64,000 nucleotides of DNA from Candidatus Eiseniibacteriota bacterium (GCA_041946735.1 JBHGAY010000005.1:118048-182047); one strand, 5' to 3'; positions 1 through 64,000 are shown, counted from the first letter of the stretch. Numbers and translations are program-made. Notes: a model not told the origin generated them from the letters alone.

Positions 1-688
1 CGTCCTCGCGCGCGAGGCGCTGGGAGGCGAGGTAGGCCACGCGCTCCGCGAGGTCCTGCGGAACGACGATCACGCCGTCCGGGTCACCGTAGACCAGGTC
101 GCCCGGACGGACCGGAACCGGTCCTTCGATCCCGGACAGCGCGATCGGCTGCTGGTAGTCGACGATCTGCCAGCGCCCGAAGGCGTCGATCGGCTGGGCT
201 CCGCGGCAGAAGACGGGGAAGCGGTCCTCCTCGAGGCGCCGCGCGTCGCGCGTCCACCCATCGACGACCGCTCCGGTCGCGCCGAACTTGCGGGCCAGCC
301 TCCCGCTGATATCGCCGAAGTGGGCTACGGACGCGTCGCCCCCCGCGTCGATCACCTGCACGCAGCCGGGGGTGAAGGAGCGGAACATGCGGATGCGCAC
401 GGTGTCGTCGACGTGACGCTCGTCCAAGACGCGAGCGCCGGTGCAGGTGAAGGCGGGACCGAAGAGGATCGCGCCGCGTGGCAGCGACCAGAGCGGCTTG
501 ACCGCCGCATGCACGACGAACGGCCGCGGCCAGTTGAGATCGAAGCGGAGGGCGTCGTAGATCACCCCCGCGTAGAGGCCGGCGTAAGCGTCGCGCAGAT
601 CGCTCCGTTCCAGGACATCGACCGCCGGTTTCGGTTTCGGCTGTGGCTTGGACTCCCGCCTCGATTCCGGCTCCAGAATTGGCTCCAC
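1..688 (-). CDS. RraA-family / HMG-CHA aldolase-like protein (3' end runs off the window)
   Basis: Missing from the ORF track because there is no stop in the window. Manual translation from GTG at 688 (GGAGGA upstream) gives ...YAGVIYDAL...GPAFT...VIDAGGDASVAHFGDISGRLARKFGATGAVVDGWTRDA...FPVFCRG...VRPGDLVYGDPDGVIVVP, the RraA-fold pattern. Confidence 0.85.
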   Translation of the reverse strand, partial: MEPILEPESRRESKPQPKPKPAVDVLERSDLRDAYAGLYAGVIYDALRFDLNWPRPFVVHAAVKPLWSLPRGAILFGPAFTCTGARVLDERHVDDTVRIRMFRSFTPGCVQVIDAGGDASVAHFGDISGRLARKFGATGAVVDGWTRDARRLEEDRFPVFCRGAQPIDAFGRWQIVDYQQPIALSGIEGPVPVRPGDLVYGDPDGVIVVPQDLAERVAYLASQRLARED

Positions 689-734
689 GGCATCCTCCTC
701 CCCGCGACGCGGGTCGCTCCCGCGGCGGACCTCA

Positions 735-750
735 AGCAAGAAGCCTGCCG
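735..750 (-). promoter_or_regulatory. Putative sigma-54 (-24/-12) promoter of the RraA-like gene
   Basis: Minus strand reads CGGCAGGCTTCTTGCT: GG-N10-GC, close to the TGGCACG-N4-TTGCW consensus, ~45 nt upstream of the start codon. Confidence 0.45.
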
Positions 751-858
751 GGGTGGGCGAGGACGCTAAGTGCCTTGAAAGCGCCCGATAAGGGTCGGCG
801 GGGGGGTGGCCCGGTTCGGCCCGATGGGCGGAAGGACTTGCCGCGACAGCGGCCGCGG

Positions 859-2703
859 TTACCGCCCCGCGCCCGCCCGGGCGGGATCCGAAGCCGGCGC
901 CTGCGCCCAGCGCGGCGGAGCGTCGGGGCGGATCGGGATCGAGTCGGGGATCACCTCGCCGCCGATGGCTTCCTTCGCCTCGCGGAGGAGCGAGCGCACC
1001 TCTTCTCCTTCGGCCGATCGGAAGGTCGCTGCGGTCAGGCCGGACATCAGCGCGCGCTCCATCCGCTGCAACGTGCGGCGTTGCGCCTCGACCTCCTTGC
1101 GCGCCGGCCGCCGCCGGCCTCCCGGATCGCGGATCTTCTCGATCCAGGCGCGCATCTCAGCCCTCGCCGAGTCCGGATCGAGGGGCAGGACGTCGAACCG
1201 TCCCGGCGCGCTGCGATACTCGTGATCGAACTCCTGGGACCACGCATAGCGCCAGGGACCGGGCTCCTCCGGATGGAAGCGAATCGTCCAGCGGTAATCG
1301 CCCTCGTAGCTCGCGAGCAGATCCCATCTTCGTCCGCTGGGCGACTGGAACGTCCAACGCACCTTCTGCTTCTCGGGAGCCGCGGTCCGGATCCAGGTGT
1401 CGCGCAGCTCCGCTTCGAAATCGCCGCCGAGCGGAATGGGATCGACGGCGGCGAGGATGCGCGCCTGCAAGCGGCGCGCTCCGGCGCAATCCCACAGCGG
1501 CTCGCGATGCCAGGCGGTGGCCCTGGCGCTGGTGGCGGTGGCGGCGAGGTCGGCCGCCATCGTTTCGCCACCTGCCGTCCGTATCTCGACGGTCGCGCGC
1601 GGCGAGCCGGGGTCGGGAAGCCACGTGCAGGCGATGCGCGCCGCGCCCGCCGCGAGATCGAGTTCCGGCAGGGCGAGCACGCGTCCCGGTTCCAGCCGCA
1701 CCGCCTGCTCGATGCGAGCCACCTCGCCGGGCGCCTCCCATTCCAGCTCGAGTCGCGGGCGCCGGGCCACGTTGCGAGAGTCCCCCTCGTTGGCCGAATA
1801 GAGGGTGACGACACTGCCCGGCGTGTCTTCCTCGACGTCCCCGACCTTCAACAGGAAGAGGAGCGGACGGCCGGCCGCGATCCGGCGCGTTGCGCAGGAC
1901 GCGAGCCCGGCGGAGTCGAAGATGACCCGCGAAGCGCCGGGGACGTACACCGCGTCCGCGAGCGGCATCGCGCCGGTGTCGGCCTGCCGATCGGTGTCAG
2001 AGGCGTAGCCCGCGCCGGGAAGGGCCCAGGCCTCCTCGCCGAAGGCGGCGTCGTTCCACCACACCTCGCCGGGGCGTGGGGGGCTCACGTTGTCTCCGAG
2101 CGTCCCGCCGCCGCCCGTTCGATAGTCCCTCTTCATCTCATAGAGAACGAGGCGCACGCTGTCGGCCGGGCCGCTCTCGACGCCGATCGTGAGCGTCCCG
2201 CGCGTTACGATCGCCCCCGGCGGCAGCTCGATCCCCTCCCAGCGCTGCACGACGCGGAACAGCTCGTACTCCCCGTACGCTTCGCTCCCGTCGCGGCGCC
2301 CGACCCGCACGTGCACCTGTCGCGCCTGGTTCCACGCATGCTTGTACGTTCCGTCGAGGAACCCTCGCAGATCGTTGTCTTCCATCCCGGAATAGGTAGG
2401 GCCGTCGACGAATGTGAAAACGTGGCGCTGCGAGAGGACGCTCCTCGCGCCGCCTCGGGCGTCGCCGGCTCCGCCGGCGAAAGCGGAGACGCGAAGCGTC
2501 CCGGAGAAGGGGGCGGACAGCGCCACGTCGGAGCGAAACGGTTCGATCTCCATCCGGCGAAGCAGGCGGCGGCCGGCGAGGAAGGCGCCGCCGGCGAGCG
2601 CGAGCGCAAGCGCGAGAAGCGCGAGGGCGAGAAGCGGGCGACGGATGGGGAGCAAGCGGTTTCGGCCCGGTCTGCCGCCGGGCGCGCGAGCCGTGACGGA
2701 CAA
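859..2703 (-). CDS. Membrane-anchored hypothetical protein with DNRLRE-like and DUF5060-like domains
   Basis: Likely TTG start at 2703 after GAGGAGG. N-terminal hydrophobic anchor. 'YSANEGDSRNVARRPRLELEW' resembles the end of a DNRLRE domain; 'FQSPSGRRW...YEGDYRWTIRFHPEEPGPWRY' resembles DUF5060. Confidence 0.6.
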   Translation of the reverse strand: MSVTARAPGGRPGRNRLLPIRRPLLALALLALALALAGGAFLAGRRLLRRMEIEPFRSDVALSAPFSGTLRVSAFAGGAGDARGGARSVLSQRHVFTFVDGPTYSGMEDNDLRGFLDGTYKHAWNQARQVHVRVGRRDGSEAYGEYELFRVVQRWEGIELPPGAIVTRGTLTIGVESGPADSVRLVLYEMKRDYRTGGGGTLGDNVSPPRPGEVWWNDAAFGEEAWALPGAGYASDTDRQADTGAMPLADAVYVPGASRVIFDSAGLASCATRRIAAGRPLLFLLKVGDVEEDTPGSVVTLYSANEGDSRNVARRPRLELEWEAPGEVARIEQAVRLEPGRVLALPELDLAAGAARIACTWLPDPGSPRATVEIRTAGGETMAADLAATATSARATAWHREPLWDCAGARRLQARILAAVDPIPLGGDFEAELRDTWIRTAAPEKQKVRWTFQSPSGRRWDLLASYEGDYRWTIRFHPEEPGPWRYAWSQEFDHEYRSAPGRFDVLPLDPDSARAEMRAWIEKIRDPGGRRRPARKEVEAQRRTLQRMERALMSGLTAATFRSAEGEEVRSLLREAKEAIGGEVIPDSIPIRPDAPPRWAQAPASDPARAGAGR

Positions 2704-2987
2704 GTGCCCCTCCTCTTCCGTTCCCTTCGTGCGATCGCGTCCCTTCGTGCGATCGCGCGTCTCTGTCGATCGCTTGGTCGCCAGGGTAGGCGAAAGGCGG
2801 CTCGGAGGCGATGCCGATCGTGCATGCGATCGGTCCATGGACGGCTGCCGCTCCCGGCCGGATTCCCGATCAGACGTTCCGCGTCGCCAGCGAGATGGCG
2901 ATGGGTCTATGCTCACAGGCCGCGGATTCGGAGGGACCAAGGCTTCGCTGCGACCGGCCGCTTTCGCCGACAGGGGAGGCGGCTATC

Positions 2988-3779
2988 ATGAGTCAACCCT
3001 CAGGTTCCGGTGCCGGCAGATTCCTGCTGAGCGGCCGGGTCGCGCTCGTTACCGGTGGAAACGGGGGGCTGGGACGCGCGATAGCGCTCGGACTCCGCGA
3101 AGCCGGGGCCTCGGTGGCTGTCACCGGCCGCGATCCCGCGAAGAACGCGGCGATCGCTGCCGAGCTCGGCGGCGCGTCGCGAGCTTTCGCTGTCGACGTT
3201 CGCGATGAGGAAGCGGTTTCCCAGATGATCGGAGGCGTCGTCGAGCAGCTGGGGCGCCTGGACATCCTCGTATGCTGCGCGGGAGATTTCGCAGGAGGGC
3301 CAGCCCTCGATCTCTCCCTTGCCGACTGGGAGCGAGTGCTCGGGTCCCATCTGACAGGGACGTTTCTTTGCGCAAAGCACGCCGCCCGCGAGATGGCGAA
3401 GGGCGGGGAGGGGGGGAAGATCGTGGCGATCGGCTCGATGTACTCCCTGTTCGGACCTCCCCGATACGCCAACTATGCCGCCGCCAAATCCGGCATTCTC
3501 GGTCTCACGCGCGCACTCGCGGTCGAACTGGCCATGCACCGGATCCAGGTAAACGCGATCCTGCCTGGCTGGTTCGAGACCGCGCTCACAGGAACCTCGC
3601 GCCATACCGAATGGGGCGAGCGGATCCGGCGAAAGACCCCGGCGGCGAGGTGGGGCGAGCCCGAGGACCTTGTCGGGGCGGCGATCTTCCTCAGCTCGCG
3701 CGCGTCTGACTTCGTGACTGGAGTCGCGCTGCCCGTCGACGGCGGTTACGCGGTCGCCGATCGCCTCCTGCCGGAGTAG
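2988..3779 (+). CDS. SDR oxidoreductase (KduD/gluconate 5-dehydrogenase-like)
   Basis: TGGNGGLG Rossmann motif, S...YAAAK catalytic motif, VNAILPG, VDGG C-terminus; ATG at 2988 after GGAGG. Confidence 0.9.
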   Translation: MSQPSGSGAGRFLLSGRVALVTGGNGGLGRAIALGLREAGASVAVTGRDPAKNAAIAAELGGASRAFAVDVRDEEAVSQMIGGVVEQLGRLDILVCCAGDFAGGPALDLSLADWERVLGSHLTGTFLCAKHAAREMAKGGEGGKIVAIGSMYSLFGPPRYANYAAAKSGILGLTRALAVELAMHRIQVNAILPGWFETALTGTSRHTEWGERIRRKTPAARWGEPEDLVGAAIFLSSRASDFVTGVALPVDGGYAVADRLLPE

Positions 3780-3903
3780 GTCCGTTACGCGGGCCGCTTC
3801 CTGGACCGCCGCGCCGCGCGCCCCGGCGAAGAGTCGCATTCACTCAGGCCTCCCGGCCGGCGTGCGCGCCGTCGATGACCGATGACCCTTCTCCCCGCCG
3901 ACG

Positions 3904-4479
3904 CTACGGCGATTCGGCCGCGAGCATCGCCCGGACGCCCGCCGCCTCGCTCGAGCGGCCACTTCCTTCGAGGAAGGCGATCGCGTGGGAGAAGGTCCGG
4001 CCTTCCAGGTCGACCGGGATCGAGGAAGGTCGGGCGAGCAGGATCTTCTTCCCCTGCTCCCATAGCCGGACCGCCTCCCCCGCCTGCTCCGTGCCCGCGG
4101 GACCTGTGAGGCAGCATGCGAGGTGGACCCGGGCGACGGCGCCGAGCCGCTCTTGATCCAGCCCGGCCCTCGCCGATTCCTCCAAGCATCGACGGAGGGC
4201 GGGGACGCCCTCGTCCTTCCGCCCCTCCTCGTCAAGGAGCATGCCGAGATCGAGAAGCGCGCGTGCGTTCTCGCGCGAGTCGGGAACCGCGGCCGTCTCG
4301 AGAGCGGCGTGCGATTCCGCGAGGAGCGATTCCGCTTCGGGGAACCGGCCTTCCCGCCGCCGCAGGTCTGCGAGAGCGCGTAGCAGGACACCGACGAGCA
4401 CATCGTCCCGGCTGCCGATGAGGCGGGCCCGAGCATGGCTGGCGGCGAGGAGGCTCTCCGCCGGCGCGAAGCGCGCGCT
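3904..4479 (-). pseudogene. Start-less TPR-repeat C-terminal fragment (resembles the tail of a Ser/Thr kinase-TPR protein)
   Basis: TPR-like helices 'LRALADLRRREGRFPEAESLL' and 'ALLDLGMLLDEEGRKDEG'. No credible start or RBS; joined out of frame to a sigma-factor fragment. Confidence 0.6.
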
Positions 4480-4480
4480 C

Positions 4481-4678
4481 GAGACGGAGATACGCCTCAT
4501 GGACGAGCGCGGTCGGCTGAAGGGTCTGCCCGGGACCTTCGCGGCGAAGTATGTGGGCCGCCAGCTCGCGAAGCTCGCCATAGACCTGCTCGAAGAGCTT
4601 CTCCTGGATCGAAGGATCTCTCTGCTCGGGAAGCAGCGCGAAGATCGTCTGGGTGATGTCGCAGCGTTGCGGCTGCAT
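4481..4678 (-). pseudogene. N-terminal ~66 aa of an ECF sigma factor (TIGR02999 type), truncated
   Basis: 'DITQ...LFEQVYGELRELAAHILRREGPGQTLQPTALVHEAYLRL' is the TIGR02999 signature. Similarity stops after EAYLRL and region 4 is absent. Confidence 0.8.
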
Positions 4679-4936
4679 GAGCGGCTTGCCCCCCGATTGC
4701 ATGAAGCTCTCGCGGCCGAGTTACGGTTCGACGCTGCATGTGCGACGCAGAGGATGGTGTGAAAACGGGGCAGTCTAGCACGGAATCGGAGGGCGTCCGA
4801 GCGAAACAAGTGTGTGGTGTGTGGGAGGGGGAAAGTCCGCGGTGGAGCAACACCGGAACATGCGTCGGCTTGACGAAGACTCCGCGAAGGGCCGGGCTCG
4901 CGCTCGTAGCGCGTGGCGGCCCGCCCCATCCTCATC

Positions 4937-5164
4937 TCATGGGCGCCGGATGACCGACGGGCCGTTTCTCGCCACTACCCTGCCCCTCTTGTCGAAGGTA
5001 GGACTCTCGGTGTATGTCCCCGTCTCAATGGAGATCGTCGTCCCGTGTCCGGCCGCGTCGATCCCCTCCTGGACCGTGTCGAAGGGGTGCGACAGGGAGC
5101 CATCCTCGTCTCCGGAATTGTTCCAGTCCACGTAGACGGTTCGAAGCGGGCGGCACCGGATCAT
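4937..5164 (-). pseudogene. Orphan small domain (DUF1565-like 'VYVD...GS..HPF.TVQEGI' module), probable 3' remnant of a larger secreted protein
   Basis: TVYVDWNNSGDEDGSLSHPFDTVQEGIDAAGHGTTISIETGTYTE; no signal peptide; the few residues after the ATG look non-homologous. Confidence 0.5.
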
Positions 5165-5384
5165 CCCCCGGCCATGGGTGGCTGGGACAGCGACGCGACC
5201 GGCGCCCCGCCGCGCTCACGTAGAGCCGTTCGGGGCCAGGCGAGAGACGTGTCTTTCGCCGCCCTGTCGCCTGCATGCGGGGGACCGATGCGAAGAATGG
5301 AGGCTTGGGCGATCGCGGCAATCGCCCTTTTCCTCGAAGCCAGGCGTCGAGGACCGGGTTACAATCCCTTTCCCGGAGGTGACG

Positions 5385-6581
5385 ATGCAGCAATCGCAGC
5401 GGCAGGCATCCCAGGTGCGTACCGGACTCGACGTCGTCCTGCGCGATGGGATCGGCCTTCCCGGCGAAGGCCGGGCGGGACTGTTGTGCAATAGCGCGGC
5501 CACCGACCGGCTCCTGCGCGCGACCCCGCAGGCGCTCGCGCAGGTCCGCGGCCTCCGGCTCATCAGGATCTTCTCGCCGCAGCACGGATTCGCCGGCGAG
5601 AAGCAGGACAACATGGTCGAGTCGCCCGACGCGACGCACGAGCCGACCAGCTTGCCGATCGTGAGCCTCTACGGCCGCGTCCGCCGGCCGGAACCGGCGA
5701 TGCTCGACGACCTTGACGCAGTGATCGTCGATCTTCCCGACGTCGGCACGCGCGTCTACACGTTCCTGACGACCGCTCTCTACATGCTCCGCGCGTGCGC
5801 CGAAGCGGGCGTGGCGGTGATCGTCCTCGACCGGCCCAATCCGATCGGAGGCGATGCTGTCGAAGGCCCCATGCTCGAGGCCGGTTTCACCTCGTTCGTC
5901 GGGGAGATCCCGATCCCGCTGCGCCATGGCCTGACGCCGGGCGAGTTTCTCCGCCTCGGCGCGCGGGCGCTCGATCTCGAGCCGGCGCTCGATCTCACCG
6001 TCATCCCGATGGAGGGATGGCGCCGCGACCTCTGGTTCGACGAAACGGGGCTGACCTGGGTCATGCCCTCTCCGAACCTTCCGACCCTCGAGAGCACCGT
6101 CGTCTACCCGGGCCAGGTGCTGCTCGAGGGCACGACCCTCTCCGAAGGGCGCGGGACGACCCGGCCGTTCGAGCTTTGGGGCGCCCCGTGGCTCGACACG
6201 CGGGCGGTCGCCAACGCGATCGGCCCGCTGGAGGGCTGCCTGCTGCGCGAGGTCGCCTTCGAGCCGACCTTCCAGAAGCACGCGGGGCAGTTGGTGCGCG
6301 GCTTCCAGATCCACGTGACGGACCGCGACCGCTATCGCCCGGTGCGCACCACCGTCGCGCTCCTCGCCGCCGTGCGCTCGATCCATCCGGAAAGGAAGCT
6401 CTGGCGCGAGCCGCCCTACGAGTACGAGACGAAGCGGATGCCGATCGACCTCATCAGCGGGAGCGATCGGCTGCGGGCGGCGATCGACGCCGGCGCTTCC
6501 GTCGACGACATCGCCGGCCGTTGGGACGAGCAGGTCGCGGCGTTCCGCGAGCGGCGGCAGGGCTTCCTCCTCTACGAATGA
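5385..6581 (+). CDS. namZ: Exo-beta-N-acetylmuramidase NamZ (DUF1343 family)
   Basis: VRTGLD, FSPQHG, SLYG, DLPDVGTRVYTF, DRPNPIGG, RHGLTPGE, PSPNLPT, SEGRGTTRPFE motifs; ATG at 5385 after GGAGGTGA; no signal peptide. Confidence 0.92.
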   Translation: MQQSQRQASQVRTGLDVVLRDGIGLPGEGRAGLLCNSAATDRLLRATPQALAQVRGLRLIRIFSPQHGFAGEKQDNMVESPDATHEPTSLPIVSLYGRVRRPEPAMLDDLDAVIVDLPDVGTRVYTFLTTALYMLRACAEAGVAVIVLDRPNPIGGDAVEGPMLEAGFTSFVGEIPIPLRHGLTPGEFLRLGARALDLEPALDLTVIPMEGWRRDLWFDETGLTWVMPSPNLPTLESTVVYPGQVLLEGTTLSEGRGTTRPFELWGAPWLDTRAVANAIGPLEGCLLREVAFEPTFQKHAGQLVRGFQIHVTDRDRYRPVRTTVALLAAVRSIHPERKLWREPPYEYETKRMPIDLISGSDRLRAAIDAGASVDDIAGRWDEQVAAFRERRQGFLLYE

Positions 6582-8626
6582 GCGAAGAACGGCCAGGAAG
6601 GAGCGAAGAACGGCCAGGAAGGAGCGAAGCCGGGCTGCCCCGCTCCGCTCCGGCGCTCGACCGCCACGGCGCGCCCCTCCGCGCGATCGTGCTCGCCGCG
6701 GGATTCGGCACGCGGATGCTCCCGCTCACACGCACGATGCCGAAGGCGCTCCTCCCGGTCGCCGGCCGGCCGCTGCTCGAATGGACGCTGCGCCTCCTCG
6801 CCCGTTCCGGCATCGACGAGGCCGTCGTGAACGCTCACCATCATGCCGCGGCGATCCGCGGCTGGATCGAGCAACGGCGCGGCGATCCGCGGCTCCCCCG
6901 CGTGGACGTCGTCGTCGAGGAGCCGGAGATCCTCGGTTCGGCGGGCGGCATCGCAAACGCCGCCGCTCTCGGGCTGCTGCAGTCCGACCCGATCGTCGTC
7001 GCGAACTCCGACCAGATCCTCCGCGTCGATCTCCGCGCGGTCCTCGCCCGGCACCTGGAGCGCGGGGCGATCGCGACGCTCGTCTGCTCTCCGCATCCGC
7101 TGCTGCGCCAGGTCCGAGTCGCCGGCGAGCGCGTGACGGAGATCCTTCCCTATCCGATGCCGACCGGCCAGTCGCTCTACAGCTTCACCGGGATCTGGCT
7201 CCTCGCGCGCGAAGGGCTCGAGGAGCTGCCCCGTGGCCGCTTCGAGGAGATCGGACCGCACTGGCGGCGATGGGTTGCGGCCGATCGCGTCGCGGCCGTC
7301 GTCGTGAAGGATGCGCCGTTCCGGGAAGCGGGGACCCCCGAGGCCTGGCTCGAGGTCGAGCGCGCCGTCGGCCGGCTTCGCGAGGAGCCGCCGGCGATCG
7401 AGGAATCGATCGTCCTGCCCGGAGCGAGCGTCGCTCCGGGAGCGCGCGTGCGTCGCTCGATCCTCGGTCCGGACGCCGTCCTGTCGGCGGGCGAGCAATG
7501 CTACCGGCGGATCGTGGCGGCCGGCGAGTCGCGCGCGCTGCGCGTGCTTTCGCGCGACGAAGAGGAGGCGCTGCGTGCGGTGCTCGAACGGTCGCGGGGG
7601 AAGCTGCCGGTCGTCGCGCGAACGCCGGCGTTCGGGATCCGCCTGCTCGCCGGGGACGGATCGAACCGGCGCTTCGCGCGCCTGCTCTTCGAGCGCGGGA
7701 GCCTGGTCGCCATCTTGAATCCACCGGGGGGGGCGCCGCCGGCTTCGGTCTATCCGCATCGCGAGACCGCGGGCGGTCCCGACGAGAACGACAGCTACCT
7801 CTACGTGCAGCGGTTCCTCGCCGCGCGAGGCGTGCGCGTGCCGGCGATCCATGCGTTCGATCGCGAGAGCGGGACGATCCTGCTCGAGGATCTCGGCGAT
7901 CGCCTACTGCTCGAGGAGATCCAAGGCCGGGACGAGGAGGCGCTGAAGGCACACTACCGGCAAGCGCTCGAGATGCTCGAGCGGATGCAGGCGCCGGCGC
8001 CGCCGGCGTTCGACGCGGCGCAGACGTGGAACGTCGCGTACGACGAGGCGTTCGTGCTGCGCTTCGAGGCCGGGTATTTCCATCGGGAAATGGTCGAGTC
8101 GATCGCGGGACTCGCCGTCCCGTTCTCCGAGATGGAGGGGATCTACCGGCGCATCGCGCAGCGGTCGCTGGCAGGCGCTCCGCGGGTCGCGATGCACCGC
8201 GATTTCCAGTCCCGCAACCTGATGATCGTCGAAGGCGGTCTCGCCCTTCTCGACTTGCAGGGGATGCGTCTCGGGCCGCCGGAGTACGACCTCGCCTCGC
8301 TCCTCCTCGATCCGTATGCCGATCTGCCGGCGCGGCTGCGCGAGGAGCTGCTCGAGGAGGCGATCGCCGCGAGCGCGGGGCGGATCGATCGCGGCCGGTT
8401 CGTCGCTTCGGGGATCGACCGGATGATGCAGGCGCTCGGCGCCTACGCGTATCTAGGCGGGCGTCTCGGCAAGCCGGGATTCCTCGAGCACGCGCCGGTC
8501 GCGCTGCGGCGCCTGCGGGAGCTGGCCGAGGAGGCGTCGCTCCCGGAGATGGCGGGACTGGCCGACCGCGTCACCGAGGCGCTCACGCGCCGCGCGCACC
8601 GGGAGCACCGCGCCGAGCCGGCTTAG
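6578..8626 (+). CDS. Fused MurU-like nucleotidyltransferase + AmgK-like sugar kinase (APH family)
   Basis: N-half: LAAGFGTRMLPLT...PKALLPV, NAHH, GSAGG, NSD and a short hexapeptide segment. C-half: LAGDGSNRRFAR, LLEDLGD, HRDFQSRNLM, DLQGMRLGP..YDLASLLLDPY, RMMQALGAY. ATGA overlap with namZ. Confidence 0.85.
   Translation: MSEERPGRSEERPGRSEAGLPRSAPALDRHGAPLRAIVLAAGFGTRMLPLTRTMPKALLPVAGRPLLEWTLRLLARSGIDEAVVNAHHHAAAIRGWIEQRRGDPRLPRVDVVVEEPEILGSAGGIANAAALGLLQSDPIVVANSDQILRVDLRAVLARHLERGAIATLVCSPHPLLRQVRVAGERVTEILPYPMPTGQSLYSFTGIWLLAREGLEELPRGRFEEIGPHWRRWVAADRVAAVVVKDAPFREAGTPEAWLEVERAVGRLREEPPAIEESIVLPGASVAPGARVRRSILGPDAVLSAGEQCYRRIVAAGESRALRVLSRDEEEALRAVLERSRGKLPVVARTPAFGIRLLAGDGSNRRFARLLFERGSLVAILNPPGGAPPASVYPHRETAGGPDENDSYLYVQRFLAARGVRVPAIHAFDRESGTILLEDLGDRLLLEEIQGRDEEALKAHYRQALEMLERMQAPAPPAFDAAQTWNVAYDEAFVLRFEAGYFHREMVESIAGLAVPFSEMEGIYRRIAQRSLAGAPRVAMHRDFQSRNLMIVEGGLALLDLQGMRLGPPEYDLASLLLDPYADLPARLREELLEEAIAASAGRIDRGRFVASGIDRMMQALGAYAYLGGRLGKPGFLEHAPVALRRLRELAEEASLPEMAGLADRVTEALTRRAHREHRAEPA
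6580..6629 (+). repeat. 21-bp tandem duplication (GAGCGAAGAACGGCCAGGAAG x2.4) encoding SEERPGR repeats
   Basis: Read directly from the sequence. Confidence 0.9.
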
Positions 8627-10419
8627 CGGCGGAGGGAGATCTTGCGGGTCGTCTCGATCCCGCCGGCGGCCCCCCGGACGCGGACGAAGTAGATCCCGCT
8701 CGGCACCGGGTTGCCCGCCTCGTTCTCGCCGCGCCAGACGAAGGCGAGCGTTCCGCCGGCGGCGACCGGACCAGCGGTCGCAGCGAGCGAGCGCACGAGC
8801 CGCCCGCTTGCGTCGATGACCTCGACGTCCGCGGACCGCCCGTCTCCCACCGCCGCCGCAGCCCCCGCCGCCATCTCCAGCCGGAGCGTTACTTCGCCGG
8901 CGAACGGGTTCGGGTAGGCGGCGAGGCGGACCGGCGGGCGCAGCGTCGCGTCCGCCACCGAGGCCCCGGAGTCCTGTCGATAGCCGATCGAGAGCAGGTC
9001 CTGCTGCGTGATCCAGGTGTAGCCGTACCCGACCGCGTAGAGGTCGCCGAGCGGGCTTGCGGCGATCGCGGAAACCTCGTCGGTCAGGCCGTCCCCCGAA
9101 TCCCGGATGGACGACCAGGCGATCGAGCCGTCTGCCGGGTCGAAGCCGACGAGGGTCGCGTCCCAACCGGTGGCGGCGGCGCTGCTGAAGCCGCCCGCAA
9201 CGATCTCCCCGGATGCCGCCCCGGAGACGGCGATCGCGGACGCGCCGTCGTAGTCGTGCGCGGGCGCATCCCACAGGGACCGCCACTGCAGCTCGCCATC
9301 GCCACAGGCGAACTTGCACACGAGGAAGTCGCCGCTCTGCACGCCTGCCACGAGGAGGTTGCCGTCGCGATCGCTCGCGGCGGCGCGCGGATTGTCGGAG
9401 ACGGCCCCAGGTGCGCCGTAGCGGGACTGCCAGACGACCTCGCCATCCGACGCATCGAAGCGGAAGGCGACCACGTCGAAGAGGGTGGCCGGCTCCCACA
9501 TCCGGTTCGTGACGAGAGCGTCGTCGTCCGAGCAGAGGAGGATCCATCCGGCCCGCTCGCCGATGTTGTTGACGGCCCCGGGCAGGACCTTCTGCCAGAT
9601 CGTCGTGCCGTCGGCCGAGTCCAGCTTCGCCGTGCAGAAATCGGCGTTGCCGTCCGCGCGTCCGAAGATGCCGGTCAGGACGGGATCGCCGTCGGATCCG
9701 ACGGCGATCGCCCAGGCTGCGTCGTCCTGATGGTCGGCGCCGCCGAGGAGCCTGGTCCAGACGACGTGCCCGTCGGCGGCGTCGAGCTTCATCGCGACGA
9801 CGTCGTCCAGTTCCGATTCGCCGTTGTACATGCGGCCGGTCAGGAAGACGTTGCCGCCGGAGTCGCAGGCGATCGCGTAGACGGATTCGTTCGTTCCGGT
9901 GGGGCTGGCGTAGTGCTGCAACCAGAGAGACTCTCCGGTCTCACCGTCCCGCTTCAGGACGATGATGTCGTCGCCGTGCCCTCACCCGACGCAGCCGCGC
10001 ACGTATCCGCCGACGAGCACGTCGCCGAACGGGTCGAGGACGATCGAGGTGAGCGCCATGTCGTTGCCGTCGGAGGCGAGGTACTCGGCCAGCCAGAGAA
10101 GGCGGCCGTCCTGGCGCGCGAGCCGGCGTACGGACATCGCCGAACCGTTGATGCCATCGCGCGTCTCGCCCCCGACGATCAGGTCGCCGTTGGGGGCGGC
10201 GACGGCGGCGGTCGCGTAGTCGGAGTAGGCGCCTCCGGCGTCGTAGAGGTCCAGCCACTGCTCGGACGGCTCGGCGGCCGCGGCGCGGGAAAGGGGGAGG
10301 GCGAGGACGAGGGCAAGGGCAGCGGCCAAGGCGCAGATGCGGATTGCGGCAGAGGCGGAAGCGGAAGCGGTGGTGGCGGCGGTGGCGACGACGGTGGCGG
10401 GACCGGCGGGTGTCTTCAT
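8623..10419 (-). CDS. Secreted SBBP/PQQ-like beta-propeller protein with FlgD-Ig-like C-terminal domain; one in-frame TGA (codon 146, 9982-9984) in a CxxU motif, candidate selenoprotein (598 aa if read through)
   Basis: ATG at 10419 after AGGAGA, with a signal peptide ending AAAA-E. Track ORFs 9982..10947 and 8623..9921 share one frame and are joined by TGA-GHGDDIIVLKRDGETGESLW, which continues the propeller repeat. Confidence 0.75.
9941..9965 (-). promoter_or_regulatory. Candidate bacterial SECIS hairpin
   Basis: mRNA +17..+41 after the UGA: UCAUCGUCCUG-AAG-CGGGACGGUGA, 11 contiguous pairs (2 G-U), with a G at +27 at the apex. Confidence 0.55.
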
Positions 10420-10720
10420 CGGATCTCCTGCGGCGGCCTTCGAATGCGTCTCGTCTGCCGTGTGCGGCGGCCGGTCGAACCGCGCCGGTCGAACGGCGTC
10501 GATCGAATCGTGTCGATTGTAGCAGGTCGGGACGGCGCCCGGCGACCTCGCGCTGGCTCGCCCGCTTCGAATGCGAGCGGAGGCGAGCCCCTTCCTGGTG
10601 CCTTCCGGACGGTGGGCGGGTATTCTCCCGACGGCGGCCGGGCGCGCCGGGTCAACCGGGCGCACCGGATCGAAGAGGCGCGCGCTGGCAGATCCGGCCC
10701 GGACAAGAGGAGGAGGAGGC

Positions 10721-11101
10721 ATGCCGGCAAGGGCGAAGGCGATCGACCGGACGACGGGAAACGTGGCGCGGGCGGCGAAAGCAGCGAGCGCTATCTCGAT
10801 CCTGATGCTCGCCGCGTTCTTGATCGGAGAACGGGCGAGCTTCTCCGCCCTCACCTGGAAGGACTGGCTGGGCCTCGCCCTGTTCCCGGCCGGCGTCGTC
10901 GCCGGAATGGGGATCGCGTGGTGGCGGGAGATCCTGGGAGGCGCCATAGCCTGCGGGTCGCTCCTCGCCTTCTATCTGATCCACGGGTTGTGGCTGAGCG
11001 GCCGGCTCCCGAACGGGATCTTCTTCGTCCTGTTCGCCTCGCCGGGATTGCTGTTTCTCGTCAACGGCCTGATCCGCTACCGGAGAAGCCGGGGAAGGTA
11101 G
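10721..11101 (+). CDS. Small 4-TM hypothetical membrane protein
   Basis: ATG after a GGAGGAGG run; four hydrophobic segments ('LALFPAGVVAGMGIAWWREILGG'). Confidence 0.75.
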   Translation: MPARAKAIDRTTGNVARAAKAASAISILMLAAFLIGERASFSALTWKDWLGLALFPAGVVAGMGIAWWREILGGAIACGSLLAFYLIHGLWLSGRLPNGIFFVLFASPGLLFLVNGLIRYRRSRGR

Positions 11102-11107
11102 AAGCAG

Positions 11108-12979
11108 GTGCCCGGCCGCTCCTCGCGCCTGCGCCGTCTTCCGTCCGGGCTGCTGCCCGCCGTGCTCGCGCTCTCGCTGCTCGTGCTCGGCGCGCTCGCC
11201 CTCCGGCTCTGGGGGATCCGCTACGGGCTGCCCCACGTCTATCACACCGATGAGATCTTCGAGGTGAAGCGGGCGCTGAAGCTGGGGGCGGGGCAGTTCG
11301 ACTTCCACCGTGCGTTCAAGGGGGGGCTCTACTACCTTCTCTTCATGGAGTACGCGGTCTACTACGCGTGGCTCCGTCTCGGCGGCTCGATCCGCTCGAG
11401 CTACGACTTCCTCGTACTGTTCTTCCGCGATCCGACCGGATTCTGGATGATCGGGCGCTCCACGGTCGCGGTCATCGGCGCTGCGACGGCCGTCCCCGTG
11501 TTCCTTCTCGCGCGCCGCCTCGCCGGGCGGACGATCGCGGGGATCGCCGCCGCGCTCTTCCTCGCGATGAGCTTCGATCACGTCTGGTCGTCGCACTTCA
11601 CGACGGTCGACGTGCCGATGGTGGCGCTGCTCGCGGTCGCGTTCCTCTTCCTCGAGCGGGCGGCTCACGAGAACGGAATGCGCGCGATCCTCGTCGCCTC
11701 GATCTTCGCGGCCTTGGCGACCGCCACGAAGCTCCCGGCGATCGTCTCCCTCGTGCCGCTGGCGATCGTCTCGCTCGCGCGGCCCGCGGCCGTTTCGCTC
11801 GCGCGGCCGGCCACGCGGCCGGCGGCCGTTTCGCGCCTGCGCCGGCTCGCCCTGGCGGCGCTCGTCTTCGCGGTCGTGACGGCGATCGTCAACCCGGGTT
11901 TCTATCCGGAGATCCTGCGTCTCGCCGGCAGCCGGCTCGGCCTCGCCACGCCCCCGCCGCAGCCGCCCGACGATCCCTATCCCTTGCGGACCGAGAACGT
12001 GTGGATCTACTACCTCGTCTCGATCGTGCATTCACTCGGGCTCCCGATCGTCGCGCTCTCCGCCGGCGGGGCGGTCCTCGCAATTCGCCGGCGGACGATG
12101 ATCGACGTCTCGCTCCTCGCCTTCGCCGTGGCGCTCTATCTCTTCGTCTGTCTGCCCTGGTCGGAGGACTTGATCTATCCGCGCTACACGCTGCCGATCC
12201 AGCTCGTGCTCGTTCTCTTCGCCGGATGGTTCGTGTCGTGGCTGCTCCAATGGAGCTTCCTCGTTCGCCGGCAGAAACTCGCCGCCCCCGCCGCGGCCGT
12301 CTTGCTGGGGCTCGTCGCGCTTCCGCCGGCGATCGCCTCTCTGCGCTACGACGCGGGGGCGAGCCGTCCCGATAGCCGGACCATCGCGCGGCAGTGGATC
12401 GTGGAGCACCTTCCGCCCGAGTCGCGAATCCTGATCGAGGGCCGTGGCTATCAGACCTCCACCGGGACGGTCCCGCTCGTCAACCGTCCGGAGAACATCG
12501 AAGCCCTCGTCGCACGCTTTCGGTCTGCGGATGCGCGATGGAGCGGGAAAGCGGCCGGCGGGGGAGAGGACTCCGGCTCCGCCGGCTACGGCGCCGGCCC
12601 CGGTTCCGGCTCCGACTCCTACGCTCCGCTCAAGGATCGATTCCACCGGGCCGCCGTCGACGCTGCCGCCTCGACCCGGAGCTTCGACCTGATCCTCTTC
12701 GGCACCGAGACGCTTTCCTACCGGCGCCTGTCGGAGTACATCGAAGACGGAGCCGACTACGTCGTGATCGAAAAGGACCGGATGGAGAAGATGCGCGAGC
12801 CGGGCAACGCGGCTCGCTTCCCCGAAGCCGCCCGCTTTTATGAGGATGTCGCGAGCAACGGCGATCTCGAGCTTATGCGGGAGTTCGTGCCATCTGCCGG
12901 CGGTCTGGGCCCCGTGCTTCGGCTCTACCAGGTGCTGCGCGGGGACCCCGACGGCGCCGGATCACCAGGCCGCCGGTAG
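11108..12979 (+). CDS. GT-C superfamily (GT39/ArnT/PMT-like) glycosyltransferase
   Basis: LRLWGIRYGLP..YHTDE loop, many TM helices, SHFTTVD, ATKLP, RYTLP, DSRTIARQWI..HLP periplasmic domain. Confidence 0.85.
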   Translation: MPGRSSRLRRLPSGLLPAVLALSLLVLGALALRLWGIRYGLPHVYHTDEIFEVKRALKLGAGQFDFHRAFKGGLYYLLFMEYAVYYAWLRLGGSIRSSYDFLVLFFRDPTGFWMIGRSTVAVIGAATAVPVFLLARRLAGRTIAGIAAALFLAMSFDHVWSSHFTTVDVPMVALLAVAFLFLERAAHENGMRAILVASIFAALATATKLPAIVSLVPLAIVSLARPAAVSLARPATRPAAVSRLRRLALAALVFAVVTAIVNPGFYPEILRLAGSRLGLATPPPQPPDDPYPLRTENVWIYYLVSIVHSLGLPIVALSAGGAVLAIRRRTMIDVSLLAFAVALYLFVCLPWSEDLIYPRYTLPIQLVLVLFAGWFVSWLLQWSFLVRRQKLAAPAAAVLLGLVALPPAIASLRYDAGASRPDSRTIARQWIVEHLPPESRILIEGRGYQTSTGTVPLVNRPENIEALVARFRSADARWSGKAAGGGEDSGSAGYGAGPGSGSDSYAPLKDRFHRAAVDAAASTRSFDLILFGTETLSYRRLSEYIEDGADYVVIEKDRMEKMREPGNAARFPEAARFYEDVASNGDLELMREFVPSAGGLGPVLRLYQVLRGDPDGAGSPGRR

Positions 12980-12983
12980 CCCT

Positions 12984-13790
12984 TCAACCGCGACGATCCG
13001 CGCGAACGATGACCGGCGAGCCGAAGCGGGCGAGCAGCCCCACCGCCCGTCCCGGCCTCTCGAGCAGGCGCCCGATCGCCGCCGATCCGTGCATCCGGTG
13101 GAAGACCATCGGCAGGACGAACTGCGGTCGCGCCTCCCGCACCTGGTAGCCGTGGGCGTCGAGCATCCGCTCGATCGCGGCCGGCGAGAAGACCCGGTAC
13201 GGCCGCGTGTTCCCCTCGATCCTCCTCTTCACCGGGAATGTCTCCCTCGCGATCCGATTGAAGCTGCGAGACGACGGATAGTCGAAGAGGACGGAGCGGC
13301 GGGCGACGCGGCACAACTCGCCGAGCAGCCGTTCCGGGTCGGAGACGTGGGGAAGGAGGCGGAAGCAGAGGACGGCGTCGAAGCTCCGCGATTCGTGCGG
13401 AAGCTCGCAGAGCGAGCCGGTCTCGAAGGAGACCCGCCCATCCGCGAGAAACGGCGTCAGGCGGCGCGCAGCTTCCGGCCGGCTCCCGAGGACGAGGAGG
13501 CGATGGCCGGCGTGCAGCAGCGCGGGCGCAAGCTGCGCATGTCCGCCCCCCACGTCGAGCAGGAGGCCACCGGGCGGGAGGTCCGCGAGCAACGCGAGCG
13601 CCGACTGCGCCTGCCTGTCGAGGAACCACGCGCCGGCAGACCCGCGGAACCGCGCGGCGTAGGCGTCGGAAGCGGTGAACACGTCCGCCTCCTCGCAGTC
13701 GGATCCGATGCCGGCGCCGGCTCCGGCTCCGGCATTCGCGGCGGCGGCGACCGTCGCCGCCGGATCCCGCTCATGCCCGGGCCGGCTCAT
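12984..13790 (-). CDS. Class I SAM-dependent methyltransferase
   Basis: LLDVGGGHAQ, LPHESRSFDAVLCFRLLPH, ELCRVAR; start overlaps the end of asnB. Confidence 0.85.
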   Translation of the reverse strand: MSRPGHERDPAATVAAAANAGAGAGAGIGSDCEEADVFTASDAYAARFRGSAGAWFLDRQAQSALALLADLPPGGLLLDVGGGHAQLAPALLHAGHRLLVLGSRPEAARRLTPFLADGRVSFETGSLCELPHESRSFDAVLCFRLLPHVSDPERLLGELCRVARRSVLFDYPSSRSFNRIARETFPVKRRIEGNTRPYRVFSPAAIERMLDAHGYQVREARPQFVLPMVFHRMHGSAAIGRLLERPGRAVGLLARFGSPVIVRADRRG

Positions 13791-15747
13791 GCCTCGCCTC
13801 CCGCTCGCTCGCGCGCTCGATCCATTCGATGACGCTCTCGATCCCTTCCCCCTCGAGATGGAGCCGGTGCCAGACCTCGAGGTTGAGGAGCACCCAGAGC
13901 CGGTAGTTGTGGTCCCGGCGCCCGCCCGTATGCTCGTCGACCAGCTCGCGTAGCGCTTCGCGCCGGAAGATCCCTTCCTCGACCATCCGCGAGGAACGGA
14001 CCATCTCGCGCAACAGCTCTGCGAGCTCTTCGCGCATCCACCGCGCGAGAGGGAATCCGAACCCCTGCTTCGGGCGGTCGACGAGCGCCGCATCGAGATG
14101 CCGGGCGGCGATCCGGCGGAGCGCGTATTTGAGCGTGCGGCCGCGCAGCTTGAGGCGGCTCGGCACGCGGCACGCGAACTCGACCATCCGGTGCTCGAGC
14201 AGCGGCGGGCGCACCTCGAGGCCGTGAGCCATCGACATCCGGTCGACGATCGCGAGCAGGTGATCCGGCATGCGGGTCGAGAGATCGGTGTAGAGCATCC
14301 GCTCGATTTCGTCGCATCCGGTCGCGCCGTCGAAGTGCTCCAGGATCTTCGCGCGCGAATCGAGCGCGCCGATGCGTCCGAGCGCGTCGCCGGTGAAGAG
14401 ACGGCGCTTCGCCGCTTCGGTGAAGCGCAGCCACGAGAGGCTTTCCGCGTAGCGCTCCCCCTCGCTCAGCAGCGACATCTCGTTCACCCAGCGGAGCCGG
14501 TGCGACAGCCCCTTGTAGCCGTAGCTCTCCGGGACCAGGTCGATCATCTTCCGCAGGACGGTCCTGCGTACCGGCGCAGGGACGACGCGCAGCCGGTCCG
14601 CCAGCCGGTTGCCGGAGAAGCGATCGTAGCCCGCGAAGAGCTCGTCCCCTCCGTCGCCGGAGAGGACGACCTTCACGTGCCGCGCCGCGAGACGCGAAGC
14701 GAGGTAGACGCCGGCCGCGAACGGGTCGGACGGCTCGTCCATGTGCCAGACCATGCGCGGCACCAGGTGGACCAGGTCCGCGCTCACGACCTCCTCGTGG
14801 TGATCGGTGCCGTAGCGGGCCGCCACGAGCCGCGCGTAGGGAAGCTCGTCGAACTCCTCCTCGCGCACGCCGATCGAGAAGGTCGGGAACGGTCTGCGCG
14901 AGGCGGACTCCGTCGCCGCGAGCGCGGTGATCAGGCTCGAGTCGATCCCCCCACTCAAGAAGGCGCCGACCGGAACGTCGGCGAGCAGGTGCGCGCGCAC
15001 CGTCTCGCGCAGCCGCTCCTCGAGGCGATCGAGGATTTCTTCGTCGGTCCCTTCGAGTCGCGGCCCGAAGGCGAGCTTCCAGTACCGGGTGATCCGGGTC
15101 GTGCCGTCACGCTCGCGGACGAGGAGATGCCCGGCCGGCAGCTTCGCGATGCCGGAGAAGAGGGTCAGGCGGTCGGGGATCGTCCGTAGCGAGACGTAGT
15201 GATAGAGCGCTTCGAGATCGACGCGCGGCGCGTGCAGCCCGGTCGCGAGGATCGCTTTGACTTCCGACGCGAAGATGAAGCAGGGCGCGCCGCCCGCCGT
15301 CGTCTCGAGATGGAACAGCGGCTTCTGCCCCATCGGGTCGCGCGCGAGGAGCAGCCTCCCGCGCGGTTCGTCCCAGATTGCGAAGGCGAACATTCCGTCG
15401 AGTCGCTCCACGCATCGCTCGCCCATCTTGTCGTACAGGTGCAGGAGGACTTCCGCCTCGGATCGAGTCCGGAACGGGTAGCCCTCGCGCGAGAGCTCCT
15501 CGCGCAGGTCGTGGAAGTTGTAGATCTCGCCGTTGAAGACGATCGCCCGCCGCTTCTCGGGGTCGACGATCGGCTGCCGTCCGGTTTCGAGATCGAGGAT
15601 GCTCAGGCGCCGGTGGCCGAGGACGGCGCCGGGGAACTCCGCCCGCCCCTCGTCGTCGGGTCCGCGATGGGCGATCGCGTCAAGGGCGCGCGGGAGCCGC
15701 TCCCGGACGGAGGGGTCGGTCGAAAGGATTCCCGCGATTCCGCACAT
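13771..15747 (-). CDS. asnB: Asparagine synthase (glutamine-hydrolysing)-family amidotransferase
   Basis: MCGIAG start, HRGPDD, HRRLSILD, FNGEIYN, GMFAFA, LSGGIDSS, SGDGGDELFAGY, DRMSMAHGLEVR, KQGF. Confidence 0.95.
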   Translation of the reverse strand: MCGIAGILSTDPSVRERLPRALDAIAHRGPDDEGRAEFPGAVLGHRRLSILDLETGRQPIVDPEKRRAIVFNGEIYNFHDLREELSREGYPFRTRSEAEVLLHLYDKMGERCVERLDGMFAFAIWDEPRGRLLLARDPMGQKPLFHLETTAGGAPCFIFASEVKAILATGLHAPRVDLEALYHYVSLRTIPDRLTLFSGIAKLPAGHLLVRERDGTTRITRYWKLAFGPRLEGTDEEILDRLEERLRETVRAHLLADVPVGAFLSGGIDSSLITALAATESASRRPFPTFSIGVREEEFDELPYARLVAARYGTDHHEEVVSADLVHLVPRMVWHMDEPSDPFAAGVYLASRLAARHVKVVLSGDGGDELFAGYDRFSGNRLADRLRVVPAPVRRTVLRKMIDLVPESYGYKGLSHRLRWVNEMSLLSEGERYAESLSWLRFTEAAKRRLFTGDALGRIGALDSRAKILEHFDGATGCDEIERMLYTDLSTRMPDHLLAIVDRMSMAHGLEVRPPLLEHRMVEFACRVPSRLKLRGRTLKYALRRIAARHLDAALVDRPKQGFGFPLARWMREELAELLREMVRSSRMVEEGIFRREALRELVDEHTGGRRDHNYRLWVLLNLEVWHRLHLEGEGIESVIEWIERASEREARHEPARA

Positions 15748-15788
15748 TCTTCCGCTCCCTCGCTTCGCCTTGCTGCCGCCGCGCTTCG

Positions 15789-16772
15789 CTAGAGGAGCCG
15801 GCGCTCCCGATACCAGGCCGCGGTCCGCCGCAGCCCCTCGTCGAGCTCGATCTTCGGATCGTACCCCAGCTCCGCGACCGCCCGGCCGATGTCGAACGCG
15901 CGGTTCTGGCGGTACCAGTCGACGCGTCGCGGAAAGATCGGGGGCGTTACTCCGAACGGGCGGCAGACGGCCGCGACGACGTGCCCCGCGACGATGAGTG
16001 GCGCGAGCGGATACCGGGGGAGCCGCACGTCGACCTCGAGCGCCGCCGCCACCTTCCGCACGATCTCCTCGATCGTGTAGTAGCGCCGGTCGGCGATCAG
16101 GTAGGTCCGCCCGTCGCCGCGCCCCGGCTCCTGCACGAGCAGGAACGCGTCGACGAGATTGTCGATGTAGAGGGGATGGTAGAACGTCCGGCACGATCCG
16201 AAGAGCGGGAAGCTGCCGCGCGCGACGCGCCGGAAGATCATGTAGAAGCGCTCCGGATCGCCCGGGCCGTAGATCGCCGCCGGTCGCAGGATCGTCGTCC
16301 GCATGCCACGCGCCGCATGCTCCTGCACGATCGGCTCCGCGAGATACTTCGTCCGCTGGTAGTAGTCGGCCGGCGCGATCGGCGCGTCCTCGTTCGCCGG
16401 CGGATCCGCGACGTCCCCGTGGACCCCGCAGGTGCTGCAGTAGACGAACTTCTCGACCCCTTCGCGCGCGGCCTCTTCGAGAACGTTGCGCGTTCCCTCG
16501 ACGTTCACCGCTGCGTAGTGCGCCTCGGGGACGTTCATCTCCCGGAAGGCGGCGGCGAGGTGGTGTACGATCCGGGCGCCGCGCATCGCCTCCCGGACCG
16601 CGATCGGATCGGTGACCGATCCGAGGACGATGCGAGCCCCGCGCGCGCGCAGCGAATCGCTCGCCAACCCCTCTTTGTTGTCGAGCGCCGTGACCTCGTG
16701 CCCCTCGTCCAGAAGGCGGCGGACGAGCGCGGCCCCGGTGAACCCGGTCCCCCCCGTGACCAGGATCTTCAA
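15789..16772 (-). CDS. NAD-dependent epimerase/dehydratase (extended SDR)
   Basis: TTG start after GGAGG; ILVTGGTGFTG, HLAA, YQRTK, IYGPGD. Confidence 0.9.
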   Translation of the reverse strand: MKILVTGGTGFTGAALVRRLLDEGHEVTALDNKEGLASDSLRARGARIVLGSVTDPIAVREAMRGARIVHHLAAAFREMNVPEAHYAAVNVEGTRNVLEEAAREGVEKFVYCSTCGVHGDVADPPANEDAPIAPADYYQRTKYLAEPIVQEHAARGMRTTILRPAAIYGPGDPERFYMIFRRVARGSFPLFGSCRTFYHPLYIDNLVDAFLLVQEPGRGDGRTYLIADRRYYTIEEIVRKVAAALEVDVRLPRYPLAPLIVAGHVVAAVCRPFGVTPPIFPRRVDWYRQNRAFDIGRAVAELGYDPKIELDEGLRRTAAWYRERRLL

Positions 16773-17095
16773 GGCGACCTCCCCTCCCTGCGAACCGGCG
16801 CTCCGCGGGGCCCGCTTACGGGCCGGGCGCGCTCCGCCGCGCCTGCGCCCGTGCCCGGGCCCGCGCCCGCGCACGGCGTTGCGACCGCACGACGGTATCG
16901 CAACGCGTGTGGCGAGGCAACGTCCGACCGGCGGCCGGTTTTGCGGCATACATCCTCCTTTATCATTTCGTCTCCCCGCTGCTACGCTAGCGCGACTCCC
17001 GTTTTTCGCCGTCCGCGGATGAAAGAGCGTTCATCTCTCGCGGGGACGCGGCGCGCACCGGGAGCGGGAAACGGCGACGGAGGGGCGAGCCCACG

Positions 17096-18916
17096 ATGCG
17101 GATCCTCGGTATCACGGACGGCCAGACGAGCGGAGCGGCCGTCCTCGAGAACGGCCGGCTGCTGGCGGCGATCAACGAAGAGCGGATCGTCCGTGTGAAG
17201 ATGGCGCGGGGATTCCCGTGGAAGGCGATCCACGAGGCGCTGGCGCTGAGCGGCACGCGTCCCGAGGATGTCGGCGCGGTCGGCGTCGCGCAGGTGAACA
17301 TGGAGCTGCGCGAAGAAGTCACCGGCTGGCCGGGTTGGTTCGAGGCGCGCGACGAAGAGGAGGACGTCCACAGCTCGTTCTTCCGCGTCGCGTCGCGCTA
17401 CGGCGGTCTCGTCCCGTTCGTCCCCGGCCTGAAGCAGGCATACTACGCGCTGCGGCGTCCCGTCTACGCGAAGCGCCGGGCGAGGATCGAGGAGATCCTC
17501 CGCGAGGACTACGGGATCGCCGCGCCGGTGCGCTTCTTCCATCACCACTACGCACATGCGACCTCGGCGTACTACACCTCGAACTTCGACGACGCCCTCG
17601 TCGTCACGATGGACGGCGGCGGCGACGGCCACTCGTCGCACGTCTACAGCGCGCGCGGCGGCGCCTTCCAGTCGCTCGCGACGGCCGACTCCTACGACTC
17701 GCTCGGCAACTACTACGCCTACGTCACGGCGCTCTGCGGCTTCAAGGCGAAGCGGCACGAAGGGAAGATCACCGGTCTCGCGGCGCGCGGCCGGCCCGCC
17801 TATCGCGACCTCTTCGACCGAATGATCGCTTGCGAGGAGGGGCGCCTCACGAACAAGGGGCGCGTGCTCTTCCACCGGGCGATGGAGAAGATCAGCGCGT
17901 CGCTTCCCGAACGATGGGAGATGGAGGATCTCGCGGCGACGATCCAGGCGGTCGCCGAGGACGTCGCACGCGAGTACGTTCGCTACTGGATCGGCCGAAC
18001 GGGACACCGGGACGTCGCGCTGGCCGGCGGCCTCTTCGCGAACGTCCGGATCAACGAGGAGATCCTGCGGATTCCCGAGGTCCGCAACGTCTTCGTGCAT
18101 CCCGGCATGTCGGATGAAGGACTCGCGGTGGGCGCCGCATACGCGTACCAGGCGCTCCTCGACCGGCGCGAAGGGCGCCGATTCCAGCCGCGGGAGCTGC
18201 CCCACGTCTACCTCGGCAACGGGTACGGAGAGGAGGAGGTCGCCGCGGCTCTGCGCGAAGCGGGGCTCGAGGCGCGCCATCTTCCCGGGACGATCGAGGC
18301 CGCGATCGCCGAGCAGCTTGCGCAGGGCAAGGTGGTCGCGCGCTTCCACGGGCGCATGGAATACGGCCCCCGCGCTCTCGGCAACCGCTCGATCCTCTAT
18401 CAGCCAGGCGATCCGACGGTGAACGACTGGCTGAACGAGCTGCTTCGCCGCACCGAGTTCATGCCGTTCGCGCCTTCGTCGATGGCCGAACATTCCGCGT
18501 CGCTTTACGAAGATCCGGACGGCGGGCTCGATCCCGCTCGCTTCATGACGATCACCTTCCACTGCAAGCCGGTCATGCGCGAGCGGTGCTCCGGCGTCGT
18601 CCACGTGGACGGAACCGCTCGGCCGCAGATCGTCCGGCGGGAAGACAATCCCTCCTACTACCGGATCCTGGAGGAGTACCACGCGCGCACCGGCACTCCG
18701 GTCGTGATCAACACCTCGTTCAACATCCACGAAGAGCCGATCGTTCGCTCCCCGCAGGATGCCATCCGCGCCTTCCTCGACAGCGCCCTCGATTGCCTCG
18801 CGATCGGGGACTTCCTCGTCGCCGGCCCAGTCGGTAGCATGGCGACGCGAAAGAAGTGGGAGGGCAAGAGCCGCTGGGGCAGGATCGTCGACTCTCCGAC
18901 CTCCCGCCTCGCTTGA
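17096..18916 (+). CDS. Carbamoyltransferase (CmcH/NodU family)
   Basis: MRILGI...EERI.RVK, HHYAHA, DGGGDG, HEGKITGLA, LAGGLFANV, EYGPRALGNRSIL, HVDGTARPQ, NTSFNIHEEPIV. Confidence 0.95.
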   Translation: MRILGITDGQTSGAAVLENGRLLAAINEERIVRVKMARGFPWKAIHEALALSGTRPEDVGAVGVAQVNMELREEVTGWPGWFEARDEEEDVHSSFFRVASRYGGLVPFVPGLKQAYYALRRPVYAKRRARIEEILREDYGIAAPVRFFHHHYAHATSAYYTSNFDDALVVTMDGGGDGHSSHVYSARGGAFQSLATADSYDSLGNYYAYVTALCGFKAKRHEGKITGLAARGRPAYRDLFDRMIACEEGRLTNKGRVLFHRAMEKISASLPERWEMEDLAATIQAVAEDVAREYVRYWIGRTGHRDVALAGGLFANVRINEEILRIPEVRNVFVHPGMSDEGLAVGAAYAYQALLDRREGRRFQPRELPHVYLGNGYGEEEVAAALREAGLEARHLPGTIEAAIAEQLAQGKVVARFHGRMEYGPRALGNRSILYQPGDPTVNDWLNELLRRTEFMPFAPSSMAEHSASLYEDPDGGLDPARFMTITFHCKPVMRERCSGVVHVDGTARPQIVRREDNPSYYRILEEYHARTGTPVVINTSFNIHEEPIVRSPQDAIRAFLDSALDCLAIGDFLVAGPVGSMATRKKWEGKSRWGRIVDSPTSRLA

Positions 18917-18933
18917 TCCAGCACGTCGGGTAC

Positions 18934-19041
18934 GGCGGTCTCGATGGGCGCCCGGGGCGCCGCGGTCACGATGGGCGTGCCCTGTGCGGCGGTCCCGATG
19001 AGCGCGCCGGACGCCGCGGTCGCGGCGGGCACCGCGGGCGC
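18934..19041. repeat. Four degenerate 27-bp intergenic tandem repeats (core GCGGTCnCGATGrGCG)
   Basis: Units start at 18934, 18961, 18988 and 19015. Confidence 0.7.
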
Positions 19042-19142
19042 GCGCACGGCTCGATGCGGGATCGAGGAGCCGCCGGCCGGAAGGCGGGCCGGACGCCCAC
19101 AGAGGCGCCCGCGCGAGTCGCGCGGGCGAGGGGAGGGAGCCG

Positions 19143-20804
19143 ATGAAGCGCGACCTCGAGGCGCTCGCCTCGCGTCGCCACGACCTGCTGATCGTCGGTG
19201 GCGGGATCCACGGCGCCTGCATCGCGCGCGACGCGGCGCTGCGCGGGCTTTCCGTCGCCCTCGTCGACCGGTCGGACTTCGGCTCGGGCGCTTCTCAGAA
19301 CAGCCTGAAGATCCTGCACGGCGGCCTTCGCTATCTGCAGGGCTTCGATCTCGCCCGCATGCGCGCCTCGATCCTGGAACGCTCCATCCTGGCCCGCATC
19401 GCGCCGCATCTCGTCGAGCCGCTCGGCTTCCTTCTGCCGCTCGGCGGCGGCCGCGGCCCGGACCCTCTCGCGATGGCGCTCGCGCTTCGCGTGGCCGACC
19501 TGGCCGGCAGCGATCGCAACCGCGACCTCCCGCCCGAGCTGCGGATCCCGGGCGGCAGGATCACCGGGCGCCGCTTCCTCCGCTCCCTCGCGCTCCCGGC
19601 CGGCTTCGACGGCGCGCGCTCGGTCGCGCTTTGGCACGACCTGCGCGTCCGCAACACGGAGCGGATGACGATGGCGTTTCTGCTCTCGGCCTGCGAGCAC
19701 GGGGCGATCGCGATCAACCACGCGCGGGTCGACAGGCTTCTCCGTCTGGAGGACGGAGCGATCGCCGGCGTGCACGTCGCCGACACGCTCGGCGACAACC
19801 GGATCGACGTCCGCGCGAAGGCGGTCGTGGTCGCGGCCGGCTCGTGGACGGCCGAGATCCTCGACGATCTCCAGGGACGTCCGGCCTCGCCGGACCGCCC
19901 GCAGGCGCTCGCCGTCAACCTCCTCACGCGCCGGCCGGCTCCTCCTTTCGCGCTCGGCTTTCGCTCTGCGGCTGCGCCCCCCGGCGATCCTGCGGGACGC
20001 GGCCGCACCTGCTTCCTCGTGCCCCATCGCGGCGCGACGATGATCGGCACCTTCTACCGCGTGCACCGGGGTCCCTCCGACGGCTACGCGATCACCGAGG
20101 AACTGCTCGCCTCGTTCGTCGAGGAGTGCAATGCCGCCTGGCCGGAGCTGCGCCTGCGCGTCGAGGAGATCGAGGGGTGTCACCATGGGCTGCTGCCGTG
20201 CGACATCTCGGCCGACGGCTTGCGTCTCGCTCAGCGCCCACGGATTCGCGACCACGCCGCGGGCGACGGGCACCCGGGTCTCATCTCGGTCGAAGGGGTG
20301 AAGTACACGACGGCGCGGCTCGTCGCGGAGAAGGTGTCGAACCTGGTCTTCGAGCGGCTCCACCGGCGTTCGCCGCCGTGCTGGGGGAGGGTCGAGGCGC
20401 TGCCGGGCGGCGAGAAGGGGACGATGCGCGCGGAGGAGTCGGCGGCCGGCAGTCCCGCGGTGGCGCGGTTGATCCGGCTGCACGGCAGCCGCTACCGGAG
20501 CCTCCCTTCGCGCGGCGAGGAGCCGGAGTCCTCCTGGATCTCTCCGATGCCCGGAATCGGCGCTTCCCGGGCGGAGATCCTCCATCCGATCCGCGAAGAG
20601 GCGGCGATGCGGCTCTCGGATCTCGTTCTCCGCAGGACCGAGATTGCGGCGGACGGTCCGCCCGGCGAAGCATGCGTTGCGGCGATTGCGGCCGCCATCG
20701 CTCCCGAGATGGGATGGCCGGCGTCGCGATGGGAGGCCGAGGTGGCGGACACGCTCGCCGAGCTCCGGCCATGGGAGGAGAAGGCTTGGGCGTCCGCCCC
20801 CTGA
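19143..20804 (+). CDS. FAD-dependent oxidoreductase, glycerol-3-phosphate dehydrogenase (GlpD)-like
   Basis: DLLIVGGGIHG, DFGSGASQNSLKILHGGLRYL, GVKYTTAR, EAAMRLSDLVLRRT. Confidence 0.85.
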   Translation: MKRDLEALASRRHDLLIVGGGIHGACIARDAALRGLSVALVDRSDFGSGASQNSLKILHGGLRYLQGFDLARMRASILERSILARIAPHLVEPLGFLLPLGGGRGPDPLAMALALRVADLAGSDRNRDLPPELRIPGGRITGRRFLRSLALPAGFDGARSVALWHDLRVRNTERMTMAFLLSACEHGAIAINHARVDRLLRLEDGAIAGVHVADTLGDNRIDVRAKAVVVAAGSWTAEILDDLQGRPASPDRPQALAVNLLTRRPAPPFALGFRSAAAPPGDPAGRGRTCFLVPHRGATMIGTFYRVHRGPSDGYAITEELLASFVEECNAAWPELRLRVEEIEGCHHGLLPCDISADGLRLAQRPRIRDHAAGDGHPGLISVEGVKYTTARLVAEKVSNLVFERLHRRSPPCWGRVEALPGGEKGTMRAEESAAGSPAVARLIRLHGSRYRSLPSRGEEPESSWISPMPGIGASRAEILHPIREEAAMRLSDLVLRRTEIAADGPPGEACVAAIAAAIAPEMGWPASRWEAEVADTLAELRPWEEKAWASAP

Positions 20805-22111
20805 AGATCCTGTTCCTCGCTCCGCACCCGTTCTTCCAGGATCGAGGGACGCCGATCGCCGACCGCGCCGTTCTCGAGGCGCTCGTCGAACGAGGACACG
20901 AGGTCGATCTGCTCGTGTTTCCCGAAGGCCGGGAGATCGATCTCCCCGGCTGCACGATCCATCGCGTGCCGCGCATCCGGGGGATCGGGCCGATCCGTCC
21001 CGGCTTCTCGGCCGGCAAGCTCCTCTACGACGTCCGGATGCTGCGGGCCGCCGCCCGCCTCGCTCGCGAGCGCGGGTACGACCTCGTCCACGCGGTGGAG
21101 GAATCGGCGCTGATCGCATGCTGGTTGCAGCGCCGCTTCGGGATCCCGTTCGTCTATGACATGGACTCCTCGATCCCGCAGCAGATGACGGAGAAGCTCG
21201 CGTGGCTGCGTCCGGCGCGGCCGCTGCTCGAAGCGGCGATGCGGCCGGCGCTGCGCGACAGCCTCGCCGTGATCGCCGTTTGCCGCACGCTGGAGGAGGA
21301 GGTGCGGCGCCTCGCGCCGCTGGCGGATGTGCACCGGATCGAGGACTTCAGCCTGCTCGACGAAGCGGGCGAGACGGGTGCGGGCGGGCAAGAGGACGGG
21401 CGAGCGGGCGGGCAGGAGGGCGCCGGCCCGCCCGACCTGGATCGCGCGGCGGGACCGATCGTCCTCTACGCCGGCAACCTCGAGCCGTATCAGGGGATCG
21501 ACCTGCTCCTCCGCGCATTCGCCGTGGTCGCCCGTGCGGAGACGCGGGCGCAGCTCGTGCTGATCGGCGGCCGGGCGGACGACATCGCGCGCTACCGCAA
21601 GCGCGCGGCGCGCCTGGGGATCGAGTCGCGCGCGCACTTCCTCGGCCCCAGTCCGATCGGCTCCCTGCGCGCAAGCCTGGCCCAGGCGGACGTTCTCGTC
21701 TCCCCGCGCATCCGCGGACGGAACACGCCGATGAAGATCTACTCCTACCTCGACAGCGGGTGCGCGCTCGTCGCGACGCGCCTGCCGGTGCACACGCAGG
21801 TGCTGGACGACGAGATCGCTCTGCTCGCCGAACCGCAGCCCGAGGTGTACGCCGAGGCGATCCTCGCGCTGCTCCGCGATCCCGCCCGGCGCAACGCGCT
21901 CGGCCGCGCCGCCGCGGAGCGAGCGCGCCGCCTCTACAGCCGCGCCGCATTCCGGGCGAAGATCGACAAGCTCTACGGGGCGATCGAGGAGAGGCTATCG
22001 GCGTCCTCGCCGGCGTCGCCGTCGCCGTCGTCGCCGTCGTCGCCATCGCCACTGTCGCCATCGCCGTTTCCGGCTCCGCCGGGAGAGCAGCCCGGCGAGA
22101 GGCGCGCCTGA
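20786..22111 (+). CDS. GT4-family glycosyltransferase
   Basis: KILFLAPHPFFQDRGTP, YAGNLEPYQGIDLL, ADVLVSPR...NTPMKIYSYL. Start is probably TTG 20786 (or ATG 20771). Confidence 0.88.
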   Translation: MGVRPLKILFLAPHPFFQDRGTPIADRAVLEALVERGHEVDLLVFPEGREIDLPGCTIHRVPRIRGIGPIRPGFSAGKLLYDVRMLRAAARLARERGYDLVHAVEESALIACWLQRRFGIPFVYDMDSSIPQQMTEKLAWLRPARPLLEAAMRPALRDSLAVIAVCRTLEEEVRRLAPLADVHRIEDFSLLDEAGETGAGGQEDGRAGGQEGAGPPDLDRAAGPIVLYAGNLEPYQGIDLLLRAFAVVARAETRAQLVLIGGRADDIARYRKRAARLGIESRAHFLGPSPIGSLRASLAQADVLVSPRIRGRNTPMKIYSYLDSGCALVATRLPVHTQVLDDEIALLAEPQPEVYAEAILALLRDPARRNALGRAAAERARRLYSRAAFRAKIDKLYGAIEERLSASSPASPSPSSPSSPSPLSPSPFPAPPGEQPGERRA

Positions 22112-22119
22112 GGCGGGCG

Positions 22120-23037
22120 ATGGCGGCAGCGAGCGCGTCGCCCGATCGCAGGGCGGAATGGGCGGAGAAGCTCTTCCGCCGCTCGGTCCTCAAGCAGCAG
22201 AAGGTGCGGGCGATCGTCTCGATGCTGCCGCCGATCGCGGCGGCCGCCGCGCCGGACACCGCGGGGCGCCGCGGCGCCGGTCCCCTCCCGGATCGCTTCA
22301 CCTGCCTCGACATCGGAGGCGACAACGGGATCGTCAGCCTCCTGCTGCGCGCGCAGGGCGGGCGCTGGACCAGCGCGGATCTCGACGAGAGGGCGGTCGC
22401 TTCGATCGCGGATCTGCTCGGCGAAGAGGTCTGCCGGATCGGCGAGGACCGGCTGCCGTTCTCCGATGGCAGCTTCGACTTGATCGTGATCGTCGACTTC
22501 CTCGAGCACACGCGCGCCGACCGCCGGTTCGCGGCCGATTGCGCGCGCGTGCTTCGACCGGGTGGCTGGCTGATCGCCAACGTCCCGCATCTCGTGCCGG
22601 GCTCGATCCTGGGCCGGGCGCGGCGCGCCGTGGGATGGACCGATGAGATGCACGGCCACGTCCGTCCCGGCTACGATCTCGCGGGACTGTGCGACGTGGT
22701 CGGCGCCGCCTTCGCGCTCGAGGAGGCGCGCGGCTACGGGCGCGCGTTCTCGGAGGTCGTCGACATCGCGCTGAACGCTCTGTACTCGCGCCGGCGTGCG
22801 CCCGATGCAGCGGGCGCCGCAGCGGGCGCCGCGGCGGGCGCCGCCGCGGCCGCCGCCGCTCCGCCGTCTCTCAAAGGGACGGTCGTGACCGCCGCCGACG
22901 TCCAGCAGCGGCGCAAGGAGATGGCGGCGCTCGCCCTCGCCTACCCCGCGTTGAAGGCGTTCGCCTCGCTCGACGCGCTCCTCTTCCGGCATCCGGGCTA
23001 TCGCCTGATCGCGCGCTTCCGGCGGCTCGGGCCATGA
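22120..23037 (+). CDS. Class I SAM-dependent methyltransferase
   Basis: CLDIGGDNG, LPFSDGSFD, DFLEH, RVLRPGG, GHVRPGY. Confidence 0.85.
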   Translation: MAAASASPDRRAEWAEKLFRRSVLKQQKVRAIVSMLPPIAAAAAPDTAGRRGAGPLPDRFTCLDIGGDNGIVSLLLRAQGGRWTSADLDERAVASIADLLGEEVCRIGEDRLPFSDGSFDLIVIVDFLEHTRADRRFAADCARVLRPGGWLIANVPHLVPGSILGRARRAVGWTDEMHGHVRPGYDLAGLCDVVGAAFALEEARGYGRAFSEVVDIALNALYSRRRAPDAAGAAAGAAAGAAAAAAAPPSLKGTVVTAADVQQRRKEMAALALAYPALKAFASLDALLFRHPGYRLIARFRRLGP

Positions 23038-24086
23038 GGCGCTGGCTCCCCTGGCTGCGCGCACTGGCGGGCGTCGCGATCCTCGCCGCCCTGCTCGCGT
23101 GGGTCGACGTCCGCAGCGTCCTCGGCCTTGTGGCGCGAATCGGTCCCGGGATTGCGCTGCTCCTCTTCGTCCTCTACGTGGTCGATCGCGTCGCCATGGC
23201 TTGGAAGTGGTGGTGGCTACTGCGGTCGGTCCATCCGGGGATCCGCCTGGCGCCGTTGATCCGCGCCTACTTCTACAGCGCGTTCGTGGTCACCTTCCTG
23301 CCGTTCTCCGCCGGAGCGGAGCTGGTGAGGCTCGGCGCGGTGCTGGGCGAGCCGGTGCCGAAGCGCGACCTCTTCGCGTCGATGGTCGTCGAGCGGACCC
23401 TCGGCTTCCTCTCGATGGTCGCGATGGCTCTGCTTGCCGCGCTGCTGCTCTTCGCCACGCATTCCGGCGAAGCCGCCGCGCAGATCGCGGGCATGACGGC
23501 CCTCCTCGCGACGGGCGCCCTTGTCGCGTTCACCGTCGCGGCGATTCTCGTGCTCCGGCCGCCAAGCGCCCTGCGCTCCCTGCTCTCCCGCGTCCGCCTC
23601 CCCGGCGCCTCGCTCTTCGGCCGGATCGTCGCCTCTATGCGGCTGTTCGTCGCCGATCGGCGCACGCTCGTCCTGTTCTATGGGATCTCGTTCTTCGAGC
23701 AGCTCGTCCCGGTGTGGATGCTTTGGCTTCTTGCGCGCGATCTCGGCGTCCTGATCGGCTTCGTGCAGATGCTCTCCGTCGTTCTCCTGTCGCTGCTCCT
23801 GACACGGATTCCGGTCTCGCTGAGCGGCCTGGGCGTGCAAGAGGGGGTGTTCGTCGGCCTCTTTCTGCTCTTGGGTCGGACGAAGGAGGAAGGCCTGGCG
23901 GTCTCCCTCGCGGCGCGCGTCCTGGACATCCTCTTTCCGCTTCCGGTGATCGCCCTCTTCTACTCCGATACGGTTCGGGCGATCCGGGCGGCCCGGCGGG
24001 AAGCGAGCGGCCAAGCTGTTGTCGACCCGTCGAGTCCAGCGTCGACGGCCGCGGACGGGACGGAGAAGGTAACGGGGACGTCATGA
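23034..24086 (+). CDS. Lysylphosphatidylglycerol-synthase TM (UPF0104, flippase-like) protein
   Basis: Multi-TM protein; AWKW..LL, FLP.SAGAELVR, VERTLG, IPVSLSGLGVQEG; ATGA overlap with the upstream gene. Confidence 0.85.
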   Translation: MRRWLPWLRALAGVAILAALLAWVDVRSVLGLVARIGPGIALLLFVLYVVDRVAMAWKWWWLLRSVHPGIRLAPLIRAYFYSAFVVTFLPFSAGAELVRLGAVLGEPVPKRDLFASMVVERTLGFLSMVAMALLAALLLFATHSGEAAAQIAGMTALLATGALVAFTVAAILVLRPPSALRSLLSRVRLPGASLFGRIVASMRLFVADRRTLVLFYGISFFEQLVPVWMLWLLARDLGVLIGFVQMLSVVLLSLLLTRIPVSLSGLGVQEGVFVGLFLLLGRTKEEGLAVSLAARVLDILFPLPVIALFYSDTVRAIRAARREASGQAVVDPSSPASTAADGTEKVTGTS

Positions 24087-24219
24087 GATCCATTCGCTGA
24101 GGAGCCGACAGGATCGCTAAACTATTGCTCGCGGCGTGTGGCGGTTCGCATTTGCCCTTTGCGCAAGGGGCCGGCCCGCTGTCGCCCAGGAATCCGCAAG
24201 GTCCACCAACGAGAGATAG

Positions 24220-25236
24220 ATGACGACTGTTCGTGATCCCCTCTCCTCTCCGGCTGCCGGGCTCAGGCTCGGGCCGGAGGTGTCGATCATCATCCCCGTG
24301 TACAACGAGGAGGAGAGTCTCCCGCTGCTCTGCGCTTCGATCCGCGACGCGCTGCACGGCTGGCCGTACTCCTATGAGGTTCTACTGATCGACGACGGGA
24401 GCACCGACGGAACCATCGACCGCTCCCGCGAGGAGATGCGACGCGATCCGCGGATTCGCGTCCTTCGCTTCCCTGTCAATCAGGGACAGACGGCGGCGAT
24501 GGCGTGCGGATTCCGGCGGGCTCGCGGACGGATCCTCGTCACCCTCGACGCCGATCTCCAGAACGATCCGCGAGACATTCCGCTCCTGGTCGAACGGCTC
24601 GAGGAGGGCTACGGCATGGTCTGCGGCTGGCGGAAGGACCGGCACGATTCCTTCACGCGGACGCTCCCCTCGAAGATCGCGAACCGCTTGATCGCCTGGA
24701 CCGCCGGCACGCAGATCCGCGACACGGGATGCACGCTCAAGGCGTACCGGCTCGAGGTGGTGCGCGCGCTCCGCCTCTACTCCGAGATGCACCGTTTCCT
24801 TCCCGCGCTCGCCTCGATGACCGGCGCCAGGATCAGCGAGGTCGTCGTCCGGCATCACCCGCGCCGTCACGGGCGGAGCAAGTACGGCATCAGCAGGACG
24901 GTGAAGGTCCTGATCGACCTCCTCATGATCAAGATGGTCACGCAGTTCGCGAGCCGCCCGGGGAGCTGGTTCGGCCTGCTCGCCCTTCCGTGGCTGATCC
25001 TCGGAATTCTCGCGAGCCTGTACTGGGGGATCCGCCTGATCGGCGGGGTGCAGTCGCTGATCGTCGCCCCGACGCTCGCGATCCTTTTCTTCTACATGTT
25101 CGGGCACATGATGATGCTGTCGGTGCTGAGCGAGATGCTTCTCGCCTACGGCGACCGCCGGTTCTTGCGGCGGATCGCCGAAGCGCTGAGCGTGCAGGAC
25201 CGGGTCGAGAGTCAGGAAGAGGAGGAGGTCTCATGA
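24220..25236 (+). CDS. GT2 polyprenyl-phosphate glycosyltransferase (ArnC/DPM1-like)
   Basis: IIIPVYNEE, IDDGSTD, NQGQTAA, LDADLQNDP, DTGCTLKAY, MHRFLP, GRSKYG, two C-terminal TM helices. Confidence 0.92.
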   Translation: MTTVRDPLSSPAAGLRLGPEVSIIIPVYNEEESLPLLCASIRDALHGWPYSYEVLLIDDGSTDGTIDRSREEMRRDPRIRVLRFPVNQGQTAAMACGFRRARGRILVTLDADLQNDPRDIPLLVERLEEGYGMVCGWRKDRHDSFTRTLPSKIANRLIAWTAGTQIRDTGCTLKAYRLEVVRALRLYSEMHRFLPALASMTGARISEVVVRHHPRRHGRSKYGISRTVKVLIDLLMIKMVTQFASRPGSWFGLLALPWLILGILASLYWGIRLIGGVQSLIVAPTLAILFFYMFGHMMMLSVLSEMLLAYGDRRFLRRIAEALSVQDRVESQEEEEVS

Positions 25237-26210
25237 ACGGGCCGCAGCACGATCCCGCCGCCGGCCGCTACGGCCTTTCCATCGTCTGCGTGCCGAGCGA
25301 TTACGCCGGCGATCTCGCGCAGGTGCACCGCGACTTCCGCGACGTCCTCGCACGCGGCAGCTACACCGCCGAGTTCCTCTACGTGCTCGACGGTCCGCGT
25401 CCGGCGGCCGAGAAATCGCTGGCCAGCCTGCAGGAGAGCCGCTTCCCTGTCTCGGTCCACAGGATGGCGAAAGGATTCGGCCAGTCGGCCGCGCTCCAGT
25501 ACGCCTTCGAGCGCGCGCAGGGGCGGTTCGTCCTCACCATCCCCGACAGGCAGCAAGTGGAACCGGAAGCGATCCTTCAGGTGATCGCCGAGTTGGAGAA
25601 GGGGGAGGAGGCGGTCGTGACGCGGAGGGAGCCGCGCAAGGATCCGCTGCTCAACCGGATCCAGTCGAAGGTCTTTCACTCCCTCGTCCGGCGGCTCTCG
25701 GGCCAATCGTTCCGCGACATGACGTGCGGGCTGCGCGGGTTCACGCGCGAAGCGGCGGCCCGTCTCGACCTCTATGGGGACCTCCACCGGTTCATCCCGG
25801 TGCTCGTCGCGCGGCGAGGCTACCTCGTCAAGGAGATCCCGGTGCGGCAGCGGGAGGAAGACCGCCAGCTCCGGATGTTCGGCCCGGGCGTCTACGCCCG
25901 CCGCCTCCTCGACATCCTTCACGTCTTCTTCCTCACGAGGTTCACGCGCAAGCCGCTCCGTTTCTTCGGACTCGTCGGCTTCGCGCTCTCCTTCGTCGGC
26001 CTCGCGATCGCCGGGCTGCTTGCGCTGCTGCGGATCTTCGGCGGGACTTCCCTGGCGGATCGCCCTCTTCTCGTCCTCGCGATCGTGTTGATCATTCTCG
26101 GCGTACAGGTGATCTCCATCGGACTGATCGGCGAGATCGTGATCTTCCTGTCGCCCAAGCAGGAGGAACCGAACGTGCGCGAGCTGGAAAGGGAGACGCG
26201 GGCGCACTGA
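25233..26210 (+). CDS. GT2 ArnC-like paralogue with degenerate catalytic motifs
   Basis: Same architecture (FGQSAAL, DMTCGLR, LYGDLHRFIP, KPLRFFG), but LDGPR and TIPDRQQ replace DDGS and DADLQ. Confidence 0.8.
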   Translation: MNGPQHDPAAGRYGLSIVCVPSDYAGDLAQVHRDFRDVLARGSYTAEFLYVLDGPRPAAEKSLASLQESRFPVSVHRMAKGFGQSAALQYAFERAQGRFVLTIPDRQQVEPEAILQVIAELEKGEEAVVTRREPRKDPLLNRIQSKVFHSLVRRLSGQSFRDMTCGLRGFTREAAARLDLYGDLHRFIPVLVARRGYLVKEIPVRQREEDRQLRMFGPGVYARRLLDILHVFFLTRFTRKPLRFFGLVGFALSFVGLAIAGLLALLRIFGGTSLADRPLLVLAIVLIILGVQVISIGLIGEIVIFLSPKQEEPNVRELERETRAH

Positions 26211-26401
26211 CCGCCCGGGCGCGAGCGTCCAGCCCGCCCGCGCCGTGCCTTCGCGCCGCTCGCCTCTCCCCTCGTCCACTCCCGTCGCTCGCCTTTCGTG
26301 CACGCTGCGAACATGCGGCGCGGTCCTCTGGCCGCGCTCCCTGCCGTATGGTGGGGGCGACGGGGCAGGCAGACGGCCGCCGGAACACGGAGGGGAACGC
26401 A

Positions 26402-26692
26402 GTGGCGAGATTCGACGGCAAAGTCGTGCTGGTGACCGGGGCGGGTCGCGGGATCGGACAGGCGATCGCCCGGCAATTCGCGAGCGAGGGAGCGCGGACG
26501 ATCGTGACCGACTCCGATGGAGCGGCAGCCGATGATCGAAGGGCTCGAGGAATCGGTCCGGTCCCTCCATCCGTGGGGAGGATCGCGGAGGCGACGGAGG
26601 TCGACGGCCTCGTCACCTTTCGCGCTTCGCCCGACGCGACGTTCATGACCGGCGCGACCTACCTCGTCGACGGCGGGTACGCGGCGCAATGA
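26402..26692 (+). pseudogene. Internally deleted SDR (96 aa: N- and C-termini only)
   Basis: RFDGKVVLVTGAGRGIG...D joined almost directly to GRIAEATEV...ASPDATFMTGATYLVDGGY; the NAG and YxxxK core is absent. Confidence 0.8.
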
Positions 26693-27567
26693 AGGCGCCG
26701 GCCCGCGTCCGCCGGCTCGTGGACCGGCGGCTCGTCGCACCGGCGCTCGCTGCCATGCTGCTCGTCGCGCTGATGCTCGGCGCCGGCGGCTGCACCGTTC
26801 GTGAGTCGCGACCGCCAACATCCCGCGCCGGCGCCGGCGGCTCGCCGCGCCCCGCCGACTCCGTGTCGATGACGATCCCGTCCGAAACCGCTCCGCCCGC
26901 CGGCGACAGGGAGACCTCCGGCACGGCGCCTGCCCCGCCAGCGACGTCGCGCCCGGTGCCTGCGCCGCCACCAGCGCCGGCGCCGCGCCCGGCCAGCCCT
27001 TTTGTCGATCCCGCCTTCCAGACCGGGATTCTTCGCGAAGTGAACTTCGCGCGCACCCGCCCCGCCGACTACGCGGATCTCGTCGAGCAATGGGAGCGCT
27101 ACTTCGATGGAGACGTGTTGCGGCGGCCGGGGCACCTGCCGGTCGTCACGAGGGAGGGAGCGGCCGCCGTGCGCGGAGCGGTCCGCTTCTTGCGCGAGGT
27201 CCACCCGGTCTCGCCCGTCCGTCTGTCCGAAGGGATGTCCTGGGCTGCCGTTGATCATGTCCTCGATCAGGGACCGCGCGCCGCGGTCGGTCACGAGGGG
27301 AGCGACGGTAGCCAGTCCTGGGATCGGATGGAACGCTACGGCGAGTGGAGCGGCAGCGCCGGGGAGGACATCTGGTACGGCCGGGGCAATCCCCGGGACG
27401 TCGTGATCGCGCTGATCGTTGACGACGGCGTTCCCGCCCGCGGCCACCGGCAGAACCTCTTTGATCCGGACTTCCGCGTGATCGGCGTCGGTTGCGGCAC
27501 GCACGCCTACTACGACTCGATGTGCGTCCTCACGTTCGCGGGCGGCTATCAGGAGCGGGCGCGCTAG
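26689..27567 (+). CDS. CAP/SCP-domain lipoprotein
   Basis: Lipobox-like GAGGC, Pro-rich linker, EVNFART.P..YA, GHEGSDGS, GEDIWYG, LIVDDGVPARGHRQNLF. Confidence 0.85.
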   Translation: MKAPARVRRLVDRRLVAPALAAMLLVALMLGAGGCTVRESRPPTSRAGAGGSPRPADSVSMTIPSETAPPAGDRETSGTAPAPPATSRPVPAPPPAPAPRPASPFVDPAFQTGILREVNFARTRPADYADLVEQWERYFDGDVLRRPGHLPVVTREGAAAVRGAVRFLREVHPVSPVRLSEGMSWAAVDHVLDQGPRAAVGHEGSDGSQSWDRMERYGEWSGSAGEDIWYGRGNPRDVVIALIVDDGVPARGHRQNLFDPDFRVIGVGCGTHAYYDSMCVLTFAGGYQERAR

Positions 27568-29624
27568 CGGCCTCGCGGATCCTCGCCTTCCCTTTCGCCC
27601 TCTTCGAGCCGTGCTGCCCGCGCCAGCGCGGCGACGGCAGCGATCACCTCCGCGGCCGAGAACGGCTTGCTCAGGTGCTTCTGGAAGCCGGACTCGAGGG
27701 AGCGATGACGGTCCTCGACGCGCGCGAAGGCGGTGAGAGCGAGCGCGGGAATCCTCGCCAGCTCTCCTTGCGTCGCGCGGATCCTGCGAATGAGGCTGTA
27801 TCCGTCCTCCCCCGGCATGCCGATGTCGCTGACGAGAACGTCGGGCCGCGTCTCCTCGAGGATCGTCTCGGCCTGCTGCGCCGAGGAGGCGGTGGTGACT
27901 TCGGCCCCGGCGTCCTCCAGGATGCGGCGGAGAAGCGCCAGCGATTCCGGCTCGTCGTCGATCGCCATCACGCGCACGCCGCGCAGCGGATGCTCCTCGA
28001 CCGGGAGCACCTCCTCGCGGAACGCGGGCGCGCTGGCCGGAGCCGGCGGATCGGCCGGGGGCGCCGTCTCTCCCGCCCGGGCGGGGATCGTCACGACGAA
28101 GAGGGAGCCGGCGCCGATCCCCGCGCTTTCCGCGTGGATCGTGCCGCCGTGCAGCTCGACCAGGTTCTTCACGATGGCGAGCCCGAGACCGAGACCGCGG
28201 TGCTTGCGCGTGGTCGAAGCGTCGGACTGGCGGAAGCGCTCGAAGACGAACGGCAGAAACTCCGCAGCGATGCCGATCCCGTCGTCCTGCACTTCGAAGC
28301 ACACCGTCTCTTCTCGACGCTCGACGCGCAGAGCGACCTTCCCACCGGCCGGCGTGAACTTCACGGCGTTGGAGAGCAGGTTCCAGAGAACCTGCTGCAA
28401 GCGTGGCGCGTCGGCCTGGAACGTTCCGGCGGCGTCCGGATCGATTCGCGACTCGATCTCGATCCCCTTCGCCTCCGCGGTCGGCCGGATGGAAGCGATC
28501 GACTCGGCGCACAGTTCGAGCACGGAAACGGGTCGCAACGAGAGGCGGATCTTCCCGGAGACGATGCGGCTCATGTCGAGGAGGTCCTCGATCAGTTCTT
28601 TCTGCAGGAGGGCGTTGCGCTCGATCACCTCGATCGCCTCGGCGATCTCCTCCTGGCTCCAGCGTTCCATCCGCTTCAAGATCTGGGACCATCCGAGGAT
28701 CGCGTTGAGAGGCGTGCGAAGCTCATGGGAGAGCGAAGCGAGGAAGTCCTCCTTCAGGCGGCTCTGTCGCTCCGCCTCTCCGCGCGCCGCGCGTTCGCTG
28801 TCGAGGAGCCGCTCGCGCTCTTGCTGCGCGACCTTCTGGTCGTGGATGTCGGTCGCGGTGCCGAACCACTTCACCACGGCGCCCGCCTCGTCGCGAACCG
28901 GGATCGCCCGGCTGACGTACCAGCGGTAGGAGCCGTCCGAGGAGCGGATCCGGTGCTCGATCTGATACGGCTCGCCGGAGGCGACGGCCCGGCCCCACCC
29001 CGCGCGCACGAGCGCCTCGTCATCCGGATGCAGCACCCACTCCCACCCGCGCGCGAGCGCCCGCGAAGCGTCTCGGCCGGTCACGCTCTCGAAGCGGCCG
29101 TTGTAGTAGTCGATCGTCCCGTCGGGGCGGGCCGTCCAGACGATGTCCGGCAGCGCTTCCGCCAGCGTCCGGAATCTCTGTTCGCTCTCCGAGAGCGCGA
29201 GATCGGCGCGCCGCCGCTCCGTGACGTCCTCGATGACGCCGAGCGCGAACCGCAGACCGCGATCCGGCCCGCGGACCGCGGAGACGCGCAGCCTCGCCCA
29301 GATCAGCGAACCGTCCTTGCGCTGATAGCGCTTCTCGATGCTCACGGCGTCCCGTGCCCCCTCGCGAAGCGATTCGAGAGCGGTGCGGCCGATCGGAAGG
29401 TCCTCGGGCGGCGTGAAGGAGTCCGCCGGCCGGCCGACGATCTCCTTCTCGTCGTATCCGAGTATGCGGCAGAACTCCGGATTCACGCTCTCGAAGCTGC
29501 CGTCAGGACCGAGATGCGCGATGCCGATCGGCGCCTGCTCGAAGCTCCACCGGTATCGCTCCTCGCGCTCGCGCAAAGCTTCCCAGGACTCGTCGCGTGG
29601 CGCGAAAGGAAGGGACTGCTGCAT
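27564..29624 (-). CDS. Hybrid sensor histidine kinase (2 PAS + HisKA + HATPase + receiver)
   Basis: PAS-PAC x2, SHELRTPLNAILG, NLLSNAVKFT, DDGIGI, GLGLGL, receiver IDDE...SDIGMP...KP; ATG at 29624 after AAGGAG. Confidence 0.93.
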   Translation of the reverse strand: MQQSLPFAPRDESWEALREREERYRWSFEQAPIGIAHLGPDGSFESVNPEFCRILGYDEKEIVGRPADSFTPPEDLPIGRTALESLREGARDAVSIEKRYQRKDGSLIWARLRVSAVRGPDRGLRFALGVIEDVTERRRADLALSESEQRFRTLAEALPDIVWTARPDGTIDYYNGRFESVTGRDASRALARGWEWVLHPDDEALVRAGWGRAVASGEPYQIEHRIRSSDGSYRWYVSRAIPVRDEAGAVVKWFGTATDIHDQKVAQQERERLLDSERAARGEAERQSRLKEDFLASLSHELRTPLNAILGWSQILKRMERWSQEEIAEAIEVIERNALLQKELIEDLLDMSRIVSGKIRLSLRPVSVLELCAESIASIRPTAEAKGIEIESRIDPDAAGTFQADAPRLQQVLWNLLSNAVKFTPAGGKVALRVERREETVCFEVQDDGIGIAAEFLPFVFERFRQSDASTTRKHRGLGLGLAIVKNLVELHGGTIHAESAGIGAGSLFVVTIPARAGETAPPADPPAPASAPAFREEVLPVEEHPLRGVRVMAIDDEPESLALLRRILEDAGAEVTTASSAQQAETILEETRPDVLVSDIGMPGEDGYSLIRRIRATQGELARIPALALTAFARVEDRHRSLESGFQKHLSKPFSAAEVIAAVAALARAARLEEGEREGEDPRGR

Positions 29625-29859
29625 CCTGTGGCTCCTTCTCGACGTCTGCTTCCCTGCGATGGACGATCGAGCGGGTTCGTGCGCGTGAGACTCGCTCGCC
29701 GACGGCTCTCTACAAGTCGCGAATTCTATCATCCACTCGCGATCGCTCAGCGGGATTGCGCATGACGAAGCGTTCACCGCTCTTTGCTAGAATCGCCCCG
29801 GCTCGTACGAGCGGCCGGTGGCACGGAAGCCGGTGGCACAGGAGAGGAGGGATGAGCGG

Positions 29860-31599
29860 ATGACGCGGATGGAGCGGATGGATCGGAGGGTGTTCTTGCG
29901 GAGCAGCGCCGCGTGCGCGATGGCGGCGATCGGTTCGGCCGCGCGTTCGGAGGCGGGAAGTCGCGCGGCGCAACCGCGAGGCGGCGCGGCGGTGGAAATC
30001 CCGGCCAACGGGCGGACCGGAACGCTCGCGTCCGGCATCGAGGAGGCGACGATCGACGATCTCGCCGCCGGCATGCAGCAAGGCCGCTTCACTTCGCTCG
30101 AGCTGGTCCGCGCGTATCGAGAGCGGATCGAGGCGACGAATCTACGCGGGCCCGAGCTGCGGGCGGTCCTCGAGCTGAACCCCGACGCGGAGGCGATCGC
30201 CGCGGCCCTCGACGAGGAGCGGCGAGCCGGAAACGTGCGCGGCCCGCTCCATGGCATCCCGGTGCTCCTCAAGGACAACATCGACACAGCCGACCGCATG
30301 CGGACGACGGCGGGATCGCTCGCGCTGCTCGGCTCCCGCCCGCGCCAGGATGCGACGGTCGCGGCGCGCCTCCGCGAGGCGGGCGCCGTCCTTCTCGGCA
30401 AGACGAACCTCAGCGAATGGGCCAACATCCGTTCCAGCCGATCCTCGAGCGGATGGAGCGCGCGCGGCGGACAGTGCCGCAACCCGTACGTCCTCACCCA
30501 CAGTCCGTGCGGGTCGAGTTCGGGCTCCGCCGTGGCCGTCGCGGCGAGCCTCTGCGCCGTCGCGGTCGGCACCGAGACCGACGGATCGATCGTGTGCCCC
30601 TCGCATCAGAACGGAGTCGTGGGGATCAAACCGACCGTCGGACTGACCAGCCGCGCCGGAGTCGTTCCGATCTCGCATACCCAGGACACGATCGGACCGC
30701 ACGCCCGAACCGTGCGGGACGCGGCGATCCTTCTCTCCGCGCTTGCGAGCGGCGGCGTCGATCCTCGCGACCCCGCCACGGGCGATGGGGCCGCGCACCG
30801 CGCCGCCGACTACGGGCGCTTCCTCGATCCGGACGGACTGCGCGGCGCCCGCGTGGGCATCCCTCGCATGCTGTTCAAGGGGGGAAGCCCGCACTCGGAC
30901 GCGGTGATCGACTCGGCGATCGCCGTCATGCGAGCGGCCGGGGCGGAGATCGTCGACCCGGCCGACATCCCGAGCTTGGAGGCGATCGGGTCGGGCGCCG
31001 ATGAGTTGAACGTCCTGCTCTATGAGCTGAAGGCGGACATGGAAGCGTATCTCGCCGGGCGCGAGGAGGAGCCGGGGGCCGCCCGCCGCCCGCCGCGCAC
31101 GCTGGCCGATCTGATCGCCTTCAACGAGGAAACGCGCCGCGAGGAGATGCTCTACTTCGGTCAGGAGCTGTTCGTGCAAGCGCAGGAGAAGGGGACGCTC
31201 GAGGACCCCGAGTATCTCGAAGCGCTCGAGCGGAGCCAGCGGCTCGCCGGCCCGGAAGGGATCGACGCGGCCCTCGCGCGGCACGGCTGCGATGCGCTCG
31301 TCGCGCCGACCGGGGGCCCGGCCTGGCCGATCGACCTCGTCAACGGGGACCACTTTCTGGTCGGAAGCTCCGGCCCGGCGGCGATGGCCGGCTATCCCTT
31401 GATCAATGTCCCCGCGGGGTGGTCGTTCGGTCTTCCGCTCGGGATCAGCTTCATGGGGACCGCCTGGTCGGAGCCGGTCCTGATCCGTCTCGCGTATGCC
31501 TTCGAGCAGACGGCGCGCGCCCGCCGTCCGCCTCGCTACCTGCCCGGTCTCGCGTCGCTCGACGTTGCTCCGTCCCCGGGACCGTCGAGGACGCGCTGA
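29860..31599 (+). CDS. Tat-exported amidase (amidase signature family)
   Basis: DRRVFL Tat motif; HGIPVLLKDN, GKTNLSEWAN, GSSSGS, GTETDGSI. Start at 29860 or 29878. Confidence 0.92.
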   Translation: MTRMERMDRRVFLRSSAACAMAAIGSAARSEAGSRAAQPRGGAAVEIPANGRTGTLASGIEEATIDDLAAGMQQGRFTSLELVRAYRERIEATNLRGPELRAVLELNPDAEAIAAALDEERRAGNVRGPLHGIPVLLKDNIDTADRMRTTAGSLALLGSRPRQDATVAARLREAGAVLLGKTNLSEWANIRSSRSSSGWSARGGQCRNPYVLTHSPCGSSSGSAVAVAASLCAVAVGTETDGSIVCPSHQNGVVGIKPTVGLTSRAGVVPISHTQDTIGPHARTVRDAAILLSALASGGVDPRDPATGDGAAHRAADYGRFLDPDGLRGARVGIPRMLFKGGSPHSDAVIDSAIAVMRAAGAEIVDPADIPSLEAIGSGADELNVLLYELKADMEAYLAGREEEPGAARRPPRTLADLIAFNEETRREEMLYFGQELFVQAQEKGTLEDPEYLEALERSQRLAGPEGIDAALARHGCDALVAPTGGPAWPIDLVNGDHFLVGSSGPAAMAGYPLINVPAGWSFGLPLGISFMGTAWSEPVLIRLAYAFEQTARARRPPRYLPGLASLDVAPSPGPSRTR

Positions 31600-31641
31600 A
31601 CGAACCGGTAGCGCAGGGGCGCGCCGCGCTACGCGGGATCG

Positions 31642-32382
31642 TCAGCGCCGCGCGAAGAGCAGCATGAAGACGCCGAGCGCCAGAACGAGCGCGGCGACGA
31701 TTCGCCTGTAGATCGGCTCCGGAACGCGGCGGAGGACCCGCGCCCCGAGGAGGGTGCCGAGAACCGCGCCCGCGCTCGCGACGAGAAGCAGGGGCCAGAG
31801 ATCCGCGGTGTCGCGTCCCTGCGTGGCCAGGTAGACCGGCAGCCGCGCGGCGTCCACGACCAGGCCGACGGCGGTCGCCGTGGCGACGAACACGCGTGGC
31901 CGCAGATCGAAGGCGAGCATCGCGGCGGAGCGGATGCCGCCCTGGTTCCCGACGAGGCCGCCGAGAAGACCGGATACCGCTCCCGCGACCCAGGCGATCC
32001 AGCCACGGAAGCGCATGCGGCCGGCAATCCCGCTTAGCTGCGTGACTCCGACGAAGACGAGAAGAGATCCGAAGACCACGGTCAGAATCGGATTGCCGGC
32101 GGCCGCGTGCAGCAGAGCTCCGGTCAAGCCACCGGCCGCGCTGGTGATGCCGAAGCTTGCCAGGACCTTCCGGTCGACATGCCGCCGGAGAAGCCAGAAG
32201 CGCAGCGCGGTCGCGACGGCGTGCGGGACCGAGACCGCGGCGACGGCGAGTTTCGTGGGGACGCGCAGCGCGAAGAGCGGAGTGAGGAGGGACCCGATCC
32301 CGAAGCCGCTGATCGAGGCGATCGCGCCGGCGAGGAACGCGACGGCGGCGACCACGAGCACGAACCCGCCGCCGCCCGTCAT
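31642..32382 (-). CDS. TSUP/TauE-SafE family transporter
   Basis: About 8 TM helices; SISGFGIGSLLTP and GLLGGLVGNQGG internal repeat. Confidence 0.85.
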   Translation of the reverse strand: MTGGGGFVLVVAAVAFLAGAIASISGFGIGSLLTPLFALRVPTKLAVAAVSVPHAVATALRFWLLRRHVDRKVLASFGITSAAGGLTGALLHAAAGNPILTVVFGSLLVFVGVTQLSGIAGRMRFRGWIAWVAGAVSGLLGGLVGNQGGIRSAAMLAFDLRPRVFVATATAVGLVVDAARLPVYLATQGRDTADLWPLLLVASAGAVLGTLLGARVLRRVPEPIYRRIVAALVLALGVFMLLFARR

Positions 32383-32424
32383 CGAGCGCCGGTCATCGCG
32401 GGGCGGGCTCCCCGACGTCGGCGG

Positions 32425-33219
32425 TCATCGCGGCGTGAACTGCTCGAGCGCGTAGATTCCGAGCTGCTGCTCGATGGAGGCGATCCTTTCGACCGTCCTC
32501 TCGAAGCCGTCCTCGCCGAACAGCCGATGCTCGCGTTCCTCGAACTCCTCACCTAGCTGCCGGTACGCGTCCCGGCCGACGACGCGGCGGAAGGCGGGGA
32601 AGAGGACCGTATCCTCGCGCGCCGCGTGCGGGCGGTACATCCGCTCGAAGGAGCGGAGGAGCGTCGCGAGGCCCGAAGGGTCGCTCGAAGCCGGCCCGGC
32701 GGCGAGACGGGCGATCTCCGCTGTCACCTCGCGTCCCCGCTGGTGCTGTTGTCGAAGGACGGCGACGAGATCGGTCTGGACGCGCGCCGATTCGAGGCGC
32801 GGAAAGAGGAAGTCCTCCTCGAGCTTCTCGTGGTAGTCCTCGACGAAGGTGCGCACGATCTCGGCGCCGGCTGCAGCGGCGGCGAACGCCGCGGCATCGA
32901 TCCGGCCGCCGCCCTCGGAACGGCGCGCGACCTCGTCGTAGATCAGCAGCACCCGCTCGAGCACCCCATGCTCCTGCATCAGATCCTCGCCGGGCGTGAC
33001 TTCGGCCTCGTCGGCCTCTTGGGCCTCGTCGGCTTCGTCGGCCTTCGCGGCTTCCTTGGCTTCCTTGGCTTCGTCGGCTTCGCCGGCTTCCTCCTTGGCG
33101 TCCTCCCCGAATGCGGCGCCCGCGGCCGCCCCGAGCGCGAGCCCGGCCGTCGCGACGATGCCTCCGAGCAAGGCCCGGCGGACCGGGTCGGCTACCTCAC
33201 TTCCGTCTCTCCGCTTCAC
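32425..33219 (-). CDS. Tat-signal hemerythrin (HHE)-domain protein
   Basis: VRRALLGG signal, acidic EAxEA linker, LMQEHG, YHEKLEEDFLFP, QHQRGR, PHAAREDTVLFP. Confidence 0.85.
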   Translation of the reverse strand: MKRRDGSEVADPVRRALLGGIVATAGLALGAAAGAAFGEDAKEEAGEADEAKEAKEAAKADEADEAQEADEAEVTPGEDLMQEHGVLERVLLIYDEVARRSEGGGRIDAAAFAAAAAGAEIVRTFVEDYHEKLEEDFLFPRLESARVQTDLVAVLRQQHQRGREVTAEIARLAAGPASSDPSGLATLLRSFERMYRPHAAREDTVLFPAFRRVVGRDAYRQLGEEFEEREHRLFGEDGFERTVERIASIEQQLGIYALEQFTPR

Positions 33220-33328
33220 GATCCTGCTCCTTCCCCGCGGCCTCGGATTGCCTCGCTGCGGCTACTCCGCCGGCTTTGCGGCGCACTCGGCCCACTCTGC
33301 CGCCGCCTTCTCCCCGCCGCGATCCGGC

Positions 33329-34378
33329 TCAACCTGCGCTCGATCCCCGGAGGAGCGCCGACAGCGCGGCCCCCGGGCGCGCCACCTGCTCGAAGGTGCA
33401 CTGCTCCGGCGCCTTGTCCGGCCGCCACCGAAGCAGCTGCGTGCCGTGCCGGAAGCGACCGCCGGTGAAGTGGTCGTAGCGGACTTCGACCACCAGCTCC
33501 GGCCGCACCGGCTCCCACTCGTCCGATTCGCGGTCGCGCGACCAGCGGCTCGGCCCGCCTGGGCCTCCGCCGGTGAATCCCGGGGGACCGTGGAGCGCCA
33601 TGAGCTTCGGCGAGAGCGCGCGCCGCTCCTCGTTCGTCAGGCTCGAGGTGTAGCCGACGTGATGGAGGAGGCCGTCGTCCGCGTAGAGGCCGAGCAGGAG
33701 GGAGCCGATCTCCGTCCCCTTGCGGTGCCAGCGGAATCCGCCGACCACGCAGTCGGCGGTCCGCAGGAGCTTCACCTTGACCACCGCGTCGCGTTCTCCC
33801 GCGCGGTAGGGCGCGTCGAGCCGCTTCGCGACGACTCCGTCCAGGTTGCCGCCGGCGCCGGAGAACCAGGCGCGCCCCGCTTCGATCGCGCGCGAGGCGG
33901 GGGAAAGGAGGATCGAGCGGCTGCCCGCGAGATGTTTCGCGGCGAACGCTTCCAGGCGCGCGCGCCGCGTCTCGAGCGGCATGTCGAGGAGCGAGGCGCC
34001 CCGCTCGCCGACCAGCAGATCGAAGAGGATCATCCGCGCCGGATGCGCGGCGGCAAGCTTCGCCACCCGGCTCGCCGCCGGATGCAGGCGAAGCTGCAGC
34101 TCCTCGAACGAGAGCTTCCCGCCGATCGGGATCACCAGCTCCCCGTCGACGACGAACCGCTTCGGCCCGAGCCCGAGCATCGCGGCGGCGACGTCGGGGA
34201 AGTAGCGGGCGAGCGGCTTCTGCGCTTTCGACTGGAGGTAGATCTCCTCTCCGTCCCGGAAGGCGAGGCATCGGAAGCCATCCCACTTCGGCTCGTACTG
34301 CCAGCCGTCCTCTTCGGGGATCCGCGAAACCGAGATCGCCTCCATCGGAGGAAGTGGCGGGACGACCGGAAGGTTCAC
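33329..34378 (-). CDS. ligC: ATP-dependent DNA ligase, LigC type
   Basis: PPMEA, YEPKWDGFR, RYFP, DGELV, FDLL, DGVVAK, KVK..RTADCVVGG, EVRYDH...RFRH...RWRPDK.P.QC; start approximate. Confidence 0.88.
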   Translation of the reverse strand: MNLPVVPPLPPMEAISVSRIPEEDGWQYEPKWDGFRCLAFRDGEEIYLQSKAQKPLARYFPDVAAAMLGLGPKRFVVDGELVIPIGGKLSFEELQLRLHPAASRVAKLAAAHPARMILFDLLVGERGASLLDMPLETRRARLEAFAAKHLAGSRSILLSPASRAIEAGRAWFSGAGGNLDGVVAKRLDAPYRAGERDAVVKVKLLRTADCVVGGFRWHRKGTEIGSLLLGLYADDGLLHHVGYTSSLTNEERRALSPKLMALHGPPGFTGGGPGGPSRWSRDRESDEWEPVRPELVVEVRYDHFTGGRFRHGTQLLRWRPDKAPEQCTFEQVARPGAALSALLRGSSAG

Positions 34379-34445
34379 CGCGCCGGTCCTCGCGTGTCGC
34401 AAGCCTCGCCCATGGCTCCCCGCGCGCCGCGCATCCGAGCAGCGC

Positions 34446-35411
34446 TCACAGGAACCGTTCGAGGCGAACGCGGTCCGTCTCGGCGAGCATCGGTGCCCAG
34501 CAGTCCCCGTTGCGTCGGACGAGACGCGGCACGTTGTCGATGCGGAAGTCCTCGATCTTCACGCCGCGCTCGATCCGGCTCCAGGTGACCGGCATCGAGA
34601 CCGAGGGGGTCGGCCGTGCGCGGACCGAGTAGACCGAGGCGAGCGTTCGTCCCCAGGCGTTCTGGTTGTAGTCGACGAGGACGCGCCCCGGCGGGCGCTT
34701 CGCGATGCGATACTCCGCCGTCACGACGTCCGGCCGCTGCTGCGCGATCGCCTGCGCGAAGAGCTTCGCGAATCCCCAGACCTGCTTCTGCGTCGGCCCC
34801 CGGACGATCGGCACGTAGACATGGATCCCTTTCGAGCCGGTCGTCTTGGCGTAGCACGGCATCCCGAGCCCCTCGAGCCCGCGCCGGACGAGCAGCGCCG
34901 CCTCGCGCACGCGATCGAAACCGGCCGGCGGCACCGGATCGAGGTCGAAATGGAGGACGTCGGGGCGATCGACGTCGTCGCAGGTCGCGTACCACGGGTT
35001 CAAGTCGATGCAGCCGAGGTTCACGATCCAGAGGAGCGAGGCGAGGTCGTCGACGATCGGGAAGTCGATCACGTTGCCGGAGGCGTGCGTGATCGAGCAG
35101 GTGCGGATCCACTCGGGATGCGGCTCGGGAATCCTCTTCATGAAGAAGAAGGAGCCCGCCACCCCATGCGGATATCGTTTCATCACCATCGCGCGGCCGC
35201 GCAGATGCGGGACGAGCGCGTGCGCGACGTCCGCGTAGTAGCGGAGCAGATCCCCCTTCGTCACGCCGAGGTCGGGCCAGAAGGGCTTCCGCAGGTTCGT
35301 CAGCGGGACTTCGCGCGGCGCGGCGCCCATCGTGACGACGACGCGCGCCTGATCGACGTCGCGCGGGATCACGACCTTCTCGGCGGCGCGCGCGGCGGCC
35401 CGCGGGGTCAT
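34446..35411 (-). CDS. Stand-alone LigD-type primase-polymerase (PrimPol) domain protein
   Basis: LTNLRKPFWP, TKGDL..YY, KRYPHG, FFMK, FDLDP, KTTGSKGIHVY, VDYNQN..GRT.ASVYSVR. Confidence 0.9.
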   Translation of the reverse strand: MTPRAAARAAEKVVIPRDVDQARVVVTMGAAPREVPLTNLRKPFWPDLGVTKGDLLRYYADVAHALVPHLRGRAMVMKRYPHGVAGSFFFMKRIPEPHPEWIRTCSITHASGNVIDFPIVDDLASLLWIVNLGCIDLNPWYATCDDVDRPDVLHFDLDPVPPAGFDRVREAALLVRRGLEGLGMPCYAKTTGSKGIHVYVPIVRGPTQKQVWGFAKLFAQAIAQQRPDVVTAEYRIAKRPPGRVLVDYNQNAWGRTLASVYSVRARPTPSVSMPVTWSRIERGVKIEDFRIDNVPRLVRRNGDCWAPMLAETDRVRLERFL

Positions 35412-36058
35412 CCGGCGCTCCGCTGCGGCTGCTGCTTCCATCGAATCGGCACGAGCTTCGGCGGACGGGGACCATGGCGCGTCGCGCCCAGCACCGGCGC
35501 GTAGCCGAGTTCCTCCCCTTCGAGCACCGCGCGGAGCATCAGGCCGCCGCGGCTCATGTCTCCGCGTCCCACGAATGCGCTGGGGAAGAGCAGGCGCTCG
35601 CCGAAGCGAGCGATGAGCAGGTCGACGTACTTCCCCGTGGCGATCGAACCGAGAAGGACGACGCGGCCCTCCGGTCCGACTTGTTTCTCCAAAGCCCGAA
35701 GCGTCTCGTCGAGCGGAAGGCGATAGCGCGGATCGGCCGGGTCGATCGGCACGGAAGCGAACTCGAGGAGATCCTCGCGGCGAACGATCGTCTCCGGCCG
35801 CTCCAGCCCTCGCGACGTCGTGATGACGCGGACGATCCCGCCTTCGCCGGCGAACGCGCGCGCGTAGCCGAGCTTTCCGCGGAAGTAGAGGCCGCTGAGG
35901 AAGTTGAACGCCTCGCCGAGCGGGACGCCGCCGGCGCCGAGCCGTCGGGCCAGATCGAACGCGGCCTGCTCGCGGACGAGGATCTCCGCGCGCTTGCCCG
36001 AACAGGAAGCGGGGGAGAGGAGGAAGGCGCTCGGGCGCCCGGTACGACGATGGGCCAT
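35408..36058 (-). CDS. Hypothetical protein coupled to PrimPol
   Basis: Protein-like ORF (FLLSPASCSGKRA, FLSGLYFRGKL.YA, LLGSIATGKY, FVGRGDMSRGGLMLR); ATGA overlap with the PrimPol gene. Confidence 0.75.
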   Translation of the reverse strand: MAHRRTGRPSAFLLSPASCSGKRAEILVREQAAFDLARRLGAGGVPLGEAFNFLSGLYFRGKLGYARAFAGEGGIVRVITTSRGLERPETIVRREDLLEFASVPIDPADPRYRLPLDETLRALEKQVGPEGRVVLLGSIATGKYVDLLIARFGERLLFPSAFVGRGDMSRGGLMLRAVLEGEELGYAPVLGATRHGPRPPKLVPIRWKQQPQRSAG

Positions 36059-36203
36059 GCGGCGACGATAGCAGAGGGAGAGCGTCTTGAGCGGCGGCGC
36101 TGCAGTCGGTATCGTCGCCCGTTCGCTTCGCCGGAAACTCGTCGCAGATCGCGCTGAGCGCCGGAGGATCGATAACGAAGCCCCCACTCACACAGGAGGA
36201 AGG

Positions 36204-37130
36204 ATGTCGTTTCGCCGCCGCTCGCGCTCCCGCTCATGCTCCCGCTCCCACTCATGCGCACACTCCCCCTACCGCTTCCGCCTTCGCTCGTTCGCACGCC
36301 TGCCCCTCGCTCTCCTGCTGGCCATCGCGGCGTCCTTGACGATTCGGGCGGCTGGCGCCGCCGATCCCGCTCCTCCCTCGGCGGCTCGGGCTCCAGGATC
36401 CGCACCGGCCGGCGCGTCCGCTCCCGCCCCCGCCCCTCGGCAAGAGGAGCCGATGAAGAACCTGCAGGTGTTCCCGAAGGACACGCCGCGCGCCGAGGTC
36501 CTCCAGGCGATGCGATCCTTCACGCAGGCGCTCGGCGTGCGCTGCGACCACTGCCACGTCGACGAGCACGGCGGCCCGAATCCGCGAGAGGACATGGCGA
36601 GCGACGAGAAGCTGCCGAAACGGCAGGCGCGCGAGATGCTCCGGATGACCCAACGGATCAATGCGGACCTGCTGACCGCGCTGCCGCAACGCCACGATCC
36701 GCCCGTGGCCGTGCGCTGCGTGACGTGTCACCGCGGCCTTCCGGTTCCCGAGACGCTCGCCGACCGCCTCGGGTCCGTGCTCGAGAAGGCCGGACTCGAC
36801 TCGGCACTCGCCACCTACCGCTCCCTGCGCGCCGACCCGTTCCATGGCTGGTTCGACTTGAGCGAGTCGAGCTTGGCCGGCTTCGCCCGGCAGCTCTCGA
36901 GCGCCGGAAAGAACGACGAAGCTCTCGCATTCCTTGAGCTCGATCGCGAGTTCTATCCGGAATCGCGCATGCTCCCGCTGGCGGTGGCCGACGTCTACGT
37001 CGCGAAGGGGGACCGCGCGGCGGCGCTCGCCGAGCTGGAGCGCCTCGTCGCCGCCGATCCAGGGAACATGCGCGCCGCGCAGCGGCTGAACGAGCTGAAC
37101 GAGGCGAAGGAGCTGAAGGAGTCGAAGTAG
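36204..37130 (+). CDS. Dihaem c-type cytochrome (reaction-centre cytochrome-like domain) with TPR-like tail
   Basis: KNLQV, M..FTQALGVRCDHCH, K..AREML.M, CVTCHRG; C-terminal TPR-like helices; N-terminal signal sequence. Confidence 0.85.
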   Translation: MSFRRRSRSRSCSRSHSCAHSPYRFRLRSFARLPLALLLAIAASLTIRAAGAADPAPPSAARAPGSAPAGASAPAPAPRQEEPMKNLQVFPKDTPRAEVLQAMRSFTQALGVRCDHCHVDEHGGPNPREDMASDEKLPKRQAREMLRMTQRINADLLTALPQRHDPPVAVRCVTCHRGLPVPETLADRLGSVLEKAGLDSALATYRSLRADPFHGWFDLSESSLAGFARQLSSAGKNDEALAFLELDREFYPESRMLPLAVADVYVAKGDRAAALAELERLVAADPGNMRAAQRLNELNEAKELKESK

Positions 37131-37177
37131 GTGAAGGAGCCGAAGTAGGCGAAGGAGCTGAAGGAGCCGAAGTAGGT
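37088..37177 (+). repeat. Ten 9-bp tandem units (GAA[C/G][G/T]AGnn) spanning the cytochrome stop codon
   Basis: gaacgagct gaacgaggc gaaggagct gaaggagtc gaagtaggt gaaggagcc gaagtaggc gaaggagct gaaggagcc gaagtaggt. Confidence 0.9.
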
Positions 37178-37239
37178 GGTGGAGCAACGGAAGGGACGAA
37201 CGGGCGAAGCCGGCGAAGCGAACGGGTCGGGTTCGCTCC

Positions 37240-38082
37240 TCAGGCGCGCGGCTGGGGCCGGGGCCGGGGCACCCCCGCCCGTTTCCGGACGGTGAAGAGC
37301 AGCCCCGACCAGGTCGCATCGATCGAGCAGATCTTGTAGTCGACGAGACCGCGAGCGAGGCCGGCGCCCCGCACTTCCTTCTCGCCGATCGCGCTCGGAC
37401 TCGTGCCGCCGCCGGCGCCCGGGGCCCTCTTCTTCGGCCAGGCGATCCATGCGCTGCCGCGAGGCGGCGAGGTCGCGATGCGCTCCACCGCCTTTGTCAG
37501 CTCCCCTTGGTCATGAACGAACCAGAGGACCAGATCGGCGGCGGCCGAGTAGCGGCGCGTGAGCCGGGCGGTCGCCGGCAGCCCGTCGAGCAAGGCCTCG
37601 AAAGCGCCCGGGGCGCGAAGGAGCGCGACCGTGTCGCCGGGCCGGATTCCGAGTTTCACGACGAGCGGACGTCCCGAGTAGGCGTCCATGGAGGAGCGAG
37701 GCGTGACGGGGTCGGACGGAGGATGCGCGATCGCCCTGCGCAGATCCGCGCGCACGCGCTTCCACGCGCTGTACACCGCATCCGGGAGGTGCTCGCGGAT
37801 GCCCGCGACCTTTTCCGGGTCCCCCTCGACGAAGACGAGCGGAACCGCGCGGGTCGCCTTCGCCGCGCGAATCGACATGCCGGCGTCCCGCCCCTGGGAA
37901 GGAATCCTGGAGAGATCGATCACGACGGCGTCGGGCGGCGACTCGCGCAGGGCTCGCAGGGATGGCGGGCCTGCGAACCGTCCCGCCTCGACCTCGTAGC
38001 CCGCAGCCCGCAGGAACGCGGCACGCTCCTCGGCCTCCGCTTCGTGCCAGTGGATCAGACGAATCTTCCGCGGAGTCCTCAT
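37240..38082 (-). CDS. Atypical receiver-like domain fused to a DUF3052-like domain
   Basis: N-half: L.AAGYEV, PPDAVVIDL, TRAVPLVFV. C-half: YSGRPLVVKLGI, WIAWPKK, GLVDYKICSIDATWSGL.F. Confidence 0.7.
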   Translation of the reverse strand: MRTPRKIRLIHWHEAEAEERAAFLRAAGYEVEAGRFAGPPSLRALRESPPDAVVIDLSRIPSQGRDAGMSIRAAKATRAVPLVFVEGDPEKVAGIREHLPDAVYSAWKRVRADLRRAIAHPPSDPVTPRSSMDAYSGRPLVVKLGIRPGDTVALLRAPGAFEALLDGLPATARLTRRYSAAADLVLWFVHDQGELTKAVERIATSPPRGSAWIAWPKKRAPGAGGGTSPSAIGEKEVRGAGLARGLVDYKICSIDATWSGLLFTVRKRAGVPRPRPQPRA

Positions 38083-39044
38083 CGCGCCGGACCCTGCATG
38101 CCGTCCTCTTCGCCCCCTTCCGACGAGCCGCCTCGCAGGATTGCGAGAGCCTCTTCGTGGAGAAGCCCGTTCGTCGTCAAGAGACTGCCGCCGTCGACGC
38201 TCGCGCGGCCTTCGAGGGAGGTCGAGCGTCCTCCGGCCTCTTCGACGATGACGAGGAGCGGGCCGATGTCCCACGGCTTCATGACCGGATCGATCGCGAT
38301 CTCTCCCGCCCCTTCGGCGACGAGGATGTGCTGCCAGAAGTCGCCGAACCCGCGCGTGCGGTACGCGCGAGCGAGGAGCGCCGCGAATCCCGGCATCGAC
38401 GGGATGTCGGCGAGACGCAAGCCGCTGTGGAAGACCTGCGCCTCGTCGAGCACGGAGATCGAGGAGACGTGAAGGCGTCGCGGGACGGTGGGGCCGTGGC
38501 CGCCGTGGCCGCCGGCGCCGTCGAGGCCGCCGGGGCCGCCGGGGCCGCCCGCGCTGCGCGTGCCGCCTGCGCCGCCCGCGCGCAGGTCGCGGGCGAGGCA
38601 GAACGCCCCGGCGCCGCGCGCCGCCTGCCAGCGCGTCCCGAGAGCCGGCGCCGAGACCAGCCCGGCGACGACCGCCCCGTCCTCCTCCACCGCGAGCAGG
38701 GTCGCGAAGATCGGGATGCCGCGGCGGAAGTTCTCCGTGCCGTCGATCGGATCAACGATCAGGCGGCGGACCCCCGGCTGTGCCGCCGCGCCGTCAGTCC
38801 CCTCTCCCGCGCCGCATTCCTCGCCGAAGACGGCGAGGCCGGCAGCCCGCTCCTCGACCAGCGCTCGGATCGCCTGCTCGATCTCTCGGTCGGCGCGAGT
38901 GACGACCGTCCGGTCTGCCTTGCGCTCGGTCGCCAACTCGGGCGATCGGTAGTAGGAGAGGGCGATCGCATCGGCGGAATCGGCGATGTCCGTGAGCAGC
39001 GGGATCCAGTCGGCCGGCTTTGTGCGACTGCTGCCGATCTCCAT
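38079..39044 (-). CDS. Inositol monophosphatase family, histidinol-phosphatase (HisN)-like
   Basis: KADRTVVTRAD, GEE, DPIDGT.NF.RG.PIFATL, RTRGFGDFW, WDIGPL..IVEEAGG; contains a Gly/Pro-rich insertion. Confidence 0.85.
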   Translation of the reverse strand: MEIGSSRTKPADWIPLLTDIADSADAIALSYYRSPELATERKADRTVVTRADREIEQAIRALVEERAAGLAVFGEECGAGEGTDGAAAQPGVRRLIVDPIDGTENFRRGIPIFATLLAVEEDGAVVAGLVSAPALGTRWQAARGAGAFCLARDLRAGGAGGTRSAGGPGGPGGLDGAGGHGGHGPTVPRRLHVSSISVLDEAQVFHSGLRLADIPSMPGFAALLARAYRTRGFGDFWQHILVAEGAGEIAIDPVMKPWDIGPLLVIVEEAGGRSTSLEGRASVDGGSLLTTNGLLHEEALAILRGGSSEGGEEDGMQGPAR

Positions 39045-39255
39045 TTCTGTCCTCCCTGAATGGACTCGACCCGATTCTAACGCCCCGGCGCAACCATGCC
39101 CGTCCGCGATTCGGCGGGCCTCCTGCGCGACGCGGCCGACCCCATGCGCACGGCCGGCCGTCCTGTCGTCCCATCGTGGACGCTCGCTCTCTCCGCTGCT
39201 ACGATCGCCCGCGACGATCGACGATGGGAACGAGGGAGCACGGGGGAGGCGAGCG

Positions 39256-41178
39256 ATGAGCAACGCGCCGGAAGCTGCGGCGGCTTCTCGATCGACCGCG
39301 GCGATCGCGGCCACGTCCCAGCCCGCGAAGACGCAGACGCCGATGGCCGCGGCCGCATGGGGGGCGGTCCTGCTGCTGCTCGTCCTGCTGCTCTTCACCG
39401 CGTGGCAGGGTCCGGACATCTTCTATCACCTCGCGCTCGGTCAAAAGGTGCTGGAGACGGGACGGCCGCAGCCGCCCGAGATCGTCCTCGCCACGCAGCC
39501 CGCCTACGTGAACGTCTATTGGCTCTTCCAGGTCGTCTGCGCCGGCATCTTCGGCCTCGCGGGCCCGGTCGGCCTCACCCTGTTCTTCGCCGCCGCATGG
39601 GTCGCGACGTTTCTGCTGTGGATTTCGATCGCCGGTCTCGCGCGCCGCCCCGCTCTCGGGCTTCCGCTCGCGCTTGCGGCCGTCCTCGTCCTGCAAGGAC
39701 GCTTCGACCCGCGCCCCGAAGTCATCAGCTATCTGCTTCTCGCGATCCAGCTGCGCTGGCTCCTCTCCTGGGACTTCGATCGCCCGGTCAACGTCCGGCG
39801 CCTCGCCCTCTTCGGCCTCGTCCAGGCGATCTGGACGAACGTGCACGGCTTCTTCGTCCTCGGGCCGTTTCTCGTCGCGGCGATGCTCGTCTCCCGTGCG
39901 TTGCATCCCGGCAATGTCGCGCCGGGCGGGGAGCGCCGGGCGGTTCGCGAGCTGGCGAAACTCCTTGCCGTCACCGCCGTCGCTTCGCTCGTCTCGCCGT
40001 TCGGTCCGAAGGGATGGGCCTTCGTCGCGACCCTCTGGCGGCTGGGAAGCAAGATGCCGCAATCGATTCTCGAGCTGCGTCCGCCGACGGCAGCGGTCTT
40101 CCGGCACGTCTGGACGATCGACGTCTTCTATGCCGTCTGGATCGCGACCGCGCTCGCCGTCGTGTGGCTTCTCGCCAGGCGGCGCTTCCGAGCGTTCCCC
40201 ATCCTGACGGCGCTCCCCGCTCTCGCGCTCAGCGCCACCGGAGTCCGGTACATGCCGGTTCTGGTGCTGCTCGGCGCTCCGGTGTGGCGGGAGATCTTCC
40301 GCGGCGCATCCGCGCAGCGGACGGAGCAGGAGCCCGGGCCCGGCCCCGATCGTCCACGCCGCCCGCTCGCGACAGCCGCGATCGCCGCGACCGGCATCGT
40401 CGCTCTGGCTCTCGCCGGCTGGGCGGTGACCGGCGGCTTCTACCGCTCGCTCCAGAGTCCCACGAGCCTGGGCCTCGGGCTTCGCGGGAGCGCCTATCCG
40501 GTCGCCCTCGCGCAGCACCTCCGCGATGCCGGCTTCTCCGGGCGGATCTACAACGATTCGGCCGACGGGGGCTTCCTCGCCTTCCGGTTGGGCCGGGCCG
40601 GGGTGCTGCCGTACATCGACTCGCGCTACATCGAGCCGCCGGTCGTGGAGGAATACTTCGCGAGCCTGCGCGATCCGCGGGGGTTCGCGCGGCTCGACGC
40701 ACGGTATCGCTTCGACGGCGCCGTCCTGCGTGTCGCCGAGAGCCCGGAGCTGACCGCGACGCTCCTGAAGAGGCCCGAGTGGAAGCTCGAGTACGCCGAC
40801 CTCCATCGCGCGTTCTTCGTGAAGGCGGAGCGCGCGAGCGCAGCCGGGATGACCGGCGCGCCATCGGCCTCCATCTGGAATGGAGAGGATCTGTCCGAGC
40901 GCGTGGAGGGCATGTCGGCGATCCAGTGGATCTTCCTCCTCGCGAAGTCCGGACAGCGGGACCTTCTGCTGTCCGCGCTCGAGCAGCTGGCCCGCGCCCC
41001 GAAGGTTCCGTCGTACGCGATCGCCTACGCTCTCGACTACGGAACGCAGAGGCGCGATCGCGAGATCGTGGAGCGCGCCCGCGCGCTGTACCCGAAGCTC
41101 TTCGCTCTCGACGAGAAGGAGCGCGCGATGGTCGCGCGCCTGATGCAGCAGTCCGCGGTAGCGATGCCGGAACGTTGA
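39256..41178 (+). CDS. Polytopic membrane protein, GT-C-like
   Basis: DIFYHLALG, WLFQV, RPEVISY, WTNVHGFF.LGP, SPFG, N...GGFL, YIDSR; many TM helices. Confidence 0.7.
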   Translation: MSNAPEAAAASRSTAAIAATSQPAKTQTPMAAAAWGAVLLLLVLLLFTAWQGPDIFYHLALGQKVLETGRPQPPEIVLATQPAYVNVYWLFQVVCAGIFGLAGPVGLTLFFAAAWVATFLLWISIAGLARRPALGLPLALAAVLVLQGRFDPRPEVISYLLLAIQLRWLLSWDFDRPVNVRRLALFGLVQAIWTNVHGFFVLGPFLVAAMLVSRALHPGNVAPGGERRAVRELAKLLAVTAVASLVSPFGPKGWAFVATLWRLGSKMPQSILELRPPTAAVFRHVWTIDVFYAVWIATALAVVWLLARRRFRAFPILTALPALALSATGVRYMPVLVLLGAPVWREIFRGASAQRTEQEPGPGPDRPRRPLATAAIAATGIVALALAGWAVTGGFYRSLQSPTSLGLGLRGSAYPVALAQHLRDAGFSGRIYNDSADGGFLAFRLGRAGVLPYIDSRYIEPPVVEEYFASLRDPRGFARLDARYRFDGAVLRVAESPELTATLLKRPEWKLEYADLHRAFFVKAERASAAGMTGAPSASIWNGEDLSERVEGMSAIQWIFLLAKSGQRDLLLSALEQLARAPKVPSYAIAYALDYGTQRRDREIVERARALYPKLFALDEKERAMVARLMQQSAVAMPER

Positions 41179-41478
41179 AGATCCGTACTTTCTCCGGATT
41201 TCGCGGATCGAAGAGCTCCAGGCAAAGACGGGTCTTGTTTTCCACCATACCGTAGGACGATGCCGTTCACGGCAGCATGAAAAGAACCGCGACTCGCTTC
41301 GATCCGCTCGCTCGGTTTGATATTTCCAGGTTCGAGACCTATTCTCCCCGCGGCTGCATCTAGCCAGGCGCAGCCCACGATCGTTCCATCAACCTCACGT
41401 TCAAGCTCCGGCGAGCCCTCGTTTCCTGATCCGGTTTCGTGCGATCAGGACGACTACGCTCGGCGGGCGGAGGTCACC

Positions 41479-42924
41479 ATGCGAAGGTTGTTTCCACTCC
41501 TACTCGTCGCCCCGCTTCTGGCGATCGTTCTGAGCGGATGCGTGGAGGACGGCAGGACACCCACCGGACCCCCGACGGGCTCCGGTTCCGCCTACTCCAC
41601 TCAACAAATGGCGACCGAGCTGGTGCAGAAAGGCGATTGGCTGGAGGAGGGGGAGTCGCTGCCCGAAGAGATGGCGCGCGCTGTCACGATGGACAGCCAG
41701 AATCTTGTCTACGACTTCGATCGAGAGGTCATCACGGGCAACATCGTGCATTACAGCGCCACTCTGCAGACCGGTCCCGGTCCTTACGACCGGATTGGCA
41801 TCCATCGCGTCGTTCGGGAGACTCGGCCTTTCCGTCCGGTCCGCACCCGGAAGGCGCTCTTCATGCTCCACGGCGACCTGAAACGTTTCGAGACGATGTT
41901 CCTACCCGGCCAGTACTCTCCGAACCTGCCGGACGATTTCGGAATCGCCGCGTATCTCGCCCGTCACGATATCGATGTCTGGGGGATCGACCAGGCATGG
42001 AACTTCATCCCCCCCGAGGAAACCAACTTCTCTTTCTTCCAGGACTGGGGCATCCAGAAGGAAGCCGACCACCTCTCTCTGGCCGTCGAAGTGGCCCGCC
42101 TCTCCCGATGGATGACCGGCAACGACCTGGACAGGATCCTGCTCCTCGGATACAGCAGCGGCTGCGTGACCGGATATGCGCTGTTGAACGAGGAAGCGCA
42201 GATGCCCGAGGACGAGCGGCAGATCAAGGGCTACATCGCAGCCGACTGCGGTGTCCGGTCCGACAACCAGGACTGGATCGACAGCTGCCTGCCCTTCGTG
42301 AGCCTGTTCCAGTCGATTTATGACTCCGGGCAATATCAGGACCCCTTGATCTTCCGCGACGTCTCCGATCGGGCGCGCACGGACCCGGACGGCGCGTCCC
42401 CGTACATTCCGGGACTCACCAACCTGCAGTGCGCGCTCTTCTTCGGCGGTGGCCAGATCTGGCCGCCCACCTGGGCGCACTATCACGCTCCCGTGATGCA
42501 GGAGGGTCTGCCTGTCGACCTCCAGTTCGTGACGATCGATCAGTGGCTCGACTTCCTCGACAACACGGCTTCATACGAACCGATCCTTTTCGAGCTGGAG
42601 TGCAACATCCTGCTCGCCAACATGGACAGCCCATACGTGAGCCATCTCTCGCAGGTCACGGTTCCCGTGCTGGACATCGGGGGGGCCGGAGGGATCGCTC
42701 CCTACACCGCGGCGACGGTCGGGTACCTGGGGAGCACGGACATCACCCAGCTCTACGTTTCGGTCGGGGCGCCGGAGCCGGCGCTCGATTACGGCCACAT
42801 TGACATCTTCACGGGCAGCAATTCGCCACAGCTCGTCTGGCATCCGATCGCTCAGTGGGTGATCCATCACTCGCAGCGGAACCGCGACGCGATGCAGGAG
42901 GAGGAGCTGGTCGGGTCAGAGTAG
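41479..42924 (+). CDS. Alpha/beta-hydrolase-fold lipoprotein
   Basis: Lipobox LSGC; HG oxyanion segment, DVWGID, GYSSG nucleophile elbow, YGHID; ATG after GGAGG. Confidence 0.75.
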   Translation: MRRLFPLLLVAPLLAIVLSGCVEDGRTPTGPPTGSGSAYSTQQMATELVQKGDWLEEGESLPEEMARAVTMDSQNLVYDFDREVITGNIVHYSATLQTGPGPYDRIGIHRVVRETRPFRPVRTRKALFMLHGDLKRFETMFLPGQYSPNLPDDFGIAAYLARHDIDVWGIDQAWNFIPPEETNFSFFQDWGIQKEADHLSLAVEVARLSRWMTGNDLDRILLLGYSSGCVTGYALLNEEAQMPEDERQIKGYIAADCGVRSDNQDWIDSCLPFVSLFQSIYDSGQYQDPLIFRDVSDRARTDPDGASPYIPGLTNLQCALFFGGGQIWPPTWAHYHAPVMQEGLPVDLQFVTIDQWLDFLDNTASYEPILFELECNILLANMDSPYVSHLSQVTVPVLDIGGAGGIAPYTAATVGYLGSTDITQLYVSVGAPEPALDYGHIDIFTGSNSPQLVWHPIAQWVIHHSQRNRDAMQEEELVGSE

Positions 42925-42941
42925 CCAAGAGACCGGGCGGT

Positions 42942-42978
42942 CGACCGGGGAGCGACGGGCAGCGCTGCTCCCCGGTCG
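42942..42978. terminator. 12-bp perfect inverted repeat between convergent genes
   Basis: CGACCGGGGAGC...GCTCCCCGGTCG; no clear U-tract. Confidence 0.5.
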
Positions 42979-43006
42979 GCGCCGAATCCGCGCAAGCGAG
43001 GTCGAC

Positions 43007-45439
43007 CTACCGCACGATCGTGATCGGCGCGAGCCGCTTCTGGTCTCCTACCGCCAACCGCAAGTAGTAGCGTCCGGCGGGAAGCAGCCGCCCGCGATCG
43101 TCTCGTGCCTTCCATTCGATGACGTGCGATCCCGATGGATAGTCGCCTGCCATCACGCGGGCGCACCGCCGTCCCTGCAGGTCGATCACGTCGATTGCCG
43201 CGCTGCCGGCCGCCGGAATCGAGAAGGAGACGGCGCCTCCGCGCCCGCCCGCCATCGGATTGGGCGACAGCCCGACGGAGCAGTTCCCGCTGACATCGTC
43301 CGTCACGCAGCCTGTCTCGGTCCGCAGGTCGAGCTTCGCGACGAACGCATCGGAGATGTCTCCGTTGTAGCTGGCGTCGTACGCGCCGGCGGTCGAGGGA
43401 AAGTCCGGACCGGCGGCGCCGGCGACGATCGCGCCGTCCTGCCCGTCCATGACCACGTCCCAGCCGTAGTCATCGCCACCGGCTCCCAGGAAGGTCGACC
43501 ATTCGAGCGTCTCGCCGCCCGAGCCGAGCCGGGCGACGAAGACGTCGGAGCCGCCGTTCTGGCTCGTGTCGTAGCCGTTCGGAGTGACAGGGAAATCAGC
43601 GGAAGGGGTAGCGCCGGCCACGACCGGACGGTTCGAGCCATCGACGTCGATGCCGAAGGCCGTCTCGTAGACCGGGGTGGTGCCGCCCAGGAAGGTCGCC
43701 CAGAGCAGCTCCCCGGTCGCTCCATCGACCTTCGCGACGTAGGCGTCATCGTCGGCGTTGTAGCTCTCGTCATATGCCCCCGCGGTCACGGGGAAGTCGA
43801 AGGAGCCGGTCGCGCCGCAGGCGAGCGCGTTGCCGTCGAGGTCGATCGCGACGTCGTTGCCGAAGTCGTACGAGCCGCCTCCCAACATGCGGCTCCACAC
43901 CAGGCCGTCGCCGTGCGGGGTCAGCTTGGTCAGGATCACGTCGTAGAGACCGCCCGCGTACTCGCCTCCCGGATAGTCGGCGGACGAGCTATGTCCCACG
44001 ATCACCGGCTGGTCGTCACGGTCCAGCTCGATCGCCGACGCGCCGTCGTAGGCTCCGCCGCCGATATACGTGCTCCAAAGGAGATTCGCACCGGTTGCGC
44101 CGAGCGCTGTCACGAAGACGTCCTCTTCGCCGTTGGCGCTCTCGTCGTAGGCTCCCGGCGTCGCCGGGTAGTCGAACGAGAGGGTCCGTCCTGCGATGAG
44201 CGGGTTGCCCTCCGAGTCGAGGTCGATCGCGTAGGCGATGTCGACGTCCTGTCCCCCGACGAAGGTGCTCCACACGAGTCCTCCCGTTTCGGCGGAGAAC
44301 TTCGAGACGAACGCGTCTACGACGCCGTTGAAGCTTCGGTCGTAGGCGCCGACCGTGGTGGGGAAGTCCGAGGACCAGGTGTATCCGGTCACGATGGGAT
44401 AGCCATCGGCCGGATCGACGGCGATCCCGTAGCCCTGGTCGAACTGCATGCTCGAGCCGCCGAGGAACGTGCTCCAGATCAGCGAGCGCCCGTCCGAGGA
44501 GAGCTTCGAGACGAAGACGTCTCCGAGGCCGGTGTAGGTCTGGTCCCAGGAGCCGGGCGTGGTCGGGAACGAGGAGGAGAAGGTCGTCCCGGTCACCAGG
44601 ACCGAGCCGTCGTTGCGATCGACCGCGACCGACCAGGCGGCCTCTTCCGCGGTGCCGCCAAGGAACGTGCTCCACAGCAAACGGGTGGCGTCATCGCGTG
44701 CGCCGCCGACCGCGCCGGCGACCGAATCGTCGCCCGGCTCGCCAAGGAGGATCGAGCCGTCCCGTTCGAGGATGTCCCCACCGGCTCCCTCCACGACGAA
44801 CCCTAGCAACGAAGGATCGCTGCCGCCTGGGCGCTGGATCGCCGTGCACTGGAGCCGGTCGCCGTCGACCGAGTAGGTGAGATCGAGTCCCGGAAGGATC
44901 TCCCGATAGAGGACGGTGGCGTAGAGCGGGACGCCGGCTCGCCACCGCCGCGGATCATCCCCGATGTAGTAGTTGTACGTCGCGGCCCGGTGCTCCACCC
45001 CCTCCACCGTCCCGCCGCTGGCGCCGCCAGCGAAACGGATGCGAACTGCGTTGCCGCTCCGTTGCACCTGTCGCCCCGCCTCCTCTCTCTCCCTCGGATC
45101 GTGGGGCCGGGCGGCCGGTGAGTCGTCGCTCCAGCGATCGAGGACGAGACCGTCGCGCAGGAAGTAGACAGCCGATCCCTGCGCTTGCGCGTAGAAGAGA
45201 ATCGCCTCGTTTGCGAGCTGCCCGCGGTTCTCGACGAACCCGGCGGGGAAGGTGTTTGCGAGGGCGGATGCCTGCGGGAGCGCGGCGGGCAAAGCAAGGA
45301 GAGCAAAGAGAGCAAGTAGAGCAAATAGAGCAGGTAGAGCAGGTAGAGCAGGCCGACCAGAGAGGGCGAGATGCCTGAGAGGGAGCGTGGCCCGGAGTGA
45401 ACGCGGCGCGAACGTCACGGAAACGGCGCGGTTCTTCAT
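43007..45439 (-). CDS. Secreted SBBP-repeat beta-propeller protein with FlgD-Ig-like C-terminus
   Basis: FVENRGQ N-domain, NYYIGDDP..W, repeated WSTFLGG...G.T.S.DFPTT.GAYD...D.FV.K, C-terminal PNP...DLQGR...W...G.Y. Confidence 0.88.
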   Translation of the reverse strand: MKNRAVSVTFAPRSLRATLPLRHLALSGRPALPALPALFALLALFALLALPAALPQASALANTFPAGFVENRGQLANEAILFYAQAQGSAVYFLRDGLVLDRWSDDSPAARPHDPREREEAGRQVQRSGNAVRIRFAGGASGGTVEGVEHRAATYNYYIGDDPRRWRAGVPLYATVLYREILPGLDLTYSVDGDRLQCTAIQRPGGSDPSLLGFVVEGAGGDILERDGSILLGEPGDDSVAGAVGGARDDATRLLWSTFLGGTAEEAAWSVAVDRNDGSVLVTGTTFSSSFPTTPGSWDQTYTGLGDVFVSKLSSDGRSLIWSTFLGGSSMQFDQGYGIAVDPADGYPIVTGYTWSSDFPTTVGAYDRSFNGVVDAFVSKFSAETGGLVWSTFVGGQDVDIAYAIDLDSEGNPLIAGRTLSFDYPATPGAYDESANGEEDVFVTALGATGANLLWSTYIGGGAYDGASAIELDRDDQPVIVGHSSSADYPGGEYAGGLYDVILTKLTPHGDGLVWSRMLGGGSYDFGNDVAIDLDGNALACGATGSFDFPVTAGAYDESYNADDDAYVAKVDGATGELLWATFLGGTTPVYETAFGIDVDGSNRPVVAGATPSADFPVTPNGYDTSQNGGSDVFVARLGSGGETLEWSTFLGAGGDDYGWDVVMDGQDGAIVAGAAGPDFPSTAGAYDASYNGDISDAFVAKLDLRTETGCVTDDVSGNCSVGLSPNPMAGGRGGAVSFSIPAAGSAAIDVIDLQGRRCARVMAGDYPSGSHVIEWKARDDRGRLLPAGRYYLRLAVGDQKRLAPITIVR
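45291..45352 (-). repeat. 9-bp tandem repeat in the signal peptide (PAL/FAL/LAL)n
   Basis: About 7 AGAGCARRT-like units on the + strand. Confidence 0.8.
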
Positions 45440-45545
45440 GGTGCCTCACCTCCTGGAACGACGCGAATGCCCGTGCCTACGACGGGCCGGAGCGTTCGTT
45501 CGATGCTCGTTGGTCGATGGGCGCCTCACTTGGAACGCGTCATTC

Positions 45546-45615
45546 TATCATTTGCCTCCTATCATTCGCCTCCTGTCATTCGCCTCCTAACCTTTGCCTC
45601 CCGTCCTTCGCCACC
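45546..45615. repeat. Five 14-bp intergenic tandem repeats
   Basis: tatcatttgcctcc tatcattcgcctcc tgtcattcgcctcc taacctttgcctcc cgtccttcgccacc. Confidence 0.85.
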
Positions 45616-45708
45616 TTTCGTGGGCCGCACACAGGGTCCCCTAGACGGTCGCGAGCGGTCTGCGGGCCTTCGCAGCGCCCCTCCGCTCGGTTCCGCCCGA
45701 TGCCACTC

Positions 45709-46068
45709 TCAGGCGTTGAAGGTCACGACATGGAAGTGGCTGCCTGTGACCGAGGAGTTCACGACAACCTGGGTCCCCGCAGCGATGGCCACGACCTGAT
45801 CGGAGCTGAGGCTCGCCGTGTGGGTGTGCCCGCCGCCGGTGAGCGTGAGGGTGACGGCGTTGCCGGCCTCGAGCTGCGCCTCGGTGACGCAGGCGGAATG
45901 AGTGTGGCCGCTCGCGACGGAGACGATGGCGGTCTCTGCACAAGGGTCGGACGGGCCGGTGGGCGACTTCTTGCTGCTATAGCCGTTCCCGCAGCCTCCG
46001 ACCGTGATCTGGATCGCCGCCCAAGCGGCTGCGAGGCCGGCATTCGCCAGGAACGCTCTTCGGTCCAT
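45709..46068 (-). CDS. Small Tat lipoprotein with three HxH motifs (putative metal-binding)
   Basis: MDRRAFL, lipobox VGGC, SGHTH, GGHTH, SHFH. Confidence 0.8.
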   Translation of the reverse strand: MDRRAFLANAGLAAAWAAIQITVGGCGNGYSSKKSPTGPSDPCAETAIVSVASGHTHSACVTEAQLEAGNAVTLTLTGGGHTHTASLSSDQVVAIAAGTQVVVNSSVTGSHFHVVTFNA

Positions 46069-46388
46069 GCGCTACCCCTTTCGCGGGGCCCCTTGCCGTG
46101 GCCGTACCTCCGGGCTTCAAGCAGGTAGCCGGCACCCGGCGAACGAGCCCACCTCGCTCGCGACCCCGATCTTGCTTACGTCGCGCCGAGGTGACACCTG
46201 ATACCGTCGTCTCGCTCGAGCGCCCCACGTCGGTAACACCCCCCAAAGTCCTCCGAGTGGCGCCCGTCTCACTGCGGGAGTACATTCAGCGGTCTCCCGC
46301 CGGCGACGCGGTTGCCGGCGATCGGTCTTTCGGCCGCCTCCCGACAATCCGACACGAACGATTTCACGACAGCGGAGGAGCGAGCGGC

Positions 46389-48191
46389 ATGGAGAAAACC
46401 GAGGACAGGCTCGCGGATTTCACGCGGGACCGTCGCATCTTGATCCTTTCCGTCATGGCGATCGCCATCGGGGTGATGAGCGCGTTCATCGCCGATGCTC
46501 TCTTGTGGCTGATCGCAGTCATCACGAACCTGTCTTTCTACCAGAGACTCTCTTCGGCCTTCGCCTCGCCCGCCGGACACCATCTCGGGCCCTGGGTGGT
46601 GCTGGTGCCCGCTGCCGGCGGCCTGATCATCGGGCTCATGGCTCGCTACGGATCGGAGAAGATCCGCGGCCACGGCATTCCCGAAGCGCTCGAGGCGATC
46701 CTCGTCGGGCGCAGCCGCATGGAGCCGAAGGTCGCGCTGCTCAAGCCCCTTTCCTCCGCGATTTCGATCGGGACGGGCGGTCCCTTCGGCGCGGAAGGAC
46801 CGATCATCATGACCGGAGGCGCCTTCGGCTCCCTCTTCGCGCAGCTCTTTCACCTCTCCTCCGCCGAGAGGCGAGCTCTCCTCGTCGCCGGCGCCGCTGC
46901 CGGGATGTCGGCGATCTTCGCGACGCCCGTGGCAGCGGTGCTCCTCGCCGTCGAGCTCCTGCTCTTCGAATGGAGGCCGCGCAGCTTCATCCCGGTTGCC
47001 GTCGCTTCGGCGACCGCCGCCGCCCTACGCGTCGTCCTGCTCGGGCCGGGCCCGATCTTCCCGGTCGCCGGCCATGCGCCCCTCGCAACCGAGGCGCTCG
47101 TGATCGCGCTCGGCGTCGGAATCGCAGCGGGACTGGCGTCGAGCTTGCTGACGACCCTCGTCTACGCCTTCGAGGATCTCTTCCATCGCCTGCCGATCCA
47201 CTGGATGTGGTGGCCTGTGATCGGCGGGCTGTTCGTCGGGATCGGCGCCTTGATCCAGCCTCACGCCCTCGGCGTCGGCTACGACACGATCACCGACCTT
47301 CTGCAGGGCAACATCGTCGGCCGCGCTCTGATCGCACTGCTCGTCGTGAAGGCCCTGATCTGGGCGTTCGCGCTCGGGTCCGGCACGTCGGGCGGCGTTC
47401 TCGCGCCGCTTCTCATCATGGGCGGGGCGCTCGGCGCGATCGAGGCGAGGTGGATTCCGGTCGGCGACGCCGGCCTCTGGGCCTTGCTCAGCATGGCGGC
47501 GACCATGGGAGGGACGATGCGCTCGCCGCTGACCGCGATCGTCTTCGCCCTCGAGCTGACGCACGACATCGGGGTGCTGCCGGCTCTGCTCGTCGCCTGC
47601 ATCGCGGCGCACGCGCTGACCGTCCTCGTGATGCGGCGGTCGATCCTAACGGAAAAGGTCGCGCGCCGCGGCTACCACGTCACCCGCGAGTACAGCATCG
47701 ATCCGCTCGAGGCGTTCCGTGTGCGGGAGGTGATGGACGAGACGGTGCCAGTCGTCCCCGCGACGATGACGGTGTCGGAGCTTTCGAGCCGCATCGCCCG
47801 GCACGATCCGCTACTCGCGCGGCATCAGGCCACCTGCCTCGTCGATCCGTCCGGCGCGCTGGCCGGGATCATCACGCGGGGCGACGTCGTCCGCGCGTTG
47901 CAGAAGAACCCGTCCGCGGCCATGACGGTGCTCGAAGCGGGCAGCCGCGATTTGCTCGTCGCCTATCCCGACGAGATCCTGCGGGAGGCGGTCGCGCGAA
48001 TGCTTCGAAACGACATCGGCCGACTCCCGGTCGTCAGCCGGTCGGACCCGAAGCGGGTGATCGGTTATGTCGGCCGGTCGGCCGTGCTCGGCGCGCGCCT
48101 GCGCCGCCTGGAAGAGGAACAGGTGCGTGAGACAGGGCTGTTTCTGCGCTTCCCCGGACGCAAGGCGGCGACGGACGAGCGGAGCGCTTGA
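46389..48191 (+). CDS. ClC chloride channel/transporter with two CBS domains
   Basis: GHGIPE, GGPFGAEGP, ELLLFE, GTSGGVLAP, TM..PLT, C-terminal CBS pair; ATG after GGAGGAG. Confidence 0.9.
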   Translation: MEKTEDRLADFTRDRRILILSVMAIAIGVMSAFIADALLWLIAVITNLSFYQRLSSAFASPAGHHLGPWVVLVPAAGGLIIGLMARYGSEKIRGHGIPEALEAILVGRSRMEPKVALLKPLSSAISIGTGGPFGAEGPIIMTGGAFGSLFAQLFHLSSAERRALLVAGAAAGMSAIFATPVAAVLLAVELLLFEWRPRSFIPVAVASATAAALRVVLLGPGPIFPVAGHAPLATEALVIALGVGIAAGLASSLLTTLVYAFEDLFHRLPIHWMWWPVIGGLFVGIGALIQPHALGVGYDTITDLLQGNIVGRALIALLVVKALIWAFALGSGTSGGVLAPLLIMGGALGAIEARWIPVGDAGLWALLSMAATMGGTMRSPLTAIVFALELTHDIGVLPALLVACIAAHALTVLVMRRSILTEKVARRGYHVTREYSIDPLEAFRVREVMDETVPVVPATMTVSELSSRIARHDPLLARHQATCLVDPSGALAGIITRGDVVRALQKNPSAAMTVLEAGSRDLLVAYPDEILREAVARMLRNDIGRLPVVSRSDPKRVIGYVGRSAVLGARLRRLEEEQVRETGLFLRFPGRKAATDERSA

Positions 48192-48279
48192 CCGCAGCCC
48201 TGCGCGCGCGGCGGAGCGCCGCGGTATGGCGCGGCACGGCGGAATGCTGCAACACGACGCCGCGCTCCGGAGCGCCGCG

Positions 48280-48678
48280 TCAACCCTTTCCGACCTGGTA
48301 CAGCGTGAGGACCGCCCCGGCTGGATCCTGGATCACGCAGGCGCGCCCGCTGGTCTCGTCTCCCTTGATCGGGGTGACGGCGTGCCCGCCTCGCTCCTTG
48401 CAGGTCCGGACGGCGGCTTCGACGTCCGCGACGACCACGTAGATCATCCACTGCGGCGGGATGTCGGCGTTGACGCCGCGCGCCCAGCAAATGCCGGCGA
48501 CGGAGGAATCGCCGGCTCCCGGCCGCTGCATCTCGTAATCGGCGTAGCCTCCCATGTCGTGCGGCTTCGACTTCCAGCCGACGACGGCCGCATAGAAGTC
48601 CCGGATGGTATCGGCGTCGCCGACCGTCAAATCGCACCAGGCGATGCTTCCGGCCGCGGGCCGGTTCTCGTCGCTCAT
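48280..48678 (-). CDS. VOC/glyoxalase family protein
   Basis: GSIAWCDLTV, FYAAVVGW, PPQWMIY..VADV, IQDPAGA. Confidence 0.88.
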   Translation of the reverse strand: MSDENRPAAGSIAWCDLTVGDADTIRDFYAAVVGWKSKPHDMGGYADYEMQRPGAGDSSVAGICWARGVNADIPPQWMIYVVVADVEAAVRTCKERGGHAVTPIKGDETSGRACVIQDPAGAVLTLYQVGKG

Positions 48679-48764
48679 CGATCCTCCGGCGGCTCCGGCG
48701 GGCTTGCCGGCCCGTCCTGCCGCGATGATCCCCGCTTTCCCGCCTGCCGGGCGGCAGCGAGATT

Positions 48765-49280
48765 CTATGTCGTGACCTTCCCGGCCCGTGTCAGCTTCGC
48801 CAGCTTCACCCCACGGAGTCCGGCAAGCTCCAGGCTGACCTTTTCGATGTCGGCCGGCTTTCCGCGCAAGAAGATCGCCTCGACGCAGTCGTGCTCGTCG
48901 AGATGAATGTGAGTGTTGCAGAGAATGTGCACGAAGCTCCGGTGCTGCACCTGCATGATGCGATCCGGAAGCTCGCGCTGGTGGTGGTCGTAGCAGATCG
49001 TCAGGACGCCGACGACGTCCTCGTCTGCGCCCATCCACTTCTCCTGCACCAGCTGTTCGCGGACCAGGTCGCGAATGTACTCCGACCGTGACGAATAGCC
49101 GCGCGCGACCACTCCTCCGTGCATCCGATGGAACAGGCTGGCGGGGAGAGAGACGGTGAAGCGGACGACGGGCTCCGGGCGCGCCGCCGCGGCGTTCTTG
49201 GCGGCTGGCGTCGTGCGCGTTGCGGCCCCCTTCACGTTGGCCTTCCTCTTCCGCTTTGTCTGTCCCGTCTTCTTGATCAT
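48765..49280 (-). CDS. nikR: Nickel-responsive regulator NikR (N-terminally extended)
   Basis: VRFTVSLP ribbon-helix-helix, GYSSRSEYIRDL, YDHH, H-I-H-L...C.E nickel site. Confidence 0.92.
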   Translation of the reverse strand: MIKKTGQTKRKRKANVKGAATRTTPAAKNAAAARPEPVVRFTVSLPASLFHRMHGGVVARGYSSRSEYIRDLVREQLVQEKWMGADEDVVGVLTICYDHHQRELPDRIMQVQHRSFVHILCNTHIHLDEHDCVEAIFLRGKPADIEKVSLELAGLRGVKLAKLTRAGKVTT

Positions 49281-49329
49281 CCCGCGCTCCTGTGTCGTGC
49301 CGCTCCTCCCCACTCGGGCCCCGCGGCTC

Positions 49330-50145
49330 CTAGTCCCAATCGTGACCATGAAAGTGACGGTGCTCGCGGCCCGCGTGTTTGTGCGTATGAATATGGACGA
49401 GGTTCGCGGCGACGAGCGTGTCGCGGCTCTCGGACAGGCCGTCGACCGGGCCATCGTAGAGCAGACGCCCCGCCTCCGAAAGGACGACCGCCCGCGTGCC
49501 CAGCTCCCCGGCGAGGCTCAGATTGTGCGTGCTCAGGATCGTCGTGACCGGCAGATCCTGCAGGAAGTCGACGAGCCATCCCGTGCTGCGCGGATCGAGA
49601 TGCGCGGTCGGCTCGTCGAGCAGGAGGAGGCGCGGCTCCAGCGCGAGGAGAGCCGCAAGGCAGACGCGCTGCTTCTCTCCGCTGCTCAATCCGAAGGGCG
49701 CCTCCTCGAGGCGGCGCGTGACCGCCAGGGCCTCCGCCCAGCGTTGCGCCTTCGCGACCGCCTCGACCTCCGGCAGGCCGAGCTGGCGCGGCCCGAACGC
49801 GATCTCGTCACGCACGGTCGGGTGGAAGAGCATCGCGTCGGGATTCTGGAAGAGCAGCGCGACCTGGCGGCGAAACCGCCGACTCCGGGCGCGGTCGCGC
49901 AGCGCCGCCCGGTCGATCCGTTCCCCCGCGTACTCGTAACGCCCCTCAGCGGGATCGAGGAGCCCGTCGAGGATCTTCAAGAGGGTCGTCTTCCCCGATC
50001 CGTTGGCGCCGAGGAGCACGACCTTCTCTCCTTCGGCGACGCGCAGGTCGACTCTCCGGAGCACCGGCTGCCCGGCGTCATAGGCGAACGAGACGCCGCG
50101 AAGCTCCAGCAGCGGATTCGCTCCCGCGCCGCCTGCCTCGCTCAT
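49330..50145 (-). CDS. ECF transporter ATPase (NikO/CbiO)
   Basis: GANGSGKTT, FQNPD, LSSGEKQR, LDEPT; His-rich C-terminal tail. Confidence 0.9.
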   Translation of the reverse strand: MSEAGGAGANPLLELRGVSFAYDAGQPVLRRVDLRVAEGEKVVLLGANGSGKTTLLKILDGLLDPAEGRYEYAGERIDRAALRDRARSRRFRRQVALLFQNPDAMLFHPTVRDEIAFGPRQLGLPEVEAVAKAQRWAEALAVTRRLEEAPFGLSSGEKQRVCLAALLALEPRLLLLDEPTAHLDPRSTGWLVDFLQDLPVTTILSTHNLSLAGELGTRAVVLSEAGRLLYDGPVDGLSESRDTLVAANLVHIHTHKHAGREHRHFHGHDWD

Positions 50146-50708
50146 CCCTCCTCCTTCTCTTCGAAGAAGCCGCGCGATCGCATGCCGTCGGTGATCTCCT
50201 CCGCCCGCTGCATCGACTTGGCCAGGAGAGCCGATCCGTTCGCAGCCGCATGGCGATAGAGGACGCGAAGCGTCGGACGCTCGATCATCCGGCTCGCGAG
50301 CGCGGCGCGCCCGTCGTCGAGAAGCCGCCGGAACGCTGCGATTTGCCCATAGGCGAGGACGAGCACGAACCGGAGCTCCGGCGAGAACGAGACAGCCCGC
50401 AGCAGATTCACCCGGCGCGCGAGGAGCAGGGCGAGGAAGGTGAGGAGCAGCACCCGCACGTTGAGAAGCAGCAGGGTGCCGCCGCGAAACGATCCGGCTC
50501 GCCAGGTCGCCACCGCATAGGAGATCGTCACGAGACCGTTCCACCAGAGGACGATCCGCGCCGTCCTCGTGAGCAGCCGCATCGCCTCGCGCCCAGCGAT
50601 CGCCACCGCGATCACGATCCCGCCGAGAAGGATTCGCCAGTCGTGCACGAGCGTGATGGCCACGACGGCGGTCCCGTACAGCGCGAGGAGCAGGCGGTCC
50701 CTCCTCAC
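50142..50708 (-). CDS. ECF transporter T component (NikQ/CbiQ)
   Basis: TM protein with ASR and MRSRGF motifs; overlaps both neighbours. Confidence 0.85.
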   Translation of the reverse strand: MRRDRLLLALYGTAVVAITLVHDWRILLGGIVIAVAIAGREAMRLLTRTARIVLWWNGLVTISYAVATWRAGSFRGGTLLLLNVRVLLLTFLALLLARRVNLLRAVSFSPELRFVLVLAYGQIAAFRRLLDDGRAALASRMIERPTLRVLYRHAAANGSALLAKSMQRAEEITDGMRSRGFFEEKEEG

Positions 50709-51400
50709 CGGGTGCGCCTCTGATCGACGCCCCTCTCACCCGGGCCGGCGGCGTCCGACCCGCGACTGCGCGCCCGCGCCGCGAAGAACCGGCAAGCGAG
50801 GACCGTAAGCACTCCTTCGCCGATCCCGGCGATCGCGTTCGGCACGACGAGCGCCGGAAGGGTGACGCCGATCCCGAACGGGAAGAAGCGCGGGGCGCCG
50901 TCGGGCGCCCGCGCGATCAGCGGTTGCACGCCGAGCGCGAGCGCCATCAAGGCCGCCGGAACGGCGAGCGAGAACCAGCCGGCGGCGAAAAGCGCGACGC
51001 GCTCGTTCACGCGGCGCAGGGTGGCGTGGACGGCGACCGCGCAGAAGCTCCCGCAGAGTCCCATCGCGAGGGCGTTGACCGGCAGGGCCGTGATGCCACC
51101 CTCGCCGAACACGGTCGCCTGGAGCAGCAGCACGATCGAGATCGAGAGGAACGCGATCCAAGGTCCGAACGTGACGGCGAGCATCGCGACGCCCGCCGCG
51201 TGCACGCTCGTTCCACCGGGGAGAGGGACCGCGATCGACATCAGAAGGAAGGCGGCCGCTGTCATGACCGCGAGCTTCGGGATCGCCTCGTCGCGCAGGT
51301 CGCGGCGCACGCGGCGAAGCGCGTAGGCCCAGAAACCGGTAGCGGCGGCGGCGGCCGGCAAGTAGAGCTTCGGCGAGAGGAATCCGTCGGGAACGTGCAA
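50705..51400 (-). CDS. ECF transporter S component (NikM/CbiM)
   Basis: MHVPDGFL N-terminus (TTG start), GGTSVH, LQA.VFGEGGIT, IGEG.LT. Confidence 0.92.
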   Translation of the reverse strand: MHVPDGFLSPKLYLPAAAAATGFWAYALRRVRRDLRDEAIPKLAVMTAAAFLLMSIAVPLPGGTSVHAAGVAMLAVTFGPWIAFLSISIVLLLQATVFGEGGITALPVNALAMGLCGSFCAVAVHATLRRVNERVALFAAGWFSLAVPAALMALALGVQPLIARAPDGAPRFFPFGIGVTLPALVVPNAIAGIGEGVLTVLACRFFAARARSRGSDAAGPGERGVDQRRTR

Positions 51401-51448
51401 GCGAGCCTCGTTCCGCCTGCCTCTACGGCCGCCGGCCAGGGATCGCCG

Positions 51449-51943
51449 TCACCGGCGCGCCCGCAGGAGGCTCACGAGGCCGAAGACGCCGAGCAGCGCT
51501 CCGGCGCCCGCGATTCCCTTCGCGTAGCGGTCGAACAGGGAGCGGCCCTGATCCGTCGCGACTCCGGCGGCGTCGGTCACGATTTCGAAGTCGGCTCCGT
51601 GGCCGTCCCCCGAGAACGCCTTGACGCGCCATCGGCCCGGCCGGTCGGGCAGGAAGACTGCGCGGCCTCCGGCGTCCGTTCGTCCCGTCACGAATGTGGA
51701 GCCTTCGCCCGCGCGGTAGATCTCGAACGGCTCCGACGCGAACGGCTCCCCGTCATCGTGGGTCAGCCGCACGATCGTCGCCGGACCGGTCGTGACTTCA
51801 TGGAGCACTTCGTGCGCCAGGGCGACCGACCCGCCGGCCGGCGCGGCGGGAAATAGCGGCGCGACGGGAAACAGCGGCGCGACGGGCTCGGCCGCCGCTC
51901 CAGCGAGCGCCAAACAGAATACCCAGCAGAGCCGTCTCATCAT
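51449..51943 (-). CDS. NikL/CbiL-like accessory protein
   Basis: Signal peptide ending ALA-H, GRTDAGG...F.PD.PG.W.V...DGHG, C-terminal TM helix. Confidence 0.75.
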   Translation of the reverse strand: MMRRLCWVFCLALAGAAAEPVAPLFPVAPLFPAAPAGGSVALAHEVLHEVTTGPATIVRLTHDDGEPFASEPFEIYRAGEGSTFVTGRTDAGGRAVFLPDRPGRWRVKAFSGDGHGADFEIVTDAAGVATDQGRSLFDRYAKGIAGAGALLGVFGLVSLLRARR

Positions 51944-51985
51944 CCCTCCCCCGCGCCTGCGACCCCTTCCGGTGCTGCCGCAGGC

Positions 51986-52012
51986 GGATTACGAATGCAG
52001 CATTCGTAACAC
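51986..52012. promoter_or_regulatory. Putative NikR operator
   Basis: Minus strand GTGTTAC-N13-GTAATCC, with a palindromic core TTACGAATG-cag-CATTCGTAA, ~45 nt upstream of the nik operon. TTGACA lies on the minus strand at 52032-52037. Confidence 0.7.
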
Positions 52013-52118
52013 TCGGCCACTCGGCGGAGGCTGTCAAGCCGAAGGAAGGACGCCGAGGGATGCGAGAGGAAGGAAGCGAGGCCGCCTGCCACGATGGCGG
52101 CCGCGCCAACGCGGCGTT

Positions 52119-53081
52119 CTACGGCGAGAGCAGCTTCTCGATCTCCTCGATCCGCTCGGACCATCCGTGGCGCGAAGCTTCGTGGCGCCGGCGAGCGACC
52201 GCGGCCGGATCGTCCCGCCCGGCGAACGCTTCGGCGATCCCGGCGATCCAGTCTTCGTCCTCGCGCGCGCCGCGCACGATCCCCTGGGCGATCCACGGCT
52301 CGAGCGCGGGAATGGGAGTGGCGACGACCGGACGCCCCGCCGCAAGGTACTCGAACGTCTTCAGCGGAAATGACGCTCGCGTCGACGCCGAGTCGCGCAG
52401 CGGCAGCACGCAGACGTCGGCGTGCGCGACGTACGACGGCGCCGCCGAGCGATCGCGTTCTCCCAGGCGATGGACGTTGTCGATCCCGTCGAGGATCGAG
52501 AGCCGCGTCGAGGGATCGCCGCGGCCGGCCGGTCCGACGAGGACCCAGGACCAATCGGGGCGCGCGCGAGCGAGCCGCGCGATCCGGTCGAGGTCGATCT
52601 TGTAGGCGGCGAGGTTGCCGAGGTAGAGCAGGCGCGGCGGCGCGATTGCCTGCAAATCGGGCGGGATGGGGCCGGGATCGCGCGCGAAGCGCTCCACGTC
52701 CGCGACGTTCGGCAGCGGCAGCACGTGCGGATGGAGCGGCGCGAGGCGATGACGAAGCGGCGCGGAGGCGGTGAGCACGAGATCGACGGAACGAAGCAGG
52801 CGCTTCTCCATCGTCTCCACGCGGGCGCGGTCGACGCCCGGATTCTCTGCATAGGCGTCGACGCAGTGATAGATCCGGTGGGCGCGAGGCAGCATCTCGA
52901 CGACGGGCGCCCAACTGGGCAGGTAGACGAGGACGGCATCGGGAGAGAAGGCGGTCCTCAAGAGGATCGCCCGCGCCCATGCCCGCAGCCACCGCTCGCT
53001 CCCCGGCGGCGTCACCGGACTCGCGACGCGCAGCCGCTCGCGCACCGTCCGCACACCGCCGAGCGCGTCCGGCGGCTGCAC
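52119..53081 (-). pseudogene. TuaH-like GT4 glycosyltransferase lacking its N-terminus
   Basis: IYHCVD, LPNVAD..RF, YLGNL..YKID, VLVGP, FPLKTFEYLAAGRPVV. Begins abruptly at '...ALGGVRTVRERLRVASP' with no RBS. Confidence 0.65.
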
Positions 53082-54243
53082 GGGCGAGGGCCGATTCGAT
53101 CCTGCCGAGCATGCCGTCGAGAGACAGGCGGGCGACGGCGCTCTCGCGCGCCCGGGCGCCGAGCCGTCCCCGCAGATGCGGGTCGTCGAGGAGCCGGGCG
53201 ATTGCGCTCCGGAGCGCCTCGTCGTCCTCCGGAGGGACGAGAAGCGCGTCCTCCCCGTCGCGCACCAGGCTCGGGATTCCGCCGATCCGCGAGGCGACGA
53301 CCGCGCGCCCGCACGCCATCGCCTCGACGATCGACAGAGCGCTTCCTTCGTGCCGGCGCGTCGGCATGAGGTAGATCGATGCGGCGCGGTACAGCTCGGG
53401 CAGGCGCGCGTGCGGGATCGGCGGCAGGAGGAGAAACCGGCCCGTCTCCGCGATCGGGCGCGCGAGCGCGGCCAGGCGGTCGCCCTCCCGCCCGGCGCCG
53501 ATCAGGACGGCACCCGCGCGAGGCCGGTCGCGCACGAGCGGGGCGAGCGCTCGCAAGGCGACGTCGAATCCCTTCTCCGGCTCGAATCGCCCGCCGAAGA
53601 TGACCCGGTCGAGCCCGGAGAGCGCTCGTTCGATCTCGGGCAGGATCGGACCGTCCGGCGTGAAGCCCTGCGTGTCGACGCCGAGCCAGGCGGCCTCGAC
53701 GCGTTCCGGGTCGAGCGCCAGCTCGCGGATCGCCCAGGCGCGCAGCCCCTCCGACTCGCAGAGGACGCGGCTCGCGCGCCGCAGGCGCCGGCGCGCCCGC
53801 ACGAGGACGATCAGGTTCCAGCCGATTCCGAGCGCAGCGCGCGGGCGCGGAAGCTGACGGATCTTGCTGACGAGGTCGGCGCCGGGAGTCCCGACGAGGA
53901 AGACGACGACAGGAGCGGCGGGGCGCGGCGCTCCGAGGATCCCCAGCGCGCCGGTGCTCTCGCTGAAGACGGCGTCGTAGGGGCGGCGCGCATGATCCCG
54001 CAGGAACGCGTCGCGGCTCGATCGCCAATAGCCGCCGAGGTAGGTGCGGGGGCGCGTCCCGGGCAGATAGAGGATCGTCAGCGGCCCGTCGCGCTCCTCG
54101 CGCGGTCCTTCCGCCAGGCGTGTCGTGTAGATGACCACTTCATGTCCGCGCGCGACGAGCCCTCGCGCCACCTGCTCCGCATGGATCTCCATTCCGCCGA
54201 GGCCGTGCGCCGGCAGACATCGGACGAACAGGGCGATCCTCAC
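53070..54243 (-). CDS. GT4 glycosyltransferase whose natural stop is missing (frame stays open to 51940)
   Basis: GTG start; RIALF...GGMEIH, GRFEPEKG, EGSALSIVEAMACG.AVVAS.IGG. Similarity ends near 53075; the boundary is approximate. Confidence 0.75.
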
Positions 54244-54911
54244 CGGCGCTTCCTCCCCGCCACCAGCACGCCGGGTGCCAGGAGCGAGCGGAACGGGCCG
54301 CGCCGCACCATCCGTGTGGCGATCGCGCGCGCCCCTCCGGACGGAGCAGGCAGAAGGCCGAGCCTCTCGATCCGCGTGAAGCCCGCGTCTTCGAAGAGCG
54401 AGGCGAGCGCGCGGCCGGTGAAAAGATGGCGCTGGCCCGGTCCGTAGAGGGGCTCGATCGTCGAGAGCGGAATCGGGCGCCCTCGCGCGAAGCCGGCGAC
54501 GCGGGAGATCTGTTGCGCGTTCGGCGCGGAGACGATTGCGATGCCGCCGGGCGCGAGAATTCGGGCGACGTCGGCGAGGAAGCGCCGCGGGTCGGCCAGG
54601 TAGCCGATCGCGTCGAGGCAGACGCAGGCGCTTGCGCACCCTGCGGCGAGCGGGATCGAGGCGGCGTCGAGATCGGCCGCGATCCGCAGGCATCCGTCAG
54701 GGGCGCGTCGAAGGGCGACGGCATCGCGATCGATCCCGACGCGCAGCGCGAAGCGGCCGGGCGCATACGCGAGGAGCGCGCCCGGCCCGCATCCGAGGTC
54801 GACGAGGACGGCCGCCCTGCCGGACGGCGCCTCGAGCGCGGCGCGCTTCAGCATCTCGAGCGCGACGGCCCCCCTCGATCCCGGTTCGGGCGCGTCCGGC
54901 GCGGCGCTCAC
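54240..54911 (-). CDS. Class I SAM-dependent methyltransferase
   Basis: VDLGCGPG, ADLD, RILAPGG...SAPN; GTGA overlaps at both ends. Confidence 0.8.
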   Translation of the reverse strand: MSAAPDAPEPGSRGAVALEMLKRAALEAPSGRAAVLVDLGCGPGALLAYAPGRFALRVGIDRDAVALRRAPDGCLRIAADLDAASIPLAAGCASACVCLDAIGYLADPRRFLADVARILAPGGIAIVSAPNAQQISRVAGFARGRPIPLSTIEPLYGPGQRHLFTGRALASLFEDAGFTRIERLGLLPAPSGGARAIATRMVRRGPFRSLLAPGVLVAGRKRR

Positions 54912-56548
54912 GAGTCGTCGCCTCCTCCAACGCCGCCTCCCCCGGCGCCGCCGCCTCCCGTACCGCCTTCCCCAGCGCCGCTCCCTCCCGTCCCGCCTTC
55001 TCCAGCGCCGCCGCCGCGGACGCGCCGCACCGTCGCGAGCGCGAGCCGTCGCGTGCCGGGGTGCATGGCCGTCCAGCCCATCCAGGCCAGGCCGATCAAC
55101 GCCGCGCCGACCAGCAGGTGAGGCAGCGCCGGCATCGGGGGAACGATCCCCGGCCCGAGCGCCCAGAGGATCGCGGCGCCGGCGAGCATGTAGGCGAGGA
55201 CGGGAAGGATCGAGCGCGCGATCGACCATCCGAGCACGAAGAGACAGCCAAGGAAGAAGAGGATCTGCGAGACCGCGAAGGCGAGCGACACGCCGCCGAC
55301 TCCGATCCGCTGCGAGGCGTGCCACGCGAACAGACCGAAGACGACGAGCGATCCACCGGTGAGCGGCAGCAGCAGCCCCGCCCGCCGGCGCGCGTAGAAC
55401 GCGCGCTGCAACAGCGTGGCGCCGAACCAGGCCCACAGGCCGATCGCGAAGCCGGAGAGCGCCGAGCTGGTCGTCCGCACCGACTCCTCGTCGAACGCGC
55501 CCCGCCGGTAGAGCACGCGGACGAGGTCGTCCCCGAATCCCAGGAGCCAGACCGAGACCGGCAGGAGCGCCCAGAGGCAGGCGAGGACGAGCGTCCGCGT
55601 GGTCTGCAGGAAGCGCTCCCGCTCTCCGCTCGCGTCGAAGTCGGCGAGCCGCGGCAGCAACGTCTGCGTGATCCCCAGGCCGATCGTGACGACCGGCGTC
55701 TCGACGAGGAAACGGGCGTAGTCCAGCGAGGCGATCGAGCCCTCGGGAAGGCGGCTGCCGACGATCCTCTCGACGACGAGGTTCGCCTGCTCGAGCAGGA
55801 CGAGGGCAAGCCCCGGGGCGAGGACGAAGCCGAAGTAGCGCCAGGCGATCCGGTCGCGGCGCGTGCTCCCGCGCGGCGCGCGGCGGCCGACGTGGCGCAG
55901 CGCGATCAGCAGCAGCGCGCACATCACGACCTGCGAGAGCGGGATCGAGACGCCGAGCAGGAGGTTCGAGCCGGTGGCGATCGCCGCCACGATGCCGCCG
56001 AGCACGGCGAGGTTCTGCACGACCGCGCGCAGGGCCGGCACGCGGAACCGGTAGAGCCCGCCCGAGAGGCTGATCAGGAAACTCACGAGCATCCCGAACG
56101 GAAGGGCGACCGCCATCACGCGGAAGAAGGCGGTCGTCAGACGCGTCCGCTCCGCGTCGAAGCCGGGGGCGAGCGCGCGCGTCGCGACGCCGGGAAGGAC
56201 GAGCAGCGCGATCGCGAGAACGCTTCCGATCGCAGCGAGCGAGCGCCCGGTCAGCCAGGCCGTCCGCCAGGCGACTCGCGGGCGACCCGCGGCGAGGTGA
56301 TGCTTGAACGTCGGCTGGAACGCGCTCTCCATCACGCTTCCCGCGAAGACGTGGATGATCAGGAAGATTCCAGACTGCGCGACGCGGAAGGCATCGACGA
56401 TCGCCGAAGTTCCGAACGCCCACGCCATGAGCGATTCGCGGACGATGCCGAGGAGCTTGCTCGCTCCCATCCAGGCGGATAGACGGAAGCCCTCGCGGAC
56501 GAGGCGGCCCGTGGCGGGCGGGGAGGACCGAGCACGCTGCTCGCCCAA
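54908..56548 (-). CDS. MurJ/MviN-like (MOP) flippase with Gly-rich tail
   Basis: SKLLGIVRE...AFG....DAF, LAPGF, GSIASLDYA, RRGAFD, RAFYA. Confidence 0.85.
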   Translation of the reverse strand: MGEQRARSSPPATGRLVREGFRLSAWMGASKLLGIVRESLMAWAFGTSAIVDAFRVAQSGIFLIIHVFAGSVMESAFQPTFKHHLAAGRPRVAWRTAWLTGRSLAAIGSVLAIALLVLPGVATRALAPGFDAERTRLTTAFFRVMAVALPFGMLVSFLISLSGGLYRFRVPALRAVVQNLAVLGGIVAAIATGSNLLLGVSIPLSQVVMCALLLIALRHVGRRAPRGSTRRDRIAWRYFGFVLAPGLALVLLEQANLVVERIVGSRLPEGSIASLDYARFLVETPVVTIGLGITQTLLPRLADFDASGERERFLQTTRTLVLACLWALLPVSVWLLGFGDDLVRVLYRRGAFDEESVRTTSSALSGFAIGLWAWFGATLLQRAFYARRRAGLLLPLTGGSLVVFGLFAWHASQRIGVGGVSLAFAVSQILFFLGCLFVLGWSIARSILPVLAYMLAGAAILWALGPGIVPPMPALPHLLVGAALIGLAWMGWTAMHPGTRRLALATVRRVRGGGAGEGGTGGSGAGEGGTGGGGAGGGGVGGGDDS

Positions 56549-56557
56549 ACGAAGCGC

Positions 56558-57994
56558 CTAGCTCCCGGTCCGCTCGAGGCGCTCGAGCCGCTCGAGCCGG
56601 TCGAGCAGGACCGCCGCCATCAGTCGCATTCCGAGCGGAATCGCCCGTTCGTCCGGATCGAACGTCGCCGTGTGGGTCGGCGCCTCCCGGCCCGGGCCTC
56701 CCACTCCGAGACGGAACATGAACCCGGGCACTCGCGCCTGGTATTCGGAGAAGTCCTCGCCCCCCATTCCCGGCTCGTAGCGGACGACGTTCTCGGCGCC
56801 GAGCGTCCGCTCGAGGACCGGCAGCGTCTCCTCGACCAGCTTCGGATCGTTGTACATCGACGGTGTGCCGAGCACGTAGGTGATCTCCGGCTCGGGCGCG
56901 CCGCGCGCGGCGGCGATCCCTTTCGCCGTCCGGAGGACCGCCTCCTGCATCTGCGTCCGCACCTCCGGCTCGAGCGACCGAACCGTGCCGTTCAGCTCCG
57001 CGTAGTCGGGGATCACGTTGCTCTTCGTCCCCGCGTGGAACTGGCCGACCGTGAGGACCGCCGAGCGGGCGGCGTCGACCTCGCGACTCACGATCGACTG
57101 GAAGGCGAGGACCATCTCCGAGGCGATCACGATCGGATCGACCCCGCGGTGCGGGTACGCGCCATGGCTTCCGCGACCGAGCACCTTGATGTAGAAGTCG
57201 TCGACGTTGGCGGCCGACCGGCCCGGGCAGTACGCGATCTGTCCATAGGGGATCGTGGAGTGATCGTGCATCGCGAAGATCGCTTCAGGCTTGCGCTCGC
57301 CGTCGAAGAGCCCGGCCTCGAGGAGCATTGCGGCTCCCGCCCCGACCTCTTCCCCCGGCTCGATCACGAACAGGACCGATCCGCGCATCGATTCCCGCAA
57401 GTCCGAGAGAACCCGCGCCGTGCCGAGAAGCACGGCGGCGTGGAGGTCGTGACCGCAGGCATGCATGACCGGAAGGTCGCGGCCTCCCGTCGTGTCGATC
57501 GACGTGCAGGCGAAGGGCAGGCCGGTTAGCTCCGCAATCGGCAGCGCGTCGATGTCGGCCCGGTAGGCGAGGAGAGGTCCCGGGCGCGCGCCGGACAAGC
57601 GAGCGACGAGACCCGTTCCCCAGTCCCCCTCGATCATCTCGACTCCCGGGATCGCGGCCAGCTTCTCGCGCAGATAGGCCTGGGTCTTGTGCTCCCGGAG
57701 CGAGAGCTCGGCGTTGCGATGGAGCCACCGGCGGTCCGCGATCGTCTCCGCCTCGTGGCTCTGGACGAGCGCCCCGATCACCTCGCTGGTTGCAGCAGAC
57801 GCGCTTGCCGCGCCGGTCGCCGGGGACGCGCTCACCTCGCCGGTCGCCGCGGAAGCCGTCGCGCCACCCGCCTCCGGGGAGGCCGTGATCGCGTTCGCCT
57901 TCGTCCCAAGCGCGGGCGGGCTCGAGGCGGCGGCACCCGCTTGGGCAGAGATCGTGGAGATGAGAATCGCGAGCAGCAGCGGAAGAAGAGGCAT
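56558..57994 (-). CDS. Secreted M20 amidohydrolase
   Basis: Signal peptide; RRWLH..AELS, RADIDALP, MHACGHDLH, PGEE, GSHGA.PH, EDFS, THT..F. Confidence 0.9.
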   Translation of the reverse strand: MPLLPLLLAILISTISAQAGAAASSPPALGTKANAITASPEAGGATASAATGEVSASPATGAASASAATSEVIGALVQSHEAETIADRRWLHRNAELSLREHKTQAYLREKLAAIPGVEMIEGDWGTGLVARLSGARPGPLLAYRADIDALPIAELTGLPFACTSIDTTGGRDLPVMHACGHDLHAAVLLGTARVLSDLRESMRGSVLFVIEPGEEVGAGAAMLLEAGLFDGERKPEAIFAMHDHSTIPYGQIAYCPGRSAANVDDFYIKVLGRGSHGAYPHRGVDPIVIASEMVLAFQSIVSREVDAARSAVLTVGQFHAGTKSNVIPDYAELNGTVRSLEPEVRTQMQEAVLRTAKGIAAARGAPEPEITYVLGTPSMYNDPKLVEETLPVLERTLGAENVVRYEPGMGGEDFSEYQARVPGFMFRLGVGGPGREAPTHTATFDPDERAIPLGMRLMAAVLLDRLERLERLERTGS

Positions 57995-58203
57995 CGTTCC
58001 CCCTGGAAAACCGGCCGAGCCGTATCGGCCCGCGTGATCGTGCCACGCGGGAGGGACGATCGCAACGCCGGCGCTCGGGCGGCTTCGCGGCGCCGCGCGC
58101 CCGTCGCCGGTGAGCCCGGGCAGCCGCGCGCCGCTCGGCGGACCGCTTTCTCCCCGTCGCCTCCCGGTGCCGCCGCCCCTCCGGCTTCGCTACACTGAGG
58201 AAG

Positions 58204-60153
58204 ATGTCGAACCGGACTGGAAGGAATCGCGAAGCTGAGAGCGCGCGCCGCCGCAACACGGTCTTCCTTGTCGGCTGCGCGCTCCTGCTGGTCGCCCTCG
58301 TCGCGTCCGGCATGCTGGCCGCGAAGCGGCTGGGGGGCTCCCTGCCCGGATGCGGCCCGGAGAGTCCCTGCGAATCGCTCGACCGGACCGCTTGGGGAAG
58401 GGTGCCGGGCCTGGGCTGGCCGGTGGCCTTCCTCGGCGCCGCCTGGTTCGCGGCTCTCCTCGGCGGATGGCTCGTCTCGCTCGGCCGTGTGAGCCGGCTC
58501 CCGCGCCTGGCGGTCGCCTGTGGAGCCGTCCTGTCCTTGCTCTACATCGGGGTGATGCTCGCGCACCGGCAGATCTGTCCGTATTGCCTGACTGCGCACC
58601 TCGCGAACCTCTCCTTCGCCGCCCTCCTCGGCTTCTTCCAGCCGGGAGGAGCGAGCGAGGCGAGCGCCGCGGCGTCCGGGTCCGCCCGCCATTCTCCACG
58701 CCATCCAGAGAAGAGAGGAGAGATCATGCGTCGATCGTCCACCGCCCGGGTCGCAGCCGTCGCGACAGCCGCCTTCGTTCTCGTCAGCGCCGGACTGGGG
58801 ATCGCCGATTCCCGCGCGCAGAAGGGACGCGACGTGGTGGCAGAGAAGGAACGAAGCGCGTCGGCGAAGGCCGTGATGGAGCAGGCGGCGGCGGGCGGCC
58901 CCGGGTCCGTGGATCGTTGGGGAGCGGAGGGATTCACAGGACGCTTCCGGCGCGGCCCGGAGATGAGCCCGATCCGCGTCGTGATGCTGACCGATTACCA
59001 GTGCCCCGACTGCAAGAAGATGGAGGAGGAGATGGAGAGGATCCTCTCCTCCCGCAGGGACGTCTCCCTCTCGATCAAGCACTTCCCGATGTGCAAGGAG
59101 GCGGCTCCCGGAGTTCCCTGCAACAAGTACGCGCAAAGGACCATGCATCCCAACGCCTGCTGGGCGGCGCGCGCGGCGGAGGCTGCCGGGATCCTCGGCG
59201 GCCCGGACGGATTCTGGAAGATGCATCACTGGCTCTTCGCGAAGAGCGGAAGCTTCAACGACGCGGAGCTGAAGGCGGCCGTCGCCGAAATGGGGCTCGA
59301 GCCCGCCTCGTTCACGGCGGTGATGTCCAGCCCCGAGACCCTGCGTCGCGTCCAGGCCGACATCGAGGATGGCTTCGCGCTCGGCCTGCACTACACCCCG
59401 ATGATCTTCATCAACGGAATCGAGATGAAGGGCTTCAACCAGCCGGCTGCGCTCCGGCGGACGATCGAGGAGGTGGCGGCCAGCGGTCCGCCTGCCCGCT
59501 CCGCTGCGGCCGATCGACCGGCTCTGGCGTCCGAGAAGTACGTCGAGGATTGGCGGAGCCAGTCCGCGCGCCCGATGCCGCCCGACACGCGCTCGTGGTC
59601 CATGGGAGCCCCGCAGGGCAACCCGTCCTCGATCGTTTCCGTCGTCGTCTTCGGGGACTATCAGGAGCCGTACACGGCGGCGTTCGACCGCGACCTGCGG
59701 GAGACGATGCGGGGGATGAAGAACGTGCGTTACACGTTCCGCCACTTCCCGATCGACAAGGAATGCAACCCAACGCTCCCGCAGAATGTTCGCCCGGAGG
59801 CGATCCATCCCCAGGCATGCAGGATGGCGAAGGCCGCGGAGGCGGCCGGAAGGCTCGGAGGCAACGACGCCTACTGGAAGATGCACGAGTGGCTGTTTGC
59901 CAATCAGTCGGATTTCGGGGACGCGGCGCTACGCGACGCCGCTCGCAAAGCCGGGCTCGATCCGGACCGCCTCTTCGCGACGATGGACGATCCGGACGTC
60001 GCGCAGGCGATCGTGGAGGACGCGAAGGCCGCACAGAGGCTCGGACTCACCGGCGTCCCGATGGTCTTCGTCAACGACAAGTGGGTGCCGCGAACCAACC
60101 GCGAAGGGGAGAACGTGATCCAGGAGATCCTCGTCGCCGCGGGAGCGAAGTAG
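58204..60153 (+). CDS. VKOR-DsbA-DsbA fusion protein
   Basis: VKOR domain with loop CGPESPC and CPYC; DsbA1 with DYQCPDC...HFP...TP; DsbA2 with DYQEPYT...HFP...GVP. Confidence 0.88.
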   Translation: MSNRTGRNREAESARRRNTVFLVGCALLLVALVASGMLAAKRLGGSLPGCGPESPCESLDRTAWGRVPGLGWPVAFLGAAWFAALLGGWLVSLGRVSRLPRLAVACGAVLSLLYIGVMLAHRQICPYCLTAHLANLSFAALLGFFQPGGASEASAAASGSARHSPRHPEKRGEIMRRSSTARVAAVATAAFVLVSAGLGIADSRAQKGRDVVAEKERSASAKAVMEQAAAGGPGSVDRWGAEGFTGRFRRGPEMSPIRVVMLTDYQCPDCKKMEEEMERILSSRRDVSLSIKHFPMCKEAAPGVPCNKYAQRTMHPNACWAARAAEAAGILGGPDGFWKMHHWLFAKSGSFNDAELKAAVAEMGLEPASFTAVMSSPETLRRVQADIEDGFALGLHYTPMIFINGIEMKGFNQPAALRRTIEEVAASGPPARSAAADRPALASEKYVEDWRSQSARPMPPDTRSWSMGAPQGNPSSIVSVVVFGDYQEPYTAAFDRDLRETMRGMKNVRYTFRHFPIDKECNPTLPQNVRPEAIHPQACRMAKAAEAAGRLGGNDAYWKMHEWLFANQSDFGDAALRDAARKAGLDPDRLFATMDDPDVAQAIVEDAKAAQRLGLTGVPMVFVNDKWVPRTNREGENVIQEILVAAGAK

Positions 60154-60180
60154 AGTCCTGCGGCGGGCTCGAACGAAGGA

Positions 60181-60220
60181 AGAGGTCCCCGGCGTCTCCA
60201 GCGAGGCGCCGGGGACTTCT
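60181..60220. terminator. 18-bp stem-loop between convergent genes (bidirectional terminator-like)
   Basis: AGAGGTCCCCGGCGTCTC-cagc-GAGGCGCCGGGGACTTCT. Confidence 0.7.
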
Positions 60221-60267
60221 CATCAGAGGTACAGGGTCCGATCGAGGCGCCGAGGCGCGGGTTCCGC

Positions 60268-61359
60268 CTAGCGCGGGTAGTTCGGATCTCCGACCGTGCC
60301 AGGGACGTAGTCGCCGTGTGCGAGATGCCCCTGCAAGGCCTCGATCGGGATGCGCATCTCCTTGTACTGCCCGTCCGGATTGCGATGCGCGATTGTGACA
60401 TGCTGCGGCATGATGTCGCCGCCATGGTTCTGGCCACCGCCTCCCGGTGTGCCCAGCCACGTCCAACCGATGAGGGTCGCGTCGCCGGTGTTGACGTCGA
60501 TTCTGAGGACGGGGCAGTTGATCGGCTCCGTGCAGGGCGAGAAGCCGCGGATCGCCGAGGCGTAGAGCACGTCGTTCTCATCAAACGCGATGTTCATCAA
60601 TTCGATGTACTGCCAGTCGTCCTCGCATTCGTATCCCGGGATGTTGTCTTGCGGAACGCCGTGGACATCCGTGACGAACGTCGCGTGGCCGTCCGTCGTG
60701 TCGAGCAGGAAGAGCTTGTTGCGAGTCGTGGTCCAGAGCCGATCCTGCGAATCGAATGCGAGATCCATCCAGGATCCAGGGATGCAATCGCTCCATTCGC
60801 CGACCGAGGTGTCGCCGACCCACTCCATCGCTCCGGTGGCCTTGTTGACCCGCCACAAGTCGAATCCGCCCCACCACGCATAGTTGCACGGGTCTTCGGG
60901 AGGGGCGACCGTGAAGCCGGTCACGTAGAGGTTTCCGTGCGAGTCGATGTCCGGCCCAGCGAAGATGTAGGGATAGGGATGGTCCGGCGTGTCACCGATC
61001 GGAGTCACCGCCCCTGTCGTCATGTCGATGTTGGCGAAGACGGAAGCGTTCTCGTTGTTGTAGAAGGACGGAAACGCGTAGATCGTCCCATCGAGATCGA
61101 AGGTGTATCCGAAATACCCTCCGTACGCAGGATCGATGAGCGTCACAAGCGTTCCGCGGCCGGTGCGTGCATCGATCTTCTGGATCCAACTTCCGTCCAC
61201 CTGCCATCCGACTGTGTACCACTGTGGGTACGCGTCTCCTCCGAGCGCGGTCGCGGCGACCTCCGGCGACGCTTCCGTCGGCCCGGATTCGTCCTCACCG
61301 CATCCAGCCAGCAATCCAGCGAAGAGAAGCACGGTCAAAGTGAGAAGTAGGACCTTCAT
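60268..61359 (-). CDS. Lipoprotein with predicted beta-propeller and C-terminal 'HLAHGD' module
   Basis: Lipobox LAGC; repeated (ID/VN)..TG....G and DLAFDS..LW blades; ATG after GGAGG. Confidence 0.75.
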   Translation of the reverse strand: MKVLLLTLTVLLFAGLLAGCGEDESGPTEASPEVAATALGGDAYPQWYTVGWQVDGSWIQKIDARTGRGTLVTLIDPAYGGYFGYTFDLDGTIYAFPSFYNNENASVFANIDMTTGAVTPIGDTPDHPYPYIFAGPDIDSHGNLYVTGFTVAPPEDPCNYAWWGGFDLWRVNKATGAMEWVGDTSVGEWSDCIPGSWMDLAFDSQDRLWTTTRNKLFLLDTTDGHATFVTDVHGVPQDNIPGYECEDDWQYIELMNIAFDENDVLYASAIRGFSPCTEPINCPVLRIDVNTGDATLIGWTWLGTPGGGGQNHGGDIMPQHVTIAHRNPDGQYKEMRIPIEALQGHLAHGDYVPGTVGDPNYPR

Positions 61360-61746
61360 AACGGCCTCCCGAGTTGGACGTGTAGAGCGGGGGCTGGGAG
61401 CGGCCTTCTCCTGCCCGGCGACATGACTGCCAATCTCGATCCAGCGCGATCGCGCGAAGATTGTCGGAGCCCGTCGAACCAAGGATCGCGTCACGATTGG
61501 CGACAGGTATGCTAAACGTTCGGCTCGTCGGTGTCACGAGTTTCACGGCTGTCGCGACAAGAATCGGATCTTCGAGACTTGGCCCGACCTCGAGATGCAC
61601 AATTCTTCCACTGTCGGCAAGGAATGGCCGGCCGGGAGAGAAGAGATCAGCGAGTGCGTTCCGTGCGACAGTTTTCTGAACAATGGTCCTCGAGGAATGT
61701 GATGCTTCGAGAAGCGGCCGTCAACGATCCGCTCGGCGCGTCGTGT

Positions 61747-61785
61747 ACGAAACAGACACCCGCCCGGAAAGGAATCCCGGGCGGG
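61747..61785 (-). terminator. Intrinsic terminator after the CoA-transferase gene
   Basis: CCCGCCCGG / CCGGGCGGG stem followed on the minus strand by TGTCTGTTT. Confidence 0.6.
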
Positions 61786-61827
61786 CGGTGGGAAGACTCT
61801 TGAAGAATCGAAGATGTGGGGACGGGT

Positions 61828-63126
61828 CTAGGGCAGAAGCTTTCGCTCCTTCGCCGCCGCGATCAGCTCGTCGCGGAACTTCGGATGGGAGATCTTGATC
61901 AGCGCCTCGGCGCGCTCGCGTAGGTTCCGTCCGAAGATGTGGGCCGCTCCGAACTCCGTCACGACGTAATGAACGTCAGCGCGGGTAGTCACGACGCCGG
62001 CGCCCATCTTGAGATACGGCACGATGCGTGAGGTCGCCCCGTTCTGCGCGGTCGCGGAGAGGGCGATGATCGGCTTGCCGCCCTTCGATTGCGCGCAGCC
62101 TCGGATGAAGTCGACCTGCCCGCCGAATCCGGAATAGATCCGCGGACCGATAGAGTCGGAGCAGACCTGGCCCGTCAGGTCGACCTCGATGGCCGAGTTG
62201 ATTCCGACCATGTTGTCGTTCTGGCTGATCACGAACGGATCGTTCACGTACTCGGTCGGATGCGCCTCGAACAGCGGGTTGTTGTGAATGTATTCGTAGA
62301 GCCGGGTACTTCCGAACGCGAACGTGAGGACGAGCTTGCCCCGATGCAGCGACTTCTTCCGTCCGGTGATGATGCCCTTCTCGACCGCCTCCATGACGCC
62401 GTCCGACACCATCTCGGTGTGGATCCCGAGGTCCTTCTTCCCCTCGATCTCCTTCAGCACGGCGTCCGGGATTCCGCCGATACCGAGCTGGAGGGTCGCC
62501 CCGTCAGGAATCAGCGGAGCGATGTGGCGGGCGATCTGCCGCTCGACGTCGCTGATCTCGCGCCGCGGCAGCTCCGGCAGAGGGGCGGCGATCTCCACGA
62601 TGTGGGTCATCTGAGAGACATGGATGAACGAATCGCCGAGGACGCGCGGCATGTTCTCGTTCACCTGGGCGATTACGATCTTCGCGACGTCGCACGCTCC
62701 CTTCGTGGCCAGCGTTTCGACACCGAAGGAGCAGAAGCCGTGCTCGTCGGGCGGCGATACCTGGATGATCGCCACGTCGAGCGGAATGATCCCTTCGCGG
62801 AACAGCCTCGGAATCTGGTGGAGGAAGACCGGCACGTAGTCGGCGCGTCCCTCGTTGATCGCCGCCCGGTCGGCCGGCCCGACGAAGAGGCTGTTGTGAC
62901 GGAAATGGCCGTCGAACTCCGGCTTGCCGATCGGATCCTGCCCGATGAGCAGCACGTGGTTCATCTGCACGTCCGTCAGCTCGTCGCGCCGGCTCGTCAG
63001 CGCCTGGATGAGCGGGAACGGCGTCGCCGCGTTCCCGCTGTAGTAGACGCGATGCCCGCTCTTCACCGCCTGGACGGCCTTCTCGGGTGACGTCAGCTTC
63101 GCTTTGTACCCGTCGAACCAGGACAT
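61828..63126 (-). CDS. Acetyl-CoA hydrolase/transferase family (4-hydroxybutyrate CoA-transferase-like)
   Basis: SPPDEHG, TLQLGIGGIPDAV, LGIHTEM, INSAIEVDLTGQVCSDS, SGFGGQVDFIRG, VTEFG. Confidence 0.93.
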   Translation of the reverse strand: MSWFDGYKAKLTSPEKAVQAVKSGHRVYYSGNAATPFPLIQALTSRRDELTDVQMNHVLLIGQDPIGKPEFDGHFRHNSLFVGPADRAAINEGRADYVPVFLHQIPRLFREGIIPLDVAIIQVSPPDEHGFCSFGVETLATKGACDVAKIVIAQVNENMPRVLGDSFIHVSQMTHIVEIAAPLPELPRREISDVERQIARHIAPLIPDGATLQLGIGGIPDAVLKEIEGKKDLGIHTEMVSDGVMEAVEKGIITGRKKSLHRGKLVLTFAFGSTRLYEYIHNNPLFEAHPTEYVNDPFVISQNDNMVGINSAIEVDLTGQVCSDSIGPRIYSGFGGQVDFIRGCAQSKGGKPIIALSATAQNGATSRIVPYLKMGAGVVTTRADVHYVVTEFGAAHIFGRNLRERAEALIKISHPKFRDELIAAAKERKLLP

Positions 63127-63127
63127 T

Positions 63128-64000
63128 TCAGAACCTCCCCTCCCCACCCACGAGCGATCCGATCGGCCGGTATTCCAGCCCGAACTGAGAGGCGACCGCC
63201 TCGTGCGTGACGGTCCCGCGGTACATGTAGGTCCCGCGCGCGAGCGACGGATTGGCGCGCAGCGCTTCGTCGAGCCCGAGGCGCGCGATCGCCTCGAGGA
63301 ACGGGGCGTGGGCGTTCGTCAGCGCCTTCGATGCGGTGCGTGGGATGTCGGCAGTCATGTTCGGGACGCAGTAGTGCACCACGTCCGCGAATACGAAGGT
63401 CGGATCGTCGATCGTCGTCGGCCGGCTGGTCTCGACGCATCCGCCCTGATCGATCGAAAGGTCGATGATGACGCTTCCGGCCCGCATTGTCGCGACCATG
63501 TCCCGAGTCACCAGGTAGGGCGCGTGCCCGGTGGAAGGAACGAGGACCGCCCCGATCAGGACGTCCGCGATCTGGACGTAATGGGCGATGGTGTTGCGAT
63601 CGGCGACGCCTGTGACGACGCGCCCGCCGTACTCCTGATGCAGCGCGCGCAGTTTCTCGAGATCCTGGTCGAGGACGATCACCTGCGCGCCGCTGCCGAC
63701 CGCCGACTCCGCGGCCGTCTGGCCGACGGTGCCGGCGCCAAGGATCACGATCGTCGCCGGAGCAATCCCGGGGCTCGCCCCGAGCAGAATTCCCCGACCC
63801 CCGCTCTCGCGCTGCAGCAGATGGGCTGCCGTATGGATCGTCATCTGTCCCGCCAGCTCGCTCATCGAACGCAGGACGGGACGGTCCCCGTCGTCCGCTT
63901 CGATCGCCTCGAAGCCGATCGCGCTCAACCGCCGCGTGTTCATCTCGGCGACGACCGGCTTCGGCGCGACGGCGAGATGCCAGAACGCGAGGAGGGTTTG
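63128..64000 (-). CDS. ald: Alanine dehydrogenase (5' end beyond the window)
   Basis: MSELAG, GRGILLG, ILGAGTVG, DVLIGAVLV, IDLSIDQGGCVETSRPTT, HYCVPNM. Confidence 0.88.
   Translation of the reverse strand, partial: QTLLAFWHLAVAPKPVVAEMNTRRLSAIGFEAIEADDGDRPVLRSMSELAGQMTIHTAAHLLQRESGGRGILLGASPGIAPATIVILGAGTVGQTAAESAVGSGAQVIVLDQDLEKLRALHQEYGGRVVTGVADRNTIAHYVQIADVLIGAVLVPSTGHAPYLVTRDMVATMRAGSVIIDLSIDQGGCVETSRPTTIDDPTFVFADVVHYCVPNMTADIPRTASKALTNAHAPFLEAIARLGLDEALRANPSLARGTYMYRGTVTHEAVASQFGLEYRPIGSLVGGEGRF

Follow-up and report, generated by a model that had tools for sequence, protein, structure and literature searches.

A predicted exported selenoprotein with an eight-bladed beta-propeller, a Cys-x-x-Sec loop and two conserved hairpins downstream of its in-frame TGA

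Introduction

Bacterial selenoprotein genes that depend on SelB and a SECIS element, such as fdhF, selD and the AhpD-like CxxU genes, combine an in-frame UGA, a hairpin lying downstream within the coding sequence and a Sec machinery. The gene described here has the same three elements, but it differs by a fold new among selenoproteins, by the fact that no Cys homologues were found, and by two hairpins with loops at about +29-35 and +54-56 instead of the usual single hairpin with its loop at about +24. According to a review, the C-x-x-U motif is also present in AhpD-like, SelW-like and other families (Table 1, PMC13188914), and nearly all selenoproteins have Cys homologues (PMC13188914). Thioredoxin-fold selenoproteins with CxxU or UxxC (SelW-like, thioredoxin, DsbA-like and DsbG-like) show the same two-residue gap between Cys and Sec, so spaced that a selenenylsulfide is possible in principle; our protein, in contrast, has no thioredoxin fold, and its motif sits in a loop of an eight-bladed beta-propeller. 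Some of these thioredoxin-fold families are exported.

Other described proteins resemble the product by fold or by destination. The BamB/PQQ_2 and SBBP surface propellers have the same eight-bladed fold but neither Sec nor CxxC at the corresponding loop, and the likeness implies no functional link to BAM; the Leptospira LipL53 family (NF047494) gives a partial match of 43.6 bits, far below its cut-off of 400. SELENBP1, a methanethiol oxidase, is a beta-propeller with a CxxC motif and no genetically encoded Sec. It is likewise a propeller whose short di-thiol motif is tied to selenium/sulfur chemistry, and the comparison is by analogy only. Finally, type A cargo of the type IX secretion system (T9SS) in Bacteroidota and FCB relatives has the same order of signal peptide, passenger and C-terminal sorting domain. 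In the literature searched, no selenoprotein was reported as a T9SS cargo, and T9SS occurs 0 times in the available text of the review (PMC13188914).

Here we analyse a gene in a window (the whole stretch of 64,000 nucleotides under study) from a Candidatus Eiseniibacteriota bacterium. Very probably it encodes one exported selenoprotein of 598 residues, a propeller with a Cys-Sec centre that founds an undescribed family.

Results and Discussion

One reading frame interrupted by a single TGA

On the minus strand, the frame running from the ATG at 10419 to the TAA at 8623-8625 has one sole interruption, the TGA at 9982-9984 (codon 146). The ORF listing cuts the gene there into two pieces of the same frame, 9982-10947 and 8623-9921. 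The signal-peptide-like N-terminus is found only in the upstream piece and the FlgD_ig/Por_Secre_tail domain only in the downstream one. The original prediction had proposed that these two ORFs are split by nothing more than this TGA, that it lies three residues after a Cys and that read-through joins the signal peptide to the FlgD-Ig-like tail; translation of the frame agrees on all these points, the read-through being ...GGYVRGCVG-U-GHGDDIIVLKRDGETGESLW... with Cys143 three residues ahead of the TGA.

8623..10419, minus strand: whole predicted selenoprotein gene, from ATG (10417-10419) to the stop TAA (8623-8625); 598 residues, Sec at 146
10425..10429, minus strand: AGGAG resembling a ribosome-binding site, 5 nt ahead of the ATG, read from the sequence
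9991..9993, minus strand: Cys143 codon, partner Cys of C-x-x-U, invariant in the 10- and 12-orthologue alignments
9982..9984, minus strand: predicted selenocysteine codon TGA, residue 146; present at the aligned position of every orthologue found, and in an independent run

Positions 9708-10419 are covered by a contig of an independent study (run X2, record 10), which showed 0 differences and carried the identical TGA; the TGA is therefore not an assembly slip. TGA is otherwise the commonest stop of this genome, ending 505 of 863 long high-GC3 frames, and in three orthologues it also terminates the read-through gene itself.

The TGA is conserved and no Cys form was found

A full-length orthologue (40-49% identity) was present in 10 of 41 related genomes, each time with exactly one in-frame TGA and always at the same site. 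The phylum census gave the gene in 12 of 206 genomes, with the TGA in 12/12. The species genomes of all prokaryotes gave 45 loci, 42 of them orthologous and with C-x-x-TGA in 42/42, and of 41 loci on metagenome contigs 39 were orthologous, with the TGA in 39/39. Combined, the orthologous loci amount to 74 distinct 141-nt stretches from several candidate phyla. The aligned site was thus TGA at every orthologous locus of these three surveys and never a codon for Trp, Gly or Arg or another sense codon. Both halves of the gene are conserved as one protein (10 and 12 orthologues), with invariant residues on either side of the TGA.

Of 102 locus entries, 101 have the motif as C-x-x-U and one as C-x-x-x-U; the loop consensus of the family is G-C-x-G-U-G-[HQ]-G-D-D. 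The most conserved part of the protein is GHGDDIIVLK, right after the TGA. The residue two positions after Sec is not fixed: among the 102 entries it is H in 64, Q in 28, E in 5, S in 3, and A and N in 1 each, which weakens the case for a fixed metal-ligand triad.

A profile search of 1.84 billion representative proteins returned neither a Cys orthologue nor a full-length single-propeller protein. It gave 22 single-stretch matches of 293-432 aa, all beginning after the TGA, and these are gene calls truncated at that codon. The original prediction had proposed to check whether homologues carry TGA or Cys at this position: the TGA was there in all orthologous loci, but the expected mixture of CxxC and CxxU was not, no Cys form having been found, although the peptide patterns of both collection scans fall in the SECIS-encoding stretch and could miss a divergent one. 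A distant paralogue, a multi-propeller protein of 2357 aa (P0112), has C-G-N-C at the aligned loop of one repeat; given that its GHGD segment is deleted and its architecture differs, we left it out of the Cys orthologues. A word-indexed protein search gave 4 matches, one of them the downstream fragment, and was swamped by tail-domain candidates, so that it says nothing on the spread of the family. With no Cys version among the sequences found, Sec seems indispensable to this family and not a mere improvement on Cys.

The genome encodes a complete selenocysteine machinery

Genes selA, selB, selC and selD, by whose presence the original prediction could be checked, are all in the genome, each over its family cut-off: tRNA-Sec (selC) scored 72 bits with anticodon TCA and was also called tRNA-SeC by ARAGORN, and selB, selA and selD scored 349, 479 and 388 bits, respectively. 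The selD gene carries an in-frame TGA of its own. Across the phylum selA was present in 183 of 206 genomes, the unpublished G072 being counted among them, and in 11 of the 12 carriers of the propeller gene, the twelfth (G044) being a genome 81% complete. With selA so widespread in the phylum, its co-occurrence with the propeller gene is not discriminating.

Two conserved hairpins follow the TGA

9941..9965, minus strand: hairpin H1, 11 bp, loop AAG here; family consensus of 8 bp (columns 21-28 with 36-43) and a 7-nt loop
9920..9940, minus strand: hairpin H2, 9 bp, 3-nt loop closed by A-U; loop GUC here, GGU or GUU in relatives; supported by covariation

The 11-bp stem with its 3-nt AAG loop is present at +17..+41 after the TGA, where it had been predicted, and it is conserved with compensatory changes. 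The 9-bp H2 stands directly next to it. The idea of one SECIS-like hairpin held as to a conserved hairpin, but the conserved hairpins are two, and neither has its loop at about +24, where it lies in two other selenoprotein genes of this genome. For the 76-nt region the folding energy is -35 kcal/mol, whereas shuffled versions average -26.4 (z -2.85), with 1 in 200 of them folding as well. In 43 distinct sequences H1 and H2 together were paired in 95.9% of cells, with double changes at 7 pairs (25 cells); 0 of 500 shuffles reached this pairing, and controls slid along the alignment paired only 36-56%. For H2 98.7% of cells were paired, with double changes in 4 pairs. In H1, pair 22-42 is GC in 22, AU in 15 and GU in 5 cases, its two partners being base 1 of an Ile/Val codon and base 3 of a Gly/Asp codon. 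Over the 22 codons that follow the UGA synonymous-codon identity is 0.74, compared with 0.48 in the rest of the gene, and the maximum of the gene (0.80-0.84) falls over H1 and H2. H2 was absent in 6 of 6 TGA-less paralogues that encode the same peptide. A third hairpin (columns 13-17 with 23-27), exclusive of H1, can also be paired (87% for the helix); it showed a single double-change cell, and because it has almost no covariation H1 was preferred.

Could the UGA be read through without selenium, the hairpins stimulating near-cognate suppression (by Trp, Cys, Gly or Arg) or some other recoding? The loop positions speak for it: the selD of this genome and a second T9SS-tailed family have a GGA or GGUC loop at about +24, counted from the U of UGA, unlike the present gene, where the H1 loop (columns 29-35) contains no GGU, the GGU/GUC of H2 lies at columns 54-56 and neither is at about +24. 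The H1 loop, UGAAGCU or AAG, is also unlike the GGUC type. However, switches to a sense codon would be expected, and there were 0 among the 74 distinct orthologous sequences; the site, which follows an invariant Cys at a distance of three residues in a loop rich in Gly, is a classic Sec context; the genome has the whole Sec machinery, which almost all of the phylum shares; and the H2 apex (A-GGU/GUC-U) is similar to the second family's A-GGUC-U loop. We therefore consider read-through without selenium very unlikely.

The CxxU motif lies in a propeller blade

8965..10272, minus strand: eight-bladed beta-propeller, residues about 50-485, from Pfam PQQ_2 and SBBP, the AF2 model and structural alignment

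The central region matched Pfam PQQ_2 (47.1 bits, cut-off 27.6) and SBBP (20.7, cut-off 20.5), and the AF2 model (pLDDT 79.6) has 32 strands. VIA-align gave Z scores of 30-37 to eight-bladed WD40 and BamB propellers (BamB 30-32, WD40 up to 36.7). Fold searches returned generic propellers only, including CylK, BamB, WD40 proteins and tetrathionate hydrolase (Z 27.6), and these matches point to no function. In the model the CxxU is in a loop of blade 2 between the second and third strands (134-141 and 152-157), where confidence is low (pLDDT 57 for residues 141-150). The Pfam and NCBIfam matches include no thioredoxin-like family, the motif being in a propeller blade, and SBP56 is not among the seven Pfam families at E <= 0.1. 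No NCBIfam selenoprotein model (release 20.0) scored over its cut-off: there were nine partial matches to propeller or tail models, only TIGR04183 being above. The claim that no characterised selenoprotein has such an architecture was supported, as neither the family models, the review table nor the literature searched contained a match to this protein.

The fold also bears on whether the split could be functional, the gene giving a secreted fragment of 145 residues and a second protein started downstream, for example at TTG 9921. Gene callers do give this same split, the 22 database representatives begin after the TGA, and a 432-aa ORF is listed as starting at TTG. Against this, the break would fall inside a propeller blade, in between two of its strands; fewer than two of the eight blades would be left to the upstream piece, and the downstream piece would have the secretion tail but no signal peptide. 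The most conserved stretch, GHGDDIIVLK, would, moreover, directly follow the break, and the database fragments begin at varying profile positions (131-195), meaning that there is no conserved restart codon. To two separate products we give slightly less credence than to read-through without selenium. As for a pseudogene or a sequencing or assembly error, i.e. an ordinary SBBP propeller hit by a random nonsense mutation, as the many TGA-less paralogues might suggest, it is extremely improbable given that 74 distinct sequences, which come from several candidate phyla, share this codon at the aligned position, and given the protein-level conservation of both halves and the identical TGA in an independent metagenome. 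Judged from these sequence data, the gene is a genuine selenoprotein gene rather than a broken one, with Sec predicted in the polypeptide.

Export features

10273..10419, minus strand: signal-peptide-like region, residues 1-49, with a charged start, a hydrophobic core and AAA-EP, judged by eye
8638..8916, minus strand: T9SS type A sorting domain/FlgD Ig-like tail, residues 502-594, from TIGR04183 and Pfam FlgD_ig

The orthologues have shorter, canonical hydrophobic leaders that end in A-x-A (also by eye), and AlphaFold places a lone helix at the N-terminus (residues 14-43). The tail scored 24.7 bits with TIGR04183 (cut-off 23) and 35.8 with FlgD_ig (cut-off 27); Pfam Por_Secre_tail gave 19.6 bits, below its cut-off of 27. 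The same genome encodes PorU (596 bits, cut-off 420) and SprA (356 and 128 bits, cut-off 200), with PorV at 111 bits, below the cut-off of 250. Because PorU and SprA are in the genome, the propeller selenoprotein is likely to be exported by the T9SS, the predicted destination being the cell surface or the medium. The second T9SS-tailed selenoprotein family is encoded elsewhere in this genome, which also holds many propeller paralogues with the same tail and no TGA.

A proposed path and role for the protein

We propose that SelB with Sec-tRNA would dock on the hairpin module, and that Sec would be inserted while the ribosome holds the UGA. The signal peptide would then take the pre-protein across the inner membrane, where the eight-bladed propeller could fold, and recognition of the C-terminal domain by the type IX secretion system would carry it to the cell surface or the medium. 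The Cys143-Sec146 pair is most likely a redox centre; it would cycle between the selenolate/thiol and selenenylsulfide forms, with an extracellular or periplasmic oxidant or chalcogen compound as the putative substrate. A soft-metal-binding role for the pair is our second option.

More tentatively, and with clearly lower confidence, this may be the first obligately selenium-dependent enzyme family exported by the T9SS, performing with a Cys-x-x-Sec centre on one face of the propeller an extracellular redox or chalcogen chemistry beyond the reach of cysteine, using a bipartite SECIS and belonging to a wider extracellular selenoproteome. In such a bipartite element H1 would keep the distance as a structured spacer, and SelB would bind to H2, about 30 nt downstream of the usual position; the A-GGU-U apex of H2 is similar to the canonical A-GGUC-U loop. 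A chemistry that cysteine cannot sustain outside the cell would explain the absence of a Cys form.

As gene callers split the gene at the UGA in every genome, the family is invisible in current annotation. It would add an eight-bladed propeller fold and, by prediction, a T9SS-cargo destination to the bacterial selenoproteome. Being a rare case without a cysteine counterpart, it offers a test of selenium versus sulfur outside the reducing cytoplasm, and its two-hairpin element is a system for probing how distant from its UGA a bacterial SECIS may be and still work. The selenium demand of uncultured phyla of soil, sediment and wastewater may also bear on their cultivation. If the tentative reading above is true, this family and the second T9SS-tailed one of the same genomes would be signs of an extracellular selenoproteome that has escaped notice in Eisenbacteria, Krumholzibacteriota, Latescibacterota and their relatives.

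Gene neighbourhood

In the window the neighbouring genes encode NamZ, an NTP_transferase+APH fusion, DUF7670, PMT_2 and asparagine synthase, none of which recurs beside the 44 orthologous loci. The neighbours also vary among six regions of 14-18 kb, in which no operon partner could be named. Since they are not conserved, the context gives no functional support. Clustering of the flanking ORFs brought out only a cytochrome b561-like ORF, located upstream at 7 of the 44 loci.

An in-frame TGA codon interrupts a conserved propeller gene

The gene at 8623-10419 of the window appears in an ORF listing as two ORFs of the same frame (9982-10947 and 8623-9921). The original prediction had joined them across a TGA, and its account of frame, codon and Cys spacing proved correct in all details:
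10417-10419 (ATG) to 8623-8625 (TAA), minus strand: selenoprotein gene frame, with the TGA at 9982-9984 as its sole interruption.
Read-through gives 598 residues, with a signal-peptide-like N-terminus, an extended region of repeats and a tail at the C-terminus. Codon 146 is the TGA, with Cys143 three residues before it (GGYVRG-C-V-G-U-G-H-G-D-D-IIVLKRDGETGESLW).

We looked at the codon aligned to residue 146 in four sets of sequences, and TGA was present in every orthologue.

Orthologues of the propeller gene and the codon at the Sec site
Closest genomes (41 genomes): 10 orthologues (40-49% identity, E <= 4e-118); TGA in 10/10
Whole phylum, query residues 50-260 (206 genomes): 12 orthologues from six families; TGA in 12/12
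One genome per prokaryotic species (45 loci): 42 orthologues; TGA in 42/42
Metagenome contigs (41 loci): 39 orthologues; TGA in 39/39

Translation and alignment placed the first ten TGAs at one position, within G-[GA]-x-x-x-x-C-x-x-U-x-x-G-D-[DE], and both Cys143 and the Sec site were invariant in the 12-sequence phylum alignment. The next-best matches in the 41 closest genomes (27-32% identity) were stop-free, and the three non-orthologous loci of the 45 were paralogues (28-30% identity) with neither the Cys nor the Sec. By record title, the species-genome orthologues include members of Candidatus Eisenbacteria/Eiseniibacteriota, Krumholzibacteriia/-ota, Latescibacterota, uncultured 'Fibrobacteraceae' and one Gemmatimonadetes. 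The metagenome orthologues carry C-x-x-U in 38 cases and C-x-x-x-U in one. When the 102 locus entries were pooled, 74 distinct 141-nt stretches remained, all 74 with the TGA. The species-genome and metagenome scans relied on two peptide patterns just 3' of the Sec site, so that a Cys form with a differing local sequence could be missed by both.

The same TGA was present in independent DNA: a contig of metagenome run X2 (a separate study, of industrial waste according to its record) covers 9708-10419 with 0 differences. Run X1 was left out of this count, as it is possibly the source sample. In the window's genome, 863 long frames are G+C-rich at the third codon position; 505 of them end with TGA, 313 with TAG and 45 with TAA. 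TGA is also the genuine terminator of the same gene in three orthologues; the organism thus reads TGA as stop, codon 146 being the exception. We consider it highly probable that the gene is conserved, encodes a true selenoprotein and belongs to a new family.

Selenocysteine machinery and other selenoproteins of the genome

All four Sec components, selA, selB, selC and selD, were found in the window's genome (4.89 Mb, 72 contigs, 94.8% complete), together with further genes bearing an in-frame TGA:
tRNA-Sec: 72 bits; ARAGORN call SeC, anticodon TCA
selB: 349 bits (cut-off 242)
selA: 479 bits (cut-off 268)
contig C2, 108941-109867, minus strand: selD, 388 bits (cut-off 125), with its own in-frame TGA (Sec in C-A-G-U)
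contig C1, near 159134, plus strand: AhpD/CMD-like selenoprotein gene, motif C-E-Y-U
contig C38, 125-2065, plus strand: second T9SS-tailed selenoprotein family, secreted, 646 residues, TGA 704-706
Of 206 genomes in the phylum, 183 have selA, one unpublished genome (G072) being part of the count. Members of this lineage thus have the Sec trait as a rule, which is compatible with the selenoprotein reading without discriminating for it.

The second family carries the motif V-G-C-U-G-E (D-C-U-G-[AG]-[TS]-E-x-A-E-V-S-A-D-D in relatives). It gave 25 matches in 41 related genomes, several per genome and each with one in-frame TGA, and Por_Secre_tail is the sole region known to Pfam and NCBIfam. A canonical SECIS follows the TGA, with a 7-bp stem and a GGUC loop at about +24.

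Two conserved hairpins follow the TGA

When folded as RNA, the 76-nt stretch around the TGA gave two adjacent hairpins, H1 and H2. The first reproduced the predicted 11-bp stem at +17..+41, with a 3-nt loop, and is adjoined by a 9-bp hairpin; the fold energy was -35 kcal/mol against -26.4 for shuffled sequences, with 1 of 200 shuffles as good. We then aligned 43 distinct sequences over 81 nt from the TGA on, and columns below refer to this alignment. H1 (columns 21-28 with 36-43) is conserved in these sequences, and its pair 22-42 is G-C in 22, A-U in 15 and G-U in 5 of them. The pair links an Ile/Val/Thr codon, through its first base (column 22), to a Gly/Asp codon, through its third (column 42), and such covariation cannot be put down to protein constraint. 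H2 (columns 45-53 with 57-65) is 98.7% paired, with double changes at four pairs. Taken together, H1 and H2 have 95.9% of cells paired and double changes in 7 pairs (25 cells); no shuffle of 500 matched them on any of five measures, and slid helices were 36-56% paired. Columns 13-17 can also pair with 23-27; this third hairpin, which excludes H1, shows one double-change cell only.

Where two sequences share an amino acid, they also share its codon at a rate of 0.74 in the 22 codons that follow the UGA, compared with 0.48 elsewhere in the gene; the gene-wide maximum of this rate (0.80-0.84) sits over H1 and H2. Six paralogues devoid of the TGA have the peptide D-G-[AE]-T-G-E-[VL]-L-W with codons GTC, GTG or CTG, and their 21-nt folds reach -3.7 to -7.6 kcal/mol as against -10.8 for the window's H2. 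In the selenoprotein family the codon is nearly always GTT, a rare one; its T forms a pair with the A of GAG (A-U in 41 of 43). The codon-identity peak and the weak folding of paralogues with the same peptide are both independent of the fold, and H2 is thus selected as RNA. One such TGA-less propeller paralogue, used as an H2 control, lies in the window itself (near 43,700, minus strand, position computed from contig C45), with D-G-A-T-G-E-L-L-W encoded by different codons.

In E. coli fdhF the loop of the element lies about +24 from the UGA. The apical loops of selD (GGA) and of the second family (GGUC, closed by A-U) likewise sit near +24, counted from the U of the UGA, whereas those of the propeller gene occupy columns 29-35 (H1) and 54-56 (H2). 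The H1 loop is UGAAGCU (AAG in the window's genome), and some sequences can shift register to give a UGAA tetraloop. The H2 apex, despite its position, is GGUC-like (A-GGU-U or A-GUU-U; A-GUC-U in the window). For SelB binding, H1 may be the SECIS with H2 as an accessory; alternatively, H1 may be a folded spacer presenting H2.

Predicted fold and probable export of the protein

Pfam recognized PQQ_2 (BamB-like propeller, 47.1 bits), FlgD_ig (35.8 bits) and, at the borderline, the SBBP repeat. NCBIfam gave partial matches only, plus the T9SS (type IX secretion system) type A sorting domain TIGR04183 (24.7 bits, cut-off 23). An AlphaFold model from a 10-sequence alignment (pLDDT 79.6, pTM 0.73) has 32 strands forming eight four-stranded blades, then a beta-sandwich tail. 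The C-x-x-U loop (pLDDT 57, low) joins strands 134-141 and 152-157, the second and third of blade 2. Structure searches returned generic eight-bladed propellers (CylK and BamB with Foldseek; WD40 proteins and BamB, Z 30-37, with VIA-align), and none of these matches pointed to a function. Cys143 and Sec146 are the only invariant thiol/selenol residues in the 10- and 12-orthologue alignments; residue Sec+2 over 102 entries is H in 64, Q in 28, E in 5, S in 3, A in 1 and N in 1. The G-D-D after the Sec motif, found again in further blades, probably has a structural role.

The genome encodes PorU (596 bits, cut-off 420), SprA (356 + 128 bits, cut-off 200) and a PorV-like protein (111 bits, under the cut-off of 250), and the same C-terminal tail was matched at dozens of its further loci. 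The orthologues have short, canonical, hydrophobic leaders, the signal peptide being assigned by eye. As judged from these sequence features, the selenoprotein is very probably exported; the most likely route would lead through the Sec translocon to the periplasm and via the T9SS to the surface or medium. Large Peptidase_C25 (gingipain/PorU-like) proteins with FlgD_ig tails were observed a few kb from the selenoprotein gene in three of six inspected regions:
locus L100, 10933-13599
locus L101, 11048-15985
locus L103, 11269-15123

Search for a cysteine form and for earlier accounts

A profile of 10 orthologues was run against 1.84 billion representative proteins and the best 150 matches were examined. 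Twenty-two were single-stretch proteins of 293-432 residues starting at profile positions 131-195; as all start past the Sec site (position 122), they represent genes whose call was cut short at the TGA. The remaining 128 were long proteins (648-4154 residues, 3-15 matched stretches each). No full-length single-propeller protein was among these 150, though one would be expected to outscore fragments. After all stored proteins had been realigned to the profile, 81 domain alignments spanned the Sec state, and Cys occupied both states in two, the query itself and one repeat of database protein P0112. This repeat (residues 231-440) has C-G-N-C in the loop aligned to C-x-x-U. It was rejected as a Cys orthologue, the GHGD after the motif being deleted and the protein being multi-propeller (2357 residues); a distant CxxC analogue is one possible reading. 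The family thus appears to be without a Cys counterpart, whereas nearly all selenoproteins have one according to the text of a 2026 review (PMC13188914).

Literature searches gave no relevant account of a bacterial beta-propeller selenoprotein with a SECIS, nor any report of selenocysteine in Eisenbacteria or of a selenoprotein with SBBP; for selenocysteine in Krumholzibacteri*, the returned text concerned unrelated bioreactor work only. Supplements apart, neither the text of the same review nor its Table 1 (known and predicted families) contains propeller, PQQ, FlgD, T9SS, WD40, 'sorting domain' or 'repeat-containing', and the BSepDB (PMC13326102) and deep-Sep (PMC12013277) papers do not mention propeller, PQQ or FlgD. 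The 598-residue protein matched no selenoprotein family model of NCBIfam. Within this scope, the searches agree with the original prediction, which knew of no characterised selenoprotein of such architecture, and the family appears undescribed so far. The recoding mechanism itself is the known one; the family is unusual in its fold, its destination, the two-hairpin element and the lack of a Cys form among the matches.

Gene neighbours and function

Comparison of 44 orthologous loci gave no consistent functional hint from the neighbours. Seven of the 44, all from one lineage, have a cytochrome b561-like ORF directly 5' of the selenoprotein gene, a possible electron-transfer link to the selenoprotein:
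first 500-580 bases of L065, L066, L068, L071, L073, L079 and L082: b561-like ORF
L098, 6470-8458, plus strand: multihaem cytochrome c7/c3 and cytochrome b561 fusion, 663 residues
Thioredoxin-like, disulfide-isomerase, AhpD-like or rhodanese genes are nearby in single loci. Given that Cys143 is invariant, lies three residues from Sec146 and shares a flexible, Gly-rich loop with it, the pair is best read, from its chemistry alone, as a selenenylsulfide-forming redox centre; alternatively, it would bind a soft metal or metalloid.

In the window, the 3' end of the selenoprotein gene meets a convergent gene, the stop codons overlapping at 8623-8626:
5178-6581, plus strand: NamZ exo-muramidase, followed by an NTP_transferase and APH-type kinase fusion; the pair spans 5178-8626
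We take this fusion to resemble the MurU/AmgK cell-wall recycling pair.
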